Positions 1-64,000 of a stretch of DNA of 64,000 nucleotides are shown here, one piece after another. The notes under the pieces are model-generated. The model was not told the origin of the DNA, searched no databases, and saw only the letters and a program-made list of their open reading frames with translations. A program made the translations under genes and the position numbers. Each line of letters opens with the position of its first letter. The stretch's first letter is position 1. The stretch lies in NCBI GenBank assembly GCA_963717145.1, contig OY970325.1, positions 608,001 through 672,000 on the forward strand, written 5' to 3'. This DNA is from an uncultured Armatimonadetes bacterium (GTDB taxonomy: Bacteria > Armatimonadota > UBA5829 > DTJY01).

Positions 1-15
1 AAACGAGAGGAATCC

Positions 16-408
16 ATGATCCAGCGTTTCACCGTTCACACCTCCCACAGGACCGAGTTCATCGAAATCACGCGTGAGGTCCAGGATGCAGTCAATTCGA
101 GCGGCGTCACCGACGGAGTCTGCACAGTTTTCATCCCGCACTCGACTGCCGCCGTCACGATCAATGAGAACGCCGATGCCTACGTCATGAGGGACATCAT
201 CGACATCCTCAACGCCCTTGTGCCCCAGTCGGCGGAATACCGTCACGTCGAAGGGAACGCGGACTCGCACGCCAAGGCGAGCCTCATCGGCTCATCGGTG
301 AATGTGATCGTGGAGAACGGGAAGCTCTTGCTGGGGCAGTGGCAGGGGATCTACTTCTGCGAGTTCGACGGCCCCCGCACGAGGCAGGTCTTCGTCAGGG
401 TGGGGTAA
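16..408 (+). CDS. yjbQ: YjbQ/UPF0047 family protein (secondary thiamine-phosphate synthase family)
   Basis: Motifs PHSTAAVTINEN, HxEGNADSH and LGQWQGIYFCEFDGPR; AGAGGA RBS upstream. Confidence 0.9.
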   Translation: MIQRFTVHTSHRTEFIEITREVQDAVNSSGVTDGVCTVFIPHSTAAVTINENADAYVMRDIIDILNALVPQSAEYRHVEGNADSHAKASLIGSSVNVIVENGKLLLGQWQGIYFCEFDGPRTRQVFVRVG

Positions 409-423
409 GCTGGGCGGATTAGA

Positions 424-464
424 CGGCAGTTGGGGAGGGAGTTCAACTCCCTCCCCAACTGTTG
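424..464. terminator. Hairpin between convergent genes, likely bidirectional terminator
   Basis: CAGTTGGGGAGGGAGT / ACTCCCTCCCCAACTG perfect arms. Confidence 0.7.
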
Positions 465-472
465 TTGGCCGA

Positions 473-1111
473 TCATTCGAGGTCGAACATCTCGGCCGTG
501 ACCCGTCCGGACTCGAAACCATCCACGTGACCGTCGGCGAAAAGCACGTTCGCCTGGTCAAGATGCACCGCGTTGATCGGGGTCGGGACCTGGTCCGCGG
601 GGGCCAGCCCTGGATCGAAGGGCGGCATGACAGTGCTTGCCGACACTCCACCGGTCCTGAAGCATGCATCGACGACCGGCGACTCGATCAGCAGCACCGT
701 CTCGCTCGGTTTCGATGGCGAACTCTCGGTCTCCCACGCGAGCTGCTGGTTCATTCGGAAGCTGAGCCCCGTCTTGAACCGATCCGGGTCGGAGAAGCAG
801 GCGAATACACCGCCCGTCTTGATGTACGGGTAGATCATGCCCTTCTCGACCACGATCGGAAGCGAATCGCCCGGGACCCAGTCGCCGCCCTCAGAGACGG
901 CCTCCCCAGCGCCGGGGTACTTCTCCCAGTCGCCGAGGTAGCAGTGCATGGCGTAACCGAGCTGCCTGAGGTTGGACAGGCATTGGGTTTGGCGGCCCTT
1001 CTCTCTGACCGAGGCGAAAACCGGGAAGAGAATAGATGCTAGAATAAGAATAATCGCTATGACGACGAGAAGCTCGATCAGAGTGAAGCCTCTTGACTTT
1101 CTGTACTTCAT
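473..1111 (-). CDS. Prepilin-type N-terminal cleavage/methylation protein, DUF1559 / H-X9-DG C-terminal motif
   Basis: [23 protein letters not shown] and [13 protein letters not shown]; start set at MKYRK after AAGGAGGTG RBS. Confidence 0.9.
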
Positions 1112-1228
1112 GGAGATCACCTCCTTTCCGTACAGGACGATCGCACATGTGTTCGATTCCAACACCAGGTAACTGCGATCGTCTTCTACTGGTTATGACA
1201 CGCGGGGTCCGGAAAAGTTGCGGGGGGA

Positions 1229-1307
1229 GGGAGTATGGGAGTATGGGAGTGTGGGGGAGTGGGAGAGCAGGATTCCCCCATTCTCCCATACCCCCACACT
1301 CCCATAC
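1229..1307. repeat. Inverted element built from 8-bp units (GGAGTATG)n / (CATACTCC-like)n
   Basis: GAGTATGG GAGTATGG GAGTGTGG ... TTCTCCCA TACCCCCA CACTCCCA TAC immediately after the lysS stop. Confidence 0.75.
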
Positions 1308-1308
1308 G

Positions 1309-2793
1309 CTATTTCTCCGGCTTGAGCTGCGGGAAGAGGATCACGTCGCGGATCGACGCGGAATCGGTGAACAGCATAATCAGCCGGTCGATGCCGACTC
1401 CGAGCCCGCCGGTCGGAGGCATCCCGTACTCCAACGCCCGCAGGAAGTCCTCGTCCATCGGGTGAGCCTCTTCGTCGCCGGACGCGCGCATCGCGCCCTG
1501 AGCCACGAACCGCTCGCGCTGGTCGATCGGATCGTTGATCTCAGAGAACGCGTTGCCCATCTCCTGCCCGATGATGTAGGGCTCGAACCGCCGAGTGAGC
1601 GACGGATCGTCCTGACGCTTCTTGGCGAGCGGCGAGATCTCGAGCGGGAAATCGGTGATGAACGTCGGCTGAATCAGGTTCGGCTGCATGAACCGCTCGT
1701 GGATCTTGTCGATGATTCCGCCGATCGTCGTCTCCTTCTCCATGTCGAGTCCGAGGCGTTCGCCGGCCGCCTTGGCGCTCTCCACCGATCGAAACTCCGC
1801 TGGTTCGATGCCCGAATACTGCTTGATCCCCTCCAGGAGCGGAAGGCGCTTCCACGGTGGGGTAAGGTCGACGGTCTGTCCCTGGTACGTGAGCGTGAGC
1901 CCGCCGTGGATACGCTCGCACACGAAGCAGAACAGGCGCTCCACCAGGTCCATGATGTCTTCGAGGTTCGCGTATGCCTGGTAAAGCTCCATCATCGTGA
2001 ACTCGGGATTGTGGCGGGTCGAGATGCCCTCGTTCCGGAAGACGCGGCCCATCTCGTAGACCTTGTCGAATCCGCCGACGATCAGCCGCTTGAGGTAAAG
2101 CTCAAGCGAGATCCTGAGGTGGAAAGTATGATCGAGCGCGTTGTGATACGTCAGGAACGGTCTCGCCGCCGCGCCGCCCGCGATCGCCTGCAGGACCGGC
2201 GTCTCGACCTCGATGAAATCCTCGGCGTTCAGGAACTCGCGGATCGCGTTGAGTATCCGGGTGCGCCTCAGCATCGTCTCCCTGACCTCGGGGTGCACGA
2301 TCAGATCGAGGTACCGCTGCCGATACCGCTGCTCGACATCGTGGAGGGTGTACCACTCCTCCTCGCCCTTCTGCTTGCCGATGGGGAGTGGGCGCAGTGA
2401 CTTTGCCAGGAACTCGAACTCTTCCGCGAAGACGGTGATCTCGCCGGTCCGCGTCTTGCCGACTTTGCCACGAACGCCGATGAAGTCGCCGACATCCATG
2501 TCGCGAACAAGCGCGTACTTGTCTTCGCCGATCGCATCGGTCTTGAGGTAGACCTGCATACGGGCGCCCGAGTCCTGGAGATGGGCGAACGACGCCTTGC
2601 CCATTGCACGGAACGATACTACTCGTCCTGCAATCGAGACGCTTTGCCCGTCAAGCTCGTCAGCGCGGTCGACAATCTCCTGGGCGGTGTGAGTCCGCTC
2701 GTAGCGCTCGATGGCAAACGGGTCGATGCCCTGCTCCCGCATTTGCCGGAGTTTCTCAAGCCGATGCTCGATCAGTTCGCTCTCTTCGTTCAC
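1309..2793 (-). CDS. lysS: Lysine--tRNA ligase (class II)
   Basis: OB-fold N-terminus, RYRQRYLDL, FRNEG, EFTMMELY, YGMPPTGGLGVGIDR. Confidence 0.98.
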   Translation of the reverse strand: MNEESELIEHRLEKLRQMREQGIDPFAIERYERTHTAQEIVDRADELDGQSVSIAGRVVSFRAMGKASFAHLQDSGARMQVYLKTDAIGEDKYALVRDMDVGDFIGVRGKVGKTRTGEITVFAEEFEFLAKSLRPLPIGKQKGEEEWYTLHDVEQRYRQRYLDLIVHPEVRETMLRRTRILNAIREFLNAEDFIEVETPVLQAIAGGAAARPFLTYHNALDHTFHLRISLELYLKRLIVGGFDKVYEMGRVFRNEGISTRHNPEFTMMELYQAYANLEDIMDLVERLFCFVCERIHGGLTLTYQGQTVDLTPPWKRLPLLEGIKQYSGIEPAEFRSVESAKAAGERLGLDMEKETTIGGIIDKIHERFMQPNLIQPTFITDFPLEISPLAKKRQDDPSLTRRFEPYIIGQEMGNAFSEINDPIDQRERFVAQGAMRASGDEEAHPMDEDFLRALEYGMPPTGGLGVGIDRLIMLFTDSASIRDVILFPQLKPEK

Positions 2794-2907
2794 TTGCCTG
2801 CTCCTCTCACCTATATGTTGAACAGCGCATAGCCGGTTCCCTCCCTCTCGAGGGAGAGACCGGCCATGCGCTGTTCGTTGAAATCTATGCTTAGCCTGGT
2901 GGGGAAG

Positions 2908-3396
2908 CTACTTGGTGATCTTCACGATCTTCAAGTGCATCTCGCCTGCCGGTGTCTCGACGCTGAGCGTGTCGCCGACCTTTCTCTCCATCAAGGCCTC
3001 TCCGACGGGCGATTCATTCGAGATGCGGTCCTCAGCGGGATCCGCTTCGATCGAACCGACAATGGTATAGACCCACTGATCCTTCGTGTCCAGGTCGCGT
3101 ACTTTGACCTTGGATCCGATCCCGACGACATCTGTCGTGATGTCCTCATCCTGGAGGATCTGGACGTTCTGGAGAACACGCTTCAGCTCGATGATGCGGC
3201 CTTCGACGAAAGCCTGCTCATTCTTTGCATCCTCGTACTCGGAGTTCTCCGAAAGCTCGCCGAATTGCTTCGACTCCCTGATCCTCTCAGCGATCTCTCT
3301 TCTATGTACAGTGCGAAGGTGCTCCAGCTCCTGCTCGATCCGGTTGAAGCCCTCCGCAGTTATGACGAAATCGTTATCTGTAGTCATGTGGCCCAT
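2908..3396 (-). CDS. greA: Transcription elongation factor GreA
   Basis: GELSENSEYEDAK, ISNESPVGEAL; adjacent to lysS. Confidence 0.96.
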   Translation of the reverse strand: MGHMTTDNDFVITAEGFNRIEQELEHLRTVHRREIAERIRESKQFGELSENSEYEDAKNEQAFVEGRIIELKRVLQNVQILQDEDITTDVVGIGSKVKVRDLDTKDQWVYTIVGSIEADPAEDRISNESPVGEALMERKVGDTLSVETPAGEMHLKIVKITK

Positions 3397-3489
3397 CCCT
3401 CAACCGCTCAATAATATAAGCACTGATTGCCCCCACTTCTTCCTGAGCCACCAGTGCTTAGAGTGCGCGCCGAGTCGTTTTTCGAAGGG

Positions 3490-3518
3490 ATTCTACCACA
3501 GAGACCGCCGTTTGTCAA
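3490..3518 (-). promoter_or_regulatory. sigma70-type promoter of greA-lysS
   Basis: TTGACA-17 bp-TAGAAT with extended -10 TG on the minus strand. Confidence 0.75.
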
Positions 3519-3614
3519 ACATGTTTTTATGGGTAAACGCTGAAGATTGACACAGTCTGCAGCTTGTACACGTGATTGGGGCATGGTCCTCTGTGGGGGT
3601 GAGAAGCCACAAAT

Positions 3615-3789
3615 GATGAAGGGGTCCGCTCGCGCGGACCCCACATTACAGGTGAACTGCCTCGAGGGATCAGTTCATGACCCGAAGGCTAAAACCTAGC
3701 CCTCAGCGTCACCTCGTTGACTATTCTGCATGTAGCCACCACCTCCTCTAAAGGATCGCCTATGGCGTCGCCCCGCATCGCGGAACGTA
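3615..3789 (-). ncRNA. Candidate structured small RNA containing an SD-led 11-codon ORF
   Basis: Own consensus promoter, several hairpins, terminal GC stem with GCGA loop followed by TTCATCATTT; no long ORF. Confidence 0.55.
3696..3731 (-). CDS. Putative 11-aa micropeptide MQNSQRGDAEG
   Basis: AGGAGGT SD 9 nt before ATG; TAG stop lies within a hairpin. Confidence 0.4.
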   Translation of the reverse strand: MQNSQRGDAEG

Positions 3790-3794
3790 CTCAT

Positions 3795-3823
3795 ATTGTA
3801 CCAGAGAGCAGGGGAAGTGTCAA
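3795..3823 (-). promoter_or_regulatory. sigma70-type promoter for the small RNA/micropeptide unit
   Basis: TTGACA-17 bp-TACAAT, with TG extension. Confidence 0.75.
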
Positions 3824-3896
3824 AGGAATTTATCAGAGAATTCACATACGCCCGCGATTGTCGATTCCTCGCCGAAAAACTGGTAATAATACCGGC

Positions 3897-3925
3897 TTGA
3901 CGGGAACGCCAAAGCGTGATACTCT
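3897..3925 (+). promoter_or_regulatory. Putative sigma70 promoter with no downstream + strand gene
   Basis: TTGACG-17 bp-TACTCT, with TG extension. Confidence 0.5.
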
Positions 3926-3931
3926 TTGTGT

Positions 3932-4080
3932 AATCGCAAGGCCGCTTCATTTGTCTCAAAAAATTGAAGCTGAGCTGGCTAGAACTGGAAGCGCGTCAGC
4001 AGTGGGATCATACGGCGCAGTCTCGATAAAGGGGACTGCTCGTACCCATCGCAGACGCGTTTTCTTTGTCTCAGGGTTTT
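3932..4080 (+). ncRNA. Candidate rod-like structured RNA
   Basis: Long bulged hairpin 3987-4064 whose G-U pairs favour the + strand, followed by a U-rich tail; small 5' hairpin 3944-3970. Confidence 0.4.
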
Positions 4081-4116
4081 CTGCATCCGCCCATCTCCGA
4101 ATTCCGGTCACTTCCG

Positions 4117-7100
4117 TCAGGGATGGGCCTCATGCCCGGCCAAGTCGATCACGAGGTGGTTGGTCGCCCTGGGCTGCATTTTCACAGTCCCAACCGTCTT
4201 GTCCCCAACAGGCGACACATACTCCGAAACGGGAATCACCTCGCCATTCAGGTCGAGGGTCTCCGGATGGTAGATGCCGCCCGTCAGCGCGTATATGGTG
4301 CTCGGGGCATAGGTGAAGTCCGCGCTGAGGGAACCTTGGACGTAGGCCGGCTTCAAGTCCTGGATCGGCAGAGTCAACGTGAGCAGTTGGGAGCGCCTGT
4401 CTCGAACACTATGAGTCGTCGGCTCGGAATCCGCGCCTGCGTCTCTGAGGATATTTCGCGCGATCAGCCTCGGATTGAGGTCCCAGTGATACTGCTCTCT
4501 GCCCATGATCGGGCTGTAGGCGTCAGGGTACATGCCCGCGTCGGCCGGGTATTCCCGGGTGACGTATTCCTGCTGCTGGACTCCGCAGTTCAGTATGCCC
4601 TTCGATATTTGCTTCCACGGCAGAGACTTGTCGAAATCCGACAGCTTGTCCAGCGAGTAGCCGTATTCCAGGCCGCACCACTGAACGATGACTCCGAACC
4701 AAGGTTGCTTGTCGAACCAGGTCGAGCCGAACACCGGGATCGTTCCATAGCGCATGATCGGCTGGTCATCGGCATTCCACAGGTACACGAACGGCAGTCC
4801 GGACTTCGCCCAGTAGACTGCGCGAGCGAGGTAGCGCTTCTCGTCGGTCAAGCGGTAACCTGCCAGATACGACCTCACCAGGTATGCCGACGCGAGGATG
4901 TCCGGTACGTGCAACTGCAGTTCCCACGTCTGAGCGCCCTCGGGACGGGTCGTAGTATCCAGGAATTTCAGCGCCTTCAGGCCCGCCGCTTTCGCCGCGG
5001 CGTCCCCCGTGATGAGGGCATGCTCCAGGATCTGCTGGGCTCTCAGAGCGGTCCACCCCGACGATGTGTCACCCGGCTTGCCGAAGACCTCATGCTCCTT
5101 GTCGGGCGCGTATGCCCAGGAGCCATCCTCCCGTTGACCCTTCATCAAGCCCTCGATCTGCTGATACTGGCGATCGAGTGCCTCCTTGACACCGCCCACG
5201 TAGAGGGACGTGCTGAGCGGGATGCTGCCCTTCACCGTGTCGGTCGCCGCCGTGACCACGTCCCGGATCTTGGAGGCCTCATGGAGGCGGTTGCTGCGGG
5301 CGAACAGATAGTTGGCGATCATCGGATCGAACGTGGCGACGTGGGTGTTCGTGTGCTTCCAGGCCTTGAGGGTGGGATCCCAACTCGATCCGAGGAACGA
5401 CCGATCGCACAGGTCTTCCGGCTTACCGGCAATTCTCGGCGGCTCGGGGAGGCCGTGCCTGGCGATCCACTCGTCCACCGCATCGAGCACTGTGGTTGAG
5501 TCGGTTTTCACCGACAGGGTCGCCTCGAGCCGTATCGACTCCCCGGCGGCCAGGGTGTAAGGCTTCTCCGCCACCAGCTTGTTCTCCGGCATCCCGCTCG
5601 GGATCGACGGCGCGAACAGGCTCATGAGGTGATTGTCCTGCGCCTCCACGAAGTTGGGCGATGCGAAAACCACCGATGGGCGATCGGCCTTGCCGTCCCA
5701 TTTCTGGAGCGGATCCCACTCCAGCATGATCAGAGTGCCGCCGTTTCTGATCGCCATGAAGGGGATGGTGATCTTGTTGGGGTGGGGGACGGTCCGCAGG
5801 TTCTCCGGCGGACTGACGAACTCTGTGCCGGACGACTGCTCGGTCAAGAGGTATTCGAGGCCCGGGAAGAGACCCTCGTCCTTCTCGTAGCCGAATGCAC
5901 CGTCGCCGGCATAGATGGTTGGCCCCGAGAAGTGCAGGATGTCCACCGACTGGTCTGCCTTGACGGAATGCACCAGTGAGACATTTGGCTTCTCGGCCTC
6001 GAGCTTGAAGGTCCACTGGAACGTGCAGGATGAAGTTCCGATCGGCTGCATCCCAGTGAACGCGACCGAATCGGCAGCCATCTTCACTTCGTCCGGATAG
6101 AGACCGTACTCAGCAGCCTGATTCGCATCCAGGCTGGCCACGAGCTTACCGAACGGGCCTGATGCAACCTGTTCCCAAGAGCCGCCCTTCGGCACGCTCA
6201 TCGTCCAGGCTGCGAACCCCGCCGCGGACTTGAGGAACTGCACTCGAAGCTTAGCGTTCTGAAGCACGACCGATCCGTCAGAGAGCTGTTGCGCTCCCAC
6301 ACCGGTCTCTTGATTTGCGGGTTCCGCGCCCGGAGCTACGAGCGCAACATGCTTCATGGCACTTGTCGTCACGCCATCCTTCATGCTGACAAATACGCCC
6401 ACATTGAGCGCCCCCGGGGCCGCTGACGGAGTGACTTTGCATTCGAAGGTCTTGCTCTCCCCTGGCATCAGCGTACCGATGGGAAGCGTTGTGATCTTCA
6501 CCACCGGGACGATACTGATTTTTCCATGTTCAGAGGTCGAGTTCTGCCGGAACTCCACGGATCCGGCGTCGGACTCACTGAGCGTGCCCTCGCCATTGTT
6601 CTTGATGACCGCTCGGAGTATGGCCGGCTTCCCCTGGTAGAGCAACGCGCTCGTCGGTCCGAAGGCTGTGATCTCCAGTTTCGGCGAGAAGGCATAGACG
6701 CCGATATCCTTCGCATCGCCCGCGTACTCGACCTTGACCGACTGCGAGCCGGCTGAGATGAAGTCGAACTTGGCGGCGGCGAATCGGCCTTTCGAAAGAC
6801 TCATGGTGATCGGTTGCCCGCCACCAACCGGAGTGATGGTGAGCGTGGCATCCGTGGACGGTTCGGCAACGATGATACCCTTCGCGACCGGGGCCGCGCC
6901 GGCGCTGAGGATATCCTTCGACAGCCGAAATACCTGCGGCGCTCCCCAGAGTGCCCAGTCGTAGTTCGTGTTCTCGTTGCCTCTGGTGATGAAGGCAACC
7001 TTGATCTCTTTCCCGGCATGGGGGGTCAGATCGACTGCTCCGTCGCGCCAACCGTAGTCCTTCAGGTCGGCCTCGAACTCCTTCCTGCCGTTGACCTTCA

Positions 7101-7452
7101 ACTCGAATGAGACTCCATCGAACGGGTGGGCGGCGTCGTTCATTGGAATGGCATCGGAGAGCCCGGCGCTGTACACGAACACCAGCTTCTCGCCGGATTC
7201 CATCTTCGGGAGATCGATGGAATATGCTGCAATCGTGTCGCTAGGGCCGGTCGGATGCAGGAAGATCGCCGGCCTGACCACGCCATTCGACTTGCCTGTC
7301 TGAATGCCCGGCGACATGGCGTCGGAAACCACGGCGTCGGGGAATCGCTGGACGAAATCGTAGACGACGGATGCCCCGCCTGCGAAGACGGCTGAGGCGG
7401 CCGCTGCCAGTGTGATGATTGCTGCGAGCAGGGTTGCGGAGTTGCTGATCAT
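4117..7452 (-). CDS. Large secreted protein; N-terminal beta-sandwich/CARDB-like parts and C-terminal (alpha/alpha) toroid, probable glycan-active enzyme
   Basis: Signal peptide MISNSATLLAAIITLAAAASAVFA; QREDGSW (QW-type) motif; about 1110 aa. Confidence 0.6.
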   Translation of the reverse strand: MISNSATLLAAIITLAAAASAVFAGGASVVYDFVQRFPDAVVSDAMSPGIQTGKSNGVVRPAIFLHPTGPSDTIAAYSIDLPKMESGEKLVFVYSAGLSDAIPMNDAAHPFDGVSFELKVNGRKEFEADLKDYGWRDGAVDLTPHAGKEIKVAFITRGNENTNYDWALWGAPQVFRLSKDILSAGAAPVAKGIIVAEPSTDATLTITPVGGGQPITMSLSKGRFAAAKFDFISAGSQSVKVEYAGDAKDIGVYAFSPKLEITAFGPTSALLYQGKPAILRAVIKNNGEGTLSESDAGSVEFRQNSTSEHGKISIVPVVKITTLPIGTLMPGESKTFECKVTPSAAPGALNVGVFVSMKDGVTTSAMKHVALVAPGAEPANQETGVGAQQLSDGSVVLQNAKLRVQFLKSAAGFAAWTMSVPKGGSWEQVASGPFGKLVASLDANQAAEYGLYPDEVKMAADSVAFTGMQPIGTSSCTFQWTFKLEAEKPNVSLVHSVKADQSVDILHFSGPTIYAGDGAFGYEKDEGLFPGLEYLLTEQSSGTEFVSPPENLRTVPHPNKITIPFMAIRNGGTLIMLEWDPLQKWDGKADRPSVVFASPNFVEAQDNHLMSLFAPSIPSGMPENKLVAEKPYTLAAGESIRLEATLSVKTDSTTVLDAVDEWIARHGLPEPPRIAGKPEDLCDRSFLGSSWDPTLKAWKHTNTHVATFDPMIANYLFARSNRLHEASKIRDVVTAATDTVKGSIPLSTSLYVGGVKEALDRQYQQIEGLMKGQREDGSWAYAPDKEHEVFGKPGDTSSGWTALRAQQILEHALITGDAAAKAAGLKALKFLDTTTRPEGAQTWELQLHVPDILASAYLVRSYLAGYRLTDEKRYLARAVYWAKSGLPFVYLWNADDQPIMRYGTIPVFGSTWFDKQPWFGVIVQWCGLEYGYSLDKLSDFDKSLPWKQISKGILNCGVQQQEYVTREYPADAGMYPDAYSPIMGREQYHWDLNPRLIARNILRDAGADSEPTTHSVRDRRSQLLTLTLPIQDLKPAYVQGSLSADFTYAPSTIYALTGGIYHPETLDLNGEVIPVSEYVSPVGDKTVGTVKMQPRATNHLVIDLAGHEAHP

Positions 7453-7546
7453 ATTTCCTCCTCGATTCGCGACGCTCAAAAAAGGAGGGGAAGATAATCA
7501 TCTCCCCCTCCTCCATTGTTCATATTCGGTTGTGCTCTGTCAAGCC

Positions 7547-8848
7547 CTACACATCCACGAGCTTGCCACTGAAGTACGCGTCATACGCGGCCAGGTCGAG
7601 CAATCCGTGTCCACTCAGGTTGAACAGGATGACCTTTTCCTTGCCCTCCGCCTTGGCCTTCAGTGCTTCGTCCATGGCTGCCTTGACCGCATGCGAACTC
7701 TCCGGCGCGGGGATGATCCCCTCGGTCCGGGCGAAACTGACCGCGGACTCGAAGACCGGCGTCTGCGGATAGGCCACGCCCTCGATGAAGCCCTTCTCCA
7801 CCAGCAGGCTGACCAGTGGCGCCATGCCGTGGTATCGCAGTCCACCCGCGTGGATCCCCGGCGGGATGAAGCTGTGGCCGAGAGTGTGCATCTTGAGCAG
7901 CGGGGTCATCTCCGCCGTGTCACCGAAGTCGTACTCGTACGGTCCCTTGGTGATCGTCGGGCAGGCAGTCGGCTCGACGGCGATGAAGCGGATGTCTTTG
8001 CCGGCGAACTTGTCCGGCATGAACGGGAAAGCGAGTCCGGCGAAGTTGCTCCCTCCGCCAACGCATCCGATGATGATGTCCGGATAGGCCCCGGCCATTT
8101 CCATCTGCTTGATGGCTTCCTGGCCGATAACCGTCTGATGCAGCAGGACGTGGTTCAGCACGCTTCCGAGGGAGTACTTCACCTCGGGACCTGAGACCGC
8201 GTCCTCCAGCGCTTCACTGATCGCGATCCCGAGGCTTCCGGGGCAATCCGGGTCCTCGGCGAGCACCTTGCGCCCGTAGGCGGTTTTCTCGCTCGGGCTC
8301 GGGTAGATGGTCGCGCCGTAGACGTTCATCATGAACTTACGGTATGGCTTTTGGTTGTAGCTGACCTTGACCATATAGACCGTGCAGTCGAGGCCGAAGA
8401 AGCGGCATGCCATCGAGAGAGCGGTTCCCCATTGTCCGGCGCCTGTCTCGGTGGAGATGCGCTTGACGCCTTCCATCTTGTTGTAGTACGCCTGAGCAAC
8501 CGCGGTATTCCCCTTGTGGCTGCCGACGGGGCTGGCGCCTTCCCACTTGTAGTAGATCTTGGCGGGTGTGCCGAGTGCCTTCTCCCACTTGGTGGCCCGA
8601 TACAGCGGCGTGGGTCGCCAGATGCTGAGGACATCCAGCACGGGCTCCGGGATCGGAATCCAGCGGTCAGGGCTCATCTCCTGCATGATGATGCTCATGG
8701 GGAAGATCGGCGCTAGATCGTCGGGCCCTGCAGGCTGTTTGGTCCCGGGATGCAGCGGTGGAGGAGGCGGCCCATCCAGATCGGCCGCGACGTTGTACCA
8801 CTGTCTCGGGAGGTCCTTCGGGCTTAACAGAAACTGGCGATCGTCCAT
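7547..8848 (-). CDS. trpB2: TrpB2-type tryptophan synthase beta-like PLP enzyme
   Basis: [11 protein letters not shown] lysine, [34 protein letters not shown]. Confidence 0.93.
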
Positions 8849-8935
8849 TGTCAGCGGTCCTCCTTCGGTCTGATTGACGCCCATTCCTGCTGCCGGCACG
8901 AGCATGCCGGCGGTGGGTCGGGCGAAACTTGCTAC

Positions 8936-8964
8936 ATATTAGACTGATTTTTCGGATAAGTCAA
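8936..8964 (-). promoter_or_regulatory. sigma70-type promoter of trpB2
   Basis: TTGACT-17 bp-TAATAT. Confidence 0.6.
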
Positions 8965-9028
8965 CACTTTGGCAAACCATGAAGAACCTTAAGCCGGTGT
9001 TAGGAAAACTTGACGCCGCGCCATGAGT

Positions 9029-9057
9029 TTGACACGCTCCACCGCCAGGCATATACT
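9029..9057 (+). promoter_or_regulatory. sigma70-type promoter of ggt
   Basis: TTGACA-17 bp-TATACT. Confidence 0.75.
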
Positions 9058-9070
9058 TGCTCAGAGATCA

Positions 9071-9141
9071 CCCGTAGTGGCCGTGCCTCAGTGCCGGCCA
9101 GCAGCAGGACGAGGCCGGCACTGAGGCACGGCCACTACGGG
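9071..9141. repeat. GTAG-type REP doublet (REPIN-like), copy 1
   Basis: Perfect 29-bp arms CCCGTAGTGGCCGTGCCTCAGTGCCGGCC; recurs at 30461 and 38332. Confidence 0.85.
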
Positions 9142-9159
9142 CCACAAGGGGAGGACACT

Positions 9160-10758
9160 ATGGCTAACCAGGCGGTTGATGTCAAGGGCACGAAGGGAAT
9201 GGTCACGGGTGACAACTATCTCGCCGTGCAGGTCGGGCGGGACATCCTGCTTGATGGTGGGAACGCCGTCGATGCGGCGGTGGCGACCGCACTCGCGCTC
9301 ACTGTCGTGAAGCCGTCGTCGAACGGCATCGGCGGTTACGGCGGCAACATGGTGATCTACCTCGCCGACACCCGCCGTGTGGTGAGCATCGACTACAACA
9401 CCCGCGCCCCGAAGGCCGCTACTGAGGATATGTTCGAGCCCGTTGCGCCTCCTGCCGAGAAGAGCAACGTCGGCGGGTTCTCCGGCGTCGAGGGCCGAAA
9501 GAACATGTTCGGGCCGCTCGCCGTCTCCGTTCCGGGAACCATCGCCGGCCTTTCCCTGGCCGCTGAGCGATTCGGCTGCCTCGGGTGGTCTGCACTCGTT
9601 CAACCTGCCATGAAGCTCGCCTCCGAGGGATTCACCGTATGGCCCGGATTGAGTGCTAACATCAGGAGCCTGATCGACAACACAGACCCCGAATCGGCCG
9701 CGGCATTCCTCCACGACGGCCGAATCCCGGAGGACGGCGAGACGTTGAAGCTGCCGGATGTCGCCCGCCTGCTCGGCGTCCTTGCCGAGGATCCTGGCTC
9801 TTTCTATCGGGGAGAGCCCGCCCGAATGATCGCCGAGAGAATCCGCTCGATGGGTGGATTGCTCACTGAGCAGGACATGAACGATTTCACGTTGGATGTC
9901 TCCGAGCCGTATTCGATCGACTACCGGGGGCACAAGGTCTACGCGTGCACCGGGATCAGCGGCAGCCCGACTGCGTTCGAGGCGATGGCGGTGATGCAGT
10001 TCCTCAACACAAAGCCGTATGCCCCGGATGATCCCGCCTACTGGGGCGACCTCGCCGGCGCGCTGATTCTCTCATGGCATGACAGGCTCGCGCTCCTGGG
10101 TGATGTGCCCGGCTTCGACACGCTTGTCGATCACCTGATGTCGCACCGATATGCCGAGCTTCTGGCGGCGAGGGTCCGCGCCGGCAACTTCACGAAGATC
10201 CCGAGCGAATTCGACCCAACGAGGTGCACAGTCCACGTCAATGCCTGCGATGCCGACCACAACATGGTGGCGCTGACTCAGACCCACGGCGGGGGATACG
10301 GCTCGCGAGTAGTCGTGCCGGGACTCGGGATCGTTCTCGGGCACGGGATGTCGAGGTTCAACCCGGAGGCCGGGCATCCGAACTCGCCCGGCCCGGGGAA
10401 GCAGCCGCTCCACAACATGTCGCCGCTGATCATCACGAAGGACGGCATGCCCGTCGCGGCGATCGGACTCCCGGGCGGACGAACGATCCCGAGCCTGATG
10501 CCGCAGTTCGTTGCCGACATCGCGGACTACGGCATGACCGCCGGCGAGCAATTGCGATTCCCGAGGATTCACACACAGGGCGACGCGATCCAGCACACCG
10601 ACGACCTGCCCGAATACGCGCAGAAGGCGATCTCCCAACGGGGACACGAGTTGGCGCGCACAGAGGCGATCGGCGGCATCGCATCGAGCATCGTCATCAG
10701 AGGAGACACGATCTTCGGCGCGTCCCAGGGCGGCGAAAAGGCATCGCTGGGGATATGA
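9160..10758 (+). CDS. ggt: Gamma-glutamyltransferase family Ntn hydrolase
   Basis: GGNAVDAAVA, SVPGTIAGL, C-T-V-H nucleophile region, PGKQPLHNM, PGGRTI. Confidence 0.9.
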   Translation: MANQAVDVKGTKGMVTGDNYLAVQVGRDILLDGGNAVDAAVATALALTVVKPSSNGIGGYGGNMVIYLADTRRVVSIDYNTRAPKAATEDMFEPVAPPAEKSNVGGFSGVEGRKNMFGPLAVSVPGTIAGLSLAAERFGCLGWSALVQPAMKLASEGFTVWPGLSANIRSLIDNTDPESAAAFLHDGRIPEDGETLKLPDVARLLGVLAEDPGSFYRGEPARMIAERIRSMGGLLTEQDMNDFTLDVSEPYSIDYRGHKVYACTGISGSPTAFEAMAVMQFLNTKPYAPDDPAYWGDLAGALILSWHDRLALLGDVPGFDTLVDHLMSHRYAELLAARVRAGNFTKIPSEFDPTRCTVHVNACDADHNMVALTQTHGGGYGSRVVVPGLGIVLGHGMSRFNPEAGHPNSPGPGKQPLHNMSPLIITKDGMPVAAIGLPGGRTIPSLMPQFVADIADYGMTAGEQLRFPRIHTQGDAIQHTDDLPEYAQKAISQRGHELARTEAIGGIASSIVIRGDTIFGASQGGEKASLGI

Positions 10759-10812
10759 TGGCGCTTCGTGTTGGGGCGCTGTCCAGTTCTGTCCTGCAGA
10801 AGACACACCGTC

Positions 10813-10915
10813 AGTCCTGAGTTCGCCGGTGAATGACGGCGTGTAACGAAGGACGGCCTTAGTGCGCCCAGCCGTCCTTCGTTACACGCCGTCATTCACC
10901 GGCGAACTCAGGACT
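10813..10915. repeat. Perfect 45-bp inverted repeat between convergent genes (CGTC-containing palindrome)
   Basis: Arms 10813-10857 and 10871-10915 are exact reverse complements. Confidence 0.9.
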
Positions 10916-10961
10916 CTCGGTCGTGGGCTACCTCCCAGTTTCTCACTCTACACTCTGCACG

Positions 10962-11369
10962 TCAGTAGATGAGCCATATTGCTACGAGCGACAGGCCGAT
11001 CCCGATCTTCTGGCTCGTCGAGAGTTGCTCTTTCCACGCGATGATCGAAAAGACTGCGGTGACCACGAGGTTTCCCAGGCTGCGGACCGGGAACACCACG
11101 ATCCCGCTAAGCCCCTGGAGCGCGAGCAGGAAGAACACCATGCTGATCGCCCCCGCCGCGCCCATCATGAACCCGACGCGTTTGTCATCGGTGCTCTGGT
11201 CCTGGCGTCTGACCAAGAGTATCACCGTTCCGAGGAGCGCGGGCGTCGCATAGAACGCCAGCATGTAGAGATCGCGGTACGGGCCGAGATCCCACTGTAT
11301 CAGTGCCTTGTTCAGGATGTTGAGCACGCCGGTCAGCACGAACGCCACCATCAGCAGGAGGAAGCTCAT
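10962..11369 (-). CDS. Single-domain EamA/DMT membrane transporter subunit
   Basis: About 5 hydrophobic segments, WKEQLSTSQKIGIGL terminal pattern. Confidence 0.75.
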   Translation of the reverse strand: MSFLLLMVAFVLTGVLNILNKALIQWDLGPYRDLYMLAFYATPALLGTVILLVRRQDQSTDDKRVGFMMGAAGAISMVFFLLALQGLSGIVVFPVRSLGNLVVTAVFSIIAWKEQLSTSQKIGIGLSLVAIWLIY

Positions 11370-11797
11370 GACTTCTCGCCTCCGTTGCTCTTCTCATGCC
11401 GCCCGAACAGAACGAGCGCGATCACTATCAGCGCGAGCCCGACGGTCTGCCTCGGACTCGGATGCTCGTGCCAGGCGAAGATCGACGCGAACACAGGGAA
11501 TCCGATCGAGAGGCTGATGACGGTCCACGAGGCCGAAAGCTGCCCGAACTTCATGTGGTAGAAGAACGTAAGCGTCGCGAAGAAGACCATGAACCCGCCG
11601 ATGACGCCCATCGCGAGCGCCTGCGGATTGTACGGCAGCTTGCCTTTCAAGGCGATGTAGGCGATCATTGTGACCGTCGAGCCCAGGTAGACCCAGACGT
11701 TCACGGCGTCGAGGTTGCAGTTCCGGCGCACCGCGAGCTTGTAGGAAGCGGCGAACAGCGTGTTAAAGACTATCGAGAGGATCAGGAAGGCTGCCAT
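11366..11797 (-). CDS. Single-domain EamA/DMT membrane transporter subunit
   Basis: About 5 hydrophobic segments, WHEHPSPRQTVGLAL; ATGA overlap with the next gene. Confidence 0.75.
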   Translation of the reverse strand: MAAFLILSIVFNTLFAASYKLAVRRNCNLDAVNVWVYLGSTVTMIAYIALKGKLPYNPQALAMGVIGGFMVFFATLTFFYHMKFGQLSASWTVISLSIGFPVFASIFAWHEHPSPRQTVGLALIVIALVLFGRHEKSNGGEKS

Positions 11798-11860
11798 GTT
11801 CTCCGGAGCTATGTTCCGCATGCCGCGCCGATGAACCTTCCGCCTCGGTCGCGATCCCAC

Positions 11861-11932
11861 GCTGTCATTCTGAGCGGAGCGAAGAATCTCGCCCCGGCGA
11901 AAGAGATTCTTCAATCCGCTCAGAATGACAGC
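11861..11932. repeat. GTCATTCTGAGC-type palindromic element
   Basis: GCTGTCATTCTGAGCGGAGCGAAGAATCTC ... GAGATTCTTCAATCCGCTCAGAATGACAGC. Confidence 0.85.
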
Positions 11933-12014
11933 GGGTGACTGCGAATTTGTGTCTTTACAAACCGGGCGGCATGTGGTAGAATACCGATGTCCGATCCCGG
12001 ACGCCGCATCATGC

Positions 12015-12091
12015 GGCCCGTTCGTCTAGCGGCCTAGGATACCTGGTTCTCAGCCAGGGGATCAGGGGTTCGAATCCCCTACGGGCTACCA
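12015..12091 (+). tRNA. tRNA-Glu (anticodon CTC)
   Basis: Acceptor stem GGCCCGT/ACGGGCT, anticodon arm CCTGG-TTCTCAG-CCAGG, T-loop GGTTCGAATCC, encoded CCA; promoter TTTACA..TAGAAT upstream. Confidence 0.96.
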
Positions 12092-12094
12092 AAT

Positions 12095-12133
12095 GAAAAG
12101 CGGAAGACTCGTTACATGGGTCTTCCGCTTTTC
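12095..12133 (+). terminator. Intrinsic terminator after the tRNA
   Basis: GAAAAGCGGAAGACTC ... GGGTCTTCCGCTTTTC. Confidence 0.75.
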
Positions 12134-12150
12134 GTGTTTCATCCGGATCG

Positions 12151-12191
12151 TTGACACCTCGGCGCGGATGTGGTATATCTAGTGTATACAC
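12151..12191 (+). promoter_or_regulatory. Toxin-antitoxin promoter and probable operator palindrome
   Basis: TTGACA-17 bp-TATATC followed by the palindrome GTGTATACAC. Confidence 0.55.
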
Positions 12192-12212
12192 AACGCATAT
12201 GCGGGTAGCTGA

Positions 12213-12506
12213 ATGGCACTGCGGATCGATGACTTCCACTGGATAGAGCTGCTGGTTGATAAGATAGTGAGCAAGCATGGCGTGGCCCCGGAGGACGTCG
12301 AGAGCGCATTGCTGAACGTCGATCCGCTGCCGTATGTCTGGCGGAAGAGCGACCGCTACCTGGCTCTGGCTCAGGTCGAGGACGGCGGTGAGTATCTGTT
12401 CATTGTGTTCGGTATGGAGCCGGGCAATGTCGCCCGAGTCATCACCGCCAGAGGTATGACGGCAGATGAAAAGAGCAAGTTCAGGAAACTTAGGAAGCTG
12501 GGCTGA
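12213..12506 (+). CDS. BrnT-like type II toxin (RNase)
   Basis: W...KHGV..EDVE, RYLALA, YLFIVF and ARVITARGMT.DE pattern; 97 aa. Confidence 0.75.
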   Translation: MALRIDDFHWIELLVDKIVSKHGVAPEDVESALLNVDPLPYVWRKSDRYLALAQVEDGGEYLFIVFGMEPGNVARVITARGMTADEKSKFRKLRKLG

Positions 12507-12545
12507 TTTGCGCGACTCTTGTTGGCCTGCAAGGAGATGAGTGGC

Positions 12546-12896
12546 ATGGAAACGAAAGATGGAGCGGTCCCTCAGTTCAAATCTGCGGACGAGGAGATTG
12601 AATTCTGGGACACGCATAGTGCGGTTGATTTCATTGATGAGAACACTGCGGTGGAGGTCGACTCCTCGAAGGCCCGTGAAAAGCGAGCAGGCAAAGCGAC
12701 CCAACAGATCTCTCTACGCGTATCTCGCCCGGTCCTGGAGCGAACAAAGCGACGGGCCAGGTCATTGGGCGTCCCGTATCAGACATTGATCCAGCTCTGG
12801 GTTGCGGAGAGGCTGGAACAGGAAGAAGCCACTGTGAAGTCACTTAGCAGCAGGTCAGCGAAGCGCAGACCTCGCAGTACTTCACATTCAGAGTAG
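12546..12896 (+). CDS. CopG/BrnA-like antitoxin (RHH)
   Basis: PQFKSADEEIEFWDTHS and ISLRV...ARSLGVPYQTLIQLWVAERL. Confidence 0.8.
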   Translation: METKDGAVPQFKSADEEIEFWDTHSAVDFIDENTAVEVDSSKAREKRAGKATQQISLRVSRPVLERTKRRARSLGVPYQTLIQLWVAERLEQEEATVKSLSSRSAKRRPRSTSHSE

Positions 12897-12932
12897 ATAC
12901 CGATCTCGCGGACTCCCGAAACAAGGCTTCGC

Positions 12933-13454
12933 TCAAGGTGAGACTACGCGGCCTTCGCTTGCCAGGTACTCCGCGAGCTTGTCGAATGATTCGCTCCATC
13001 CCTGCCGAGCACCCTCCCTATCCGGGCCTGGTGGGATGCCGACGTGACGCAAGGTCAGTCGAGTCCTGCAGCCATCCTCCTCGAAGGTCACCGTGATCAG
13101 CATCTCGAGCGGGAAGTCCGCGCTCATATCGTAGTAGGTCGCCGGGACGACGTTGCCTTGCTCATCGGCAAAGTAGTTGGTCATGACGAGCCGTTCGGGA
13201 TCAACGATCTCGCGATAGGTACCCCTGCCGCAGTAGTCGCGCCCCTCAGGGGATCGCATGCAGTTCCGATATTCGCCGCCAACGCGCAGGTCGATCTCGC
13301 ATACGGGCGTGGTGAACCCCCTCGGTCCCCACCAGCGCTTCACCTGCTCGCAGTGCGTCCACGCCTCGAACACCCTCTCTCGCGGCGCATCGAAGACGCG
13401 GGTAATAACCAGTTCTCCCTGTTCCTCCGCAGGGACAATCTCCCTCATGGCCAT
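12933..13454 (-). CDS. SRPBCC/AHSA1 domain protein
   Basis: LVITRVFDAPRERVFEAWT, WWGP, DLRVGG, GWSESFDKL. Confidence 0.9.
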   Translation of the reverse strand: MAMREIVPAEEQGELVITRVFDAPRERVFEAWTHCEQVKRWWGPRGFTTPVCEIDLRVGGEYRNCMRSPEGRDYCGRGTYREIVDPERLVMTNYFADEQGNVVPATYYDMSADFPLEMLITVTFEEDGCRTRLTLRHVGIPPGPDREGARQGWSESFDKLAEYLASEGRVVSP

Positions 13455-13735
13455 TGTCGTTCTCCTTTCGATGCAATCTCCAGATCACCAGTCCGCCTGG
13501 CATCATTCATCCACTGCACTTCTTTCCGATTCTGCCCAGAGATCAAACGCGGAAGTCCCTCCCATAATATCGGTCCTCGTGATGTCATACTCTGGTGTTC
13601 TCAGGTCCAAGTACAGCTTCGTCGAATGCCCGAGGAAGGCAGGAGAACACAGACCGAGTCCAGAAACCTCTACTGAGTCAGCGGTTCAATAGTATCCGAC
13701 TGGCAGTTACGTTAACCACTAAGGGTAACCAAGCA

Positions 13736-16552
13736 ATGAATACGCAACGGGATGTGTTCCTTTGTCATGCTAGCGAAGAAAAAGCCAGTGTTGTAAGACC
13801 GCTGGCTACTGGACTCACCGAATCCGGGATTTCCTGCTGGTTCGACGAGGCAGAGATCAACTGGGGTGACAGCATCACTGATAAGGCTAATGAGGGATTG
13901 CGCATTTCCCGTTTCCTCGTCGTGGTGCTGAGCAAAGCATTTCTTGCGAAACCTTGGCCAAAACGCGAACTCAACGCGGTTCTGAATCTTGAGGCGTGTA
14001 CTGGGCAGACTCGTGTCCTTCCGCTCATCGTGGGGACACCTGAGGATTGCATCGAGATACGTGCAAGTCTACCTATGCTGAACGACAAACTGTATCTCAC
14101 CTGGGATGACAATGTCGATGCCATTGTTACTGCGTTGAGATCTAGGCTGGATGCTCATCTGCCTGAGTCAGACAGCGATCGCGATATCATGGATGAACCG
14201 TCACCTCGAAGTCCGGGCTCACCTATCGTGGGTTTGTGCCCGGCAGACGTCAGCCATATCTTTAAGGATCGGGTCAGTGAGATTGAGACGTTGAGGCGGG
14301 CGTTGAAGTCACCTGATCACAGGGTTATCTGTATCGTCGGCCGGGGTGGCCTGGGCAAGACAGCTCTACTATCCAAGCTGTGCATGGAGATCGAGGGTGG
14401 AGTGACTCGCGTGTCGACATCGGCGGCTAACATCGGGGCTGATGGGATCATCTACTTAAGCTGCCGGGAGAGCGGCCAGCCCAGCCTCGAGCAGATATTC
14501 CTCGCTTTCGGACGCATCCTAGGCGACGGGGAGGGCATGAGCCGCTTGTGGAATGATGACTCCATCTCCGTGCCGGCGCGTATTCGAGAGTTGCTCCGTC
14601 TGCTTGGTGGCCCGAAATGCTACCTCCTGGTACTAGACAACGCAGAGGATGTTCTTGAGGATGACGGTCGAATTGCCGATGCTAATCTCCGGGCGCTCAT
14701 TGAGATAGTGGCGTCAACATCACACGCACTTCGGGTAATCGTAACGAGCCGCAGATCTGTGGCTCTGCATAGCCAAGGTGGTCTGAGTGTATGCACGATC
14801 AACCTCGACCTTGGATTACCGGATGCTGAGGCTATTCAACACCTACGCGACCTCGACCAAGACGGCGCATCGGGCCTCCGCGATGCTCCCGAGGAGGCTC
14901 TCCTTCAGGCGGCACAACGGTGCATGGGCATTCCCCGCGCGCTGGAGTTGCTCCAGGGATTCTTGGCTCGCAATCCTCATCTGACACTCGGAGAGGTGTT
15001 GGACGACCATGGACTATTTGAGAAACTGGAACACCGCGATCCTGGGGCTCACCGTACTGAACGCCTTGTGGAGGCCCTGGTAGCCGCCAGCTATCATCGA
15101 GGTGATGGGTGTCAGCGTCGCGTTATTGAAATTCTTGCTGTGTTCGGCGGTCCGGTTCCGCTAGTCGCCATCGAATATATGGCGAGGGCCTCGGGTATGG
15201 ATGTGGATATCAAACGGATACTTGATGGTCTTGTATGCACCCGCTCGGTCACATTCCGACGCACCCGGCGCACCTATGAACTACACCCGATTGATCAGAG
15301 CTACGCATGCTCACAGATCGCAATTGAGGGCGAAACTGGACGTGTGCAGTTGCATCGAATCGCCGCAGCCTACTACCATTCGCAGGAACTGCCGGAGGAA
15401 CAGTGGCACACCATTTCCGACCTACAGCCTCAGCTCTGCCAGGTGCAGCATCTGATTGCTGCCGAGATGTGGGATGATGCCTCACTGGTGTTGAAGCAGA
15501 TTGGTCATCGTTATCTGCGCCCATGGGGTTACAGGTCGCTACGTCTGGAGCTATTGAAGAAGCTGAACGGGAGGGTGACTGGACGTTACGATCGCCTCTA
15601 TAATCTTAATGAGCTTGGCCTTGCATACTACTCCTGTTGTCTGCATCGCCCAGCGATCGAGTGCTTCGAACGGATGATCACCGAGATAACACCGGACGAT
15701 CCACCAGAGATCCTGAGGGCCTATGGTGCCGCTCTGCTGAACAAGGGACTGATCGAGCGAGAGGCGGGCCGTTTCGCGCAATCGTGCGCTTCCTTCACGC
15801 GCGCCTTGGATGTACATAGATCGCTTTCCATCTCGCCTGGGAATAGCCTGGGTAGTATCGGTGTTAGTCACATGCGAATGGGGGATCTTGCTCAGGCTAC
15901 TGATTGGTTAGAGCACTCGATTGAGGCTAGTAAGGCACCCAGCGTTGACCTTCGCGCATCAACCGAACACATCGGGATACACCTCATTGCACTAGGAGAG
16001 GTACTTATGCTGCAAGGCGACTGTGCAGGCGCTATTGTCCGTGCATCTGAGGGTATGGAATACTCAGAGCAGGTATTCCATCGCTTGGGCATAGCTCGCG
16101 CACTATCTTTGCTGGGAACAGCATACCTGTCAATGGGACGCGTTTCCGATAGCCGTCGGGCGTTTGAGCGGGAAGAAGGTATGGACCTGCCAAAAGCTGC
16201 CCCGCTGTGTTCGCTAATGATTGGTATTGTCGAACTGGCCAAGGGGTCTTGCACCGCTGCGGATAAGCGCTTCACGCAAGCGATTGAATCCAGCCGAATG
16301 CTACTGAGTCTAACCGACGATCTGTACGAGCAGTACTATGTGCAGGCACTAGCTCTACTTGCCGCAAGACAGACGCTGAATGCAATGCGCGCATACCAAC
16401 TTGCACTCAGTCGATCTTCCGCACGCGGCGTATTGATGGAAGCCTTGCTCCGTCTGGATCTACTCGATCAAGCGTCGGAGCAGCATCCTGGTGTGATAGA
16501 AGTACACGAAATGCTTGAGATAGCACTTTCGAATGCAACGCCATCCGGCTAG
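13736..16552 (+). CDS. TIR - STAND NTPase (NB-ARC-like) - TPR protein
   Basis: TIR DVFLCHASEEK...WPKREL; Walker A GRGGLGKT; Walker B LLVLDNAE; VTSRR; GIPRAL; ELHP; C-terminal TPR-like repeats. Confidence 0.88.
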   Translation: MNTQRDVFLCHASEEKASVVRPLATGLTESGISCWFDEAEINWGDSITDKANEGLRISRFLVVVLSKAFLAKPWPKRELNAVLNLEACTGQTRVLPLIVGTPEDCIEIRASLPMLNDKLYLTWDDNVDAIVTALRSRLDAHLPESDSDRDIMDEPSPRSPGSPIVGLCPADVSHIFKDRVSEIETLRRALKSPDHRVICIVGRGGLGKTALLSKLCMEIEGGVTRVSTSAANIGADGIIYLSCRESGQPSLEQIFLAFGRILGDGEGMSRLWNDDSISVPARIRELLRLLGGPKCYLLVLDNAEDVLEDDGRIADANLRALIEIVASTSHALRVIVTSRRSVALHSQGGLSVCTINLDLGLPDAEAIQHLRDLDQDGASGLRDAPEEALLQAAQRCMGIPRALELLQGFLARNPHLTLGEVLDDHGLFEKLEHRDPGAHRTERLVEALVAASYHRGDGCQRRVIEILAVFGGPVPLVAIEYMARASGMDVDIKRILDGLVCTRSVTFRRTRRTYELHPIDQSYACSQIAIEGETGRVQLHRIAAAYYHSQELPEEQWHTISDLQPQLCQVQHLIAAEMWDDASLVLKQIGHRYLRPWGYRSLRLELLKKLNGRVTGRYDRLYNLNELGLAYYSCCLHRPAIECFERMITEITPDDPPEILRAYGAALLNKGLIEREAGRFAQSCASFTRALDVHRSLSISPGNSLGSIGVSHMRMGDLAQATDWLEHSIEASKAPSVDLRASTEHIGIHLIALGEVLMLQGDCAGAIVRASEGMEYSEQVFHRLGIARALSLLGTAYLSMGRVSDSRRAFEREEGMDLPKAAPLCSLMIGIVELAKGSCTAADKRFTQAIESSRMLLSLTDDLYEQYYVQALALLAARQTLNAMRAYQLALSRSSARGVLMEALLRLDLLDQASEQHPGVIEVHEMLEIALSNATPSG

Positions 16553-16588
16553 CGCCGATGCACCATGCGGAGTCATGCTCATCAGTAC

Positions 16589-16930
16589 CTAGCTCACGGC
16601 AACATCCCCGTGCTCGGCGGTGCGGATGCGGATCGCGTCCTCGACCTTCGAGACGAAGATCTTGCCGTCGCCGATCTCTCCGGTCGCGGCGTGCTTGATG
16701 ATCGCTTCCACGACCGACTCGGCCAGCGAATCGACGACCACCGTCTCGATCTTCGTCTTGTCGAGCAGGTTCACGACGTATTCCTGGCCACGGTAGTACT
16801 GGGTCCGGCCACGCTGCTTGCCCGCGCCCATGACGTGCGTGACGGTGATGCCCTTTACGCCGATCTCATCGAGCGCAGCCTTCACATCGTCGAGCTTGTC
16901 CGGCCTGATGATTGCTTCAACCTTGATCAT
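16589..16930 (-). CDS. glnK: PII nitrogen regulatory protein
   Basis: KVEAIIRPDKLDDVK, YRGQEY, TGEIGDGKIFV; next to amtB. Confidence 0.93.
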   Translation of the reverse strand: MIKVEAIIRPDKLDDVKAALDEIGVKGITVTHVMGAGKQRGRTQYYRGQEYVVNLLDKTKIETVVVDSLAESVVEAIIKHAATGEIGDGKIFVSKVEDAIRIRTAEHGDVAVS

Positions 16931-16942
16931 GCGAACCTCCCA

Positions 16943-17020
16943 GGGGAATGGTTGATGGTTCATGGCTGATGGTTAATGTGGGGCCGGCCCCCATCAACCA
17001 TGAACTATGAACCATTCCCC
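16943..17020. repeat. Inverted element of 7-bp units (TGGTTGA/TGGTTCA)
   Basis: GGGGAATGGTTGATGGTTCATGGCTGATGG ... CCATCAACCATGAACTATGAACCATTCCCC between amtB and glnK. Confidence 0.75.
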
Positions 17021-17027
17021 ATTTCCC

Positions 17028-18260
17028 CTAGAAATGATACCCGATTTCGCCGTGCTGGCTCAAGTCGAGGCCCGTCTCCTCGTCCTCGGCGGCTACTCGA
17101 AGTGGGGCGAAGAGCGCCGTGATCTTCAGCAGGATGAACGTCATAACAAGCGAGAATCCGGCAACCGCGAGGATTCCCATAAGCTGCTTCCCGATCAACG
17201 ATGTACCGCCCGAGAGGAGGCCGTTCGCTCCCGCCGGGTTTATGAGCTTGGTGGCAAAGAGGCCAACCGCCAGGACTCCCCATGCGCCGCCGATCCCGTG
17301 AACCCCGAATACATCCAGCGAATCATCGTAGTGGAATCTGTTCTTCAACGTGATGGCGAAGTAGCAGAGTACGCTCACTACGATGCCGATCGCCATCGCT
17401 CCCATCGGGCCGACGAACCCCGAGCCGGGGGTCACCGCCGCGAGGCCTGCGACCCCGCCGGTCGCCGCACCGAGTGCGCTCGGTCTACCCTGACGCCACC
17501 ACTCCAGCATGATCCATGTCATCGCCGCCGCCGCACCCGCGGTGTTCGTGGCGATGAATGCGCCGACCGCGATGCCGTTCGCCGCGAGCGAGCTTCCCGC
17601 GTTGAAGCCGAACCAGCCGAACCAGAGGAGCGCCGTGCCGACCACGGTCATCGTCAGGTTGTGGGGGGTGAACTCCTCCTTGCCGAAGCCCTTGCGACTG
17701 CCCAGGACGAGTGCGCAACAGAGCGCCGCGATCCCCGACGAAAGATGCACCACCAGTCCGCCTGCGAAATCGAGCGCGCCCATCTCCCTCAGCCATCCGC
17801 CCGGCGCCCAGACCCAGTGCGCGATCGGGCAGTAGACGAGGATGCTCCACAGCCCGGCGAAGATCACATATGCCTTGAACGACATCCGCTCGGCAAACGC
17901 GCCGGTTATCAGTGCCGGGGTGATGATTGCGAACATGCACTGGTAGATCATGAACAACTCGTGGGGAATCGTCGCGGAGTAGCTCGGATTCGGAGCCACA
18001 CCCACGTCACGGAGGCACACCCAATCGAACGATCCGATGAGTCCCCAATGGTCCGGCCCGAAGGCGAGGCTGTAGCCGAACAGAATCCAGATCATGCTCA
18101 CCAGGCCGACCATGGTGAAGCTCTGCAGGATCGTCGCGAGCACGTTCTTCCTGCGGACCATTCCGCCGTAGAAGAGCCCGAGTCCCGGCGTCATCAGCAT
18201 GACGAGCGCGGTCGAGATCAGGACCCAGACGGTATCGGCCGGATTGATGGATGATGGCAT
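17028..18260 (-). CDS. amtB: Ammonium transporter
   Basis: MTPGLGLFYGG, DFAGGLVVH, LWFGWFGFNAGS, DDSLDVFGVHG. Confidence 0.97.
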   Translation of the reverse strand: MPSSINPADTVWVLISTALVMLMTPGLGLFYGGMVRRKNVLATILQSFTMVGLVSMIWILFGYSLAFGPDHWGLIGSFDWVCLRDVGVAPNPSYSATIPHELFMIYQCMFAIITPALITGAFAERMSFKAYVIFAGLWSILVYCPIAHWVWAPGGWLREMGALDFAGGLVVHLSSGIAALCCALVLGSRKGFGKEEFTPHNLTMTVVGTALLWFGWFGFNAGSSLAANGIAVGAFIATNTAGAAAAMTWIMLEWWRQGRPSALGAATGGVAGLAAVTPGSGFVGPMGAMAIGIVVSVLCYFAITLKNRFHYDDSLDVFGVHGIGGAWGVLAVGLFATKLINPAGANGLLSGGTSLIGKQLMGILAVAGFSLVMTFILLKITALFAPLRVAAEDEETGLDLSQHGEIGYHF

Positions 18261-18296
18261 CTTGGTCGTCCTCCAGCATGTTGGTGTGTACACTGT

Positions 18297-18346
18297 ATTA
18301 CACTGATGTTTCCGGCGCGTTTCGGAATTGTTACGTCCATGTAAAC
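18297..18346 (-). promoter_or_regulatory. Five phased GnAAC-like boxes at 11-bp period (GlnR-box-like)
   Basis: Minus strand TTTAC-n6-GTAAC-n6-GAAAC-n6-GAAAC-n6-GTAAT upstream of amtB. Confidence 0.65.
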
Positions 18347-18405
18347 AGGAGGGAACCGACGGCGTGAGAAGGAAGAAAGAAGCAGCTCAACGCGCGGGAG
18401 GATTG

Positions 18406-20673
18406 ATGTCGAAGCTCTGTGGAATCACTCTGGCGTTCGTCCTGGCGTCGGCACTCGCCGGTGAGACTTACTACGCCAACTCCATCGGCGGGGATGACGG
18501 GAACAGCGGAACGAGAATATCGACTCCCTGGAAGACGGTGGCGAAGGTGAGTTCGATGACGTTCGGGCCGGGGGACAGGGTCCTCTTCAAGAGAGACGGC
18601 CAGTTCACCGGCACGCTGACTCTGCACGGGAGCGGTACATCGGCGAGCCTGATTACCGTCGACGCATACGGAACAGGGAACAAGCCGGTCCTCATCGGAG
18701 ACGCGACCACGGACAGTGTCGGGGCCATGCGTTTGGAGGACCTCTCCTGCTGGTCGATCCGCAATCTGGAGATCCAAGCGCCGTGTACGAGCGGCATCAT
18801 ATTGCGGGGTTGCACCGGTGTGACCGTGCGGGAATGCGATTTCACGAACATTGAGTATCTCCCCCCACGTATGCCGGAGGGCGCGGACGCATGGGCGGTC
18901 AGCATCAACGCAGGGGCGACGGACGGCTCGAACAATACCATCGCCAACTGCACGTTCAAGAAGTGCGCCAAAGGGGTGATCATCTTCGCCGGCGACAACA
19001 TCGTGCTGAGGGACTCCTACTTCTACGACGTCAGCGACATCGCCGCCCTGTTCGCCGGGCACTGCGTCGGCAAGGTCGTGACCAACAGCCGGATCACTCG
19101 GTGCGTCTTCGACTACACGAACACGACCAGCAAGGGATGGAACCCGGTGATGTTCGGCGGGACGGACAACTGCTACCAGGAGTACTGCGAAATCAAGAAC
19201 ACCCCCGGCGGAGAGTGGGACCACCAGGTCTACGATTTCGATACCAACTGCAAGAACTCGTACATCCAGTACAACTACTCCCATGACAATCGCGGCGATC
19301 TGATGCACAGCTACTGGGTCGGCGAGGCGAACGGGCCGTGCGAGTTCCGGTACAACATCTCGGTGAACGACAGGACGATCTACAACTCGGTCAAGACGAC
19401 GTACGGCTTCCAGATGTACAACAACACGTTCTACAACTTCGGCGGCAACTTCGGGCGCGATATCGTCGCCTCCGACCTGACGGACACGGTCGTCAGGAAT
19501 AACATCTTCCACATGAAACCCGGCGCGGGTGGGATCAAGTCGTTTCCCGCCGGCTCGGACTACAACTGCTATGTCAACTGCACGAAGCCTGAGGGAGAGG
19601 CGCATTCCATCGAGGCGGATCCTCAGTTCGTCGATTCGAGCAATCCTCCCTTCGGATTGCGGCTTGCGTCGACCTCGCCTTGTAGAGATGCAGGCGCTCC
19701 TCCCGATGATCGCTGGCGGACCGGCAATCTGGCGCTCCATCGTGCAGTCACATCGAGCAGCTCCGTGGAAGACCGCGACTGGTCCGTCTCCAAGCTGGTC
19801 GACGGCACGATCAACACCGAGCCCTGGACAAGCGGGTGGCGGAGTTTTGGCAACGACAGGGTCGACCACGCCGAATGGCTTACCATCGACCTGGGAGCGG
19901 CGCATGATGTGAATCGGGTCATACTGCATCCAAGGAATGACTACGGATTCGTCGGCGTCGGCTTTCCGAAGGACTTCACCATCAGGCTTTCCCACGACAA
20001 CACCAACTGGACGACCGTCGTCACTCGGAGTAGGTATCCACAGCCGGGCAACTCGCCCCAGTACTTCACCTTCAGCATTCGGACCACCAGATACGTGAAG
20101 GTGACTATTACCGGGCTGAGGCAGGGCGCCGATTGGAAGTATGTAGCCTCGTTTGCCGAGATCGAGGTCCTCAATGACAGATCGCCTGTTCCACATGCAT
20201 ATCCTCCATCAGGTAACCTCGCGCTGAACAAGGATGTCATCGCCTCGCACTCCGCCGAGTCCTCGGGTTGGTTCAAGGTGAAGCTGGTGGACGGCATGAG
20301 GAGGTCGGTTCCCGAGGCGATGGGCTGGTCGAGCGATCCGTCGTGGAAACTCAATCGTCCTGAGTGGGTGAAGATCGACCTGGGCTCGATATGTAGCGTC
20401 GCCCGGGTCGATCTCTACCCGAGGAACGACGCCGGCAACGTGGGAGTCGGCTTCCCGGTCGACTGGACGATTCGGGTGTCGGCCGACGATCTGCATTGGA
20501 CGACCGTCGTCAAAGAGACCGGCTGCCCACAGCCGACCGATGGATTGGTCAGGACCTTCTCGTTTGCCGCTGCGAAGGCCAGGTATATTCAGGTATGGGC
20601 CAGAAACATAGGCAAAGATGGAGCCGGCAATCACGGGATGGCTCTTGCAGAGATCGAGGTATACGGCCGATGA
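18406..20673 (+). CDS. Secreted right-handed beta-helix protein with two F5/8 type C (discoidin/CBM32-like) domains
   Basis: Signal peptide, YYANSIGGDDGNSG..PWKT, Asn-rich helix repeats; two GNLAL...LVDG...W..IDLG...AEIEV modules. Confidence 0.85.
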   Translation: MSKLCGITLAFVLASALAGETYYANSIGGDDGNSGTRISTPWKTVAKVSSMTFGPGDRVLFKRDGQFTGTLTLHGSGTSASLITVDAYGTGNKPVLIGDATTDSVGAMRLEDLSCWSIRNLEIQAPCTSGIILRGCTGVTVRECDFTNIEYLPPRMPEGADAWAVSINAGATDGSNNTIANCTFKKCAKGVIIFAGDNIVLRDSYFYDVSDIAALFAGHCVGKVVTNSRITRCVFDYTNTTSKGWNPVMFGGTDNCYQEYCEIKNTPGGEWDHQVYDFDTNCKNSYIQYNYSHDNRGDLMHSYWVGEANGPCEFRYNISVNDRTIYNSVKTTYGFQMYNNTFYNFGGNFGRDIVASDLTDTVVRNNIFHMKPGAGGIKSFPAGSDYNCYVNCTKPEGEAHSIEADPQFVDSSNPPFGLRLASTSPCRDAGAPPDDRWRTGNLALHRAVTSSSSVEDRDWSVSKLVDGTINTEPWTSGWRSFGNDRVDHAEWLTIDLGAAHDVNRVILHPRNDYGFVGVGFPKDFTIRLSHDNTNWTTVVTRSRYPQPGNSPQYFTFSIRTTRYVKVTITGLRQGADWKYVASFAEIEVLNDRSPVPHAYPPSGNLALNKDVIASHSAESSGWFKVKLVDGMRRSVPEAMGWSSDPSWKLNRPEWVKIDLGSICSVARVDLYPRNDAGNVGVGFPVDWTIRVSADDLHWTTVVKETGCPQPTDGLVRTFSFAAAKARYIQVWARNIGKDGAGNHGMALAEIEVYGR

Positions 20674-21206
20674 TTCGGTTGCCCGAGGTCAGGATCGAGA
20701 CGGAACGCCTCCTGCTGATACCCACAACGCAGGATCACGCCGAGGTGTTCTTCAACGAGTTCACCTCTGATGTGACCGAGTTCATGTACCCTAAGCCGGC
20801 GGAGAACCTGGATGAGACCAAGCGGTTCATAGAGGAATCCTGCCGCGGACTGGAGGCAGGGATCAACTTGCACATGGTGGTCCTGGACAAGGCGACGGCC
20901 GAGTTCCTGGGATGCGTCGGCTTGCATGGTATCGGATCAGGCTGCCCTGAATTCGGCGTTTGGCTGAAGATCGGCGCTCACGGAAATGGGTTCGGCTTCG
21001 AAGCGGTGTCGGCACTCAAGCATTGGGCGGACGATAACCTGGAGTGTCAGGCGTACCTCTACCCCGTTGACTCCCGCAACATGCCATCGAAGCGGATTCC
21101 TGAGAGGCTTGGCGGCACGATCATCGACCAATACAGCGAACAAAGCATGTCAGGGAGGACACTGCACCTGGTCACCTACAAGATACCCGCCGACCACTGC
21201 CGCTGA
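20670..21206 (+). CDS. GNAT acetyltransferase, RimJ/RimL type
   Basis: IETERLLLIP, GVWL..AHGNGFGFEA, NMPSKRIPERLG. Confidence 0.85.
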   Translation: MIRLPEVRIETERLLLIPTTQDHAEVFFNEFTSDVTEFMYPKPAENLDETKRFIEESCRGLEAGINLHMVVLDKATAEFLGCVGLHGIGSGCPEFGVWLKIGAHGNGFGFEAVSALKHWADDNLECQAYLYPVDSRNMPSKRIPERLGGTIIDQYSEQSMSGRTLHLVTYKIPADHCR

Positions 21207-21319
21207 GCCTGTGACGGAGATCGAGGTTTACAACCGATGACTCTCGGATACCATTTCAGTGGCAGAACGGATGGCGGTTACTCGGATGGATAGCACAAGT
21301 CTGGTCTGGAGGTGGCGAA

Positions 21320-21784
21320 GTGGAACAGGTAACTGAACGTGAACGGAACACACCGTCGTGGGCTCCGCTGGTGATTCGGCTCGTTCTCGGCGTAGTGTTC
21401 ATTGCCCACGGGTCCATGAAGGTCTTTGGAGCGTTCGGAGGTCACGGAATGCCCGGCACGATCGGAATGGTGGAGTCGTTGGGCTTTCCCGTACCTGTCA
21501 TATTCGCGTGGCTTGCGGCGTTGGCGGAATTCCTGGGTGGTATCGGGGTACTCGTGGGCCTATTAACGAGAGTTGGGGCTGCGGCGATTGCCGTCAACAT
21601 GATAGTTGCGATCACGATGGTCCACTTGAAGAACGGCTTTTTCGCTCCACGAGGCTACGAGTTTCCTCTCGTGCTCCTTGCGATGGCACTCTCGCTGATC
21701 ATCGCTGGTGCAGGTAGTATATCGCTCGATTGGCTTCTATGGCGCTCGCCACGTAAGGAAAGCCGCAATCCACTGGGCGGCTGA
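21320..21784 (+). CDS. DoxX family membrane protein
   Basis: IRLVLGVVFIAHG, AEFLGG, GYEFPL, GAGSISLD. Confidence 0.9.
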   Translation: MEQVTERERNTPSWAPLVIRLVLGVVFIAHGSMKVFGAFGGHGMPGTIGMVESLGFPVPVIFAWLAALAEFLGGIGVLVGLLTRVGAAAIAVNMIVAITMVHLKNGFFAPRGYEFPLVLLAMALSLIIAGAGSISLDWLLWRSPRKESRNPLGG

Positions 21785-21856
21785 TGTCCTGTTTGCAGGC
21801 ATCTTCAGTACCGTTGTCGAAACATGATTCCGAATCCGGTAACGGGGGAGGGTCAT

Positions 21857-24813
21857 GTGAAGGCAAGAATCTCTTGGATATTCATTGCGATCTTGTTGCT
21901 CTCGGGTGCGGTCCGAGCAGCGGTCGTGATCGAGTCGCCGGCGGGCGCGTCGCCGATCGAACGGCTGGCGGCGATGGAAGTCCAGCGGTACATCTACCTC
22001 AGGACCGGCGACTTACCGACGATCGGGAAGGCCGGCATCGCCTCTCAGAGGATCGTAGTTGCGCGGAAGGATCGACCCCTGTCCGCCGGCCTTCCGCGAG
22101 GTCAGTTCAGTGTGCTTGGGCCGGAAGAGTATGCCCTCAGGACCACGGGCTCGACGTGGTGGATCATCGGCGGCGACGACATCGGTACTCTGTACGGCGC
22201 ATACCGATTCGCCGAGAGGCTCGGAGTGAGATTCTACCTCCACGGCGACGTGGTCCCCGACGAGCGGTTGAAGTCACTTCCGACAGTCAACGAGGACGGC
22301 AAGCCGCTCTTCTCGATACGAGGCATCCAGCCGTTCCACGACTTCCCCGAAGGCCCCGACTGGTGGAACACCGACGACTACCTCGCATATATCTCTCAGC
22401 TTCCGAAAATGCGGATGAACTTCATCGGCCTGCACTGCTATCCTGAGGGCGGCGCGGGCCCTGAGCCGTCGGTCTGGATCGGCCTCCCGGAGGATGCGGA
22501 CGGTCGCGGGCGCGTCCGATTCAGCTATCCCTCGCACTGGGCGAACACGAAGCGCCAGGGCGGATGGGGATATGCGGCGATGTCCACGAGCGACTTCACC
22601 GGCGGCGCGTCCCTCCTCTTCCCCCGGGATGACTACGGCCCCGATGTCATGGGCGACGCGCTCCCTCGGCCCGCGACCCCGGAGCAGTCGGATGCTCTGT
22701 TCGACCGGACCGCCGACATGTTTCGCACGGCGTTCACCACTGCCCATGCGCTCGGCGTCAAGACGTGCGTTGGGACTGAGACTCCGCTGACGATCCCCGG
22801 CCCTGTACGCGATCGCCTGAAGGAGCAGGGGAAGGATCCGGCTGATCCCGCCGTCATCCGCGAGGTTTATCGGGGCATGCTCCAGCGTATCTCCCGCGCC
22901 TATCCGGTCGACTACTACTGGCTCTGGACACCCGAGCAGTGGTTGGGCGGCAACAGTGAGGAGGACCTCAAAGCGACGATCGGCGATGTCAAGGCCGCAC
23001 TATCAGCCCTGGATTCGATAGGGAAGCCTTTCACGCTCGCGACATGTGGATGGGTTCTCGGTCCCGCGCAGGACCGGAAGGCGCTCGATGCCCTCCTGCC
23101 GCCGGATTCGCCGATGAGCTGCATCAACCGTTCCGTCGGCCACGCGCCGGTCGAGCCGAGTTTCGCCGGCATCACCGGGAGGCCGAAGTGGGCGATACCA
23201 TGGATGGAGAACGACCCGGTGATGACCGCGCCTCAGCCGTGGGTCGGCCGGATGCGCTACGACGCGGCGGACGCGCTCCGGCTCGGATGCACCGGTCTCC
23301 TGGGGATTCACTGGCGCACGAAGATACTCTCTCAGAATGTTTCGGCGCTCGCAGATGCAGCGTGGGACCAGTCGTGGGCGCCCGATGATTTCGCCGGTGA
23401 ACTGCAGAAGGCCCGGGAGCAGGTGGACGGCCCGATCGGCGGCCAGATCGTGACTTACGGAGCGCCGGTCGAGGGCACGGACGAGGATCCTGTCTACCAG
23501 TCGGTCCGATACAATGTCGACGGCTACCGGCTGAAGACGCCGAATGGCACATACACCGTGAAGCTCGAATTCAACGAGCCGCACTACAGTGAGGCCGGGA
23601 AGCGAGTCTTCGGCGTCAAGGTCCAGGCTAACACGGTGATCGACAGTCTGGACATCGCCAGTTGGGGGAGAACAGGGCTCACGACTTCAGCTATCCCGCC
23701 ATCAAGGTGACGGATGGAATCCTGAAGATCGACTTCGACCGCATCGTCGAGTTCCCGTGCATCGCAGGCATCGTCATCGAGGGCCGAACGGATGCCGGAC
23801 AGCCGTTCGTGCGGAAGATCAACTGCGGTGGGCCGGCCTACAAGGACTACGAGGCGGATGACAAGCAGCCTCAGGATCAATCCGACCGCCGGTCGATGCC
23901 GGTCGAGGAGTTCTATCTCGACTTCGCGCGCGCCAACTTCGGCAACGAGCGCATCGGGAGGATCCTCGCTGCCGTCGATGGCCGAGTCATGCCTGAACCT
24001 GTGAACTGGATCGGCGGTCCGGGCGGCATCGCGGTCAATACCCAGCCGTGGGAGCAGGTCAAGACGCGGTACGCCTTCGTTGACGAGCTTGCCGACGCGC
24101 GTGCGGACGTACGTGGGGCGGGGAATCTCGAGCGATTCGACTATTGGCTCAATACCTACCGATATATGGCTTCGGTCGCCGAGTTGGGCTGCCTGCGCGG
24201 GGAACTGGATGCCAAGGCCGCCGCGATCAAGGCCGCGCCTGAGGCCGTCATGCAGAGGACGCTCGCCGATGAAGCACTTCCGATCCGCGTGCGCATGGCC
24301 CGGCTCTGGGAGCGCATGATGGCGTATCAGCTCTCAGCGGTTGATACGCCCGGAGAGATGGGTACGGTCGCGAACATCGAGCAGCACAGCCGTGGAACGC
24401 TCAAGTTCCTGAATGCGCAGGATGAACTGCTGACCCAGGCGCTCGGATCAGCTCTTCCTCAGGAAACAGAGGTCTCCAAGGCGTATACCGGCGCCGCAAG
24501 GATCATCGTCCCGACGGTCCGAACACAGGTGAACAGGGGCGAGTCGCTCAGCCCTAGGGTGATCCTGCTCGATGAGGCCCTCCCGAAGTCGGTGACACTC
24601 CACTGTCGCCCATTGGGGAAAGGCGACTTCAGCAAGCGTATCTTACGTAATATCGGCCGCGCGACCTACGAGGCCGGACTCCCGCCCGCGGAAGGGTCAT
24701 TCGAGTACTACATCACCGCCGAGACATCCGACGGACGCACCCTCACCTGGCCTGCGACCGCGCCGAAGATCGCTCAGACGGTGGTCGTTTGGGATACGCC
24801 GGGGGCGCAATAG
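21857..24813 (+). pseudogene. Secreted glycoside-hydrolase-like protein with malectin domain; 1-nt frameshift near 23660 (possibly an assembly error)
   Basis: ORFs 21824-23710 and 23662-24813 join inside the malectin domain (LEFNEP..GKRVFGV..LDI / GENRAHD). Confidence 0.7.
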
Positions 24814-24929
24814 ATGGATGCAGACCGGTGGACTTGTGGTATAATGAGTGCGTGATCCCGTCGGGATACACTTCTGGAGAGATACTCGGGTTGAAACTCC
24901 CTGGGGCCGAGCGCCCCTGAAACGAGAGA

Positions 24930-26720
24930 ATGACCGACAAACCGAATCCCTCTGTGTCACACGACACAACCCCTCGACTCGTCCTGGCCACTGGCCACAG
25001 CGACGACGTCCTGCATGCTGCCTTCCTTCGCGATGGCAAGACCATCGCCAGCCTTGGCAGTGATCGCGCACTCATCCTCTGGGATGCGCAGACCGGCGAG
25101 ATGCTGCACAAGTATGACTACCCCGGACCGGATTTCTACTGGCAAGGCTTGTCCCCCGATGGCCTGCACGCAGTCGCATCGACATCGTGGAACAGAGTTG
25201 CCGTTATCGACACGCTGACCGGCAGCGAGGTCAGGGTATTCGAGGATTCGAGTCCGACACTGGCAGTATCACATGACGGCCACATGCTGGCCTGTGAAGA
25301 TGGTACCGGGATCACGATCACCGACCTTCTGACCGCCACAATCGTGGGTCGGCTGTCCCACAACGAAAAGAGGGGTATCCGATTCATGGTCTTCAGCCCG
25401 GACGACCGGCTTCTCGCAATAGCGCCTGATGCCGGGGCCGATGGCATTCATGTCTACGAGATGGCCTCTGGCCACTGCGTGCGGACACTCAAGCTACCGT
25501 CGGAAGAGGGTCAGGGGTGGGCGTATACAGAGCAGATGGACATCTCTCCCGACGGGCGGCTTCTCGTCAGTCACGGCATGAATGAAGGTGTGAGCGTGTG
25601 GGACCTGCAAACCGGCCAGCATCTGTGGACCCTTGCCGATTCGGGCGTTATGGCTGTCAGGTTCTCAGCCGATCACAGAACCCTGTTGGTCGGCAGGGTA
25701 GACGGAACCATCTGCGAGTGGGACGTGGAGACCTGGGAGACCAGGCAGACCAGGGCGGTGAGTCACCATTGGGTCAGGACTGTGGCTCAGTCCCCGGACG
25801 GCAGGTACACACTCACCGGCGGCGATGACCGCGCTCTGCATTTGTGGGATCCGCAGACCGGCGATCTCTGCAAGTCCATGGGTGGCCACGAATACCGCGT
25901 CCGCGAAAGTACCTTCGCACCCGACGGACACACACTTCTCAGTTCCAACAGCGATGGCACTCTGCGGTCGTGGGACGTGGGAACGTGCAGGCTGGTAGAT
26001 ACGACAATGACCGCAGACGGGCACGCTGACCACGTCATCGTGTCTCCTGATGGTCTTCTTGTGGCACAGGGAAACAATCTGAAGAACAGGGCCTGCTCGT
26101 TTGCATTCTCGACTGCCGTCGAACTCCGCAGAACAGACACATGCGAACTGCTTCACACACTCCGTATGCCCCATCGATCCGGCGGGCCGGTATCGGCCGT
26201 GTTCTCACCGGATGGTCGTACCCTTGCTATAGGTCATTGGGGATTCTGCGTGAGTGTGTGGGACGTCTCTACTGGAGAACTGGTCGCGAAGATCCGTACC
26301 AGAGGCGACTCTGTCGGCGCGATAGCCTTCTCGCCGGACGGAAAGACACTCGCGGTCGGAACTCACTACGATGAGGTCGTCGAGTTGTTCAGCACACGCA
26401 CCTTCAGGCGGAAACGTATGCTGATCGAGCACACGGACAACGTGAACTCGGTCGCATTCTCCCCGGACGGTAAGACCCTTGCGACCGGCACTTCGGACGG
26501 CACGATCAAGCTCTGGAATCCACGGAACGGACGGTTGCTCAACACTTTGGTCATACTTCCCTCTGCGGCCGGCATATCACGGGAATGGCTTGCATATACA
26601 CCTGAGGGATACTACACAGGCTCTGGGAACGCGGAGGAGTTCATCCGGTGGGAGGTGGATGGAGCGCTCCACCCGGGGACTCTGTACGCTGAGAAGTTCC
26701 GGCGTTCACGCTTGCCTTGA
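24930..26720 (+). CDS. WD40-repeat beta-propeller protein
   Basis: Many repeats of the type GH...V..VAFSPDGKTLA.G..DGTIKLW. Confidence 0.92.
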   Translation: MTDKPNPSVSHDTTPRLVLATGHSDDVLHAAFLRDGKTIASLGSDRALILWDAQTGEMLHKYDYPGPDFYWQGLSPDGLHAVASTSWNRVAVIDTLTGSEVRVFEDSSPTLAVSHDGHMLACEDGTGITITDLLTATIVGRLSHNEKRGIRFMVFSPDDRLLAIAPDAGADGIHVYEMASGHCVRTLKLPSEEGQGWAYTEQMDISPDGRLLVSHGMNEGVSVWDLQTGQHLWTLADSGVMAVRFSADHRTLLVGRVDGTICEWDVETWETRQTRAVSHHWVRTVAQSPDGRYTLTGGDDRALHLWDPQTGDLCKSMGGHEYRVRESTFAPDGHTLLSSNSDGTLRSWDVGTCRLVDTTMTADGHADHVIVSPDGLLVAQGNNLKNRACSFAFSTAVELRRTDTCELLHTLRMPHRSGGPVSAVFSPDGRTLAIGHWGFCVSVWDVSTGELVAKIRTRGDSVGAIAFSPDGKTLAVGTHYDEVVELFSTRTFRRKRMLIEHTDNVNSVAFSPDGKTLATGTSDGTIKLWNPRNGRLLNTLVILPSAAGISREWLAYTPEGYYTGSGNAEEFIRWEVDGALHPGTLYAEKFRRSRLP

Positions 26721-26779
26721 AGAGAGCAACGGGGAAGACCGGGCCGTCTTCCCCTTCTTTGTCACTGATGAGAGTCGGC

Positions 26780-28273
26780 TCAGCGGCGCTTGAGCCTTCG
26801 ACGCCGGCCCATGCCGACCATGCTCTTCGATACCGCCGGTCCGTTCGGGAGGGCGTGCGCGAGGATCACCGCCTGTGCGATGGTCGGGAGTTTGTCGCGC
26901 TGGTCCTTCGCGGTCTCGATCCTCTCGAGAACCGTGGGCTGAACGCCGTAGTCGAAGTTCTCGACCTCGCGTCGTTCGATGGAAGCGCCAAGGGTCTTCT
27001 CGATGTCCCGCACAATCCCGGAGTCGTCGCGCGTGATGAGAGTCATCGCGTCGCCCTCGTGCTCCATTCGACCGGTGCGCCCGATGCGGTGGATGTACGT
27101 GTCAGGTGTATCGGGGATATCGTAGTTGATCACGTGAGAGATTCCCTCGACATCGATCCCGCGCGCGGCGATGTCCGTGGCGACGAGGATCTGGCACTTG
27201 CCCGACTTGAAGTCGTTGAGCGCCTCCTGCCTCTGGTTCTGCGACTTATTCGAGTGGAGCGCCGAAGTCTTGTATCCGGCCCGTTTGATCTGAAGGGCGA
27301 CCCGGTCTGCGCGGTGTTTCGTGCGCGTGAAGACGAGCACGGAGTTCGTGTCGGTCTCATCCAGCAGCCTGAGGATCAGCGAAGTCTTGAGATGCTGCGG
27401 GCACGGATAGAGAACGTGCGCGACCGTATTTGGCGGCGCTTCGAGTCCGATGGCCACGCGCTTGGGATCGATGAGCGTGTCCTTGGCGAGGAGCATAAGA
27501 TCGTCCGCGAATGTCGCCGAGAAGAGCATGCTGTGACGCTCCCTGGGGAGATGCGAGAGCACGCGCCTGATCGAGGGCAGGAATCCCATGTCGAGCATCC
27601 TGTCCGCCTCGTCGAGCACGAGCTTCTCCACGTTGGTGAAATCGGTGTTGCGCCGCTCGATGTGATCGAGCAGCCGTCCGGGGCACGCCACAATCACGTC
27701 AGCGCCCGTTCGCAATGCGCGCTCCTGGGGGGCCATGCCGACTCCGCCGTAGACGGTAGCGGTCCTGATCTTGGTGAACTTGCCCAGCAGCTTGAACGAG
27801 TCGCTGATCTGCTCCGCCAGTTCCCGCGTCGGTGTGATGACCAGAGCCCTGGTACACGGCTTCGGGACCGGATTGCTCAGCAAATGGTGAAGGATCGGCA
27901 GCACGAATGCGGCCGTCTTGCCGGTTCCGGTCTGAGCCGTGCCGATGAGGTCACGACCGCTCAGTCCGAGCGGAATCGTGGCGGTCTGCACCGGGGTGGG
28001 GGTCTCGAAGCCGGCGGCACGGATGGCGCGCTCGAGCCTCGCGTCGAGCCCGAAGTCGCCGAAAGACGGCGTGCTGACGACGGGTTCACGATGCTCTGCA
28101 GTGGCTGTGGTGGTGGGATCCTTCTTGCGCCTGGGGTTTCGCCTGTTCCGACAATCGGAACACCGAACGGGCGGGTTGAATCCGCGCCGTTCGAAGTCTG
28201 CCTGCGATTCTGCGCTGAATGTGAACTCCTGCTCGCAGTCGCGGCAAACACATACTCTGTCCTGGTAACTCAA
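26780..28273 (-). CDS. DEAD-box RNA helicase with N-terminal CxxC-x-CxxC zinc ribbon
   Basis: AQTGTGKT, PTRELA, DEAD, SAT, HRIGRTGR; N-terminal CRDC...CSDC; TTG start after AGGAG. Confidence 0.93.
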   Translation of the reverse strand: MSYQDRVCVCRDCEQEFTFSAESQADFERRGFNPPVRCSDCRNRRNPRRKKDPTTTATAEHREPVVSTPSFGDFGLDARLERAIRAAGFETPTPVQTATIPLGLSGRDLIGTAQTGTGKTAAFVLPILHHLLSNPVPKPCTRALVITPTRELAEQISDSFKLLGKFTKIRTATVYGGVGMAPQERALRTGADVIVACPGRLLDHIERRNTDFTNVEKLVLDEADRMLDMGFLPSIRRVLSHLPRERHSMLFSATFADDLMLLAKDTLIDPKRVAIGLEAPPNTVAHVLYPCPQHLKTSLILRLLDETDTNSVLVFTRTKHRADRVALQIKRAGYKTSALHSNKSQNQRQEALNDFKSGKCQILVATDIAARGIDVEGISHVINYDIPDTPDTYIHRIGRTGRMEHEGDAMTLITRDDSGIVRDIEKTLGASIERREVENFDYGVQPTVLERIETAKDQRDKLPTIAQAVILAHALPNGPAVSKSMVGMGRRRRLKRR

Positions 28274-28433
28274 ATAAATGCACTCCTGGTCGATTCGATA
28301 GTCTATTGTCTCCGAGGCTTGAAGCGAGTGAGCCAGCCGGTCCGAAGACATCCGTGAACAACCAGGTCAGTGCCAAAGCTACGTAGCAACATCGATAGTA
28401 TACCACAATCCGCGACAAAATACCAGAGCGGGC

Positions 28434-30413
28434 TTACTTGTCCCCGACCTTGTCGATCGGCGTGAAGCCGAGCTTGAGCGCGGGGGAGTGCTTCTGCAGT
28501 CGGAAGTCGTACTTCGCAGCATCGACGAAAAGCGGATCGGCGATGATGGAGTGGACATCGAGCCCACGCGTGTGCCAGGCGTCGATGCCGTCCGGGAACT
28601 CGGCCGGACCGCCGGATGCGTTCCAGTAGAGGTTGTTGTCCATCTTGAACTTGTCGCCGGTCCAGTTGCCACTCAGCAGCGGGCCCTCGGTCCAGTACAC
28701 GATGTTGTTCTCGAACGTGAACGAAATATGCTCCTCCTGGCGAGTCCTCTGGAGTTGGTGCTCCTTTGCGAAGGCGAAGATGTTGTTGCGGACGATGTTC
28801 TCTTTGCCGTAGTGCTGATGGAATCCGCCGGTCTTGGTGTTGTAGACGATGTTGTTCTCCGCCAGGATGCCGGTGCTGCCCTCGTCGAAGTAGATGCCCC
28901 AGCCGCCATAGTGGTATGACTGCACGTCGTGAATGAGGTTGCCTCGCAGTACCGTGCCCTGCGATGGGCCGAGCGTGTAGATGCCGCCCATGTCGCTGAG
29001 GAGTCCGCGTCCGATGTCGTGGATGTGGTTGTACTCGATGATGTTCTCGACCGCCGGGCTGTAGGCATATCCCCAGCTCCAGCCGACCGAGATGCCGGTG
29101 TAGTAGAGATCGTGGATGTGATTGCGCGAGATCGTGTTGTGTCCGCTCCCGCCGATCCAGATGCCGACCGCCGAGTGATGGGTGATTCCGCCGTCGTGGA
29201 TGTGGTTCTTCGAGACCAGGTTCCGTTCGGTACGGGTATTCTCCGGCGCCTCATTGAGCGGCTCGCCGATCTTGATCCCGCCTGCGCCCATGTCGTAGAT
29301 ATGGTTGCCGATGATCCGATTGTCCTGGCAGCCGTGATAGAACTCGATGCCGTAAGTCCCGATCTTCGTGATCTCGCAGTTCTCTATCGTGCAGTTCTTG
29401 GCCCCCTTTGCGATGATCGCTCCCGGGACCTTGTATGCCGCCTGCACAGGCACAGCGCCCTCCTTCGGGAGCGTCCATCCGCAGTGCATGAAAGTCAGCC
29501 CTTTGAGCCTGAGCCGTTCGACGTACTTGCTGTTCTCAGGGTCGCCGTCGATGCGCACAAGCTGCTCCAGGTAGGGCGCGATGATCTCCGCCGTGTCGCG
29601 CTTCTCGTCGTCCATCGGGAAGTACTGCAGCACGCCGGTCGAGCGATCGAGGTAGAACTTGCCGAGTTCGTAGAGGTCCTCGCCGACGTTCTCGACATAG
29701 AACCTCATGTCCGAACTCCACGCGCCGAACTTCCAGTTGTTCGAGCCGCTCAGCTTCACGATGTGCTTCTCGGGGTCGAGGCCGGTCACTCGGAACCTCG
29801 GATCATCCCACGCGTTGAAGACGACCACTTCGATGTCATTCAGGTTCTTCCAGAAGTAGAACTGCCCTTCCTTGTAGATGAATGAGTCGCGGACATCGTC
29901 GCCCAGGGACTGGGTGATACTGTGGAAGCCGATCGAGGGCAGCCTCGGACGGGATCGCCGCTCTCCATTCACGTAGAGGTCGCGGAAGTACCATTTGCCC
30001 GTTTTGACATCGGGAATCTGCGTTTCCCATGCGCCGTCCGGATTGCGGGTGAACCCCGTGATCCGTCGCCCACCGCTGATGACCGGCTTCTCGCCTGGAT
30101 AGGCCGCGTAGGTCGTGCCGGAGTCTTCCGGGGCAAAGACCAGAGGATCGCTCAGGAAGTAGGTGCCCTCGCGGATCAGCACAGTCTTAGATCTCGATGC
30201 TCGCGTGGCAGCCTGAGCCTTCGCGATCGACGCAAACGGGCCATCGTTGCGTTGGGCGTTCGGTGCAGGCAGAGTGCCCGACCATTTGTCATTACCCTCC
30301 GTGGATACGTAGAAATCGGCCTTGGCGCTTGGCATGCAGGCTGCCTCCTTCGGGATTGCTGTCAGTGCGAGCAGTGAGACAAGCAGTGTCAGGACGCATA
30401 GACGGTGTGACAA
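28434..30413 (-). CDS. Secreted right-handed beta-helix glycoside hydrolase (GH141-like)
   Basis: [45 protein letters not shown]. Confidence 0.8.
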
Positions 30414-30444
30414 CTCGGCTACCTCCAGGGATGACAAACGAAAA

Positions 30445-30546
30445 CCGCTGAGCATGACATCCCGTAGTGGCCGTGCCTCAGTGCCGGCCATGGGGTCGCA
30501 AGGCCGGCACTGAGGCACGGCCACTACGGGATGATGTGCTCAGCGG
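30445..30546. repeat. GTAG-type REP doublet, copy 2, with extended outer arms
   Basis: Same 29-bp arms as at 9071 plus CCGCTGAGCA/TGCTCAGCGG. Confidence 0.85.
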
Positions 30547-30588
30547 CATTATCGCATGTCAGGAGGCAAAGCGCAAGGTCAGGGTATC

Positions 30589-31200
30589 TCAGTGTGACGG
30601 CCGAAGTCGAAGCCCTGCGCTGCCGAGTGTAAGCACTCCTGCCGCCAGGGCCAGCAGACTCGACGGCTCAGGAACGGGCGGCACGGGGGGGTCTGCCGTG
30701 CAGATCGTCAGCTTTATGCTGGAGTTGTAGTAATGGCAATCCGGATCGAAGCCGATCCCGAATCTGCTGTTGTTCGACACGAATGAGTTGAGCGTAGGAA
30801 TCAGCCCGACAGCGCCGAGGTCGAAGGCAAGATCCTGCGCCCAGGTATTAGTGTCGGACCAGTTCGCGATCAATGGATTCCCGACCCAGTTATCCCCACC
30901 GCGCTGATCATCATTCCAGCGCCGGCAGCCGAGAGCCACATTATCCAACAGGTGGATGAACAGGTGATCGTTCGGCTCATTTTCCCAGTCGTTGATGCCC
31001 TTGATGGACAGCACAGCCCCGGTGATCTCCTGGCCGGCGGGAATCTGCCACTCGATACCCCAGGAGTAGTAGTAATAGTGATCGAGGTCCCACATATCAC
31101 GCCTGCTCGGAGTGAAAGAGTACGTGCCCGCCGCAACCGGCAGCACCACGACCACAAGCATGATTAGGGAAACAATGAAGACGTGACTTGCTCTAAACAT
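30589..31200 (-). CDS. PEP-CTERM sorting domain protein
   Basis: Signal peptide; C-terminal VPEPSSLLALAAGVLTLGSAGLRLR. Confidence 0.88.
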   Translation of the reverse strand: MFRASHVFIVSLIMLVVVVLPVAAGTYSFTPSRRDMWDLDHYYYYSWGIEWQIPAGQEITGAVLSIKGINDWENEPNDHLFIHLLDNVALGCRRWNDDQRGGDNWVGNPLIANWSDTNTWAQDLAFDLGAVGLIPTLNSFVSNNSRFGIGFDPDCHYYNSSIKLTICTADPPVPPVPEPSSLLALAAGVLTLGSAGLRLRPSH

Positions 31201-31353
31201 CTGAATTCTCCTTGGACGAAGCATTGGCCGCCTCATGGTCGGGCGGCTCAGCGGGGCAAATCGTGTCTGCCCTCTATGCCTGATAGACAAGGCAATGGTC
31301 AGAATGTCAACCAAGAAAATGAAAACTAGGCTCAATTGTCTACAAGTGAGGCA

Positions 31354-32889
31354 TTACTGGTTAGGCAGTATCTGCCACGAGAGGCGGTCGTATTGGCCGG
31401 TGGTGGGATAGAACGGAGGCGGATCGGTGGCCAGTCGCGGGTCATAGGAGTAGTTCTTGGCATAGCCGGTGACCATCTGCCCCGTTGACGAGTTGAATGT
31501 TCCTACGGGGCCTCTATCCTTCTGAATGATCCCGCCCAGTACCTTCAGCGTGCCCGTAGGCGTCTTGCTATCGTAGTTCTCGACGTAGAAGCTGCCACCG
31601 CTGGTGTTCTGCCCGCCCGCCAGGCACACCGCGTCGATCTCGAGATTCCGTGGAGCCGAGGACGATATGCGCAGGTCCTTGGAAACGAGGCCGAGTGTGC
31701 CCGCCAGAAGGTTGGCGGTGGCGGTCCTGTCCTGGGTCTTGTCCGGCCTGGTATTGTAAACGAGGTTGTCGGTGACCTTCATGTACTTGCCCGCATTCAC
31801 GTCATTGGCAATGGTCATTGCCGAACGGGCCCTGATGTCACCGCTCATCACCCAGTTGTCCGCCACAGTGCCCTTCAGCGATGTGATGTTGCCGGTGCAG
31901 TAGACGACTCCCGTGCCGAGGCATGCCGCGCTTGACACGCTGCCCGAGCCGAGGGGACCGGTTGACGTGACGGCTCCGGTGACCTTGTCGAAAGTGATGG
32001 CCGTTGTGTTCGATCCCTGGGTGACTGTGACAACCTGGTTGCCGAATCCGTTGACGGACAACTGCATGGCGGCATCGCCGCGGACGTAGACGCCCCCATT
32101 TGCTCCCGTGCGAAGGTACACGCCGGTAGTCGTGGGGTAGCCTCCGCTATTGCCCCACGCGGCATTCTTCTGTATGTCGGTCGAAGGGGGGAGCATGATC
32201 GGCGTAACATTGAGCTTGTAGCCTTTACTGCCGTCGAGGAATACCTTCTTGAACGTGGTTTCGTTCTGTGGCCGGCCCGGGGTATAGTTGATGGTCGGAC
32301 CGGACCCGGTTACCATGTCCAGGAAGATAGGCGCACTGGAACCGTTATAGTTGACATTGAAGTTGCTCCCATTGTAGTTATTGCTGTGGGCTGGCCCATC
32401 CACTCTCTCGCCGGCTTTCCACCAGATGGCTCCACCGCTGATACTGGAGACCTCCCTGTTGGTGAAGTATGCATACCGGCCGAAAGACGCCTGCTTGACT
32501 ACCAACTCGATCGTCTTAGTCGCGCCAAGCGCGTCGCCTACGCAAACGATGCGGTATGTCTTGAGGTAAGAGGTCGGGTTATCTGCGGCAGGGACGATGG
32601 TGACCGTGTACGTGCCGTCGTCCATGTCCTGAGGCCCGTCGAACGGATCGAACGGGTCCGCAGTGGAAGGCGGATATGCTTGGTCCTTCAGCCACATCGC
32701 TGCGATCTCCGCGCCGGATTCGGCGATGTTGAAGGCTGTCGCGCCCTCACGCTGTCTGCTGCACAGATGCAGCGAGTTGGCGGTAACCGTCAGCACGCCC
32801 ATCATCGCTGCTGTGACAATGAACATCATCACGACCGAGATGAGAAGGATGCTGCCGGATCTGTTGAGTCTTGGATGGAGTTTCTTCAT
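31354..32889 (-). CDS. PilX-like minor pilin with large C-terminal domain (DUF4900-like)
   Basis: RSG|SILLISVV, AFNIAESG, GYAKNYSYDPRL..PPPFYP. Confidence 0.75.
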   Translation of the reverse strand: MKKLHPRLNRSGSILLISVVMMFIVTAAMMGVLTVTANSLHLCSRQREGATAFNIAESGAEIAAMWLKDQAYPPSTADPFDPFDGPQDMDDGTYTVTIVPAADNPTSYLKTYRIVCVGDALGATKTIELVVKQASFGRYAYFTNREVSSISGGAIWWKAGERVDGPAHSNNYNGSNFNVNYNGSSAPIFLDMVTGSGPTINYTPGRPQNETTFKKVFLDGSKGYKLNVTPIMLPPSTDIQKNAAWGNSGGYPTTTGVYLRTGANGGVYVRGDAAMQLSVNGFGNQVVTVTQGSNTTAITFDKVTGAVTSTGPLGSGSVSSAACLGTGVVYCTGNITSLKGTVADNWVMSGDIRARSAMTIANDVNAGKYMKVTDNLVYNTRPDKTQDRTATANLLAGTLGLVSKDLRISSSAPRNLEIDAVCLAGGQNTSGGSFYVENYDSKTPTGTLKVLGGIIQKDRGPVGTFNSSTGQMVTGYAKNYSYDPRLATDPPPFYPTTGQYDRLSWQILPNQ

Positions 32890-32890
32890 G

Positions 32891-33460
32891 TCAATAGTTC
32901 CTGAGGTAGACGACACGCTGCGTAAGCTGCGTCTCCTTCGGCCCGCTTGCCGCTTGGTTCAGAGCAACTATGGTGATCCGCACGGAGCGTGATGTATCCT
33001 GCTGGAACAGCAGCTCCGAGATGTCTTTCTTCAACACTTCGCTGGTGCCGTCGGCTCTGACTCGGTACAGCCAGGTGCCATTACTCGTGGGACTGCCGGT
33101 TGAGTCTGAAAGGTAGTAGTCTATCTGCTTGGCTGCGTCAGTCGTATGGCGATCGTAGTATTCCTCGCCCTCCACCAGTCCCGGGAAGCCTACGCTCAAT
33201 CTCGGCCCCGGCCCCTCAGTGACCAGCAGTCCCGATTTGGTCTGTATGGTTACTGTCTTCGCCTCACGGACATCGCTTACAATCTTCTGCATCGCCAAGA
33301 CTGCGTTCGAGTCCGTGAACGTCTGTGTGGTCGTGTTGTCGAAGCATCCGACGGCTCCAAGCATGATCGACACCGCGCCGAAGCCGACGAGGGTCATGAC
33401 GCCGGCAACCACGAGAACCTCAATCATGGAAAATCCCGATCGATTGTCGAGCAAACGCAT
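32891..33460 (-). CDS. Prepilin-type protein (PilW-like)
   Basis: GF|SMIEVLVV, IVSDVREA, terminal VYLRN. Confidence 0.8.
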   Translation of the reverse strand: MRLLDNRSGFSMIEVLVVAGVMTLVGFGAVSIMLGAVGCFDNTTTQTFTDSNAVLAMQKIVSDVREAKTVTIQTKSGLLVTEGPGPRLSVGFPGLVEGEEYYDRHTTDAAKQIDYYLSDSTGSPTSNGTWLYRVRADGTSEVLKKDISELLFQQDTSRSVRITIVALNQAASGPKETQLTQRVVYLRNY

Positions 33461-33466
33461 GGCGAA

Positions 33467-33946
33467 CTACTCCATATTCGTAACGATGGCAGACAGGCTC
33501 ATCGAACTGGTCTTAGCCTCGTAGGTTGTGTTTTGCCAGGTGACTGTGGCCGTGATCCTCAGCCTGTTGGTTCCGGCATCGGTCACATTTACGGTTGCTG
33601 TGGGCTGAGGCAGGCAACTGGCAACCTCGTCAACGCCCACGAACGAGTATGGCAGAGAGGTCGGGTTGCCATCGATTATTTCCGCGTCGAAGAGTTCGTC
33701 GTAGGTTATGCGGCCATAGCCCACAGCCCGGCACTGATCGATCTTGTGCTGACACAGGCTGATTGCCTGTGAATATTGGCCATTCACCGCCGCCGCCTTC
33801 CGTGCCGCAGGCACACAGGCTGCAAAGATGAGTGTCAGCGCGACCAGGACGGTCAGCGATATCATCACCTCGATGAGGGTGAATCCATGATTATCGGTGC
33901 GTTGGTTCACGGTTGTCTCCGTTGTGAGCACTCTTCCATCCCACAT
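33467..33946 (-). CDS. Prepilin-type protein (PilV-like); true start may be slightly downstream
   Basis: GF|TLIEVMISL, ITATVTW. Confidence 0.8.
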   Translation of the reverse strand: MWDGRVLTTETTVNQRTDNHGFTLIEVMISLTVLVALTLIFAACVPAARKAAAVNGQYSQAISLCQHKIDQCRAVGYGRITYDELFDAEIIDGNPTSLPYSFVGVDEVASCLPQPTATVNVTDAGTNRLRITATVTWQNTTYEAKTSSMSLSAIVTNME

Positions 33947-34054
33947 ATGATTGTTCCACAGAGCTCGCGCTGGGAAGAGACAGTAGTGTTACCAGAATTA
34001 TCGGCAACATGAGGCTGGGCATGGAGAGTGGGAAACCACGGGAGGCACAACGAA

Positions 34055-34084
34055 GAAGCCCCGGCGGGAATCCACCGGGGCTTC
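34055..34084 (-). terminator. Probable terminator downstream of transketolase
   Basis: GAAGCCCCGG / CCGGGGCTTC stem followed by TTCGTTGT on the minus strand. Confidence 0.55.
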
Positions 34085-34156
34085 GTGCGGCTTAGTTAGG
34101 GTATCGGTCGGTAGCCTAGCCCTTCATGGGCGTTCGAACGGGGACAAGCCCCTGGG

Positions 34157-36151
34157 CTACGTGCCGAGGACCTCTCGAGCCTTCGATGCGACGTGCTCGG
34201 CGGTCAGGCCGAAGACCTGCATCAACTCCCACGGCTGGCCGGACTCGCCGAAGCGGTCCTGGACGCCGATCATATCGAAGGCGACGGGCTTCTTCGCGCC
34301 CTTGAGGATCGCGCTCGCGATGATGTTGCCGAATCCGCCGACCTGGTGCTCCTCGGCCGTCACGACCGCGCCGCACTCCTCGGCGGCCTTGACGATTGCT
34401 TCGACATCGAGCGGCTTCACTGTATGAACATTCAACACGCGGGTCTCGATGCCGAACTCCTCCTTGAGGATGTACGCCGCTCTCATCGCCTCGGGGACCA
34501 TCGGTCCGCAGGCTATGATCGCAAGCTGCTCGCCCTCACCCGTGTAATCGGAAGCGAGAACGGTCTCGAACGCATCGATGAAACGGTCCTTCGCGCCACG
34601 GTAGCGAATCACGTTCGCCTTGCCGAACACGAACGGCGTCTCATCCGTCGAGATGATCGGGGTCGCCTCCCGCGCATATCTCAGGTACACCGGGCCGACG
34701 ATCTGGTTGATGGCGACGCAGGTCGCCTTGTGCGTCTCGACGCTGTCTGCCGGTACGATCAGGTTCATGTTCGGCAGGATCGCCATCAGACTGATCTCCT
34801 CGAGCGCCTGATGGGTCGCGCCGTCGGGGCCGACCGAGATTCCGCCGTGCGCGCCGGCGATCTTGACGTTGAGATTCGCATAGCAGATCGTCGTGCGGAT
34901 CTGGTCCCACGCGCGACCGGCCGCGAAGACGCCGTATGTGCCGGTGATAGGGATCTTGCCCTCCTTCGCCAATCCGCCCGCGACCGCCATCATATTCTGT
35001 TCGGCGATCCCGACGCTGAATACCCGGCCCAGGCGCTCGGGGTTCTTTTTCTCGAAGTCGGCGATGCAGATCGAGTTCGAGATATCGGCGTGCAGAGTCA
35101 CGACCCGCTCATCCTGGCCGCACATGCAGAGGCTGCGGCCGAACCCCATGCGGGTCGGGTCCATTTCCGCCTTCATGCGGTCCTCAGCGTTCCACCAGTA
35201 GTCGCGAGAGAAGGTCGGGACGCTTGACTTCGCCTTCTTCGTGGCGTCAGTGGCCCAGCCATGTGCGTAGTCGAGCAGCTTGTTGAGCCGCTCCTGGCCG
35301 ATGGTTTCGGGCAGGATCTCGCCCATTGCGGCATCGAACTGCTCTTTCTTCGGTGCGAGTCCATGCCAGCCGCCCTGGTCTTCCATGAAAGAAACGCCCC
35401 GGCCCTTGATGGTGGCCGCGATGACGACGGTCGGCTTGCCCTTGACCGTCCTGGCTTGATCGAACGCTTCCGCGATCTGCTTGATGTTGTGCCCGTCGAT
35501 CTCGATCACGTTCCATCCGAACGCCCGATACTTGTCGGCGATCGGCTCGACGTTCATGACGTCCTTCGTCCAGCCGTCGATCTGGAGTCTGTTGTTGTCA
35601 ACGATCGCGCAGAGGTTGTCGAGTTCGAACTGTGCGGCGGACATGGCTGCTTCCCAGACGCTGCCCTCCTGCTGCTCACCGTCGCCCATGATGCAGTAGA
35701 CCCGATGCTGGTCGCCGTCGATCTTTGCCGCAAGTGCGGCCCCCACCGAGATGCCGAGGCCCTGTCCGAGCGATCCGCTCGACATTTCGACCCCGGGCAA
35801 TTCCAGCCAGTTCGGATGCCCCTGGCACGGGCTTCCGAGCTGTCGAAGGCACATTGCGTCCTCCATCGGGAAGTATCCGGCCCTCGCGAGGGCGACATAC
35901 ATGGCAGGCGCCTTGTGGCCAGCCGACCAGAAGAGCCTGTCACGGCCCTCCCAGTTGGGGTCCTCCGGCTTGTTGTTCATCGTATGGAAGTAGAGAACGG
36001 TCTCGATGTCTATGATTGAGAGGGTGCCGCCCGGATGGCCGGTGGTCGCCGCATATATGGAGGCCAGATCGAGTGTTCGGAGTTCCTGCGCGATCTGCTC
36101 GAGCCGCGCGATCTCCTGGTCGCCGATTGCCTCTCTGTCTTTGGTATCCAT
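34157..36151 (-). CDS. tkt: Transketolase (N- and C-terminal halves in one ORF)
   Basis: GHPGG, SAGH, GSLGQG, GDGEQQEG, GIAEQNM, GPDGATHQ, AEEH. Confidence 0.92.
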   Translation of the reverse strand: MDTKDREAIGDQEIARLEQIAQELRTLDLASIYAATTGHPGGTLSIIDIETVLYFHTMNNKPEDPNWEGRDRLFWSAGHKAPAMYVALARAGYFPMEDAMCLRQLGSPCQGHPNWLELPGVEMSSGSLGQGLGISVGAALAAKIDGDQHRVYCIMGDGEQQEGSVWEAAMSAAQFELDNLCAIVDNNRLQIDGWTKDVMNVEPIADKYRAFGWNVIEIDGHNIKQIAEAFDQARTVKGKPTVVIAATIKGRGVSFMEDQGGWHGLAPKKEQFDAAMGEILPETIGQERLNKLLDYAHGWATDATKKAKSSVPTFSRDYWWNAEDRMKAEMDPTRMGFGRSLCMCGQDERVVTLHADISNSICIADFEKKNPERLGRVFSVGIAEQNMMAVAGGLAKEGKIPITGTYGVFAAGRAWDQIRTTICYANLNVKIAGAHGGISVGPDGATHQALEEISLMAILPNMNLIVPADSVETHKATCVAINQIVGPVYLRYAREATPIISTDETPFVFGKANVIRYRGAKDRFIDAFETVLASDYTGEGEQLAIIACGPMVPEAMRAAYILKEEFGIETRVLNVHTVKPLDVEAIVKAAEECGAVVTAEEHQVGGFGNIIASAILKGAKKPVAFDMIGVQDRFGESGQPWELMQVFGLTAEHVASKAREVLGT

Positions 36152-36228
36152 GTGTCCTCCTTGGTGTGTTCGTGCGAGGTAAACCAGCGATACTCTAACA
36201 CTCAGACCAACGCTTGTCAACGCCGACA

Positions 36229-36315
36229 CTCACCCCCGTGGATGCTGAATCAAGTTCAGCATGACGTATCGCGCTGGCGTCATGCTGAACTTGATTCAGC
36301 ATCCACGGGGGTGAG
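36229..36315. repeat. CGTCATGCTGAAC-type palindromic element, copy 1
   Basis: Perfect 38-bp arms, each with inner palindrome GCTGAA-n5-TTCAGC. Confidence 0.88.
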
Positions 36316-36337
36316 GGTTCTCCCTCTTGCATCGCAT

Positions 36338-36366
36338 TTGACACGCGCGCGGGGAGTTGGTACTCT
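36338..36366 (+). promoter_or_regulatory. sigma70 promoter giving a probably leaderless mRNA
   Basis: TTGACA-17 bp-TACTCT, then ATG 6 nt later with no SD. Confidence 0.65.
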
Positions 36367-36372
36367 GTCGCT

Positions 36373-37404
36373 ATGAGTTACGAGATCGGTATGCAGGCGA
36401 TCAACCTCGAAATGCCGGAGCGGGTGGGGCACACGGAGTACTGCTCACATCCCTTACTCGCAAAGGCGATCACGGGCGTCGATCCGCGCGAGGATACGAA
36501 CGGCTGGCGGCTGTTCAACGATGCGCTAGGGATCGATCTGGTCTGGAGCACGAACGACGGCCCGGGATGGAGCGGTCGCACCACGAACATGGGCCATGCG
36601 GTCTTCCAGCAGGACGGCACCGACTTCGACGCGAACATCCGGTGTCCATTCGAATCGCCGGAGGAGGTCCTGAGCTTCGATCCGGTCGCCGAGTACGGGA
36701 TCCCTGATATCGAAGAGCGCGCGGCGTTCTTCGAGCAGTCGTACCGATCGGGGCAGCAGGCGAATCCGAACCAGGTCTTCACCGGCGGATACTACAAGAC
36801 GATCTTCTCAGCGTGCATCCAGGCGTTCGGGTGGGATATGTTCCTCTCCGCAGCGGCTCTGGACTACGATCGCTTCGATCGTGTCGTGGAGGGCTTTTTC
36901 GAGATATCGCTGGCGAATTTCCGGGCGTGGGCGAAGACCTCCGCGCCGGTGTTCATCTGCCACGATGACATCGTCTGGACCGCCGGCGCGGTCTTTCATC
37001 CAGAGTGGTATCGGAAGTACGTCTTCCCTCGCTACAAGCGGCTCTGGTCGGTGCTCAGGGATGCGGGGAAGAAGATCCTCTTCTGCTCGGACGGTGACTT
37101 CACGGAGTTCGTTGATGATATCGCCGATGCCGGCGCTGATGGGTTCATCTTCGAGCCGCTCACCAGCTTGGAGCGCATTGTCGAGCGATACGGTCAGACC
37201 AAGGCGATCATCGGCAACGTGGACACGCGCGTCCTTACGTTTGGCGACAAAGACGGGATCAAGCGGGAAGTCGAGCGTGTGATGGCGCTGGGGAAGCCGT
37301 GCCCCGGTTTCTTCATAGCGGTGGGAAACCACATCCCTCACAACGTCCCGATCGAGAACGCGCTCTACTATTTCGACCTCGTGGAGAAGCTGGGAAGACG
37401 CTGA
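36373..37404 (+). CDS. URO-D / MtaA-CmuA superfamily protein
   Basis: HDDIVW, FCSDGDF, IGNVD, GFFIAVGNHIPHNVPIEN. Confidence 0.8.
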   Translation: MSYEIGMQAINLEMPERVGHTEYCSHPLLAKAITGVDPREDTNGWRLFNDALGIDLVWSTNDGPGWSGRTTNMGHAVFQQDGTDFDANIRCPFESPEEVLSFDPVAEYGIPDIEERAAFFEQSYRSGQQANPNQVFTGGYYKTIFSACIQAFGWDMFLSAAALDYDRFDRVVEGFFEISLANFRAWAKTSAPVFICHDDIVWTAGAVFHPEWYRKYVFPRYKRLWSVLRDAGKKILFCSDGDFTEFVDDIADAGADGFIFEPLTSLERIVERYGQTKAIIGNVDTRVLTFGDKDGIKREVERVMALGKPCPGFFIAVGNHIPHNVPIENALYYFDLVEKLGRR

Positions 37405-37641
37405 ACCGCCTCTCTGCGATCTACGCCTCTCCTTACGAAGGAAAGGCCGGCCAGCAGGCCGGGGGAGGTTTGCTTGGCGATCTTGGCGTCTTGGCGGTTC
37501 CATCTCAGTGGCCAGGGCGCAGAAACCCCCTCGGCCCAGAGGCCGGTCCCCTTTCGTACGGGGGACATCTTATGAAGGATTGGCACGGCTGGACGGCGAA
37601 TTCTTGGAGTGACTGATCCTCGATGACCTCGGAGGAAATGC

Positions 37642-38322
37642 ATGAAGATACTGCTCGCGGCGCTATGTGCGCTGACCCTCGCTGCGGCCTCACAGCCGGT
37701 GCTCGTCTGGTCGCCTCATGATTGGTACCGCTACCAGGGCACAGCGGATCCGGGAAAGGGCGATCCGTACGATTCTTCGCCCAACCAGGAGTCGAACTGC
37801 GGGCCGAGTTGTGTCGCCATGTGTGTCCAGTACACGACGGGGCGATGGGTTCCGATGGATCAGGCTGGCGGAAAAGACAACGTCCGCTTCGCGATGATGG
37901 GACGCAACGAGAACGAGGGCTGCGACTGGCCGCAGGTCGAAAAGGCGCTGAAGCATTGGAACGTACCCTACCGATGGATACACAAGGCTGACGGCATCAG
38001 AGAGGCCGTGCGGAAAGGTCACCCGGTCATGGCGATGGTCCAGTGCTCGGAGCTTTCGAAGCCCAAGTCGCGAGACTCGAAGGTTGGCCGTTACTACGAG
38101 TTTCAGTGGGGTCACCTGTTGATGGTCCGCGGGATGTCGAAAAACAGCGACTACTTCGTCTGCTACGATCCGCAGGTCTTCGTCGAGAAGCCTGAGCATT
38201 GGACGAAAGCCGGCGAGCCCCGAGGCAAGGACGTGCTCTACCCGGCGAGCCAGTTCGAGGACGCCTGCGTGACCAAGCTCGGGGAGAACTTCCCCGCGAT
38301 AGAGATCCTCAAGAGCTACTAG
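37642..38322 (+). CDS. Secreted peptidase C39-like protein
   Basis: Signal peptide; NCGPSCVAM (Cys), GHLLMVRG (His), YDP (Asp). Confidence 0.75.
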   Translation: MKILLAALCALTLAAASQPVLVWSPHDWYRYQGTADPGKGDPYDSSPNQESNCGPSCVAMCVQYTTGRWVPMDQAGGKDNVRFAMMGRNENEGCDWPQVEKALKHWNVPYRWIHKADGIREAVRKGHPVMAMVQCSELSKPKSRDSKVGRYYEFQWGHLLMVRGMSKNSDYFVCYDPQVFVEKPEHWTKAGEPRGKDVLYPASQFEDACVTKLGENFPAIEILKSY

Positions 38323-38331
38323 CCCACATGG

Positions 38332-38442
38332 CGTAGTGGCCGCGCCTCCGTGCCGGCCATGCACCCGGAGAGGCCGGCACAGAGGCGCGGCCACTACAGA
38401 TGCAGAACCCGGAGAGGCCGGCACAGAGGCGCGGCCACTACG
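38332..38442. repeat. GTAG-type REP element, copy 3 (one left arm, two right arms)
   Basis: CGTAGTGGCCGCGCCTCCGTGCCGGCC then ACCCGGAGAGGCCGGCACAGAGGCGCGGCCACTAC twice. Confidence 0.85.
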
Positions 38443-38458
38443 GATGGAGGTGCGCAGA

Positions 38459-39370
38459 GTGTCAGATATCGTCACAAGATTCCCGGGCAACCCGATCATC
38501 ACCCCGGCGATGATCCCCGGCGCAAATGCCGTGTTCAACAGCTCCGTCGTGCCCTTCGAGGGCCGGTACGCCGCCGTCCTCCGCGTCGAGAGCAGACAGG
38601 GCTATCAGACGATGCGCCGCGCGTGGAGTGCTGACGGCATCCACTTCGATGTCGATCCCGATCCGATCCTCGCGCCCACGGAGGAGCCGTTCCTTACCTA
38701 CGAGGAGGCGATCTACGATCCGCGGATCACGAGGATCGAGGACACATACTACATCTGCTATGCAGCCGAGAACCGTTATGGCTGCCAGATCTCGGTGAGT
38801 AAGACAACCGATTTTCGCACGTTCGAGAAGGTCGCCATCGCCTCAGAGCCGACCAACCGCAATATGGTGCTCTTCCCGGAGAAGATCGACGGCCTGTATG
38901 TGCGCCTCGATCGACCGTTCCAGCAAGGGGGGCAGGGGCACACCTGGATCTCTTACTCCCCCGACCTGGTGTTCTGGGGCAAGTCGAAGTGCGTAATGGA
39001 GAGTCGTCGGTTCGCATGGGACCAGGGGAAGATCGGTCCCGGCGCACCGCCGATCAGGACTCCCGAGGGCTGGCTCGTGATCTATCACGGCACGACCCCT
39101 CGCTGCAACGGGCTGATCTACAAGGCCGGTGTTGCGCTCCTGGACCTGGACGATCCGTCGAAGGTCATCGCTAGGGGCAAAGAGTACATCATGGCTCCGA
39201 GCGAGGAATATGAGCGGAACGGGGATGTCCCGAACGTCGTCTTCGTTACTGCGGCGATCCCCGATTTCGAGAAGGATGAGATTCGACTTTACTATGGCGC
39301 TGCGGATACCTGCTTCTGTCTCGCCACCGCCAGGATCAGCGATCTCATAGAATTCGCTCGCAAAAGGTAG
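38459..39370 (+). CDS. GH130 family glycoside phosphorylase/hydrolase
   Basis: RFPGNPII, AVFNS, YDPRIT, NRNMVLFPEKI, KIGPGAPP, GDVPNVVF, YYGAAD. Confidence 0.9.
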   Translation: MSDIVTRFPGNPIITPAMIPGANAVFNSSVVPFEGRYAAVLRVESRQGYQTMRRAWSADGIHFDVDPDPILAPTEEPFLTYEEAIYDPRITRIEDTYYICYAAENRYGCQISVSKTTDFRTFEKVAIASEPTNRNMVLFPEKIDGLYVRLDRPFQQGGQGHTWISYSPDLVFWGKSKCVMESRRFAWDQGKIGPGAPPIRTPEGWLVIYHGTTPRCNGLIYKAGVALLDLDDPSKVIARGKEYIMAPSEEYERNGDVPNVVFVTAAIPDFEKDEIRLYYGAADTCFCLATARISDLIEFARKR

Positions 39371-39460
39371 AAGAGGTGTTGCCTTAACCGCCTGTAGATG
39401 CTATTATCAAGCATAGTGCGATGAACTCAGGTTGACCTCGCAGGAAAGGAACACTTGCTG

Positions 39461-40003
39461 ATGAAGAAGTATCTCCCCATTCTCCTGGTCGTGCTGCTCC
39501 TCGTGATCGGAATGGTATACAGCGCGATGATGAAGCGGTCGGGTGGAGACAGCCATGACCACGAAGCGGAGTCGGTGGAAGAAGCACCGGCATCGGACAA
39601 TGCCGGATCGGATTCTGCACTCGTAGTGAAGGAGAACGCAGCCGCGTTCGACTCTGACAAGGTAGTGACCACCCCTTCGGGGCTCAGATACGTCGACATC
39701 AAGGCGGGTACCGGAGCAGCTCCTCGGAAGGGCCAGACAGTGATCGTGCATTACACCGGATGGCTCATCGACGGCACGGAGTTCGACAGCTCGCTGAATC
39801 GTGGCGAGCCGTTTACGTTTGTATTGCAGGCGACACCCCCGAATGTCATCGGCGGATGGGATGAGGGTGTCGCCACAATGAAAGTCGGCGGCAAGCGCAA
39901 GCTGATGGTGCCACCGCAGTTGGCTTACGGCGAGCGGGGGCAAAGTTCTATTCCTCCAAACGCCACGCTCATATTCGATGTCGAGTTACTGGAAATAAAG
40001 TAG
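39461..40003 (+). CDS. FKBP-type peptidyl-prolyl isomerase, membrane-anchored
   Basis: [38 protein letters not shown]. Confidence 0.93.
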
Positions 40004-40022
40004 TTAAGAGGCTGAAAATAGC

Positions 40023-40802
40023 ATGAAGTATCTGTTGCTAATCGTTTCTCTGAGTTTTGTCGCCGTGCTGCTGGCCGGCTGCGGAAGCAGCGGACCGAAG
40101 CTGTTCGACACAATCACGACCGACACGGGGCTGCAATATCGCGATCTCGCGATAGGCAGTGGGATGAGTCCGATCAACGAGGACGTTGTCCAGGTGCACT
40201 CCACCGGCTGGCTGCAGGATGGCCGGGTGATCAACAGCACAATCGGTGGAGACCCGATAGAGTTCGAAGTAGGCGGCAATGCAGTCATCGCCGGATTCGA
40301 CGAGGGCGTCAGAGGAATGAAACCCGGCGGGAAGCGTAGACTCGTTATCCCGCCACAGATTGGGTACGGGAGCGAGGGTAACGCTCAGCTCGGAGTTCCC
40401 AGTGGCGCCACCCTCATCTACGATATCCAACTGGTAGACGTGCAGCGGTACAACTGGGTAACCACCGCATCCGGGCTCAAGTATGCCGATCTCACTGTCG
40501 GAAATGGTGCGACGCCACAGACCGGACAGATATGCAATGTCTTCTACAAAGGCTGGCTGCAGTCTGATGGCACTGTGTTCGACCAGAACCAACCGCCCAA
40601 CGACCCATTCTCATTCGCCATCGGGCAGGGAAACGTCATCGCGGGCTGGGATGAAGGCGTGGCGACAATGAAGGTCAACGGAAAGCGGCGTCTGGTAATC
40701 CCACCGGATCTTGCATACGGCGCATCAGGGCAAGGAGACATCCCCCCGAATGCCACCCTGGTCTTTGATGTGGACCTTATCAGTCTCGGGCCGCCGCCAT
40801 AG
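40023..40802 (+). CDS. Lipoprotein with two FKBP domains
   Basis: Lipobox LLAGC; two FKBP repeats. Confidence 0.9.
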   Translation: MKYLLLIVSLSFVAVLLAGCGSSGPKLFDTITTDTGLQYRDLAIGSGMSPINEDVVQVHSTGWLQDGRVINSTIGGDPIEFEVGGNAVIAGFDEGVRGMKPGGKRRLVIPPQIGYGSEGNAQLGVPSGATLIYDIQLVDVQRYNWVTTASGLKYADLTVGNGATPQTGQICNVFYKGWLQSDGTVFDQNQPPNDPFSFAIGQGNVIAGWDEGVATMKVNGKRRLVIPPDLAYGASGQGDIPPNATLVFDVDLISLGPPP

Positions 40803-40810
40803 GAGAAGTA

Positions 40811-41734
40811 TTGATGAGACTCACTCTGCTTGGAATCACACTGATGATGTTGTTCGCAACTGGAGCCTTTTGCGCAGGCGTGAAGATCGGTGACCTTGCG
40901 CCGACTGAGATCAATGGCTGGAAGGCGGACGGCAAGGACGGCGAGTACAATCGCACGAACCTGTATGACTACATAGACGGCGGCGCGGAGGTCTACCTCG
41001 CCTATGGGTACAAGGCGGCTTTCGCCCGGCGGTTCACGAAGCCCGAGCAGCCTGCGATAACCGCCGACATCTTCGATATGGGCACCTCTGAGGATGCGTA
41101 TGGCCTCTTCAGCTTCGAGCGCGAAGGAAAGTCGGTCCGAATCGGTCAGGATTCGGAGTACGCCGGCGGGTTCCTCAGGTTCTGGAAAGGTACATACTTC
41201 GTCTCGATCCTTGCTGACAAGGAGTCTCCCGAATCGAAGGAAGCCGTGATGGGCCTGGGGAAGGCGATCGCGGACAAGATCAACGATGCGGGTACCAGGC
41301 CGAAGATGCTCGAGTTCCTGCCCCAGAGTAACCTGATCGCCCCGAGCACCAGGTTCTTCCACCAGAAGTCAGGGCTGGACTACCACTTCTTCGTGGCCGA
41401 CAAGAACATCCTCAACCTCGGCCCGAAGACCAATGTCCTGCTGGCTCAGTTCAAGACGCCCGCGAGGCGAACGGCTAAGGTCATCCCCAAGTCCCAGTTG
41501 TTGCTGGTTCAGTATCCGACCGCAAAGGAAGCATCCGGGGCGCATGCCTCCTTTGGGAAGGCATACATGCCGGAAGCGAAGTCAGATGGTACGATCAGGA
41601 CGGAGGACGGCAAGTTCACGGTCGCACGGCTGAAGAGCACCTACGTCGCCGTCGTTTTCGAAGCGCCGGATACGGTGTATGCCAATGCATTGCTCGATTC
41701 GATCGTTGCAGGTATGGAGGTAAAGAGCAAATGA
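40811..41734 (+). CDS. Secreted DUF6599-like protein
   Basis: NLYDYIDGGAEVYLAY, DIFDMG...AYGLFS, FWKG. Confidence 0.7.
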   Translation: MMRLTLLGITLMMLFATGAFCAGVKIGDLAPTEINGWKADGKDGEYNRTNLYDYIDGGAEVYLAYGYKAAFARRFTKPEQPAITADIFDMGTSEDAYGLFSFEREGKSVRIGQDSEYAGGFLRFWKGTYFVSILADKESPESKEAVMGLGKAIADKINDAGTRPKMLEFLPQSNLIAPSTRFFHQKSGLDYHFFVADKNILNLGPKTNVLLAQFKTPARRTAKVIPKSQLLLVQYPTAKEASGAHASFGKAYMPEAKSDGTIRTEDGKFTVARLKSTYVAVVFEAPDTVYANALLDSIVAGMEVKSK

Positions 41735-42615
41735 CGGGCAAAGACCGTGTGATCACTCGGCGCGACTTCCTGAGGGCCACGGCATCTGCGGCGCTCATTG
41801 CAGCCGTGGGTCTGCCGCTCGCGGCCGAAGCAGTTGCCGGGAAGAAGTCCCGGGTCGTGCTGATCCGCAGCGCGGGTGTTCTCGACAAGGATGGGAAAAT
41901 CGACTCGAACGTCCTGGGCGATATGCTCGACCAGGCCGTTGTGAAGTTGCTCGACAAACCGAGTGCCGCCTCCGCCTGGAAGAGTCTCGTGAAGCCGTCG
42001 GACCTGGTCGGCATAAAGTCCAATCGCTGGAACAGGCTTCCCACTCCTCCCGAGATGGAGAAGATCATCACGGACCGCATTATGGCGGCGGGAATCCCGG
42101 CCGACAAGGTGTTCTGCGACGACCGGGGATCGAAGGACAAGTTCGAGTCGAGCACGGCGCTGATAAACGTCCGTCCGGCTCGGACGCATCATTGGTCCGG
42201 CATGGGCAGTTGCATCAAGAACTACATCATTCTGAGCCCGAAGCCGTCGGACCTGCATCCGGATTCGTGCGCGGCTCTGGGGTCGGTCTGGGGGCTGCCC
42301 ATCGTGAAGGGGAAGACCAGGCTGAATATCCTCGTACTGCTGAGTCCACAGTTCTATGGCCGAGGCCCTCAGGATTACGATCCGAACAACATCTGGGCTT
42401 ACAAGGGGCTCGCGATCTCGACGGATCCGGTGGCGGTGGATGCCATTGGGGCGCACCTTCTCAAGACGAAGCGGATCGCCTTCTTCGGCGAGGACAAGCC
42501 GATCACACCTACCACGCACATCGCGGTGGCGGACCAGAAGTATGGCCTGGGTGTGAGTGACCTCAACAGGATCGAGCTGATCAAGCTTGGGTGGAAGACG
42601 GACATACTCATTTAG
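41731..42615 (+). CDS. Tat-exported DUF362 family protein
   Basis: TRRDFL, VGIKSN, CIKNY, STDPVAVDAIG. Confidence 0.8.
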   Translation: MTGKDRVITRRDFLRATASAALIAAVGLPLAAEAVAGKKSRVVLIRSAGVLDKDGKIDSNVLGDMLDQAVVKLLDKPSAASAWKSLVKPSDLVGIKSNRWNRLPTPPEMEKIITDRIMAAGIPADKVFCDDRGSKDKFESSTALINVRPARTHHWSGMGSCIKNYIILSPKPSDLHPDSCAALGSVWGLPIVKGKTRLNILVLLSPQFYGRGPQDYDPNNIWAYKGLAISTDPVAVDAIGAHLLKTKRIAFFGEDKPITPTTHIAVADQKYGLGVSDLNRIELIKLGWKTDILI

Positions 42616-42628
42616 TGCAGTATGCCCG

Positions 42629-42736
42629 GCAGAACCCTCACCCCCGACCCCTCTCCCTCAGAAGGGCGAGGGGAGTGCTCGGCGGTAGACTCCCCTCGCC
42701 CTTCTGAGGGAGAGGGGTCGGGGGTGAGGGTTCTGC
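42629..42736. repeat. CCCTCACCCC-type palindromic element, copy 1
   Basis: Perfect 48-bp arms; near-identical copy at 49890. Confidence 0.88.
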
Positions 42737-42765
42737 GAGCCATATGGCGCATGGAGGAGTATTCA

Positions 42766-44301
42766 ATGCCGCAGATTACACGCAGAGACTTCATCAAGGC
42801 CGCAGGTGGATTCGTATCGGCCGCAACGCTCACTCCCGGCCTGATTCAGGAAACCCTGGCCGCTGAGAAGAAGCGCCCGAACGTACTCTTCCTCATGACC
42901 GATCAGCAGACTCACTCCGCGATGCGATGCGCGGGTAACTCCTACATACGGACGCCCAACCTCGACAGGCTGGCCCGGGATGGCGCCCGCTTCACGAATT
43001 CCGTCTGCGCCACGCCGTTCTGCTCTCCGACACGCGCATCGTTCATCACCGGCGAATGGCCGCATACCCACGGCATCGTCAAGAACGTGGAGGCGAAAGG
43101 TAAGGGCTTTGGCGACAAGGTGGTTGCCACAGAGCAGCTTCTGTTCGACAAGGGATATGAGACCTTCCAGATGGGGAAGTGGCATCTTGGCGAAAAGAAT
43201 GACCTGAGATGCTACCGCAGAGAGCAGGACCTCACATCGACTGAAGCCTACAACCAAGTCAGGAAGTCCCTGCCCGACGAGCAGATGGATAAGGCTCGAC
43301 CCGGGGATGTCGAGATATCCGGCGTGTGCTATACGCCTGAGGTGGCGCGACTCCACGGCAGATGGGCCACTGAGAAGAACAGGGTGGGGCAGGATCTGAC
43401 GACGATCGGGCGCTCCCTCGTTCCCCCTGAGTACAACTATGAATCCTGGCTTGCGGACCGGTGCATCGACCTGATCAGGAAGTACAAGGAGAACAACTTC
43501 ATGATCACCTGGTCGGTCGGCCCGCCGCACGCGTACTGGATCGTGCCTGACCCGTACTACAGCATGTACGATCCCGGCAAGATCAAGCTTCCCGCGAGCT
43601 TCGGCGAGATCCCGGAGGTCTACAGGAACTCCGGGCCCGGTCATCTAAGCACCGAACTGGGCGAGAAGGGTGTGCGTGAGATGATGAGGTGCTACTACGG
43701 CCAGGTCACCATGATGGACTGGTGCATCGGCAGGATTCTCGACGCGCTCAAGGCCGAGGGACTCGACGAGGACACGCTCGTTGTCTTCACCAGCGATCAC
43801 GGCGACATGCAGGGCGGCCACGGGATGATCGACAAGGCGCTGCCCGCGTACTACGAGGAGATCGTCCGCACTCCGCTGATCATGCGGTATCCCGGCTCGA
43901 TCAAGCCCGGCACGGTGATCGACACCCACGTCCAGACCGTCGATTTCATGCCGACGTTTCTCGATTACACCGGTATGCCGACGCCGAAGACCGCGCAGGG
44001 CGTTTCGATCAGACCGCTCCTCGAGGGCAAGGCGAAGGACGACGACCGGCCCGGATTTTGCGAGCGCGGGCTTGGCGACCAGGGCGGTTGGAGCCGCATG
44101 GTTCGGACTCACGAGTGGAAGTACGACTGCTACGCTGATGGACGCAAGGAGCTGTTCAACCTCGCGAAGGATCCGGGTGAGATGACAAATCTGGCAAACG
44201 ACGGCTCAGCGGCCGCAGATCAGAAGAGACTCCACAAGATGCTCGTCACCCAGGCCGAGAAGAGCAAAGACCCGGCACTGAAGTTCCTCTCGAAAGCATA
44301 G
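42766..44301 (+). CDS. Tat-exported Cys-type sulfatase
   Basis: TRRDFI, PNVLFLMTDQ, CSPTRAS, GKWHL, SDHG. Confidence 0.93.
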   Translation: MPQITRRDFIKAAGGFVSAATLTPGLIQETLAAEKKRPNVLFLMTDQQTHSAMRCAGNSYIRTPNLDRLARDGARFTNSVCATPFCSPTRASFITGEWPHTHGIVKNVEAKGKGFGDKVVATEQLLFDKGYETFQMGKWHLGEKNDLRCYRREQDLTSTEAYNQVRKSLPDEQMDKARPGDVEISGVCYTPEVARLHGRWATEKNRVGQDLTTIGRSLVPPEYNYESWLADRCIDLIRKYKENNFMITWSVGPPHAYWIVPDPYYSMYDPGKIKLPASFGEIPEVYRNSGPGHLSTELGEKGVREMMRCYYGQVTMMDWCIGRILDALKAEGLDEDTLVVFTSDHGDMQGGHGMIDKALPAYYEEIVRTPLIMRYPGSIKPGTVIDTHVQTVDFMPTFLDYTGMPTPKTAQGVSIRPLLEGKAKDDDRPGFCERGLGDQGGWSRMVRTHEWKYDCYADGRKELFNLAKDPGEMTNLANDGSAAADQKRLHKMLVTQAEKSKDPALKFLSKA

Positions 44302-44307
44302 TGGGGG

Positions 44308-44865
44308 TTACCCGGGAGACTGGAGATCGGCGTACATGTAAGTCAACGGTGGGGAATCGTCGACTTCATTCTCCGTGCCTTCGTTCACCCCTTGGTACCA
44401 CTGGGCCTCAACGGCAGCCTTCTCGAAGCCGAAACCAGCGTAGAATGGAATGGCGTCCTGATAGGCGACTACACTGAGAACTCGGCAAGGGAATCTTTGC
44501 TGGAGTTCGAAGACAAGTTTGAGTAGGTACTCCATCAGGAGAGTGCCGATCCCTTGGCCTCTACAGCCATCCGCCACGGCCAAGTACGTGATCTCGACGC
44601 CCGGGGCAGCCTGGGCAAGGTCGAAATCAACATCCAGCCTTTGGTGATCGCCGTATTGCAGGGTCAGAGTTGTGAGTCGATAAGCGATATACCCGACAAC
44701 GATCTCGTCTTCCACCGCGACGACGGTGGCTATGAGGTGCTTCTCCCGAGACTCCAGGGCGTGCTGCTGGAGGAACTCCTGGAGTGCCGAAAGGCCAACA
44801 CCCCCGCTGCACCGGAAAGTGCCAACAGGGGTGTTCTCATCGAGGAAATCAAGTTCGACAGCCAT
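44308..44865 (-). CDS. GNAT acetyltransferase resembling TA-type GNAT toxins
   Basis: FRCS...LQEFLQQHA, PGVEITYLAV, RGQGIGTLL, AIPFYAGFGF. Confidence 0.75.
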   Translation of the reverse strand: MAVELDFLDENTPVGTFRCSGGVGLSALQEFLQQHALESREKHLIATVVAVEDEIVVGYIAYRLTTLTLQYGDHQRLDVDFDLAQAAPGVEITYLAVADGCRGQGIGTLLMEYLLKLVFELQQRFPCRVLSVVAYQDAIPFYAGFGFEKAAVEAQWYQGVNEGTENEVDDSPPLTYMYADLQSPG

Positions 44866-44875
44866 GAGGGAGCGC

Positions 44876-45034
44876 CTACTTAGAGTCCTTCGTCCTGAGT
44901 GGGAATGACCTCGTGCTCGCGGCGATCATTCTGCTGTGGGCCTTTCCATCCCTGCGGGAGCGAACGAGGGCACCTCCGACTTCCTTCGCATCTTTGCCCG
45001 TGAATGTGTTCCGAGTGCGTCGCACCTGTGTCAT
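44876..45034 (-). CDS. Small basic protein, putative antitoxin (52 aa)
   Basis: GGAGGT RBS; lies directly upstream of the GNAT gene behind a consensus promoter. Confidence 0.55.
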   Translation of the reverse strand: MTQVRRTRNTFTGKDAKEVGGALVRSRRDGKAHSRMIAASTRSFPLRTKDSK

Positions 45035-45050
45035 GGTTGCCACCTCCGAT

Positions 45051-45113
45051 TGGCAAGTGGACAGGAAGTGTCTTGCCACTGTTATTATACCCCGCTCGAC
45101 CCTGAGCTGTCAA
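45051..45113 (-). promoter_or_regulatory. Consensus promoter plus inverted repeat
   Basis: TTGACA-18 bp-TATAAT; TGGCAAG-n14-CTTGCCA just downstream. Confidence 0.7.
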
Positions 45114-45170
45114 CGAATTCTGCGCCATTGGTCGCCGATGTCTGAGTTCCTTCCGCGTCCGACAGGCCAG

Positions 45171-48100
45171 CTATTGCGGCTCGACTCTCAGCCGGAACCT
45201 TTCACCGAACCGGGTGCGGCCGATCGCCTCGAAGGTGAACGTCAGATCGACCGGCGACGTGAATGTCGCCGGCATCGCGACTGGGAACGACGCCTTCCCG
45301 AATGCCAGATGACCGACTGGCTCTGTTAGCATCGCTCTCGATTCCCTCCCGTCCACATCGATCAGGATGCACACGTTTTCCTGCTTCCTCGTGTCGCCGG
45401 CGAGTAGCTTAGCCTCTCCGAGGTCGGTGAACTCAACTCTCGCCTTCAGAGGCTCGCCCGGTTGCAGATCGATGGTATCGCCGCTTCGGACGCGGCTCCA
45501 CTTGCCGTATGCATCCTGCACCTCGACGAGGTCGAATGCGGCGTCAAGGTATTTGGGCGGGTTGTAGTCATTCTCGGGGACGTTGCCGATTGCCACGAGT
45601 GGGCAGTTCGATGAGTCGGTCCCCGTGCCTTCGGTGCGGAGGCCGGGGGACAATCCCTGGTCGATCGCCGCCCAGAACTTCCGCTTGGACGCGTCATAGA
45701 TGCCCGCGATTCCCTCGGGGTACTTGTCGCGGTCGATCGTGATCCAGTAGTCGATCGGCTTCGCAGACGGGCCGTTGATGAACTGGTCTGCATACCGGCG
45801 GATGACCTTGCTGACCGGCTTGTCCGAGCCGTCCGGCTGGATCACGCCGTAGTCGCTGTTTTCGCCGACGCGGAATCCGCCGGGATAGTACCACGAATAG
45901 AGGCCGTCCGCGCCGCTCTTGATCAGCATCTGGTAGAACTGCTCGTAAAACCGCGCCTGGTAGTCGAGCTTGTCCGGGGTGCTACGCATCTGGGAGTTGT
46001 CCCAGGCGGTGACTCCCTGCTCCTTCCAAATCATCGGCTTCTTCGGGGCGGCCCAGCGCGCGTATTCGAACTGGAACCATCCCGGCTTCACGCGCTCCCA
46101 CTGATCGCTGATCCGTCCGTATGCCTCGGGCGCGAGGAAATCGACTGCACCCGCGAGGTAGGGGAAGTCGTACGGGATGCGTCCCTCCCATCGGTAGTTG
46201 GGATTCGCCGCCTCAGCCATCCGGAAGCTCACGAGGTGGTTCGGATCGACGCTCCTCACGAGCCGACGGGCCTCGCCGTACTTCTCATAGAGCAGTGTGT
46301 CGAGGAACCTTCGGTACGCTGCTGCCATCACCCGCCACTCGCCGTCGAACTCGGTCTGAGGCGGCTCCGGATTGGTGATCTTACCGCTCTCGTCTCTCGT
46401 CACCGGGAATCCCCAGTCCTTTTCGGCGTTCTCGATGCTCCCATACCGCTCGACGATCCACTTCTCCCAGTCGCCGTCCCAGATCACGCGATCGCGCTGG
46501 TGGCCGAACATCGGCTCCCATGCGAGATCGTAGGCGACGACCGTATCGTTGTCCTTGAGTCGCATGTCGGTGATGATCTCCCCGATCTGCGGCCAGAGGA
46601 AGTCCATCGGAGTGCCTGGTCGCAGGGAGACATCTGCCTTCATGCCGGCCGCGTCGAGCCTTCGCAGGAGGTCGACCAGGTTCTGGGCCTGATGCTGGCC
46701 ATAGTAGATGAAGATGCTGACCGCGTTGTATCCGAGGTCCTTCATGTGGCAGATGTCACGCTGGACGATCTCGGGGTCGTATGACCGAGCCCCGATGTAG
46801 TGCTCGAAGTACTCGCCGTCCTCGGTGCCGACGCCGGACGACGGCATGTAGTTGACGCCGTGAGCCCTCCAACGCTTGCCGTCGAGCATGAACTCGCCGT
46901 CCTTGGTGGTGACGAAGTGCTTGTCTTTCTTGGGAGTCCAGACGTTGACCGGATGCCGCACCCTGTCCACGACCTTGCCATCGATGGAGACCTCGGCGGT
47001 GGCGATGTATCCGTCCTCAGGCCATCTCTCCGGCTTCCATTTGTCGCCAAGATACGCATCTCCTCCGGGACCGTGGCTGACAACGAACTCCTTGCTGACG
47101 GCGACTTTTCCGTTCTTTGCCTCAGTCAGTGTCACCCGTGCGTCGACACGGCGGATTCCCCCCCATGCCCCCCCTGCAGGCGTGCCGAGATGAACTGTGT
47201 TCACTCCCAGGGACATTTCCTGATCCTCGAAATAGGTGAAGAAGTTCGTGCCGCCGTCGATCATGAACTCGCCTTCCTGCACCTTCGCGGCGATCTGACG
47301 CACGAGGTCGAGCGCGGCCGGCGACCTGTACCATGCGGGGTCGCTGATGCCGAACGACGCCCAGATGCTCCCCTTGTATGGTCCATCGGTGGTGGCGATC
47401 ATGGTGACAGGGCTGCCTCGCCACTCGCCGGAAGCGGTCTCGGCCTGGACGAGCGGGATGTAGCGCCACGTGCGTCCCTTGTTGTACCCGCCGCCGCCCG
47501 GACGAGGATGCGGGGAGCGAATTGCGGCCGGAAGAGGAAGCTTTGCATCGGCAAGTATCGCCTGGTCGTTCCTGACCTTGAGGGACGCCACCTCGGTCGA
47601 GTCGAAGAACTTATAGCCGGGGGATAGTATGTCGAGCTTCGGTGGGTCGAATGCCCCCAGGATCTCCTCGTACTCGGACGTCATCGGGGCGGTCCCGAAG
47701 ACGCCGACCCAGTACTCCTGCTTGCCGATGATCGCCCCGCCCATGTGGGTGTGCGCCATCCCTACGGCCAGGCCGGCGGCATTCTCGGGCTTGAAGACGT
47801 CACCTCGGCCGCCGCGATTCGGCACGCTGATCCAGAACTTGAAGTCCTCCGGCACGAGGACGTACTGCCGCCACTCGGGGTAGAGTGGCACGACCGCGAT
47901 CCACCGCGAGCCGTCCTTTTCGGCCCACTCGATCGCAAGCTGGGTGGTCAACGGCCCACCTTTTGCGGAGAAGACCGTGAGCGTGTCTCCCTTCGGGAAC
48001 GGCTGCTCGACATCCGGAGCGCCATAGGTATCCCACGAGGTGAGGTTCGGAATGACGACGTGCAGAGAGCCTGTCCCAGGAGCGGCCCCATCAGCCGTCA

Positions 48101-48619
48101 GTTCGATGGAGGAGGGCTCCTGTCGTTATCGCTCGCACGACGCCAGTCGGAGGCGGCTCCGGACTTGAAGTCATACAGCACGTGCGGTGGGAGTGTGCTC
48201 GCCTTGCTCTTCTGGAAGTCATCGCGCGTGATCCAGCCGTCGTTCGTCTTGATGTACGCCGTCTGCCAAAGCGGGGCATTGAGCGCCACGATGTCGCCGC
48301 CCGCTCGCAGGAAGCCGTCGATCGGGCCGGTGGCCTTCGCGGGCAGGGCGGCCGCATTCGGGAGCACGAGCAGATCGAAGTTGCTCGACGTCAGCCGATC
48401 GGGGCTGCAGATATCCCCGGCGTCGATCGTTCGAACATCGTACCCGGCGCCCGTCAGTTGGCCTGCCAGCGAATCGATCAACGCCGGATCGTCACCGGGT
48501 AATCCGCTCTTGAGCAGTGCGGCCCTGCCCGATGCCGCAAGCCCCGAAGCCGATAGGCCGAGCACGAAGCTGAGTATCAGGCAGCTTGTTACCAGAATCC
48601 TGTGGATGTCCAGACTCAT
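45171..48619 (-). pseudogene. Large secreted TIM-barrel glycoside hydrolase (GH5/GH42-like, clan A); 1-nt frameshift near 48115 (possibly an assembly error)
   Basis: Signal peptide ORF 48098-48619 continues in the frame of 45171-47951 (SSIELTADG...GPLTTQL); HGVNYMP, AYDLAWEP, IWKEQG, ENSDYG. Confidence 0.7.
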
Positions 48620-48686
48620 GAGCCGAATCCTCCTGTGACGCTTGTCTCAGGTGCATTGTTCGCTCGGTTGCGCCTGGACTCCTGCC

Positions 48687-48782
48687 TTTGGAGTGCGGTG
48701 GCTCGACACCGCTTTTGCTCCCCGGCGGCTTGACGCCCCAGGGACCGCTCGCAAAAGCGGTGTCGAGCCACCGCACTCCAAA
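48687..48782. repeat. GGAG-type palindromic element
   Basis: Perfect 32-bp arms TTTGGAGTGCGGTGGCTCGACACCGCTTTTGC. Confidence 0.85.
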
Positions 48783-48815
48783 AGTGGTATACTGCACTCG
48801 TCGGAGGTAACAACA

Positions 48816-49865
48816 ATGCTGGTCTTACTTTTGGGGTGCATCATGGCGACGCAGAACGTTGATTTCGGGTTCACGTCACTTGTCGGCCAAGTGTCGAAGG
48901 AGTATCCTCGGCACAGCGAGGGAGACATCATCGAGCTGAAGGACGGCACGCTCCTCCTCGGCTGGACGAGGTTCACCGGCGGAGGGGCCGACCATTCGAC
49001 CGCTCATATCGCGGCGGTGACCTCGAAGGACGGCGGGCGCACGTGGGGCGAGCCGTATGTCATCCAGGAGAACACCGGCAAGCAGAACGTCATGTCGCTC
49101 AGCTTCGTGCGGCTGAGGTCGGGGAAGATCGGCATGTTCTACCTCGAAAAGAATAGCAACTCGGACCTGCAGGTGCACTATCGCTACTCGACCGATGAAG
49201 CCAAAAGCTGGGGTCCGATTCAGAGAGTCCCCGCTCCGGACGGCTACAACATCATGAACAACGACCGTGTCGTCCAACTCGAGTCCGGCCGGATCATCCT
49301 GCCGATCTCCTGCGCATCGGACATAGGAACGTCCGATCCACTCTGGGTGTTCTGCATGTACTCGGACGACGAGGGCAAGACCTGGAAGCGCTCGACACCC
49401 GACCTGAAGTGCCCGAAGCGCGGCGCGATGGAACCGGGCGTCGTCGAACTGGCAAGCGGCGATCTGCTCATGGTCATCCGCAACCAGATGGGCGTCATCT
49501 ACACCAGCACTTCGAAGGATCGGGGAGCGACATGGTCTGATCCGCAGCCGACGGATATCAAGTCGCCCGAATCGCCGGCGACCATCAAGCGGATCCCGAA
49601 GAGCAAGGACCTGCTCCTCGTCTGGAACAACAATGAGAATGGAAGCCGGCAGCGCTCGCCTCTCACGGCCGCGATCTCGAAGGACAACGGCAAGACGTGG
49701 ATGAACGTCAGGAACATCGAACACGACCCCGAATCCAACTACGCATACATCAGCATCGACTTCGTGAAAGACAACGTGCTCCTAACGTATTACGACAATC
49801 CCAAGGGTGGCGGATGGAATCTTCGATTCCGCAGCGTCCCCCTGAAGCGGTTCACGGAGCGATGA
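48816..49865 (+). CDS. Sialidase-like BNR/Asp-box protein
   Basis: Five S.D.GxTW Asp boxes; PRHSEGD, MEPGVVEL, YAYIS. Confidence 0.85.
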   Translation: MLVLLLGCIMATQNVDFGFTSLVGQVSKEYPRHSEGDIIELKDGTLLLGWTRFTGGGADHSTAHIAAVTSKDGGRTWGEPYVIQENTGKQNVMSLSFVRLRSGKIGMFYLEKNSNSDLQVHYRYSTDEAKSWGPIQRVPAPDGYNIMNNDRVVQLESGRIILPISCASDIGTSDPLWVFCMYSDDEGKTWKRSTPDLKCPKRGAMEPGVVELASGDLLMVIRNQMGVIYTSTSKDRGATWSDPQPTDIKSPESPATIKRIPKSKDLLLVWNNNENGSRQRSPLTAAISKDNGKTWMNVRNIEHDPESNYAYISIDFVKDNVLLTYYDNPKGGGWNLRFRSVPLKRFTER

Positions 49866-49889
49866 CACAGGAAGAGCCGTCCCCAAAGC

Positions 49890-49982
49890 GACCCTCACCC
49901 CCGACCCCTCTCCCTCAGAAGGGTGAGGGGAGACGCCATCTCCCCTCGCCCTTCTGAGGGAGAGGGGTCGGGGGTGAGGGTC
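49890..49982. repeat. CCCTCACCCC-type palindromic element, copy 2
   Basis: 44-bp arms with one mismatch. Confidence 0.88.
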
Positions 49983-50086
49983 ATCCGTGGACTCCCTCCT
50001 CAACGGTCGGCCAGGCGCTGAAACTTAATGCCGATTCGGCTGAGTATAAACTGGCAAACTGGGTAAAGAGTGTCTGACACAAATGC

Positions 50087-50731
50087 GTGAAAGCACCTGT
50101 GAGTAGCATCGTGAAGTGTCTGGTACTAGTTGCACATCCGGATGACGAGACGATATGGGTCGGTGGAACGATCCTCAGGCACAGCGCCTGGGATTGGAGC
50201 ATCCTGTCCATGTGTCGCGCGGACGATCCGGATCGCGCCCCGAGGTTCGATCGAGCGGTGGCCGAACTCGGCGCTCGGGGATGGATGTCCGACCTGGACG
50301 ACAGCAGCCCGGTGCTCGAGACCCTCTCGCCGGATCTGGTGGAGATCAAGTCGAGGATCAGACGGCTGCCGACGATGGAGTATGATCTGATCCTTACTCA
50401 CGGCCCGGACGGGGAGTACACTCGCCACGAGCGTCACGAACAGGTGCATCGCGCGGTGTGTGAAATGACCAATGCCGGGGAAATACAGGGCAGGGTATTC
50501 TGTTTCGCCTACGAGGACTGCGCCGGTGACTGCCGACCTCATCCCGAGGAGGATGCGCGGTTGGAGATCACCCTCAGCGGGGATGAATACCGACGGAAGC
50601 AGCACATCGTTCGTGACATCTACGGTTTCGGTGAAGGCAGCTTCGAGCAGACCGCAGCGGGACCAGTGGAGGCGTTCAATCTGTGCGCGGGGGCGAAACC
50701 GAGCTTGCCCGGCATACCCTGGCAGCGATAG
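50087..50731 (+). CDS. PIG-L/LmbE family deacetylase
   Basis: LVLVAHPDDE and THGPDGEYTRHERH metal motifs. Confidence 0.85.
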   Translation: MKAPVSSIVKCLVLVAHPDDETIWVGGTILRHSAWDWSILSMCRADDPDRAPRFDRAVAELGARGWMSDLDDSSPVLETLSPDLVEIKSRIRRLPTMEYDLILTHGPDGEYTRHERHEQVHRAVCEMTNAGEIQGRVFCFAYEDCAGDCRPHPEEDARLEITLSGDEYRRKQHIVRDIYGFGEGSFEQTAAGPVEAFNLCAGAKPSLPGIPWQR

Positions 50732-50749
50732 CACTTCGGAGGACACAAA

Positions 50750-51901
50750 TTGCGAATCCTGCTTCTCTATGAGTATCCGCCGCCACCCGCGGGTCTGGCA
50801 ACACAAGGCGACCTGCTGTATCGCGGGCTGGAGGAGATAGGCGTCGACGCCATTCCGGCGCCGAAGACGGGCAACCTTCAGAAGGAATGGCTGTACAAGT
50901 TGTACCAGCCCGATGCCTGCATTGGCGTCGGATGGTGGGGAATGATGCCGGAACTCGTCCTCCACCCGATGAAGCACGGCATCGTGCCGGTCCCATGGCT
51001 CGTGGCCGACGGATGGGTCGCCAACTATCAGGACGAACTGAACAGCCTGCCTCTCATAATGACGACCAGCGCATGGGTCTCCGAGGCCTATGAGCGCGAC
51101 GGCGTTTCCCCCGATCGCATGGTGGTCCAGCCCATAGGATGCGACACGGAGGCGTTCAAGCCGATGCCGAAGGACCATCCGAGGGTGAAGGTAGTGCGCG
51201 ACATCCTCGGGGTCGCCGACGACGAAAAGCTTATCCTGACCATCGGTGGCGACGCCTGCAGCAAGGGCAGCCAGGAGATGATGAAGGCGCTGGCCAGGAT
51301 CGACTCCGAGTATCCTAAGTGGCGGTATGTCTGCAAAGTCTGGAACCAGGAGCGGAGCCAGAAACAAAACGAACTGGACTTGGCGCTGGCTGAGGAACTC
51401 GGAATCCGTGACAAAGTGACATACGTCGATGGGGTGCTCTCCCGTGAGTTCATGCCCTATCTCTACAATGCGTGTGACATCTACGCCGGCCCGAGCCGCC
51501 AGGAGGGCTTCGGAATGCCTCACGTCGAGGCTCAGTCGTGTGGGAAACCCGTGTTGAGCGTCGACGCAATGGGCATAAAGGAGACGGTGCTCCACGGCGA
51601 GACCGGATTCATGGCGCGGGTGGCCGAGTGGGTCGCGATCACTGAGGGGCGAACCGGACCGGACGGCGGCTATCCCGAGGGGACAGTGATTCCGTTCGAC
51701 GAGCCGAAGGTGATCGCGTGCAGAGCCAATGTAGATGACTTGGCGGAATACCTTCTCACGATGCTTACCGACGACGACCTGACCGCGAAAATGGGTGCGG
51801 CGGGAAGGGAGCATGCCATCGATTGCTTCGATTACCGTGACGTTGCTCATCAGGTGGCGAACCTGTTGAGTGAGCGTCTGTCGCTCGATGTAGCCGCTTG
51901 A
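50750..51901 (+). CDS. GT4 family glycosyltransferase
   Basis: RILLLYEYPP, SKG, PSRQEGFGMPHVEAQSCGKP, GETG. Confidence 0.9.
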   Translation: MRILLLYEYPPPPAGLATQGDLLYRGLEEIGVDAIPAPKTGNLQKEWLYKLYQPDACIGVGWWGMMPELVLHPMKHGIVPVPWLVADGWVANYQDELNSLPLIMTTSAWVSEAYERDGVSPDRMVVQPIGCDTEAFKPMPKDHPRVKVVRDILGVADDEKLILTIGGDACSKGSQEMMKALARIDSEYPKWRYVCKVWNQERSQKQNELDLALAEELGIRDKVTYVDGVLSREFMPYLYNACDIYAGPSRQEGFGMPHVEAQSCGKPVLSVDAMGIKETVLHGETGFMARVAEWVAITEGRTGPDGGYPEGTVIPFDEPKVIACRANVDDLAEYLLTMLTDDDLTAKMGAAGREHAIDCFDYRDVAHQVANLLSERLSLDVAA

Positions 51902-51914
51902 AAGGAATAGACAC

Positions 51915-53102
51915 ATGGCGAAGGTCATGCCCGTGGAGGCTGAAGATCCCCAGGAGCTGATTGAGACCGCATGTCTGAAGGCGGAAGAGGTGCTTGATAA
52001 GTGTTCGACGCCGAACGGACTCTACGCCTCTCCGGTGAAGTACAACGCGGTCTATGCCCGTGACGCGCTGATCACTTCGCTCGGCGGTCTCCTGTCCGGA
52101 GAGGATCGGTATATCCGTCAGTGGCTGAAGACTATGGACACGCTGATGGACCGGCAGTCGGAAACCGGGCAGATTCCGAACTACGTCGACACGTTCGTCC
52201 CGTCAAGGCCGAGGATACTCGCGTTCGGGGCGGCCGACGCGTCGCTCTGGTTCGCCCTGTCTCTGTCGTATGCTGAGAAGCTCATCGGACCGAGGCCGGA
52301 GTTCCACAAGGCCGCCGAGAATGCCATGGTCTGGCTGCAGTACCAGGATGCGCACGAGGAGGGGCTGATCGAGCAGCAGGAGGCCACCGACTGGATGGAC
52401 ATCATCGCGAACAGAGGCCACGTGCTGTATACGAATGTGCTCTAGTTCGCGGCTCTGGAGCTTCGGCAGGATATCAAGCGCGCGCACCTTGTCAGGGAGG
52501 CGATAAACGGCTTTCTGTGGAGCAGCGAACTCGGCTACTTCAGGCCATACTCGTGGAAACAGGAACACGGCGACTGGTTCGACACGGCGGGAAACCTCTT
52601 CGCAGTGGCGTTCCGGCTCGCGGATGAAGAGCAGACGAAGAGCATCCTCGACTTCATCGAGGAGAACAGAATCGACCGGCCGTATCCCGTGCGGACGATG
52701 TTTCCCCCGATCGAGCCGGGAGACAAGGACTGGCGCGAGTACTACCGGACAGAGCACAACCTGAACATGCCGAACCAGTACCACAACGGAGGCATCTGGC
52801 CGTGGGTCGGCGGGCTATACGTCGCGGCGCTGGTGCATGCCGGTCGACTCGATAAGGCGAAGGATGAACTCTACAGACTCGCCCAGGCCGATCATCTCGG
52901 ACGAGATCGCGAATGGGAGTTCAACGAGTGGCTGCACGGCCTGACCGGTGAGCCGAGTGGATCGCCGGATCAGGCGTGGTCGGCGGGGATGTTCATCTAT
53001 GCCTATCACTGCGTCCAGGAGGGTCACCAGCCCGTCTTCTCGATGATGGAATCGGCGGAATGCCAGATGTGGCACAACAATGGGGTGAGCCACAACCAGT
53101 AG
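51915..53102 (+). pseudogene. (alpha/alpha)6 glycoside hydrolase (GH100 / amylo-alpha-1,6-glucosidase-like) with in-frame TAG at 52443-52445
   Basis: YARD, ADASLWF, DWMD, YTNVL*F, YHNGGIWPW, FNEW, QAWSA all in one frame. Confidence 0.8.
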
Positions 53103-53128
53103 GGTCTTGCCGTTGATCACCCACGGCG

Positions 53129-53208
53129 CAACGGCGTCATGCTGAACTTGATTCAGCACCCACCGTGTACACCGTGGGTGCTGAATCAAGTTCAGCATGA
53201 CGCCGTTG
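53129..53208. repeat. CGTCATGCTGAAC-type palindromic element, copy 2 (arms in the opposite order to copy 1)
   Basis: Perfect 35-bp arms. Confidence 0.88.
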
Positions 53209-53270
53209 GTGGGTATTCGGAAGGTCATCCCTCCTGCGCCCTAGAACAATAGGGCAATGGAGGGACAACC

Positions 53271-54351
53271 ATGCCACTAACCAACGACCCCCAGTGGGCA
53301 CAATCCAGAGAGCGCTTTGAGGCCTGGTGGAGCGGAGAGGTCATCGACCGCCCGCTGCTCCAGGTCTTCGCGCCCAGGGACGGCGCGCCGGATACCCCCG
53401 CGCCGACCTACGATACGCCTGACCAGAAATACCTGAACGCCGATTTCCGCATCCGCGCGCTCGAAGTGGGAGATGGCCCGCACCTACTACGGCGGCGATG
53501 CCTTCCCGTACATGGACACCCACATCGGCCCCGGCACGATGTCTCTCTATCTCGGCGCGCAGCCCGAATTCCAGCACAATACCGTCTGGTATCGCAAGTG
53601 TGTGACCGACATACCGAGCGCCGTGCCGCCGACCTTCGACGAACAGAATCCGTACTGGCAGGCAAGTCTGCGCATCGCCAGGGAGGGTGTCGAACGACTG
53701 AGCGGACGAGCGCTGGTTTCGTTCCCCGACCTGATCGAGAACCTCGATACGATCTCGTCGCTCTTCGGCAACAAGGAACTCCTGTTCGCGCTGATCGAGC
53801 AGCCGGAGAAGATACATGAGTTCCAGCGGGCGATCCTGCCTCTGTACATCGAGTATCATCGGCGGCTCTATGAGATCATCAAAGACGAGGTCGGCGGATC
53901 ATGCTTCTCGGCGTTTCGGATCTACGGCAAGGGACGGATTGCCAAGCTCCAGTGCGACTTCAGCGCGATGATCTCGGCGGCCATGTTCGAGGAGTTCGTC
54001 GCCCCGTACCTTGCGGAGCAGTGCCGTCTCCTCGATCACTCGGTCTACCACTGGGATGGTCCCTGTGCCCTCCAGCATGAGGGTCCCCTCCTGGCGATCG
54101 AGGAGTTAGAGGCGATCCAATGGACTCCCGGTGCGGGTCAGCCGGGAACGGGGAACAAGGTCTGGTGGCCGCTGTACCGCCGCATTCGGGCAGCCGGGAA
54201 GTCGCTCATGCTCCTGGGCGTGGCAGCGAATGAGGCGCAGCCGCTCGTGGAGGAGTTCGGTCCCGAAGGCCTCGACATGACGATCAACGTCGCCTCGCAG
54301 GCCGAGGCGGACGACCTGGTTCGCCGGTCCCTCGGGTGGAAGAAACGCTGA
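53271..54351 (+). pseudogene. URO-D/methyltransferase-superfamily-like protein; 1-nt insertion near 53466 (possibly an assembly error)
   Basis: RFEAWWSGEVIDRP (ORF1) joins YYGGDAFP, LQCDFSAMIS, YHWDGP, IQWTPGAG (ORF2). Confidence 0.7.
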
Positions 54352-54392
54352 TGCCCCGACGACGGGGAGTCGTCAGGGCATCCAACGATCAT

Positions 54393-54487
54393 GGGAGGGC
54401 GAGGCTTCGTCCGAGCCGGGATGCTTCGGCAGCAGAGCAAAGTGGCGCTACCGAAGCATCCCGGCTCGGACGGAGCCTCGCCCTCCC
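54393..54487. repeat. GGAG-type palindromic element between convergent genes
   Basis: GGGAGGGCGAGGCTTCGTCCGAGCCGGGATGCTTCGG / CCGAAGCATCCCGGCTCGGACGGAGCCTCGCCCTCCC. Confidence 0.85.
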
Positions 54488-54494
54488 GTCATCA

Positions 54495-57400
54495 CTACTT
54501 GATCTCCGGTGTCGGAGGCGGAGGTGGTGGTGGCGGGATATCGCCTCCACCGCCCGTGCCGTCTCCCGTCGTGAACGGCACGTATTCGCTGTTCGCAAAC
54601 GACCAGTTGCCGGAATCGACTGCATAGACGTAGACCCAGTAGTCGCTGAACGGCTGGAGACGATCAAGGGCAGGTGAGTATGTGATCGGCCTTCCCATCT
54701 GCCCGAACGGGACACAGCCGTCGCCCGCGGGGAAGAACGCTCCCCAGTCGGTTTGGTGCGAGCCATCCTCGTGGTAAATCTCCACTCCAACTCTCACAGC
54801 CCCAGGAATGGGATCCCAGCAGACGGAAGGATTGATCGGCGCATCGGTCTGCCCGGATAGCGGCGCTGTCAAGGCGACGGAACCGCGAGGATCCTGGACT
54901 CTGGCATACACCGTCTGGCTGTGTGCTCCCTCGACTTCGCCTTTCAGGGCGCAGACGCGGAAGTAGGTATTCTCAGCCACCGGCAGCGCGAATACGCCGT
55001 ACGTGTCCTGCATCATCGGCGGCTCGCTCGTAGCCGAGTAATCCTGGTCGTCCGCGCTCCGATATAGTCTGTAGCCCGTCGCTCCGGCTATCGGGCTGAA
55101 CACGATGCTGCACGAGCCGGACTCCTGGCCGGGCATGCCCAGCACGAAGTTGGGCGGGCCGGGGAAATGCACCTGTATGTCCGGACTCATGTCCTGACCC
55201 CTGATTCCGCGGCAGACGGTATCGCCCGGTCCGCGGAAACACGTGCTGATCCCCACGACGGTGACGTAATCTCCCGCTCTGAGACCCAGCGGGTCGCGCC
55301 CGACTCGTACTCCCTCGTTGTCCGCGCCGTCGGTCTGCGTGCCATCCCTGACAGCCGAACCGTCCTCGATGTAGAAATACTCCCCAGCCGGGTCTATCTG
55401 GGTCACGCGACCCCACGTCTTCACCAGCAGGCCGATATTGTTGAGGCCCGCGCCTCCCGTGACGCCCCTCTGACCCGATGTCGGTACCTCGGGATCCACG
55501 CGGAAGTTCGTGCCCCCGAGATTGCGAATGGCCATGCCGACGGGCCTGATGCCCTCGCCGAATCCGGCCGTCATCGGCGATGCCTCTTCAACTCGGCGTA
55601 CATCAGATGCCAGGATTCGCCTCTCGAAATCGTCGTCCGTTTCGAGCGTGCCCTCCACATCGACGGTCCATCCCTCTGCGACGAAGCCATCCGGCCACTT
55701 CACATAGATTCCGGCGGAGCGGTCAGGCTGTTCGACGTAGAACCCTCTTTGACCCTTCCGGCTGACAACAACGTTAGTTAATGCGACTCCCGTTCCGTCC
55801 GCAAGAGCCTTCGCATCCTGAATGGAGACAGGCTGAATGACCTGGATCACGTAGGTCTTCTCGGACGATGCGCTCGGCGATTGGCTGTCCTCTACGTGTA
55901 CCGTGAACTGGTAGCTCCCGGCCTCCTCAAGGGTGCCGCTGATGAAGCCATCTTCGTCCAGGTCGAGTCCCGGCGGGACTTCCCCGTCAACGACCCACCA
56001 TTCGAAGGGCGCGAAGCCGTCCTCGGCGCGGAGCTGCTGCTCGTAGTCAGAGCCCACGAGTCCGCTGGGGAGAGTCTCCGGCATGATGCGGGGATTGCCG
56101 GGCAACTCGATATTCTCCAACCTGTACGTGATGTACGGTGTATACCTGAGCGTTCCCGGCGGGAAACTCGGCGAGTAGCATCCGCTCGTCCAAGCCCCGG
56201 GTTCTGGCCAGAACGATAGCTGCATCTGGCCTATCTGGATCCACTCCGCGCCGGCAAAGCGCACGTATCCCAGGGCGTCGCCGGTCGGACTGACGGTGAT
56301 CTTCAGCTCAGTCGGCTGGCTGGGATCGTAGCCCGCTACAGGGGATACTTGGAATGCCCAGTTCTCGTCACCCTCATTGCCCATAACAGCAAACGGCTGT
56401 CTGTTGTAGTAGCCCTGCTCCACGTCACCGAAGCCGCGCTTCATATATGCGGTCGAGAGCGCGAACTGCGCCCAAACCGTGCCAACCTCGTTGTCACCAT
56501 CCGACACTCTGAAGCCGATGTCCAAGGCGACGCCGCCGTAACCAGCCATCGTTGCCAGCGCGCCCTGCAGGTCCCCGAAAGTAGCCCTCAGTTCGGCGTT
56601 GGAAGTTTGCGGCTCCCATGGCACGTTGTTCAGCGATATCTGTGGCGACATGCCCGCGGCCACTTCGTCCCCGGAAGGCGGCATGGTGGATGTGAACACG
56701 AGCTTGCCGTCCTCGAATGACGGCCCGCGCGCGTCGGAGAAATTCCAGGGGCCATAGAGCGCGCCTGCGACTCCTCCCTCCGGAAGTACGGGATGCGTGA
56801 AGTAGCTGTCATGGACGTTTATCCCGGGCATCTCGCACGGATTGTCGAGCGTATCCAGAGTCAGCGGGTCATCGAATCCGAAGCCATTGCCCCAGTCCAG
56901 ATACACGTGGGTGACATCCACCTGAGAGGTGATCGTCTCGATGTGCTTCGTCGCGACCATCATAGATCGGTCGTCGCCGTCGCTCGATGTGCCGGCGAAG
57001 AATGCCCGATCCATGCTCAGTGTGAAGCGGCCGTCAAGCTCTTCACCCGACACCTCGATCGTGATCTGTCCATCGGGAGTGACGCTGAGCGAGCCAGACA
57101 GCGGCGTAGTCGTCTCGCTGTAGCTGTCGAAGTCCTCGCCCGTAAACGATCCGTCGGCCGCTACTTCAAACCATCCCCTGAAGATGCTGCCCGAATTCGA
57201 GACGCCGTAGAACCACCACTTGCCCTCGAGGTCCTCGGTGATGAAGTCCCCGCCGGTTCGCAGGCTGACGTCGAATCGCGCGATCCCCGGATCATCCATG
57301 TCGCCCATGATGCCGCCGAAGCCCAGGCCGCTCTTCGATATCCCATACCGCTGCATCAGGGTGTTGTCCGGCTCCTCGAAGGTCAACGAGCCATTGTCGG

Positions 57401-60073
57401 CGATAGTGACCGTCGCGCTGTATGAATCCGAATCGCCGTCGCTGGTGTACTGGGTCCCAGCGTACCAGCCCTCGCTGTCGATCTCGCCTTCGCTGACCCA
57501 CCGCCAGCCCTGCCAATCGGGACCGACCTCGAAGGAATGAGTCGTCCATGTGCCCTCGGCATCGTACTGAGAGAAGGACTGGCCTTCATCAAACCTGTGG
57601 CAGATGGTGAGTGTCCCTCTATTGGCGTCATACTTGTTGGCGACGATCCTCTCGTTGTCGAAGCTCAGAGTACCCCAGGGCTTTCCGCCGATGCTGATCT
57701 GTCCGTCAGCGTCTATCGTGTATGTGTGATTCACTGTCGCCATCGGCGTGCCATCAAGCGCAAACCGATAGATACTCACATTGCCGGACTGGTCGAAGAT
57801 CATGGCCCCGTATGTGGTCGCCGCGGAAGGCGCGGCCTGCTCCACGGAGATGCTGTTGAATAACCATTGGCCGGCGAGGGCGGCATACATGTTCGCGTTC
57901 ACCTGGAGAGTGTATTCCCGCTCGACCGATGCCGGCTCCTCGGCGCTATCGGTGACGCCGACGGTGAATGTGTAGATTCCCGACTCATAGCACGTGCCGC
58001 TGAGATCGCCGTCCTCCGACAGCGAGATGCCCGGCGGAAGGTTGCCCGAGACGATCTGCCACTCGTAGGGTGGCTCCCGCCGGTTGCCTCCAGCGTCTGG
58101 CTGTAGGGATCCCCGGCGGTTCCGTCTGGGAGCGAATCCGTCACGATCTCGAGCGGTTCCGGAGCCCCGGAGGTGTTCAGGTACTCGAGGGTGGATGATA
58201 CATAGGGGCTGTACCATGTCAAACCACTGTCGCCCGCGCCTGTGCCGCACCCGCCCGCAGGCGTGCCTGCACCAGGCCACCAGTCGAGTTGCTGCTCGCC
58301 GACCTGAGCCCACTCTGCTCCCGGCGGGCCGAAGTGTACGTAGTAGTGAGCCAGGTTCTCAGCGGTAATGACGACCTTCAACTCCACCGGGTACGCCGGG
58401 TCATATCCGGTCGCCGGTATCACCGAACTGGTTTCGCTTCCGGAGTTGTAGCTGCCGACGTTAATGAACGGCTGACGGTTGTAGTAGCCGGGCGGAATCT
58501 CGCTGATGCCATCTGGAAGATACATGGTGGCGAATCCGAAGGATAGCCAGGCATCGCCCCACCAGCCGTCTTCATTGTGTACGGAGAAACCAACGTCTAC
58601 GCCGCGGAAACCGTCGCCGACGAGCGGCGCGAGGTCGCCCTGGAAGTTGTCGAACACGGCGCGGAGTTCAATGTCGCCGGTCCGAGTGGGCCAGCTCATC
58701 GACTCCATGGCGAGTTCGGGCTGGACCCTGGCGCGGGTCCTGTCTCCGCCGGAAGAAAGGTCGCTGCCGAGAATGAGCTTGCCCGCCTCAAACGTCGGAG
58801 GCTGAAGGTCACTATCTTGGCCGTAGAGGTACGCGGCCCCAACCGACGACCCGGGCGCGGGCGGAGGAACTGCCTGGAAGTAGTTCTGGTTGATCAGTAC
58901 TGCCGGCAGGTCGCACAGGAGACCTTCTGCGTCGAGGTCCATCGGGTCATCGAAGCTGAGGCCGTTGCCCCAGTTCATGGTAACGTGGGTGACATCCACG
59001 GTCGATGCCACCTCGGTCGGATGCTTTGTAGCCAGCATCATGTTCTTCGCGCCCGCACTGCTGAACGTGAGAGCGAAGAGGCCTCGGTCCAGGCTTAGCG
59101 TTCCCGTGCCGTCCAACTGTCCCAGCGCCGAGTCCGTCAGGGAGATCGATCCGTCCGACGCCAGGGACAGGCTGCCCGAGATCGGCAACGTTGGGCCGTC
59201 GGGATATGTGCCCTGTCCCGTCACAGTGCCATCCGACTGGCAGTCAAGGTGTCCATAGAAGAGATGGCCGTCGGTGTCGATACTCTCGAACCACCATTTG
59301 CCCTCGAGATCGGCGGTGATGAAGTCGCCGCCGGTGCGGACGGCGATGTCAAAGCGTCCGATCTGATCAGCGCCCACTGCGCCGGTGAGGGATCCGAACA
59401 TCAGACGGCTGCTGGACATACCGCCCGTTCCCTGCAGGGAATTGCCCGGCTCCGAGATCGTCATCTGCCCCTCCGGCTCGATGGAAACCGTTGCGGCGTA
59501 TGCGCCCGATCCTCCGTCGCTGTCGGTCCGAGTCCCTGTGAAGCTGCCCGTCGCGTCGATACTTCCATCGACTGCCTTCCAGCCTTCCCAGTCGGAGCCG
59601 GCCTGGAACGAGTGCATCCGCCAAGTTCCCTCGCAGTCGGCCTGAGAGAAGCCGGGCGACGAACCGGCGCGCTCGCCGATGAACAATCCGGCGTAAGAGT
59701 CCATCAGTTCCGAGCCGATGATCTGTTTCTTGTCGTAGCTCATCACGGCCTTGCGGATGCCATCGAAGGATATCTCGCCGTCGCCATTGATGGTTACCGC
59801 GAAGTTGTGAGTCTCGGTCCCGTCCAGCTTGGTCACGTAGGCGGTCCCCGACCCATCGCCGGCGATCTCTACAGTCGCCCACTGGATCACGCTCGACGCG
59901 GTCGCACTGTCGACGTATATCTCGTGGATATACCACGTGCCGACCACGTCAGAGGAGGAGAACAGGTCGGGTGGTGCAACTGCGCTCGGCATGTTCCGGA
60001 ATGATCCCGCGCAGGCGGGAAGCAGGCAGCAGAACAGTGTCAGCGCTGTGAGAAAGATGATGCGACGTTTCAT
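54495..60073 (-). pseudogene. About 1860-aa secreted modular surface protein (duplicated beta-rich module plus Ig-like He_PIG domains, OB-fold-like pair, Pro-rich tail); 1-nt frameshift near 58077 (possibly an assembly error)
   Basis: Signal peptide MKRRIIFL; LPDG..G.PYSQTLEATGG|EPPYEW..G.LPPG; DLEGKWWF and VDVTHV..WGNG..FDDP each occur twice. Confidence 0.7.
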
Positions 60074-60311
60074 GAAATGTACCCCCCTAATGACCATGAC
60101 GCGAATATGCGAGACCTGGCGCATGCCAGGCAGTTGTCCCAGTATTCCATTATCGGCAGGGATTGACGATCTATCGAGTGAGAGAAGCTCATCCGTATGG
60201 TAAGTCGTTGCGGGCCGAGAGTCAAGGCAAACGGTCAAAAACCGGTAAATCTACTGGGTCGCGCCGGGTATGCAGGGAATTCTGCAGGGCTGCGGAAACA
60301 TAGCGTAAGGT

Positions 60312-61385
60312 TTGCCAAGGTGGTTTCGTATGCCGGAAGAACGGAAGAGGGCATCGGATAAGGACATGTCGGAAAGTCAACGTCTGTTGTCTCTCCGGCG
60401 GTTGCTCGGCATTATCGGTGGCTTCAGGGGCATAGCCGCGCTGTTGGCTGTTCTCCTCGCCGGTGTATTGTTCACTCCGAAGTCACTGGTCACGGGCCAC
60501 TCGATCTTCTTCTCCGTCCGGACCCAGATAGACACGCTGTTCGAGTACTCCGAATACGGGATACTCGCCACGGGGATGACGCTGGTCATTCTTTCGGGCG
60601 GCATCGACCTCTCAGTCGGCTCGGTCCTGGGGTTCGCGGCGACTCTGTTCTCCCTGCTCATGATCGGCTTCGGCTGGCCCGTGCTTCCGGCGATCCTGGT
60701 CACCATCCTCGCGGGCGCACTTGCCGGCTCTATCAGCGGTACTCTGATCTCGAAGTTCCGCATGCAGCCGTTCGTGGCGACACTCGCGATCATGGTCGCC
60801 GCGAGAGGCGCCGCGAAGTGGATATCGGGCGGGATGAAGGTGCAGGCGGGGGCACAGCCCTGGTACCAGATCAAAGAAGGAGCGCCCGCATTCTACTCGT
60901 GGGTGACCACCCAGCTTCCGGTGGTGCACCTCCAGCCCGCGACCCTGATCTTCATCCTCAATATTGTCTTGATGCTGCTGATCGTGCGGTACACCCGCTT
61001 CGGGAGGTATCTCTATGCGATCGGCGGCAATGAAGAGGCGGCGCGGCTCTCGGGGATCCGGGTCGCGCAGATCAAGATCGCGGCGTACACCATGTGCGGC
61101 GCGATGGCCGCTCTCGCAGGAATCTCCAATGCGACTCGCCTCGAACTTGGCGACCCCGAGGCGGGAGGCACCTATGAACTGGATGCCATCGCGGCGGTGG
61201 TCATCGGCGGCACCAGTCTGATGGGCGGTCAGGGAGGGATGTTCCTCACCCTCGTCGGGACGCTCATCATCGCGTATATCAACAAGATCCTCAGCATCAA
61301 CGGTGTCGAGGAGCAGTTCCGACTGCTGGCGAAGGGCGCCATCATCGTGATGGCGGTTCTGATTCAGCAGCGGAGGAAGTCATAA
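60312..61385 (+). CDS. Sugar ABC transporter permease (RbsC type); true start may be 60330 or 60366
   Basis: GMTLVILSGGIDLSVG, PFVATL, GGNEEAARLSG, ELDAIAAVVIGG. Confidence 0.93.
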   Translation: MPRWFRMPEERKRASDKDMSESQRLLSLRRLLGIIGGFRGIAALLAVLLAGVLFTPKSLVTGHSIFFSVRTQIDTLFEYSEYGILATGMTLVILSGGIDLSVGSVLGFAATLFSLLMIGFGWPVLPAILVTILAGALAGSISGTLISKFRMQPFVATLAIMVAARGAAKWISGGMKVQAGAQPWYQIKEGAPAFYSWVTTQLPVVHLQPATLIFILNIVLMLLIVRYTRFGRYLYAIGGNEEAARLSGIRVAQIKIAAYTMCGAMAALAGISNATRLELGDPEAGGTYELDAIAAVVIGGTSLMGGQGGMFLTLVGTLIIAYINKILSINGVEEQFRLLAKGAIIVMAVLIQQRRKS

Positions 61386-61400
61386 CTCAAGGAGACGGAA

Positions 61401-62366
61401 TTGTTGAAGAGCAGAACACTCGTCGGATTGATCATGGCGCTTGTCGTCATAGCAGTATTCGTGGGATGTGCGAAGCAGAGCCCGAGTGGCACGCAGGCGC
61501 CGGCCGGCAAGATGTATACCATCGGCATGTCGCAGTGTAACCTTGGCGAACCGTGGCGCGTGCAGATGAACAATGACATCAAGGCCGCAGCAGCGAACCA
61601 CAAGGCCGAGTTGACAGTGATCTACAAGGATGCTCAGGCCAATGCGGGCACACAGCAGGCCCAGGTTCGCGAGTACGTCGCACAGGGAGTTGACCTGATC
61701 ATTATCAGTCCACTCGAGGCCAAGCCGCTGACGAAGCCGGTCGCGGAGGCCGTCGCAGCCGGGATTCCCGTGATAGTGCTCGACCGCAAAGTCGAGGGCG
61801 ACAAGTACACTTGCTACATCGGCGCGGACAACGTCCTCATCGGTCGCAAGGCTGGGGAGTACATCGCGAAGACGCTCGGCGGCAAGGGCAAAGTCGTCGA
61901 GCTGAAGGGTCTGATGACGTCCACCCCGGGTGCTGACCGTCACAAGGGCTTCATGGAAGCGATCAAGGGTTCGCAGATCGAGGTGATCTTCAACGCTGAC
62001 TGCAAGTGGTTCGAGCCGAACGCCCAGCGCGAGATGACGTCCGCGCTGTCGAGATTCCCCCAGATCGACGCCGTCTACGGGCACAACGACCCGATGGCTC
62101 ACGGCGCATATCTCGCCGCGAAGCAGGAGGGCAAGGGGCGCGAGAAGTCCGTCAAGTTCGTCGGGATCGACGCCATCCCCACCGAGGGCGTCCAGTACGT
62201 GAAGCAGGGCATCTTGAGCGCGACGTTCCAGTATCCGACCGGCGGCCCCGAGGCGATCGAGACCGCGCTGAAGATCTTCAAGGGCGAGAAGGTCGAGAAG
62301 AACATCACCCTCGGCACGAAGATCTTCACGAAGGACAACGTAGAGAAGGGCGGCGAGGCGCTGTAA
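61401..62366 (+). CDS. Sugar ABC transporter substrate-binding lipoprotein (RbsB type)
   Basis: Lipobox FVGC; IPVIVLDR, IGADN, HNDPMA, VGIDA. Confidence 0.92.
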   Translation: MLKSRTLVGLIMALVVIAVFVGCAKQSPSGTQAPAGKMYTIGMSQCNLGEPWRVQMNNDIKAAAANHKAELTVIYKDAQANAGTQQAQVREYVAQGVDLIIISPLEAKPLTKPVAEAVAAGIPVIVLDRKVEGDKYTCYIGADNVLIGRKAGEYIAKTLGGKGKVVELKGLMTSTPGADRHKGFMEAIKGSQIEVIFNADCKWFEPNAQREMTSALSRFPQIDAVYGHNDPMAHGAYLAAKQEGKGREKSVKFVGIDAIPTEGVQYVKQGILSATFQYPTGGPEAIETALKIFKGEKVEKNITLGTKIFTKDNVEKGGEAL

Positions 62367-62374
62367 AGCCTTTT

Positions 62375-62473
62375 GAACCGCCGATGAATGCAGATGGACG
62401 CGGATAGGGATTAGCAAGTCTTTCGACCAGGTATTGCATGCAATCTACGTTTATCTGCGTTCATCGGCGGTTC
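62375..62473. repeat. Inverted element of about 10-bp units (CCGATGAATG/CAGATGGACG)
   Basis: GAACCGCCGATGAATGCAGATGGACGCGGAT ... ATCTACGTTTATCTGCGTTCATCGGCGGTTC. Confidence 0.75.
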
Positions 62474-62491
62474 CAATCCCAGGAGGTCTCC

Positions 62492-64000
62492 ATGCTTCGA
62501 TTTGCATCCATCTTGTCCCTCATTCTCTGTGCCCTCTGTGTTCTCCCCGCGCATGCCGGCGTGAAGTGGGACTTCGAGGACGGGACGCTCCAGGGATGGA
62601 CCGTCGTCTCCGGCGACGTTGGTCCTCAGCCGGTGGATAAGAACGATGACCGCTTCGGCGGCAACTTCAACAAAGAGGGCAAGTACTTCATCGGCACATA
62701 CGAGAACACCCAGGACGACGCCGAGGTCGAGTACCGCTCGCCCGACTTCACCATCTCCGCCGACACGATGACGCTCCTTGTCGGTGGCGGCGCTCACGTC
62801 GATCGCACCTTCGTCGCGCTCTACTCGGCGTCGGACAACACGGAGCTTTTTCACGAGACCGGCACGAGTTCAGAGTCGATGCAGCGGAAGTACTGGGACG
62901 TTTCGAAGTACAAAGGCCGGACGGTCTACATGCGGATCGTCGACCGCGAGCGCGGCGGCTGGGGACACATCAACGTCGATGATATACGCGAGTTGACTCC
63001 CCAGGAGGAGGCGCGCATCGAGGCTCAGAAGAAGCAACAGGAGATCGACAACCAGCGCTGGATGGACGACCTCATGAAGCCCGACAAGCGCAAGGTCTAC
63101 ACCGGCAGGGAGCTGACCGACCTGGCCATGCCGCTCGGAGGCATCGGTGCGGGGAACATCGCGGTCTGCGGCGACGGCGCGCTCAGGGAGTGGCAGATCT
63201 TCAACAAGGTCAACAGCTCGTGCGTCCTGCCCTGCAGCTTCTTCGCGGTCTGGGCGAAACAGGGGAACAAGCCGCCCGTCGCGCGCATTCTTCAGACCGC
63301 GCCCGTCGAGGACCTCCCGTGCGTCGAGTCCACGGAGTTCATCGGCGAGTTCCCGATCGCCGAGGTGATCTACAAGGACGACAAGCTCCCCGTGGACATT
63401 CGCATGGAGGCCTTCTCGCCGTTCATCCCGCTCAACTCGAAGGATTCCGGCATCCCCGGGATCGTCTTCAGCTTCAAGGTGAGGAACCCCGGCGCGCTCC
63501 CGGTCTCGGTGTCGCTGGCGGCATCTCTCCAGAACGCCGTGAACTATGACGGCGGATCGCCGATCAGTGGGGTACGTTTCAGGGGTTACGGCGGCAATCT
63601 CAATCAGCCCGTCAGCGGCAAAGGGTACACCGCCGTCTCGATGAGCAATCCGAGCCTCTCACCCGAGGAACATCAACTGGGCGCGATGACGCTCGCCGCA
63701 CTCACATCCGGGGCATCCACGATGCCTCAGTGGGACGTGGCTGGGATATTCTGGAACGATTTCTCCAGGGACGGCAGGCTCTCCGCTTCGGTCGCCGCCG
63801 GTCCGAGCATGAAGGGCCGCACGTGGAACGGTGCGCTCGCAGTCCCGATTGAACTGAAGCCCGGAGAGACGAATACCGTCACCTTCCTGATCACATGGCA
63901 CTTCCCCAACCTCTACGCCGACTACGATGCGAACCTTGCCAAGTACCGCATCGGGCGGAACTACACCAACTGGTTCAAGGATTCCGACGCCGCCGCGAAA
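62492..64000 (+). CDS. Secreted GH116-like beta-glucosidase, truncated by the window end
   Basis: Own translation: AGGAGG RBS, signal peptide, WDFEDG..GWGHINVDD module, then AMPLGGIGAG..LREWQIFN..FSPFIPLNSKDSGIP..FLITWHFPN; not in the ORF track because no stop is reached. Confidence 0.82.
   Translation, partial: MLRFASILSLILCALCVLPAHAGVKWDFEDGTLQGWTVVSGDVGPQPVDKNDDRFGGNFNKEGKYFIGTYENTQDDAEVEYRSPDFTISADTMTLLVGGGAHVDRTFVALYSASDNTELFHETGTSSESMQRKYWDVSKYKGRTVYMRIVDRERGGWGHINVDDIRELTPQEEARIEAQKKQQEIDNQRWMDDLMKPDKRKVYTGRELTDLAMPLGGIGAGNIAVCGDGALREWQIFNKVNSSCVLPCSFFAVWAKQGNKPPVARILQTAPVEDLPCVESTEFIGEFPIAEVIYKDDKLPVDIRMEAFSPFIPLNSKDSGIPGIVFSFKVRNPGALPVSVSLAASLQNAVNYDGGSPISGVRFRGYGGNLNQPVSGKGYTAVSMSNPSLSPEEHQLGAMTLAALTSGASTMPQWDVAGIFWNDFSRDGRLSASVAAGPSMKGRTWNGALAVPIELKPGETNTVTFLITWHFPNLYADYDANLAKYRIGRNYTNWFKDSDAAAK

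Follow-up and report, generated by a model that had tools for sequence, protein, structure and literature searches.

On the minus strand of the window, the 64,000-nucleotide stretch of DNA analyzed here, a self-contained unit at 3823-3611 joins a near-consensus promoter, a Shine-Dalgarno (SD) sequence with a 12-bp match, an 11-codon ORF and a GC hairpin. A preliminary description of this DNA had listed a promoter, an SD, an ATG, an 11-codon frame, a TAG and hairpins, and every one of them is present on that strand. The features are as follows.

3795-3823, minus strand: sigma-70-type promoter, TTGACA-17-TACAAT, 11/12 matches, with TG before the -10
3757-3787, minus strand: two small 5′ hairpins (3787-3769 and 3767-3757), found only in the window's own family
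3738-3749, minus strand: extended Shine-Dalgarno SD1, AGAGGAGGTGGT, 12 bp with the 16S 3′ tail, 2 of them G-U
3719-3737, minus strand: hairpin P1, GGCTA / TAGTC, with the ATG (3731-3729) in its loop; 99.1% of cells paired
3696-3731, minus strand: 11-codon mini-ORF, MQNSQRGDAEG, from ATG at 3731-3729 to TAG at 3698-3696, stop included
3709-3715, minus strand: second SD-like box SD2, GAGGTGA, 7 Watson-Crick bp with the 16S tail
3677-3712, minus strand: long hairpin P2, GTGAC-G-CTGAGGGCTA / TAGCCTTCGG-GTCAT, around the stop codon; 15 predicted pairs
3654-3676, minus strand: hairpin P3, GAACTG / CAGTTC, whose loop CCCTCG (3668-3663) is complementary to ORF codons 9-11
3648-3653, minus strand: internal anti-SD-like element ACCTGT, predicted to mask the SD core GGAGGT (3746-3741)
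3611-3642, minus strand: terminal GC hairpin GGGGTCCGC-GCGA-GCGGACCCC, 9 bp, stem-loop 3642-3621, with a weak U tail; presumed terminator

Transcription probably starts near 3788; the region holds 2 promoter-like sites against the 0.6 expected from shuffles, and a promoter with at least 10/12 matches lies at a fixed distance in 89 of 92 homologues. A look for RNA sequencing runs containing the stretch turned up none, the one run listed sharing 0.04 of the sequence words and being probably DNA. Homologous units have a median length of 187 nt. Other families begin about 9 nt before the SD and lack the 5′ hairpins of the window's family. A GC-rich hairpin occupies the terminal position in 85 of 89 homologues, and in one family (f18) a convergent gene seems, by eye, to end beside it. 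The preliminary description had given this hairpin a T-rich tail. The hairpin stands but the tail does not, the U tail in the window being merely TTCATCATTT, and a terminator scan called 0 terminators at this position. We read positions ~3788-3612 of the minus strand as an independent gene for a structured mini-mRNA of ~180 nt, conserved across Armatimonadota at one copy per genome.

Distribution and genomic neighborhood

The unit is single-copy in its source genome, and nearly all genomes matched by a covariance model carried one match each. BLAST at E ≤ 3e-4 recovered it from 33 of 60 relatives. At E ≤ 0.01 the covariance model gave matches in 71 of 151 Armatimonadota genomes, and 50 of these scored at least 28 bits; matches of 20-27 bits are unreliable, and chance matches in unrelated phyla reach 21-30 bits. 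Among the matches listed from a pattern scan of contigs, the 19 true instances with titles divided into 16 from Armatimonadota or organisms with a Chthonomonad- name and 3 titled just "bacterium"; pattern matches in Dehalococcoidia, Actinomycetota and other phyla (among at least 119 listed) turned out to be coding repeats or chance. One copy (locus L093) lies in a record titled Chthonomonas calidirosea. Similar units in other Terrabacteria, which the preliminary description had mentioned, did not materialize in the two phyla searched. The model found no true match in 151 Chloroflexota genomes, where its single match was an ordinary gene start, or in 151 Actinomycetota genomes, where the lone chance match fell in a seeded genome.

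At the gathering threshold, no Rfam 15 family matches the window or the 11 loci of divergent members. Two sub-threshold matches were treated as chance: BjrC68, scoring 17.1 bits against a threshold of 39 over the two 3′ hairpins, and ftsZ-DE, scoring 20 bits against a threshold of 72.2 on the opposite strand. A divergent 6S RNA, SRP RNA or tmRNA was ruled out, since Rfam models place all three elsewhere in the source genome. The literature searched, together with structured-RNA surveys looked up by term, held no description of the Armatimonadota RNA in the portions available.

In the window the unit precedes greA, and the preliminary description had argued that greA has its own promoter and that the unit is not simply its leader. 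Both points held. The greA promoter, at 3518-3490 on the minus strand (11/12 matches), is distinct from the unit promoter at 3823-3795, which lies ~300 nt upstream of it, and the hairpin of the unit ends at 3621, before the greA promoter begins. Across the homologues, 41 of 95 copies are followed by greA-lysS in the same orientation, mostly 351-801 nt from the SD; in 22 of these 41 cases, the window included, a greA promoter with at least 10/12 matches ends 81-139 nt before the greA start. Of 24 loci from outside the window's class, none has greA within 1.5 kb. Many genomes have a convergent or unrelated gene as the next one, and no partner gene is conserved near the unit. A stand-alone unit, as opposed to a greA leader, is supported by these arrangements.

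The same neighborhood bears on a cis-acting leader or attenuator, in which translation of the mini-ORF would set read-through of the terminal hairpin into greA-lysS. Such an arrangement would account for the recurrence of greA-lysS downstream, for the poor U tail of the hairpin in the window's family, where the terminator scan made no call, and for mutually exclusive pairings that involve the ORF; the leader is where two-thirds of E. coli greA transcripts end, giving GraL, according to the available parts of PMC2836576 and PMC6829880. We nonetheless give it only a slim chance, given the separate greA promoter, the loci with no greA nearby and the convergent or unrelated neighbors. In addition, the alternative pairings found all lie clear of the terminal hairpin, and the frame contains no run of regulatory codons.

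Reading-frame and nucleotide-level constraint on the mini-ORF

We pooled 95 unique copies using patterns that required neither a start codon nor a stop codon. All 95 carry an ATG, exactly 33 sense nucleotides and an in-frame stop (TAG in 63, TAA in 30, TGA in 2). All three stop codons occur at one in-frame position, TGA included, though it weakens the stem. The ATG lies 9-13 nt after the GGAGG core, and the sequences on either side of the frame are less rigid, the SD-to-ATG spacer taking 5 lengths and the stop-to-TTTTA spacer 7, all in 1-nt steps. Indels inside the frame, by comparison, come in threes or compensating pairs: family f27 has a +1/-1 pair within 12 nt of frame, and families f6, f9, f15, f28 and f34 combine a +3 in the loop with a -3 (AAC).

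A short frame is also kept in 40 of the 40 divergent members read. It has 11 codons in 23 of them, 10 in another 10, and 12, 13 or 18 in the remainder; the start is ATG in 37, TTG in 2 and ATT in 1, both TTG starts coming from family f29, of which three members were read. Family f13 has a displaced stop (13 and 18 codons) and lacks SD2. A rigid RNA core, and not translation, could be a partial source of the fixed ORF length.

Within the frame, conservation follows nucleotides more closely than amino acids. Codons 4-7 (S-Q-R-G) read AGT CAA CGA GGT with almost no synonymous change, which argues for selection on the RNA itself; over the same phylum, neighboring proteins are only 50-60% identical. 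Residues 2, 3 and 8-11 vary, giving a peptide consensus of M-x-x-S-Q-R-G-D/E-x-x-G, and in distant families QRR, LRG or QQG replaces QRG. A micropeptide gene, in which the 11-residue product would be functional and RNA structure would merely tune its synthesis or stability, agrees with the invariant start, frame length and stop of the 95 copies, with the short frame of the 40 divergent members, with the normal SD spacing and with the R-G pair present in most families. It is nevertheless a poor prospect in our estimation. The near-absence of synonymous substitution in codons 4-7 points to nucleotide-level selection, the variable residues change freely in step with base-pairing needs, even the QRG core is replaced in distant families, and the peptides, hydrophilic and 10-13 residues long, have no conserved partner gene nearby. 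The peptide is probably a by-product, with the RNA and the act of translating it under selection.

Fold, long-range pairing and putative ribosome-docking boxes

The window stretch folds better than 200 of 200 shuffles (z = -4.1). For its 5′ segment, the preliminary description had suggested an alternative pairing with CCTGTAATGTGGGGT; this is not needed, as the segment forms a local hairpin, the first of the two 5′ hairpins, with both sides changed in 5 of its 6 pairs within the window's family. Over the 5′ hairpins, 81.9% of cells are paired, compared with 28-56% when the partners are slid. In P1, G-U changes to A-U in 41 of 85 distinct sequences and U-A to A-U in 1, and family f18 replaces the hairpin with TGCC/GGCA around the ATG. 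The stop codon lies inside the hairpin 3706-3697 / 3691-3682. The 15 predicted pairs of P2 are mostly invariant in 12 family members, and in a 94-sequence core pairing reaches 92.4% of its cells, both sides having changed in 3. Since P1, P2 and the closing helix hardly vary, covariation speaks neither for nor against them. The terminal hairpin has 3 pairs with changes on both sides. We also considered the conserved CCGCC of the group-B terminator arm as an antiterminator of the SD region and rejected it, there being no correlation with P1 variants by eye.

A pairing between the 3′ end of the ORF and a downstream segment covaries. In the window, the P3 loop is complementary to TGAGGG (3705-3700), and across groups the two partners change together (AGCAGGCGG/TCGCCTGCT, CGGTGAGGG/CCCTCACCG, CCGTAGGGG/CCTCTACGG). 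A set of 49 group-B sequences has 96.7% of its cells paired, compared with 26-46% for slid partners; both sides change in 6 pairs, and the score was reached by 0 of 500 shuffles. Because MAFFT scatters gaps through the variable partner segment, we assessed this long-range helix by duplex energies with own-versus-cross controls and not by column-wise covariation. The ORF 3′ ends pair better with their own downstream segments than with those of other members (-17.2 versus -12.9 kcal/mol, better in 43 of 49, relatedness uncorrected). The downstream segment pairs about equally well with a third segment (-17.3 kcal/mol); here the cross value is -16.4 and the own partner is better in 31 of 49, in a low-power test that is likewise uncorrected for relatedness. 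By eye, compensating changes in the downstream/third-segment pairing are seen at loci L015, L174, L016, L012 and L182.

Complementarity of the SD boxes was scored against the 16S 3′ tail of the source genome itself, with which SD1 forms 12 bp and SD2 forms 7. In the pooled copies, GGAGGTGGTG within SD1 and GAGGTG of SD2 were fixed by the search pattern; the former is already in all 29 relatives found by BLAST, and the latter is present in BLAST-found relatives as well. Other families have an SD1 match of ~11-12 bp. In divergent families SD1 reads GGAGGTGAT, likewise pairing with the rRNA U, and SD position 13 holds G or A, depending on the family, either of which pairs with the rRNA U. SD2 lies 8 nt before the last sense codon in the window and at 7-8 nt in most divergent families, and may take part in ribosome docking. 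A long SD is nothing special in the source genome, where 41 sites have at least 12 bp of 16S-tail complementarity and a 16-bp match precedes an ordinary prepilin-like gene near window position 1129. Masking of the SD by ACCTGT is a prediction only, drawn from an RNAalifold consensus of 12 family members in which the pairs are invariant and from a modest excess over shuffles, the best internal complement to SD1 beating the shuffled mean in 71 of 93 copies (-13.3 versus -11.5 kcal/mol).

A putative ribosome-docking mini-mRNA and its nearest counterparts

The best explanation of the whole, which we hold with slightly better than even confidence, is a docking mini-mRNA with a ribosome-driven two-state fold. 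In the resting fold, the core of the 12-bp SD would be masked by the internal anti-SD-like element, while one hairpin would hold the start codon in its loop and another the stop codon in its stem. Docking of a 30S subunit on the extended SD would open this fold, and the ribosome would then read the ~11-codon frame. With the stop codon in the A site, SD2 would lie 8 nt upstream of the P-site codon; because this spacing equals that between SD1 and the ATG, the terminating ribosome could re-dock at SD2. A ribosome over the 3′ end of the ORF would also free the downstream segment to pair with the third segment, flipping the 3′ domain into its other state. In this way the RNA would signal ribosome engagement or make use of it, an idea also put forward for the rre small mRNAs discussed below. 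The analysis turned up no output for such a switch; candidates are stability, a trans target or a bound factor. Sequence comparison establishes the unit, its conservation, the constraints on frame and nucleotides and the covarying helices, and from these we infer transcription, ribosome binding, translation, re-docking and the switch with its output.

A bolder version is possible by analogy with 6S RNA, which is engaged and "transcribed" by RNA polymerase. The unit could be a housekeeping ribosome-operated RNA switch, an abundant RNA on which ribosomes are handed from SD1 at initiation to SD2 at termination, translating about 11 codons to flip it between two folds and not for the sake of a peptide. 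It would then sense or buffer, throughout the cell, the free ribosomes competent for initiation. We offer this tentatively, as less likely than not.

The preliminary description had left a choice among a dual-function sRNA, a micropeptide gene and a ribosome-binding RNA. A ribosome-binding or dual-function RNA fits best, and a micropeptide is the weakest of these, in view of its varying amino acids and the almost invariant nucleotides of codons 4-7. SgrS/SgrT, RNAIII/hld and SR1/SR1P are dual-function sRNAs, base-pairing RNAs that also encode a small protein. There the coding and regulatory portions of the RNA overlap little, and the peptide shows conservation at the protein level. The Armatimonadota RNA resembles them in joining a conserved RNA structure and a small, putatively translated ORF in one short transcript. 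It differs in having the ORF as its structured core, with no conservation of the amino acids.

The statement in the preliminary description that no family could be named holds for Rfam, but a kind of RNA resembling the unit has been described. The closest known kind is that of rreB and rreR, small mRNAs of Alphaproteobacteria with an extended Shine-Dalgarno, whose function is given as unknown in the available text of PMC5711450 (Hahn et al., RNA Biol 2016/17); there, rreB binds 30S subunits, is weakly translated and shows start-codon-dependent turnover. The comparison is one of design as described, with no sequence similarity seen. As far as that text goes, both are free-standing small transcripts (165 nt in rre, ~180 nt predicted here) with a sigma-70-type promoter and a terminator, recognized at the sequence level in the Armatimonadota RNA. 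Both have unusually long 16S 3′-tail complementarity toward the 5′ end, a tiny conserved ORF (14 or 18 codons in rre, mostly 11 here) and a conserved fold partly masking the ribosome-binding site, which in our case is predicted; in neither is genomic context conserved outside a clade. The name BjrC is absent from the main text of PMC5711450 as available, and BjrC68 could not be linked to rreB.

The unit nevertheless falls outside a strict rre definition. According to the same source, rre RNAs have 16-17 nt of perfect complementarity that runs into the first base of a GTG start, whereas the Armatimonadota RNA has 12 bp including two G-U, a normal spacer and an ATG, from which efficient, not suppressed, initiation would be expected. 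SD2, the stop codon in a hairpin and the covarying two-state 3′ domain have no counterpart in the rre RNAs as described in that text, and rre peptides are conserved within clades, whereas the Armatimonadota RNA conserves nucleotides instead. The weak translation of rreB (PMC5711450, available text) also lends some weight to an untranslated structured sRNA, in which the SD boxes, AUG and stop would be structural or binding elements for base pairing, protein binding or use as a 30S decoy. Such an RNA might be expected to show the nucleotide-level invariance of both GAGGTG boxes and the junction, the compact multi-helix fold with its covarying long-range helix and the near-consensus promoter, as in housekeeping RNAs. 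We consider it unlikely. The frame admits indels only in threes or compensating pairs while its flanking spacers vary by single bases, all three stops share one in-frame position with TGA appearing even where the stem is weakened, and ATG gives way in family f29 to TTG, another start codon.

Returning to a mini-mRNA that docks ribosomes, its design also recalls leader-peptide attenuators and uORF motifs such as the odc1 motif, with an 11-residue uORF, and the hflX-associated uORFC-6-1. In the available part of PMC8632094, these too have a short ORF with conserved start and stop in a conserved structure, followed by a terminator-like hairpin, and ribosome position is expected to choose among alternative pairings. 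They lie consistently upstream of one regulated gene, whereas the Armatimonadota RNA has varied or convergent neighbors, and its recurrent neighbor greA has a promoter of its own. Alternative pairings that involve its ORF do exist, though among those found none competes with the terminal hairpin as an antiterminator would. GraL is likewise a small RNA ending at a hairpin directly upstream of greA, but in the parts of PMC2836576 and PMC6829880 available it originates at the greA promoters, measures 40-60 nt and lacks an ORF. The Armatimonadota RNA, by contrast, has a separate promoter, a length of ~180 nt and an ORF, and its greA linkage is confined to one class.

Nothing similar is catalogued for Armatimonadota in Rfam or the literature searched. 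An RNA gene that much of a phylum retains in single copy probably serves some central function, and the design of this one is unusual in two respects: a clear frame constraint accompanies almost no amino-acid constraint, and two putative docking boxes stand at matching distances from the first and last codons, tied to a covarying fold with two proposed states. For annotation, it cautions against treating such units either as plain sRNAs or as plain small-protein genes. The ATG, SD1, SD2 and the long-range helix provide mutational handles, and the unit supplies a second, independent and more richly structured example with which to approach the purpose of rre-type small mRNAs. If a ribosome-operated switch is the true explanation, this RNA and the rre RNAs would jointly suggest a widespread uncharacterized class of ribosome-docking mini-mRNAs.

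Organization and neighborhood of the unit

The elements that the preliminary description had placed on the minus strand, namely a promoter, a Shine-Dalgarno sequence (SD), an 11-codon ORF, a hairpin at the stop codon, a further stem and a terminal hairpin, are all present there.

Features of the unit and of greA in the window (r, read from sequence)
3823-3795, minus: RNA promoter TTGACA-17-TACAAT, 11/12 consensus positions, TG preceding the -10
3787-3757, minus: two small 5′ hairpins (r)
3749-3738, minus: SD1, purine tract AGAGGAGGTGGT (r)
3731-3729, minus: ATG, held in the loop of a 5-bp hairpin (r)
3715-3709, minus: second SD-like box GAGGTGA, 7 Watson-Crick pairs with the 16S tail
3712-3677, minus: long hairpin around the stop codon (r)
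3698-3696, minus: TAG stop of the 11-codon frame (r)
3676-3654, minus: stem GAACTG/CAGTTC (r)
3642-3621, minus: 9-bp GC hairpin with tail TTCATCATTT (r)
3518-3490, minus: greA promoter TTGACA-17-TAGAAT, 11/12; leader of ~90 nt (region 3397-3518)
3396-2908, minus: greA coding region

Two promoters of this quality were found in the region, where shuffled sequences predict 0.6; the RNA and greA promoters both match at 11/12 positions. The RNA stretch folds with z = -4.1, beating all 200 shuffles. The T-rich tail that had been described after the terminal hairpin turned out to be a weak U tail (TTCATCATTT), and a terminator scan of the region returned none, leaving the last GC hairpin uncalled. 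Among homologous copies, a promoter of at least 10/12 lies at a fixed distance in 89/92 and a GC hairpin follows in 85/89, giving an inferred RNA with a median length of 187 nt.

The position of the unit upstream of greA raises the possibility that it is a greA leader. In 41 of the 95 unique copies, the greA-lysS pair lies downstream in the same orientation. At 22 of these 41 loci, the window included, greA has its own promoter (≥10/12) ending 81–139 nt before its start. In addition, greA is near only 6 of the 30 loci from the phylum-wide search, all from the window's class, and near none of the other 24, where neighbors differ and are often convergent. A leader identity was rejected on these grounds, as the preliminary description had anticipated, and the arrangement of promoters and neighbors argues that the RNA is a separate transcription unit. 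The length of the greA leader is thus conserved across the 22 loci, and the leader may contain a regulatory element of its own.

Several other features of these neighborhoods were recorded. At locus L241 (family f18; 1668-1821), two divergent tRNA genes lie ~100 nt upstream of the RNA promoter, and in each of the nine f18 copies a convergent protein gene seems, by eye, to end beside the terminal hairpin. Directly after the lysS stop in the window (~1186-1310, minus strand) is an inverted repeat, long and imperfect, built from units of the GGGAGT/ATGGG and CCCAT/ACTCCC types; it could be a large hairpin/terminator or a repeat element.

Distribution and comparison with catalogued RNAs

BLAST against 60 relatives gave one match each in 33 at E ≤ 3e-4, and the core common to these matches consists of precisely the SD and the ORF; the window's genome has a single copy. 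Among the matches listed when one genome per species was scanned by pattern, at least 16 records were Armatimonadota/Chthonomonad* and at least three were labelled "bacterium" only, and those in other phyla were coding repeats or chance matches; a metagenome scan added 67 loci. At E ≤ 0.01, a covariance model built on a 77-position core found matches in 71 of the 151 Armatimonadota genomes searched, in many families and almost throughout once per genome, with 50 matches scoring at least 28 bits. The same model found one match in 151 Chloroflexota genomes, an ordinary gene start, and in 151 Actinomycetota genomes nothing but a match in the seeded genome, attributed to chance; because of these false matches, scores of 20–27 bits are unreliable without inspection. 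The similar units suggested for other Terrabacteria had no true counterpart in these two sets. Within the genomes searched (151 from each of the three phyla), the RNA is conserved, single-copy and limited to one phylum.

The expectation that the unit matches no family held in Rfam. At gathering thresholds the sole match in the window was a tRNA elsewhere, with none on the RNA unit; relaxing to E ≤ 10 gave sub-threshold matches only, and 11 loci of divergent relatives yielded nothing beyond neighboring tRNAs. 6S RNA, SRP RNA and tmRNA were rejected as identities, as Rfam models place all three elsewhere in the same genome. The main texts of the structured-RNA surveys queried contain no Armatimonadota, Chthonomonas or Fimbriimonas, and among the matches listed there for "grea" (4 of 8) the word was "greater" or "greatly", not the gene. 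One sub-threshold match (17.1 bits against a gathering score of 39; 3610-3693, minus strand) was to the Bradyrhizobiaceae sRNA BjrC68. It spans the last two hairpins only and is probably due to chance, although rreB, discussed below, comes from the same bacterial family.

Reading frame and putative ribosome-docking boxes

Copies were pooled using patterns that required neither a start nor a stop codon, and 126 loci gave 95 unique sequences. In all 95 the hairpin loop contains the ATG, and the sense length is exactly 33 nt, closed by an in-frame TAG (63), TAA (30) or TGA (2), even though the spacers before the ATG and after the stop take five and seven lengths, respectively, all in single-base steps. 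A short frame is also kept in 40/40 divergent members from 16 other families, with 11 codons in 23, 10 in 10, 12–13 in 6 and 18 in 1, and with ATG (37), TTG (2) or a doubtful ATT (1) as start. Length changes inside the ORF leave its reading phase intact: f27 gains a base in the junction and loses one 12 nt later, restoring frame; in f6, f9, f15, f28 and f34 an extra codon in the loop is accompanied by loss of AAC; f16 has one or two extra codons, and f18 one fewer. The S-Q-R-G codons (AGT CAA CGA GGT) show almost no synonymous change, residues 2, 3 and 8–11 vary, and distant families carry QRR, LRG or QQG in place of QRG. This pattern of substitution indicates that the reading frame is selected and the peptide hardly so; a kept frame, near-invariant codons and varying residues fit an RNA that needs ribosome reading rather than a peptide that needs making. 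Exceptions are L263 and L273 (family f13), which have lost the canonical stop and lack the second SD-like box. Their frames run on for 13 codons to the TAG that the conserved TTTTAGCC contains, or for 18 codons to the TGA within GGTCATGAA; these two members are degenerate copies or else represent a different mode of use.

The 16S rRNA of this genome ends in GGAUCACCUCCUUUCU, with which SD1 is predicted to form 12 bp, including two G-U pairs; the wobbling G is an A in other families, where it pairs with the same rRNA U. The second SD-like box is set 8 nt ahead of the last sense codon, matching the spacing of GGAGGTG and the ATG; most families keep this geometry, the R-G pair being followed by exactly four codons. 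A ribosome with the stop codon in its A site would thereby be placed to re-dock on this box. A long SD does not by itself set the RNA apart, as long SDs are common in this genome: 41 sites could form 12 bp or more with the 16S tail. One of them, a 16-bp match (GGAAAGGAGGTGATCT, ~1114-1129, minus strand), belongs to an ordinary gene (473-1111, minus strand) for a protein with a prepilin-type N-terminus, its distance from the ATG being 2 nt. Very long SDs seem to be in routine use in this organism.

Predicted alternative folds and relation to known mini-mRNAs

In the RNAalifold consensus of 12 sequences from the window's family, the SD core GGAGGT pairs with ACCTGT (3653-3648) and closes a three-way junction; these pairs do not vary among the 12, and the family's 5′ hairpin covaries. 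In group B, the largest group (49 sequences), 96.7% of cells are paired, as compared with 26–46% for slid partners. At six pairs both partners change; these lie chiefly in an inserted hairpin and a CUAYCC-GNRA-GGGUAG hairpin, and the covariation score was reached by 0/500 shuffles. The last four ORF codons pair with a segment 60–80 nt downstream, and the pairing covaries between groups (for example AGCAGGCGG/TCGCCTGCT, CGGTGAGGG/CCCTCACCG, CCGTAGGGG/CCTCTACGG and CCGCGCG/CGCGCGG). This duplex averages -17.2 kcal/mol with a sequence's own partner and -12.9 with those of other sequences, the own partner being better in 43/49. The loop and 3′ arm of the GNRA hairpin offer this downstream segment an equally good complement (-17.3), with compensating changes seen by eye in several sequences; here the own partner was better in 31/49, in a control that has little power. 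A further, local partner of the ORF end is TTTTAGCC, with which it forms the stop hairpin. From these competing partners, two or more mutually exclusive folds are predicted for the RNA, with the 3′ end of the ORF as their pivot. A pairing that competes with the terminal hairpin was looked for in the RNA and not found.

At L162, a locus on a metagenome contig, an apparent tandem second "TTTTAGCC ... GGTCATGAAC" module lies 3′ of the mini-ORF, and the hairpin inserted before GGTCATGAA in group B resembles the same motif, with which MAFFT aligned it. Together they suggest that the RNA grew by internal duplication.

The closest parallel is rreB, described in PMC5711450 as a 165-nt free-standing mRNA of Bradyrhizobiaceae. 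It matches the 16S tail perfectly over 17 nt, a stretch that extends into the GTG start of a 14-codon ORF (18 codons in rreR of Rhodobacterales), and in its conserved fold this site is free at no more than its first five bases. rreB binds 30S subunits, is weakly translated and has a turnover dependent on the start codon. The Armatimonadota RNA appears to work like the rre kind, but lacks two defining features, perfect complementarity of at least 16 nt and the absence of a spacer before a GTG start, and adds an ATG at normal spacing, a second SD-like box, a stop hairpin and a two-state domain. Leader-peptide and uORF motifs (PMC8632094 and PMC11109978) share the design of an ORF within structure, but each accompanies a single downstream gene. 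GraL is described as starting at the greA promoters and as lacking an ORF.

Comparative evidence identifies the unit as a real, phylum-wide and uncatalogued RNA gene, with putative transcription, ribosome binding, translation and switch output. It is most likely a ribosome-engaged mini-mRNA, of which the translation, and not the peptide, would be what matters.
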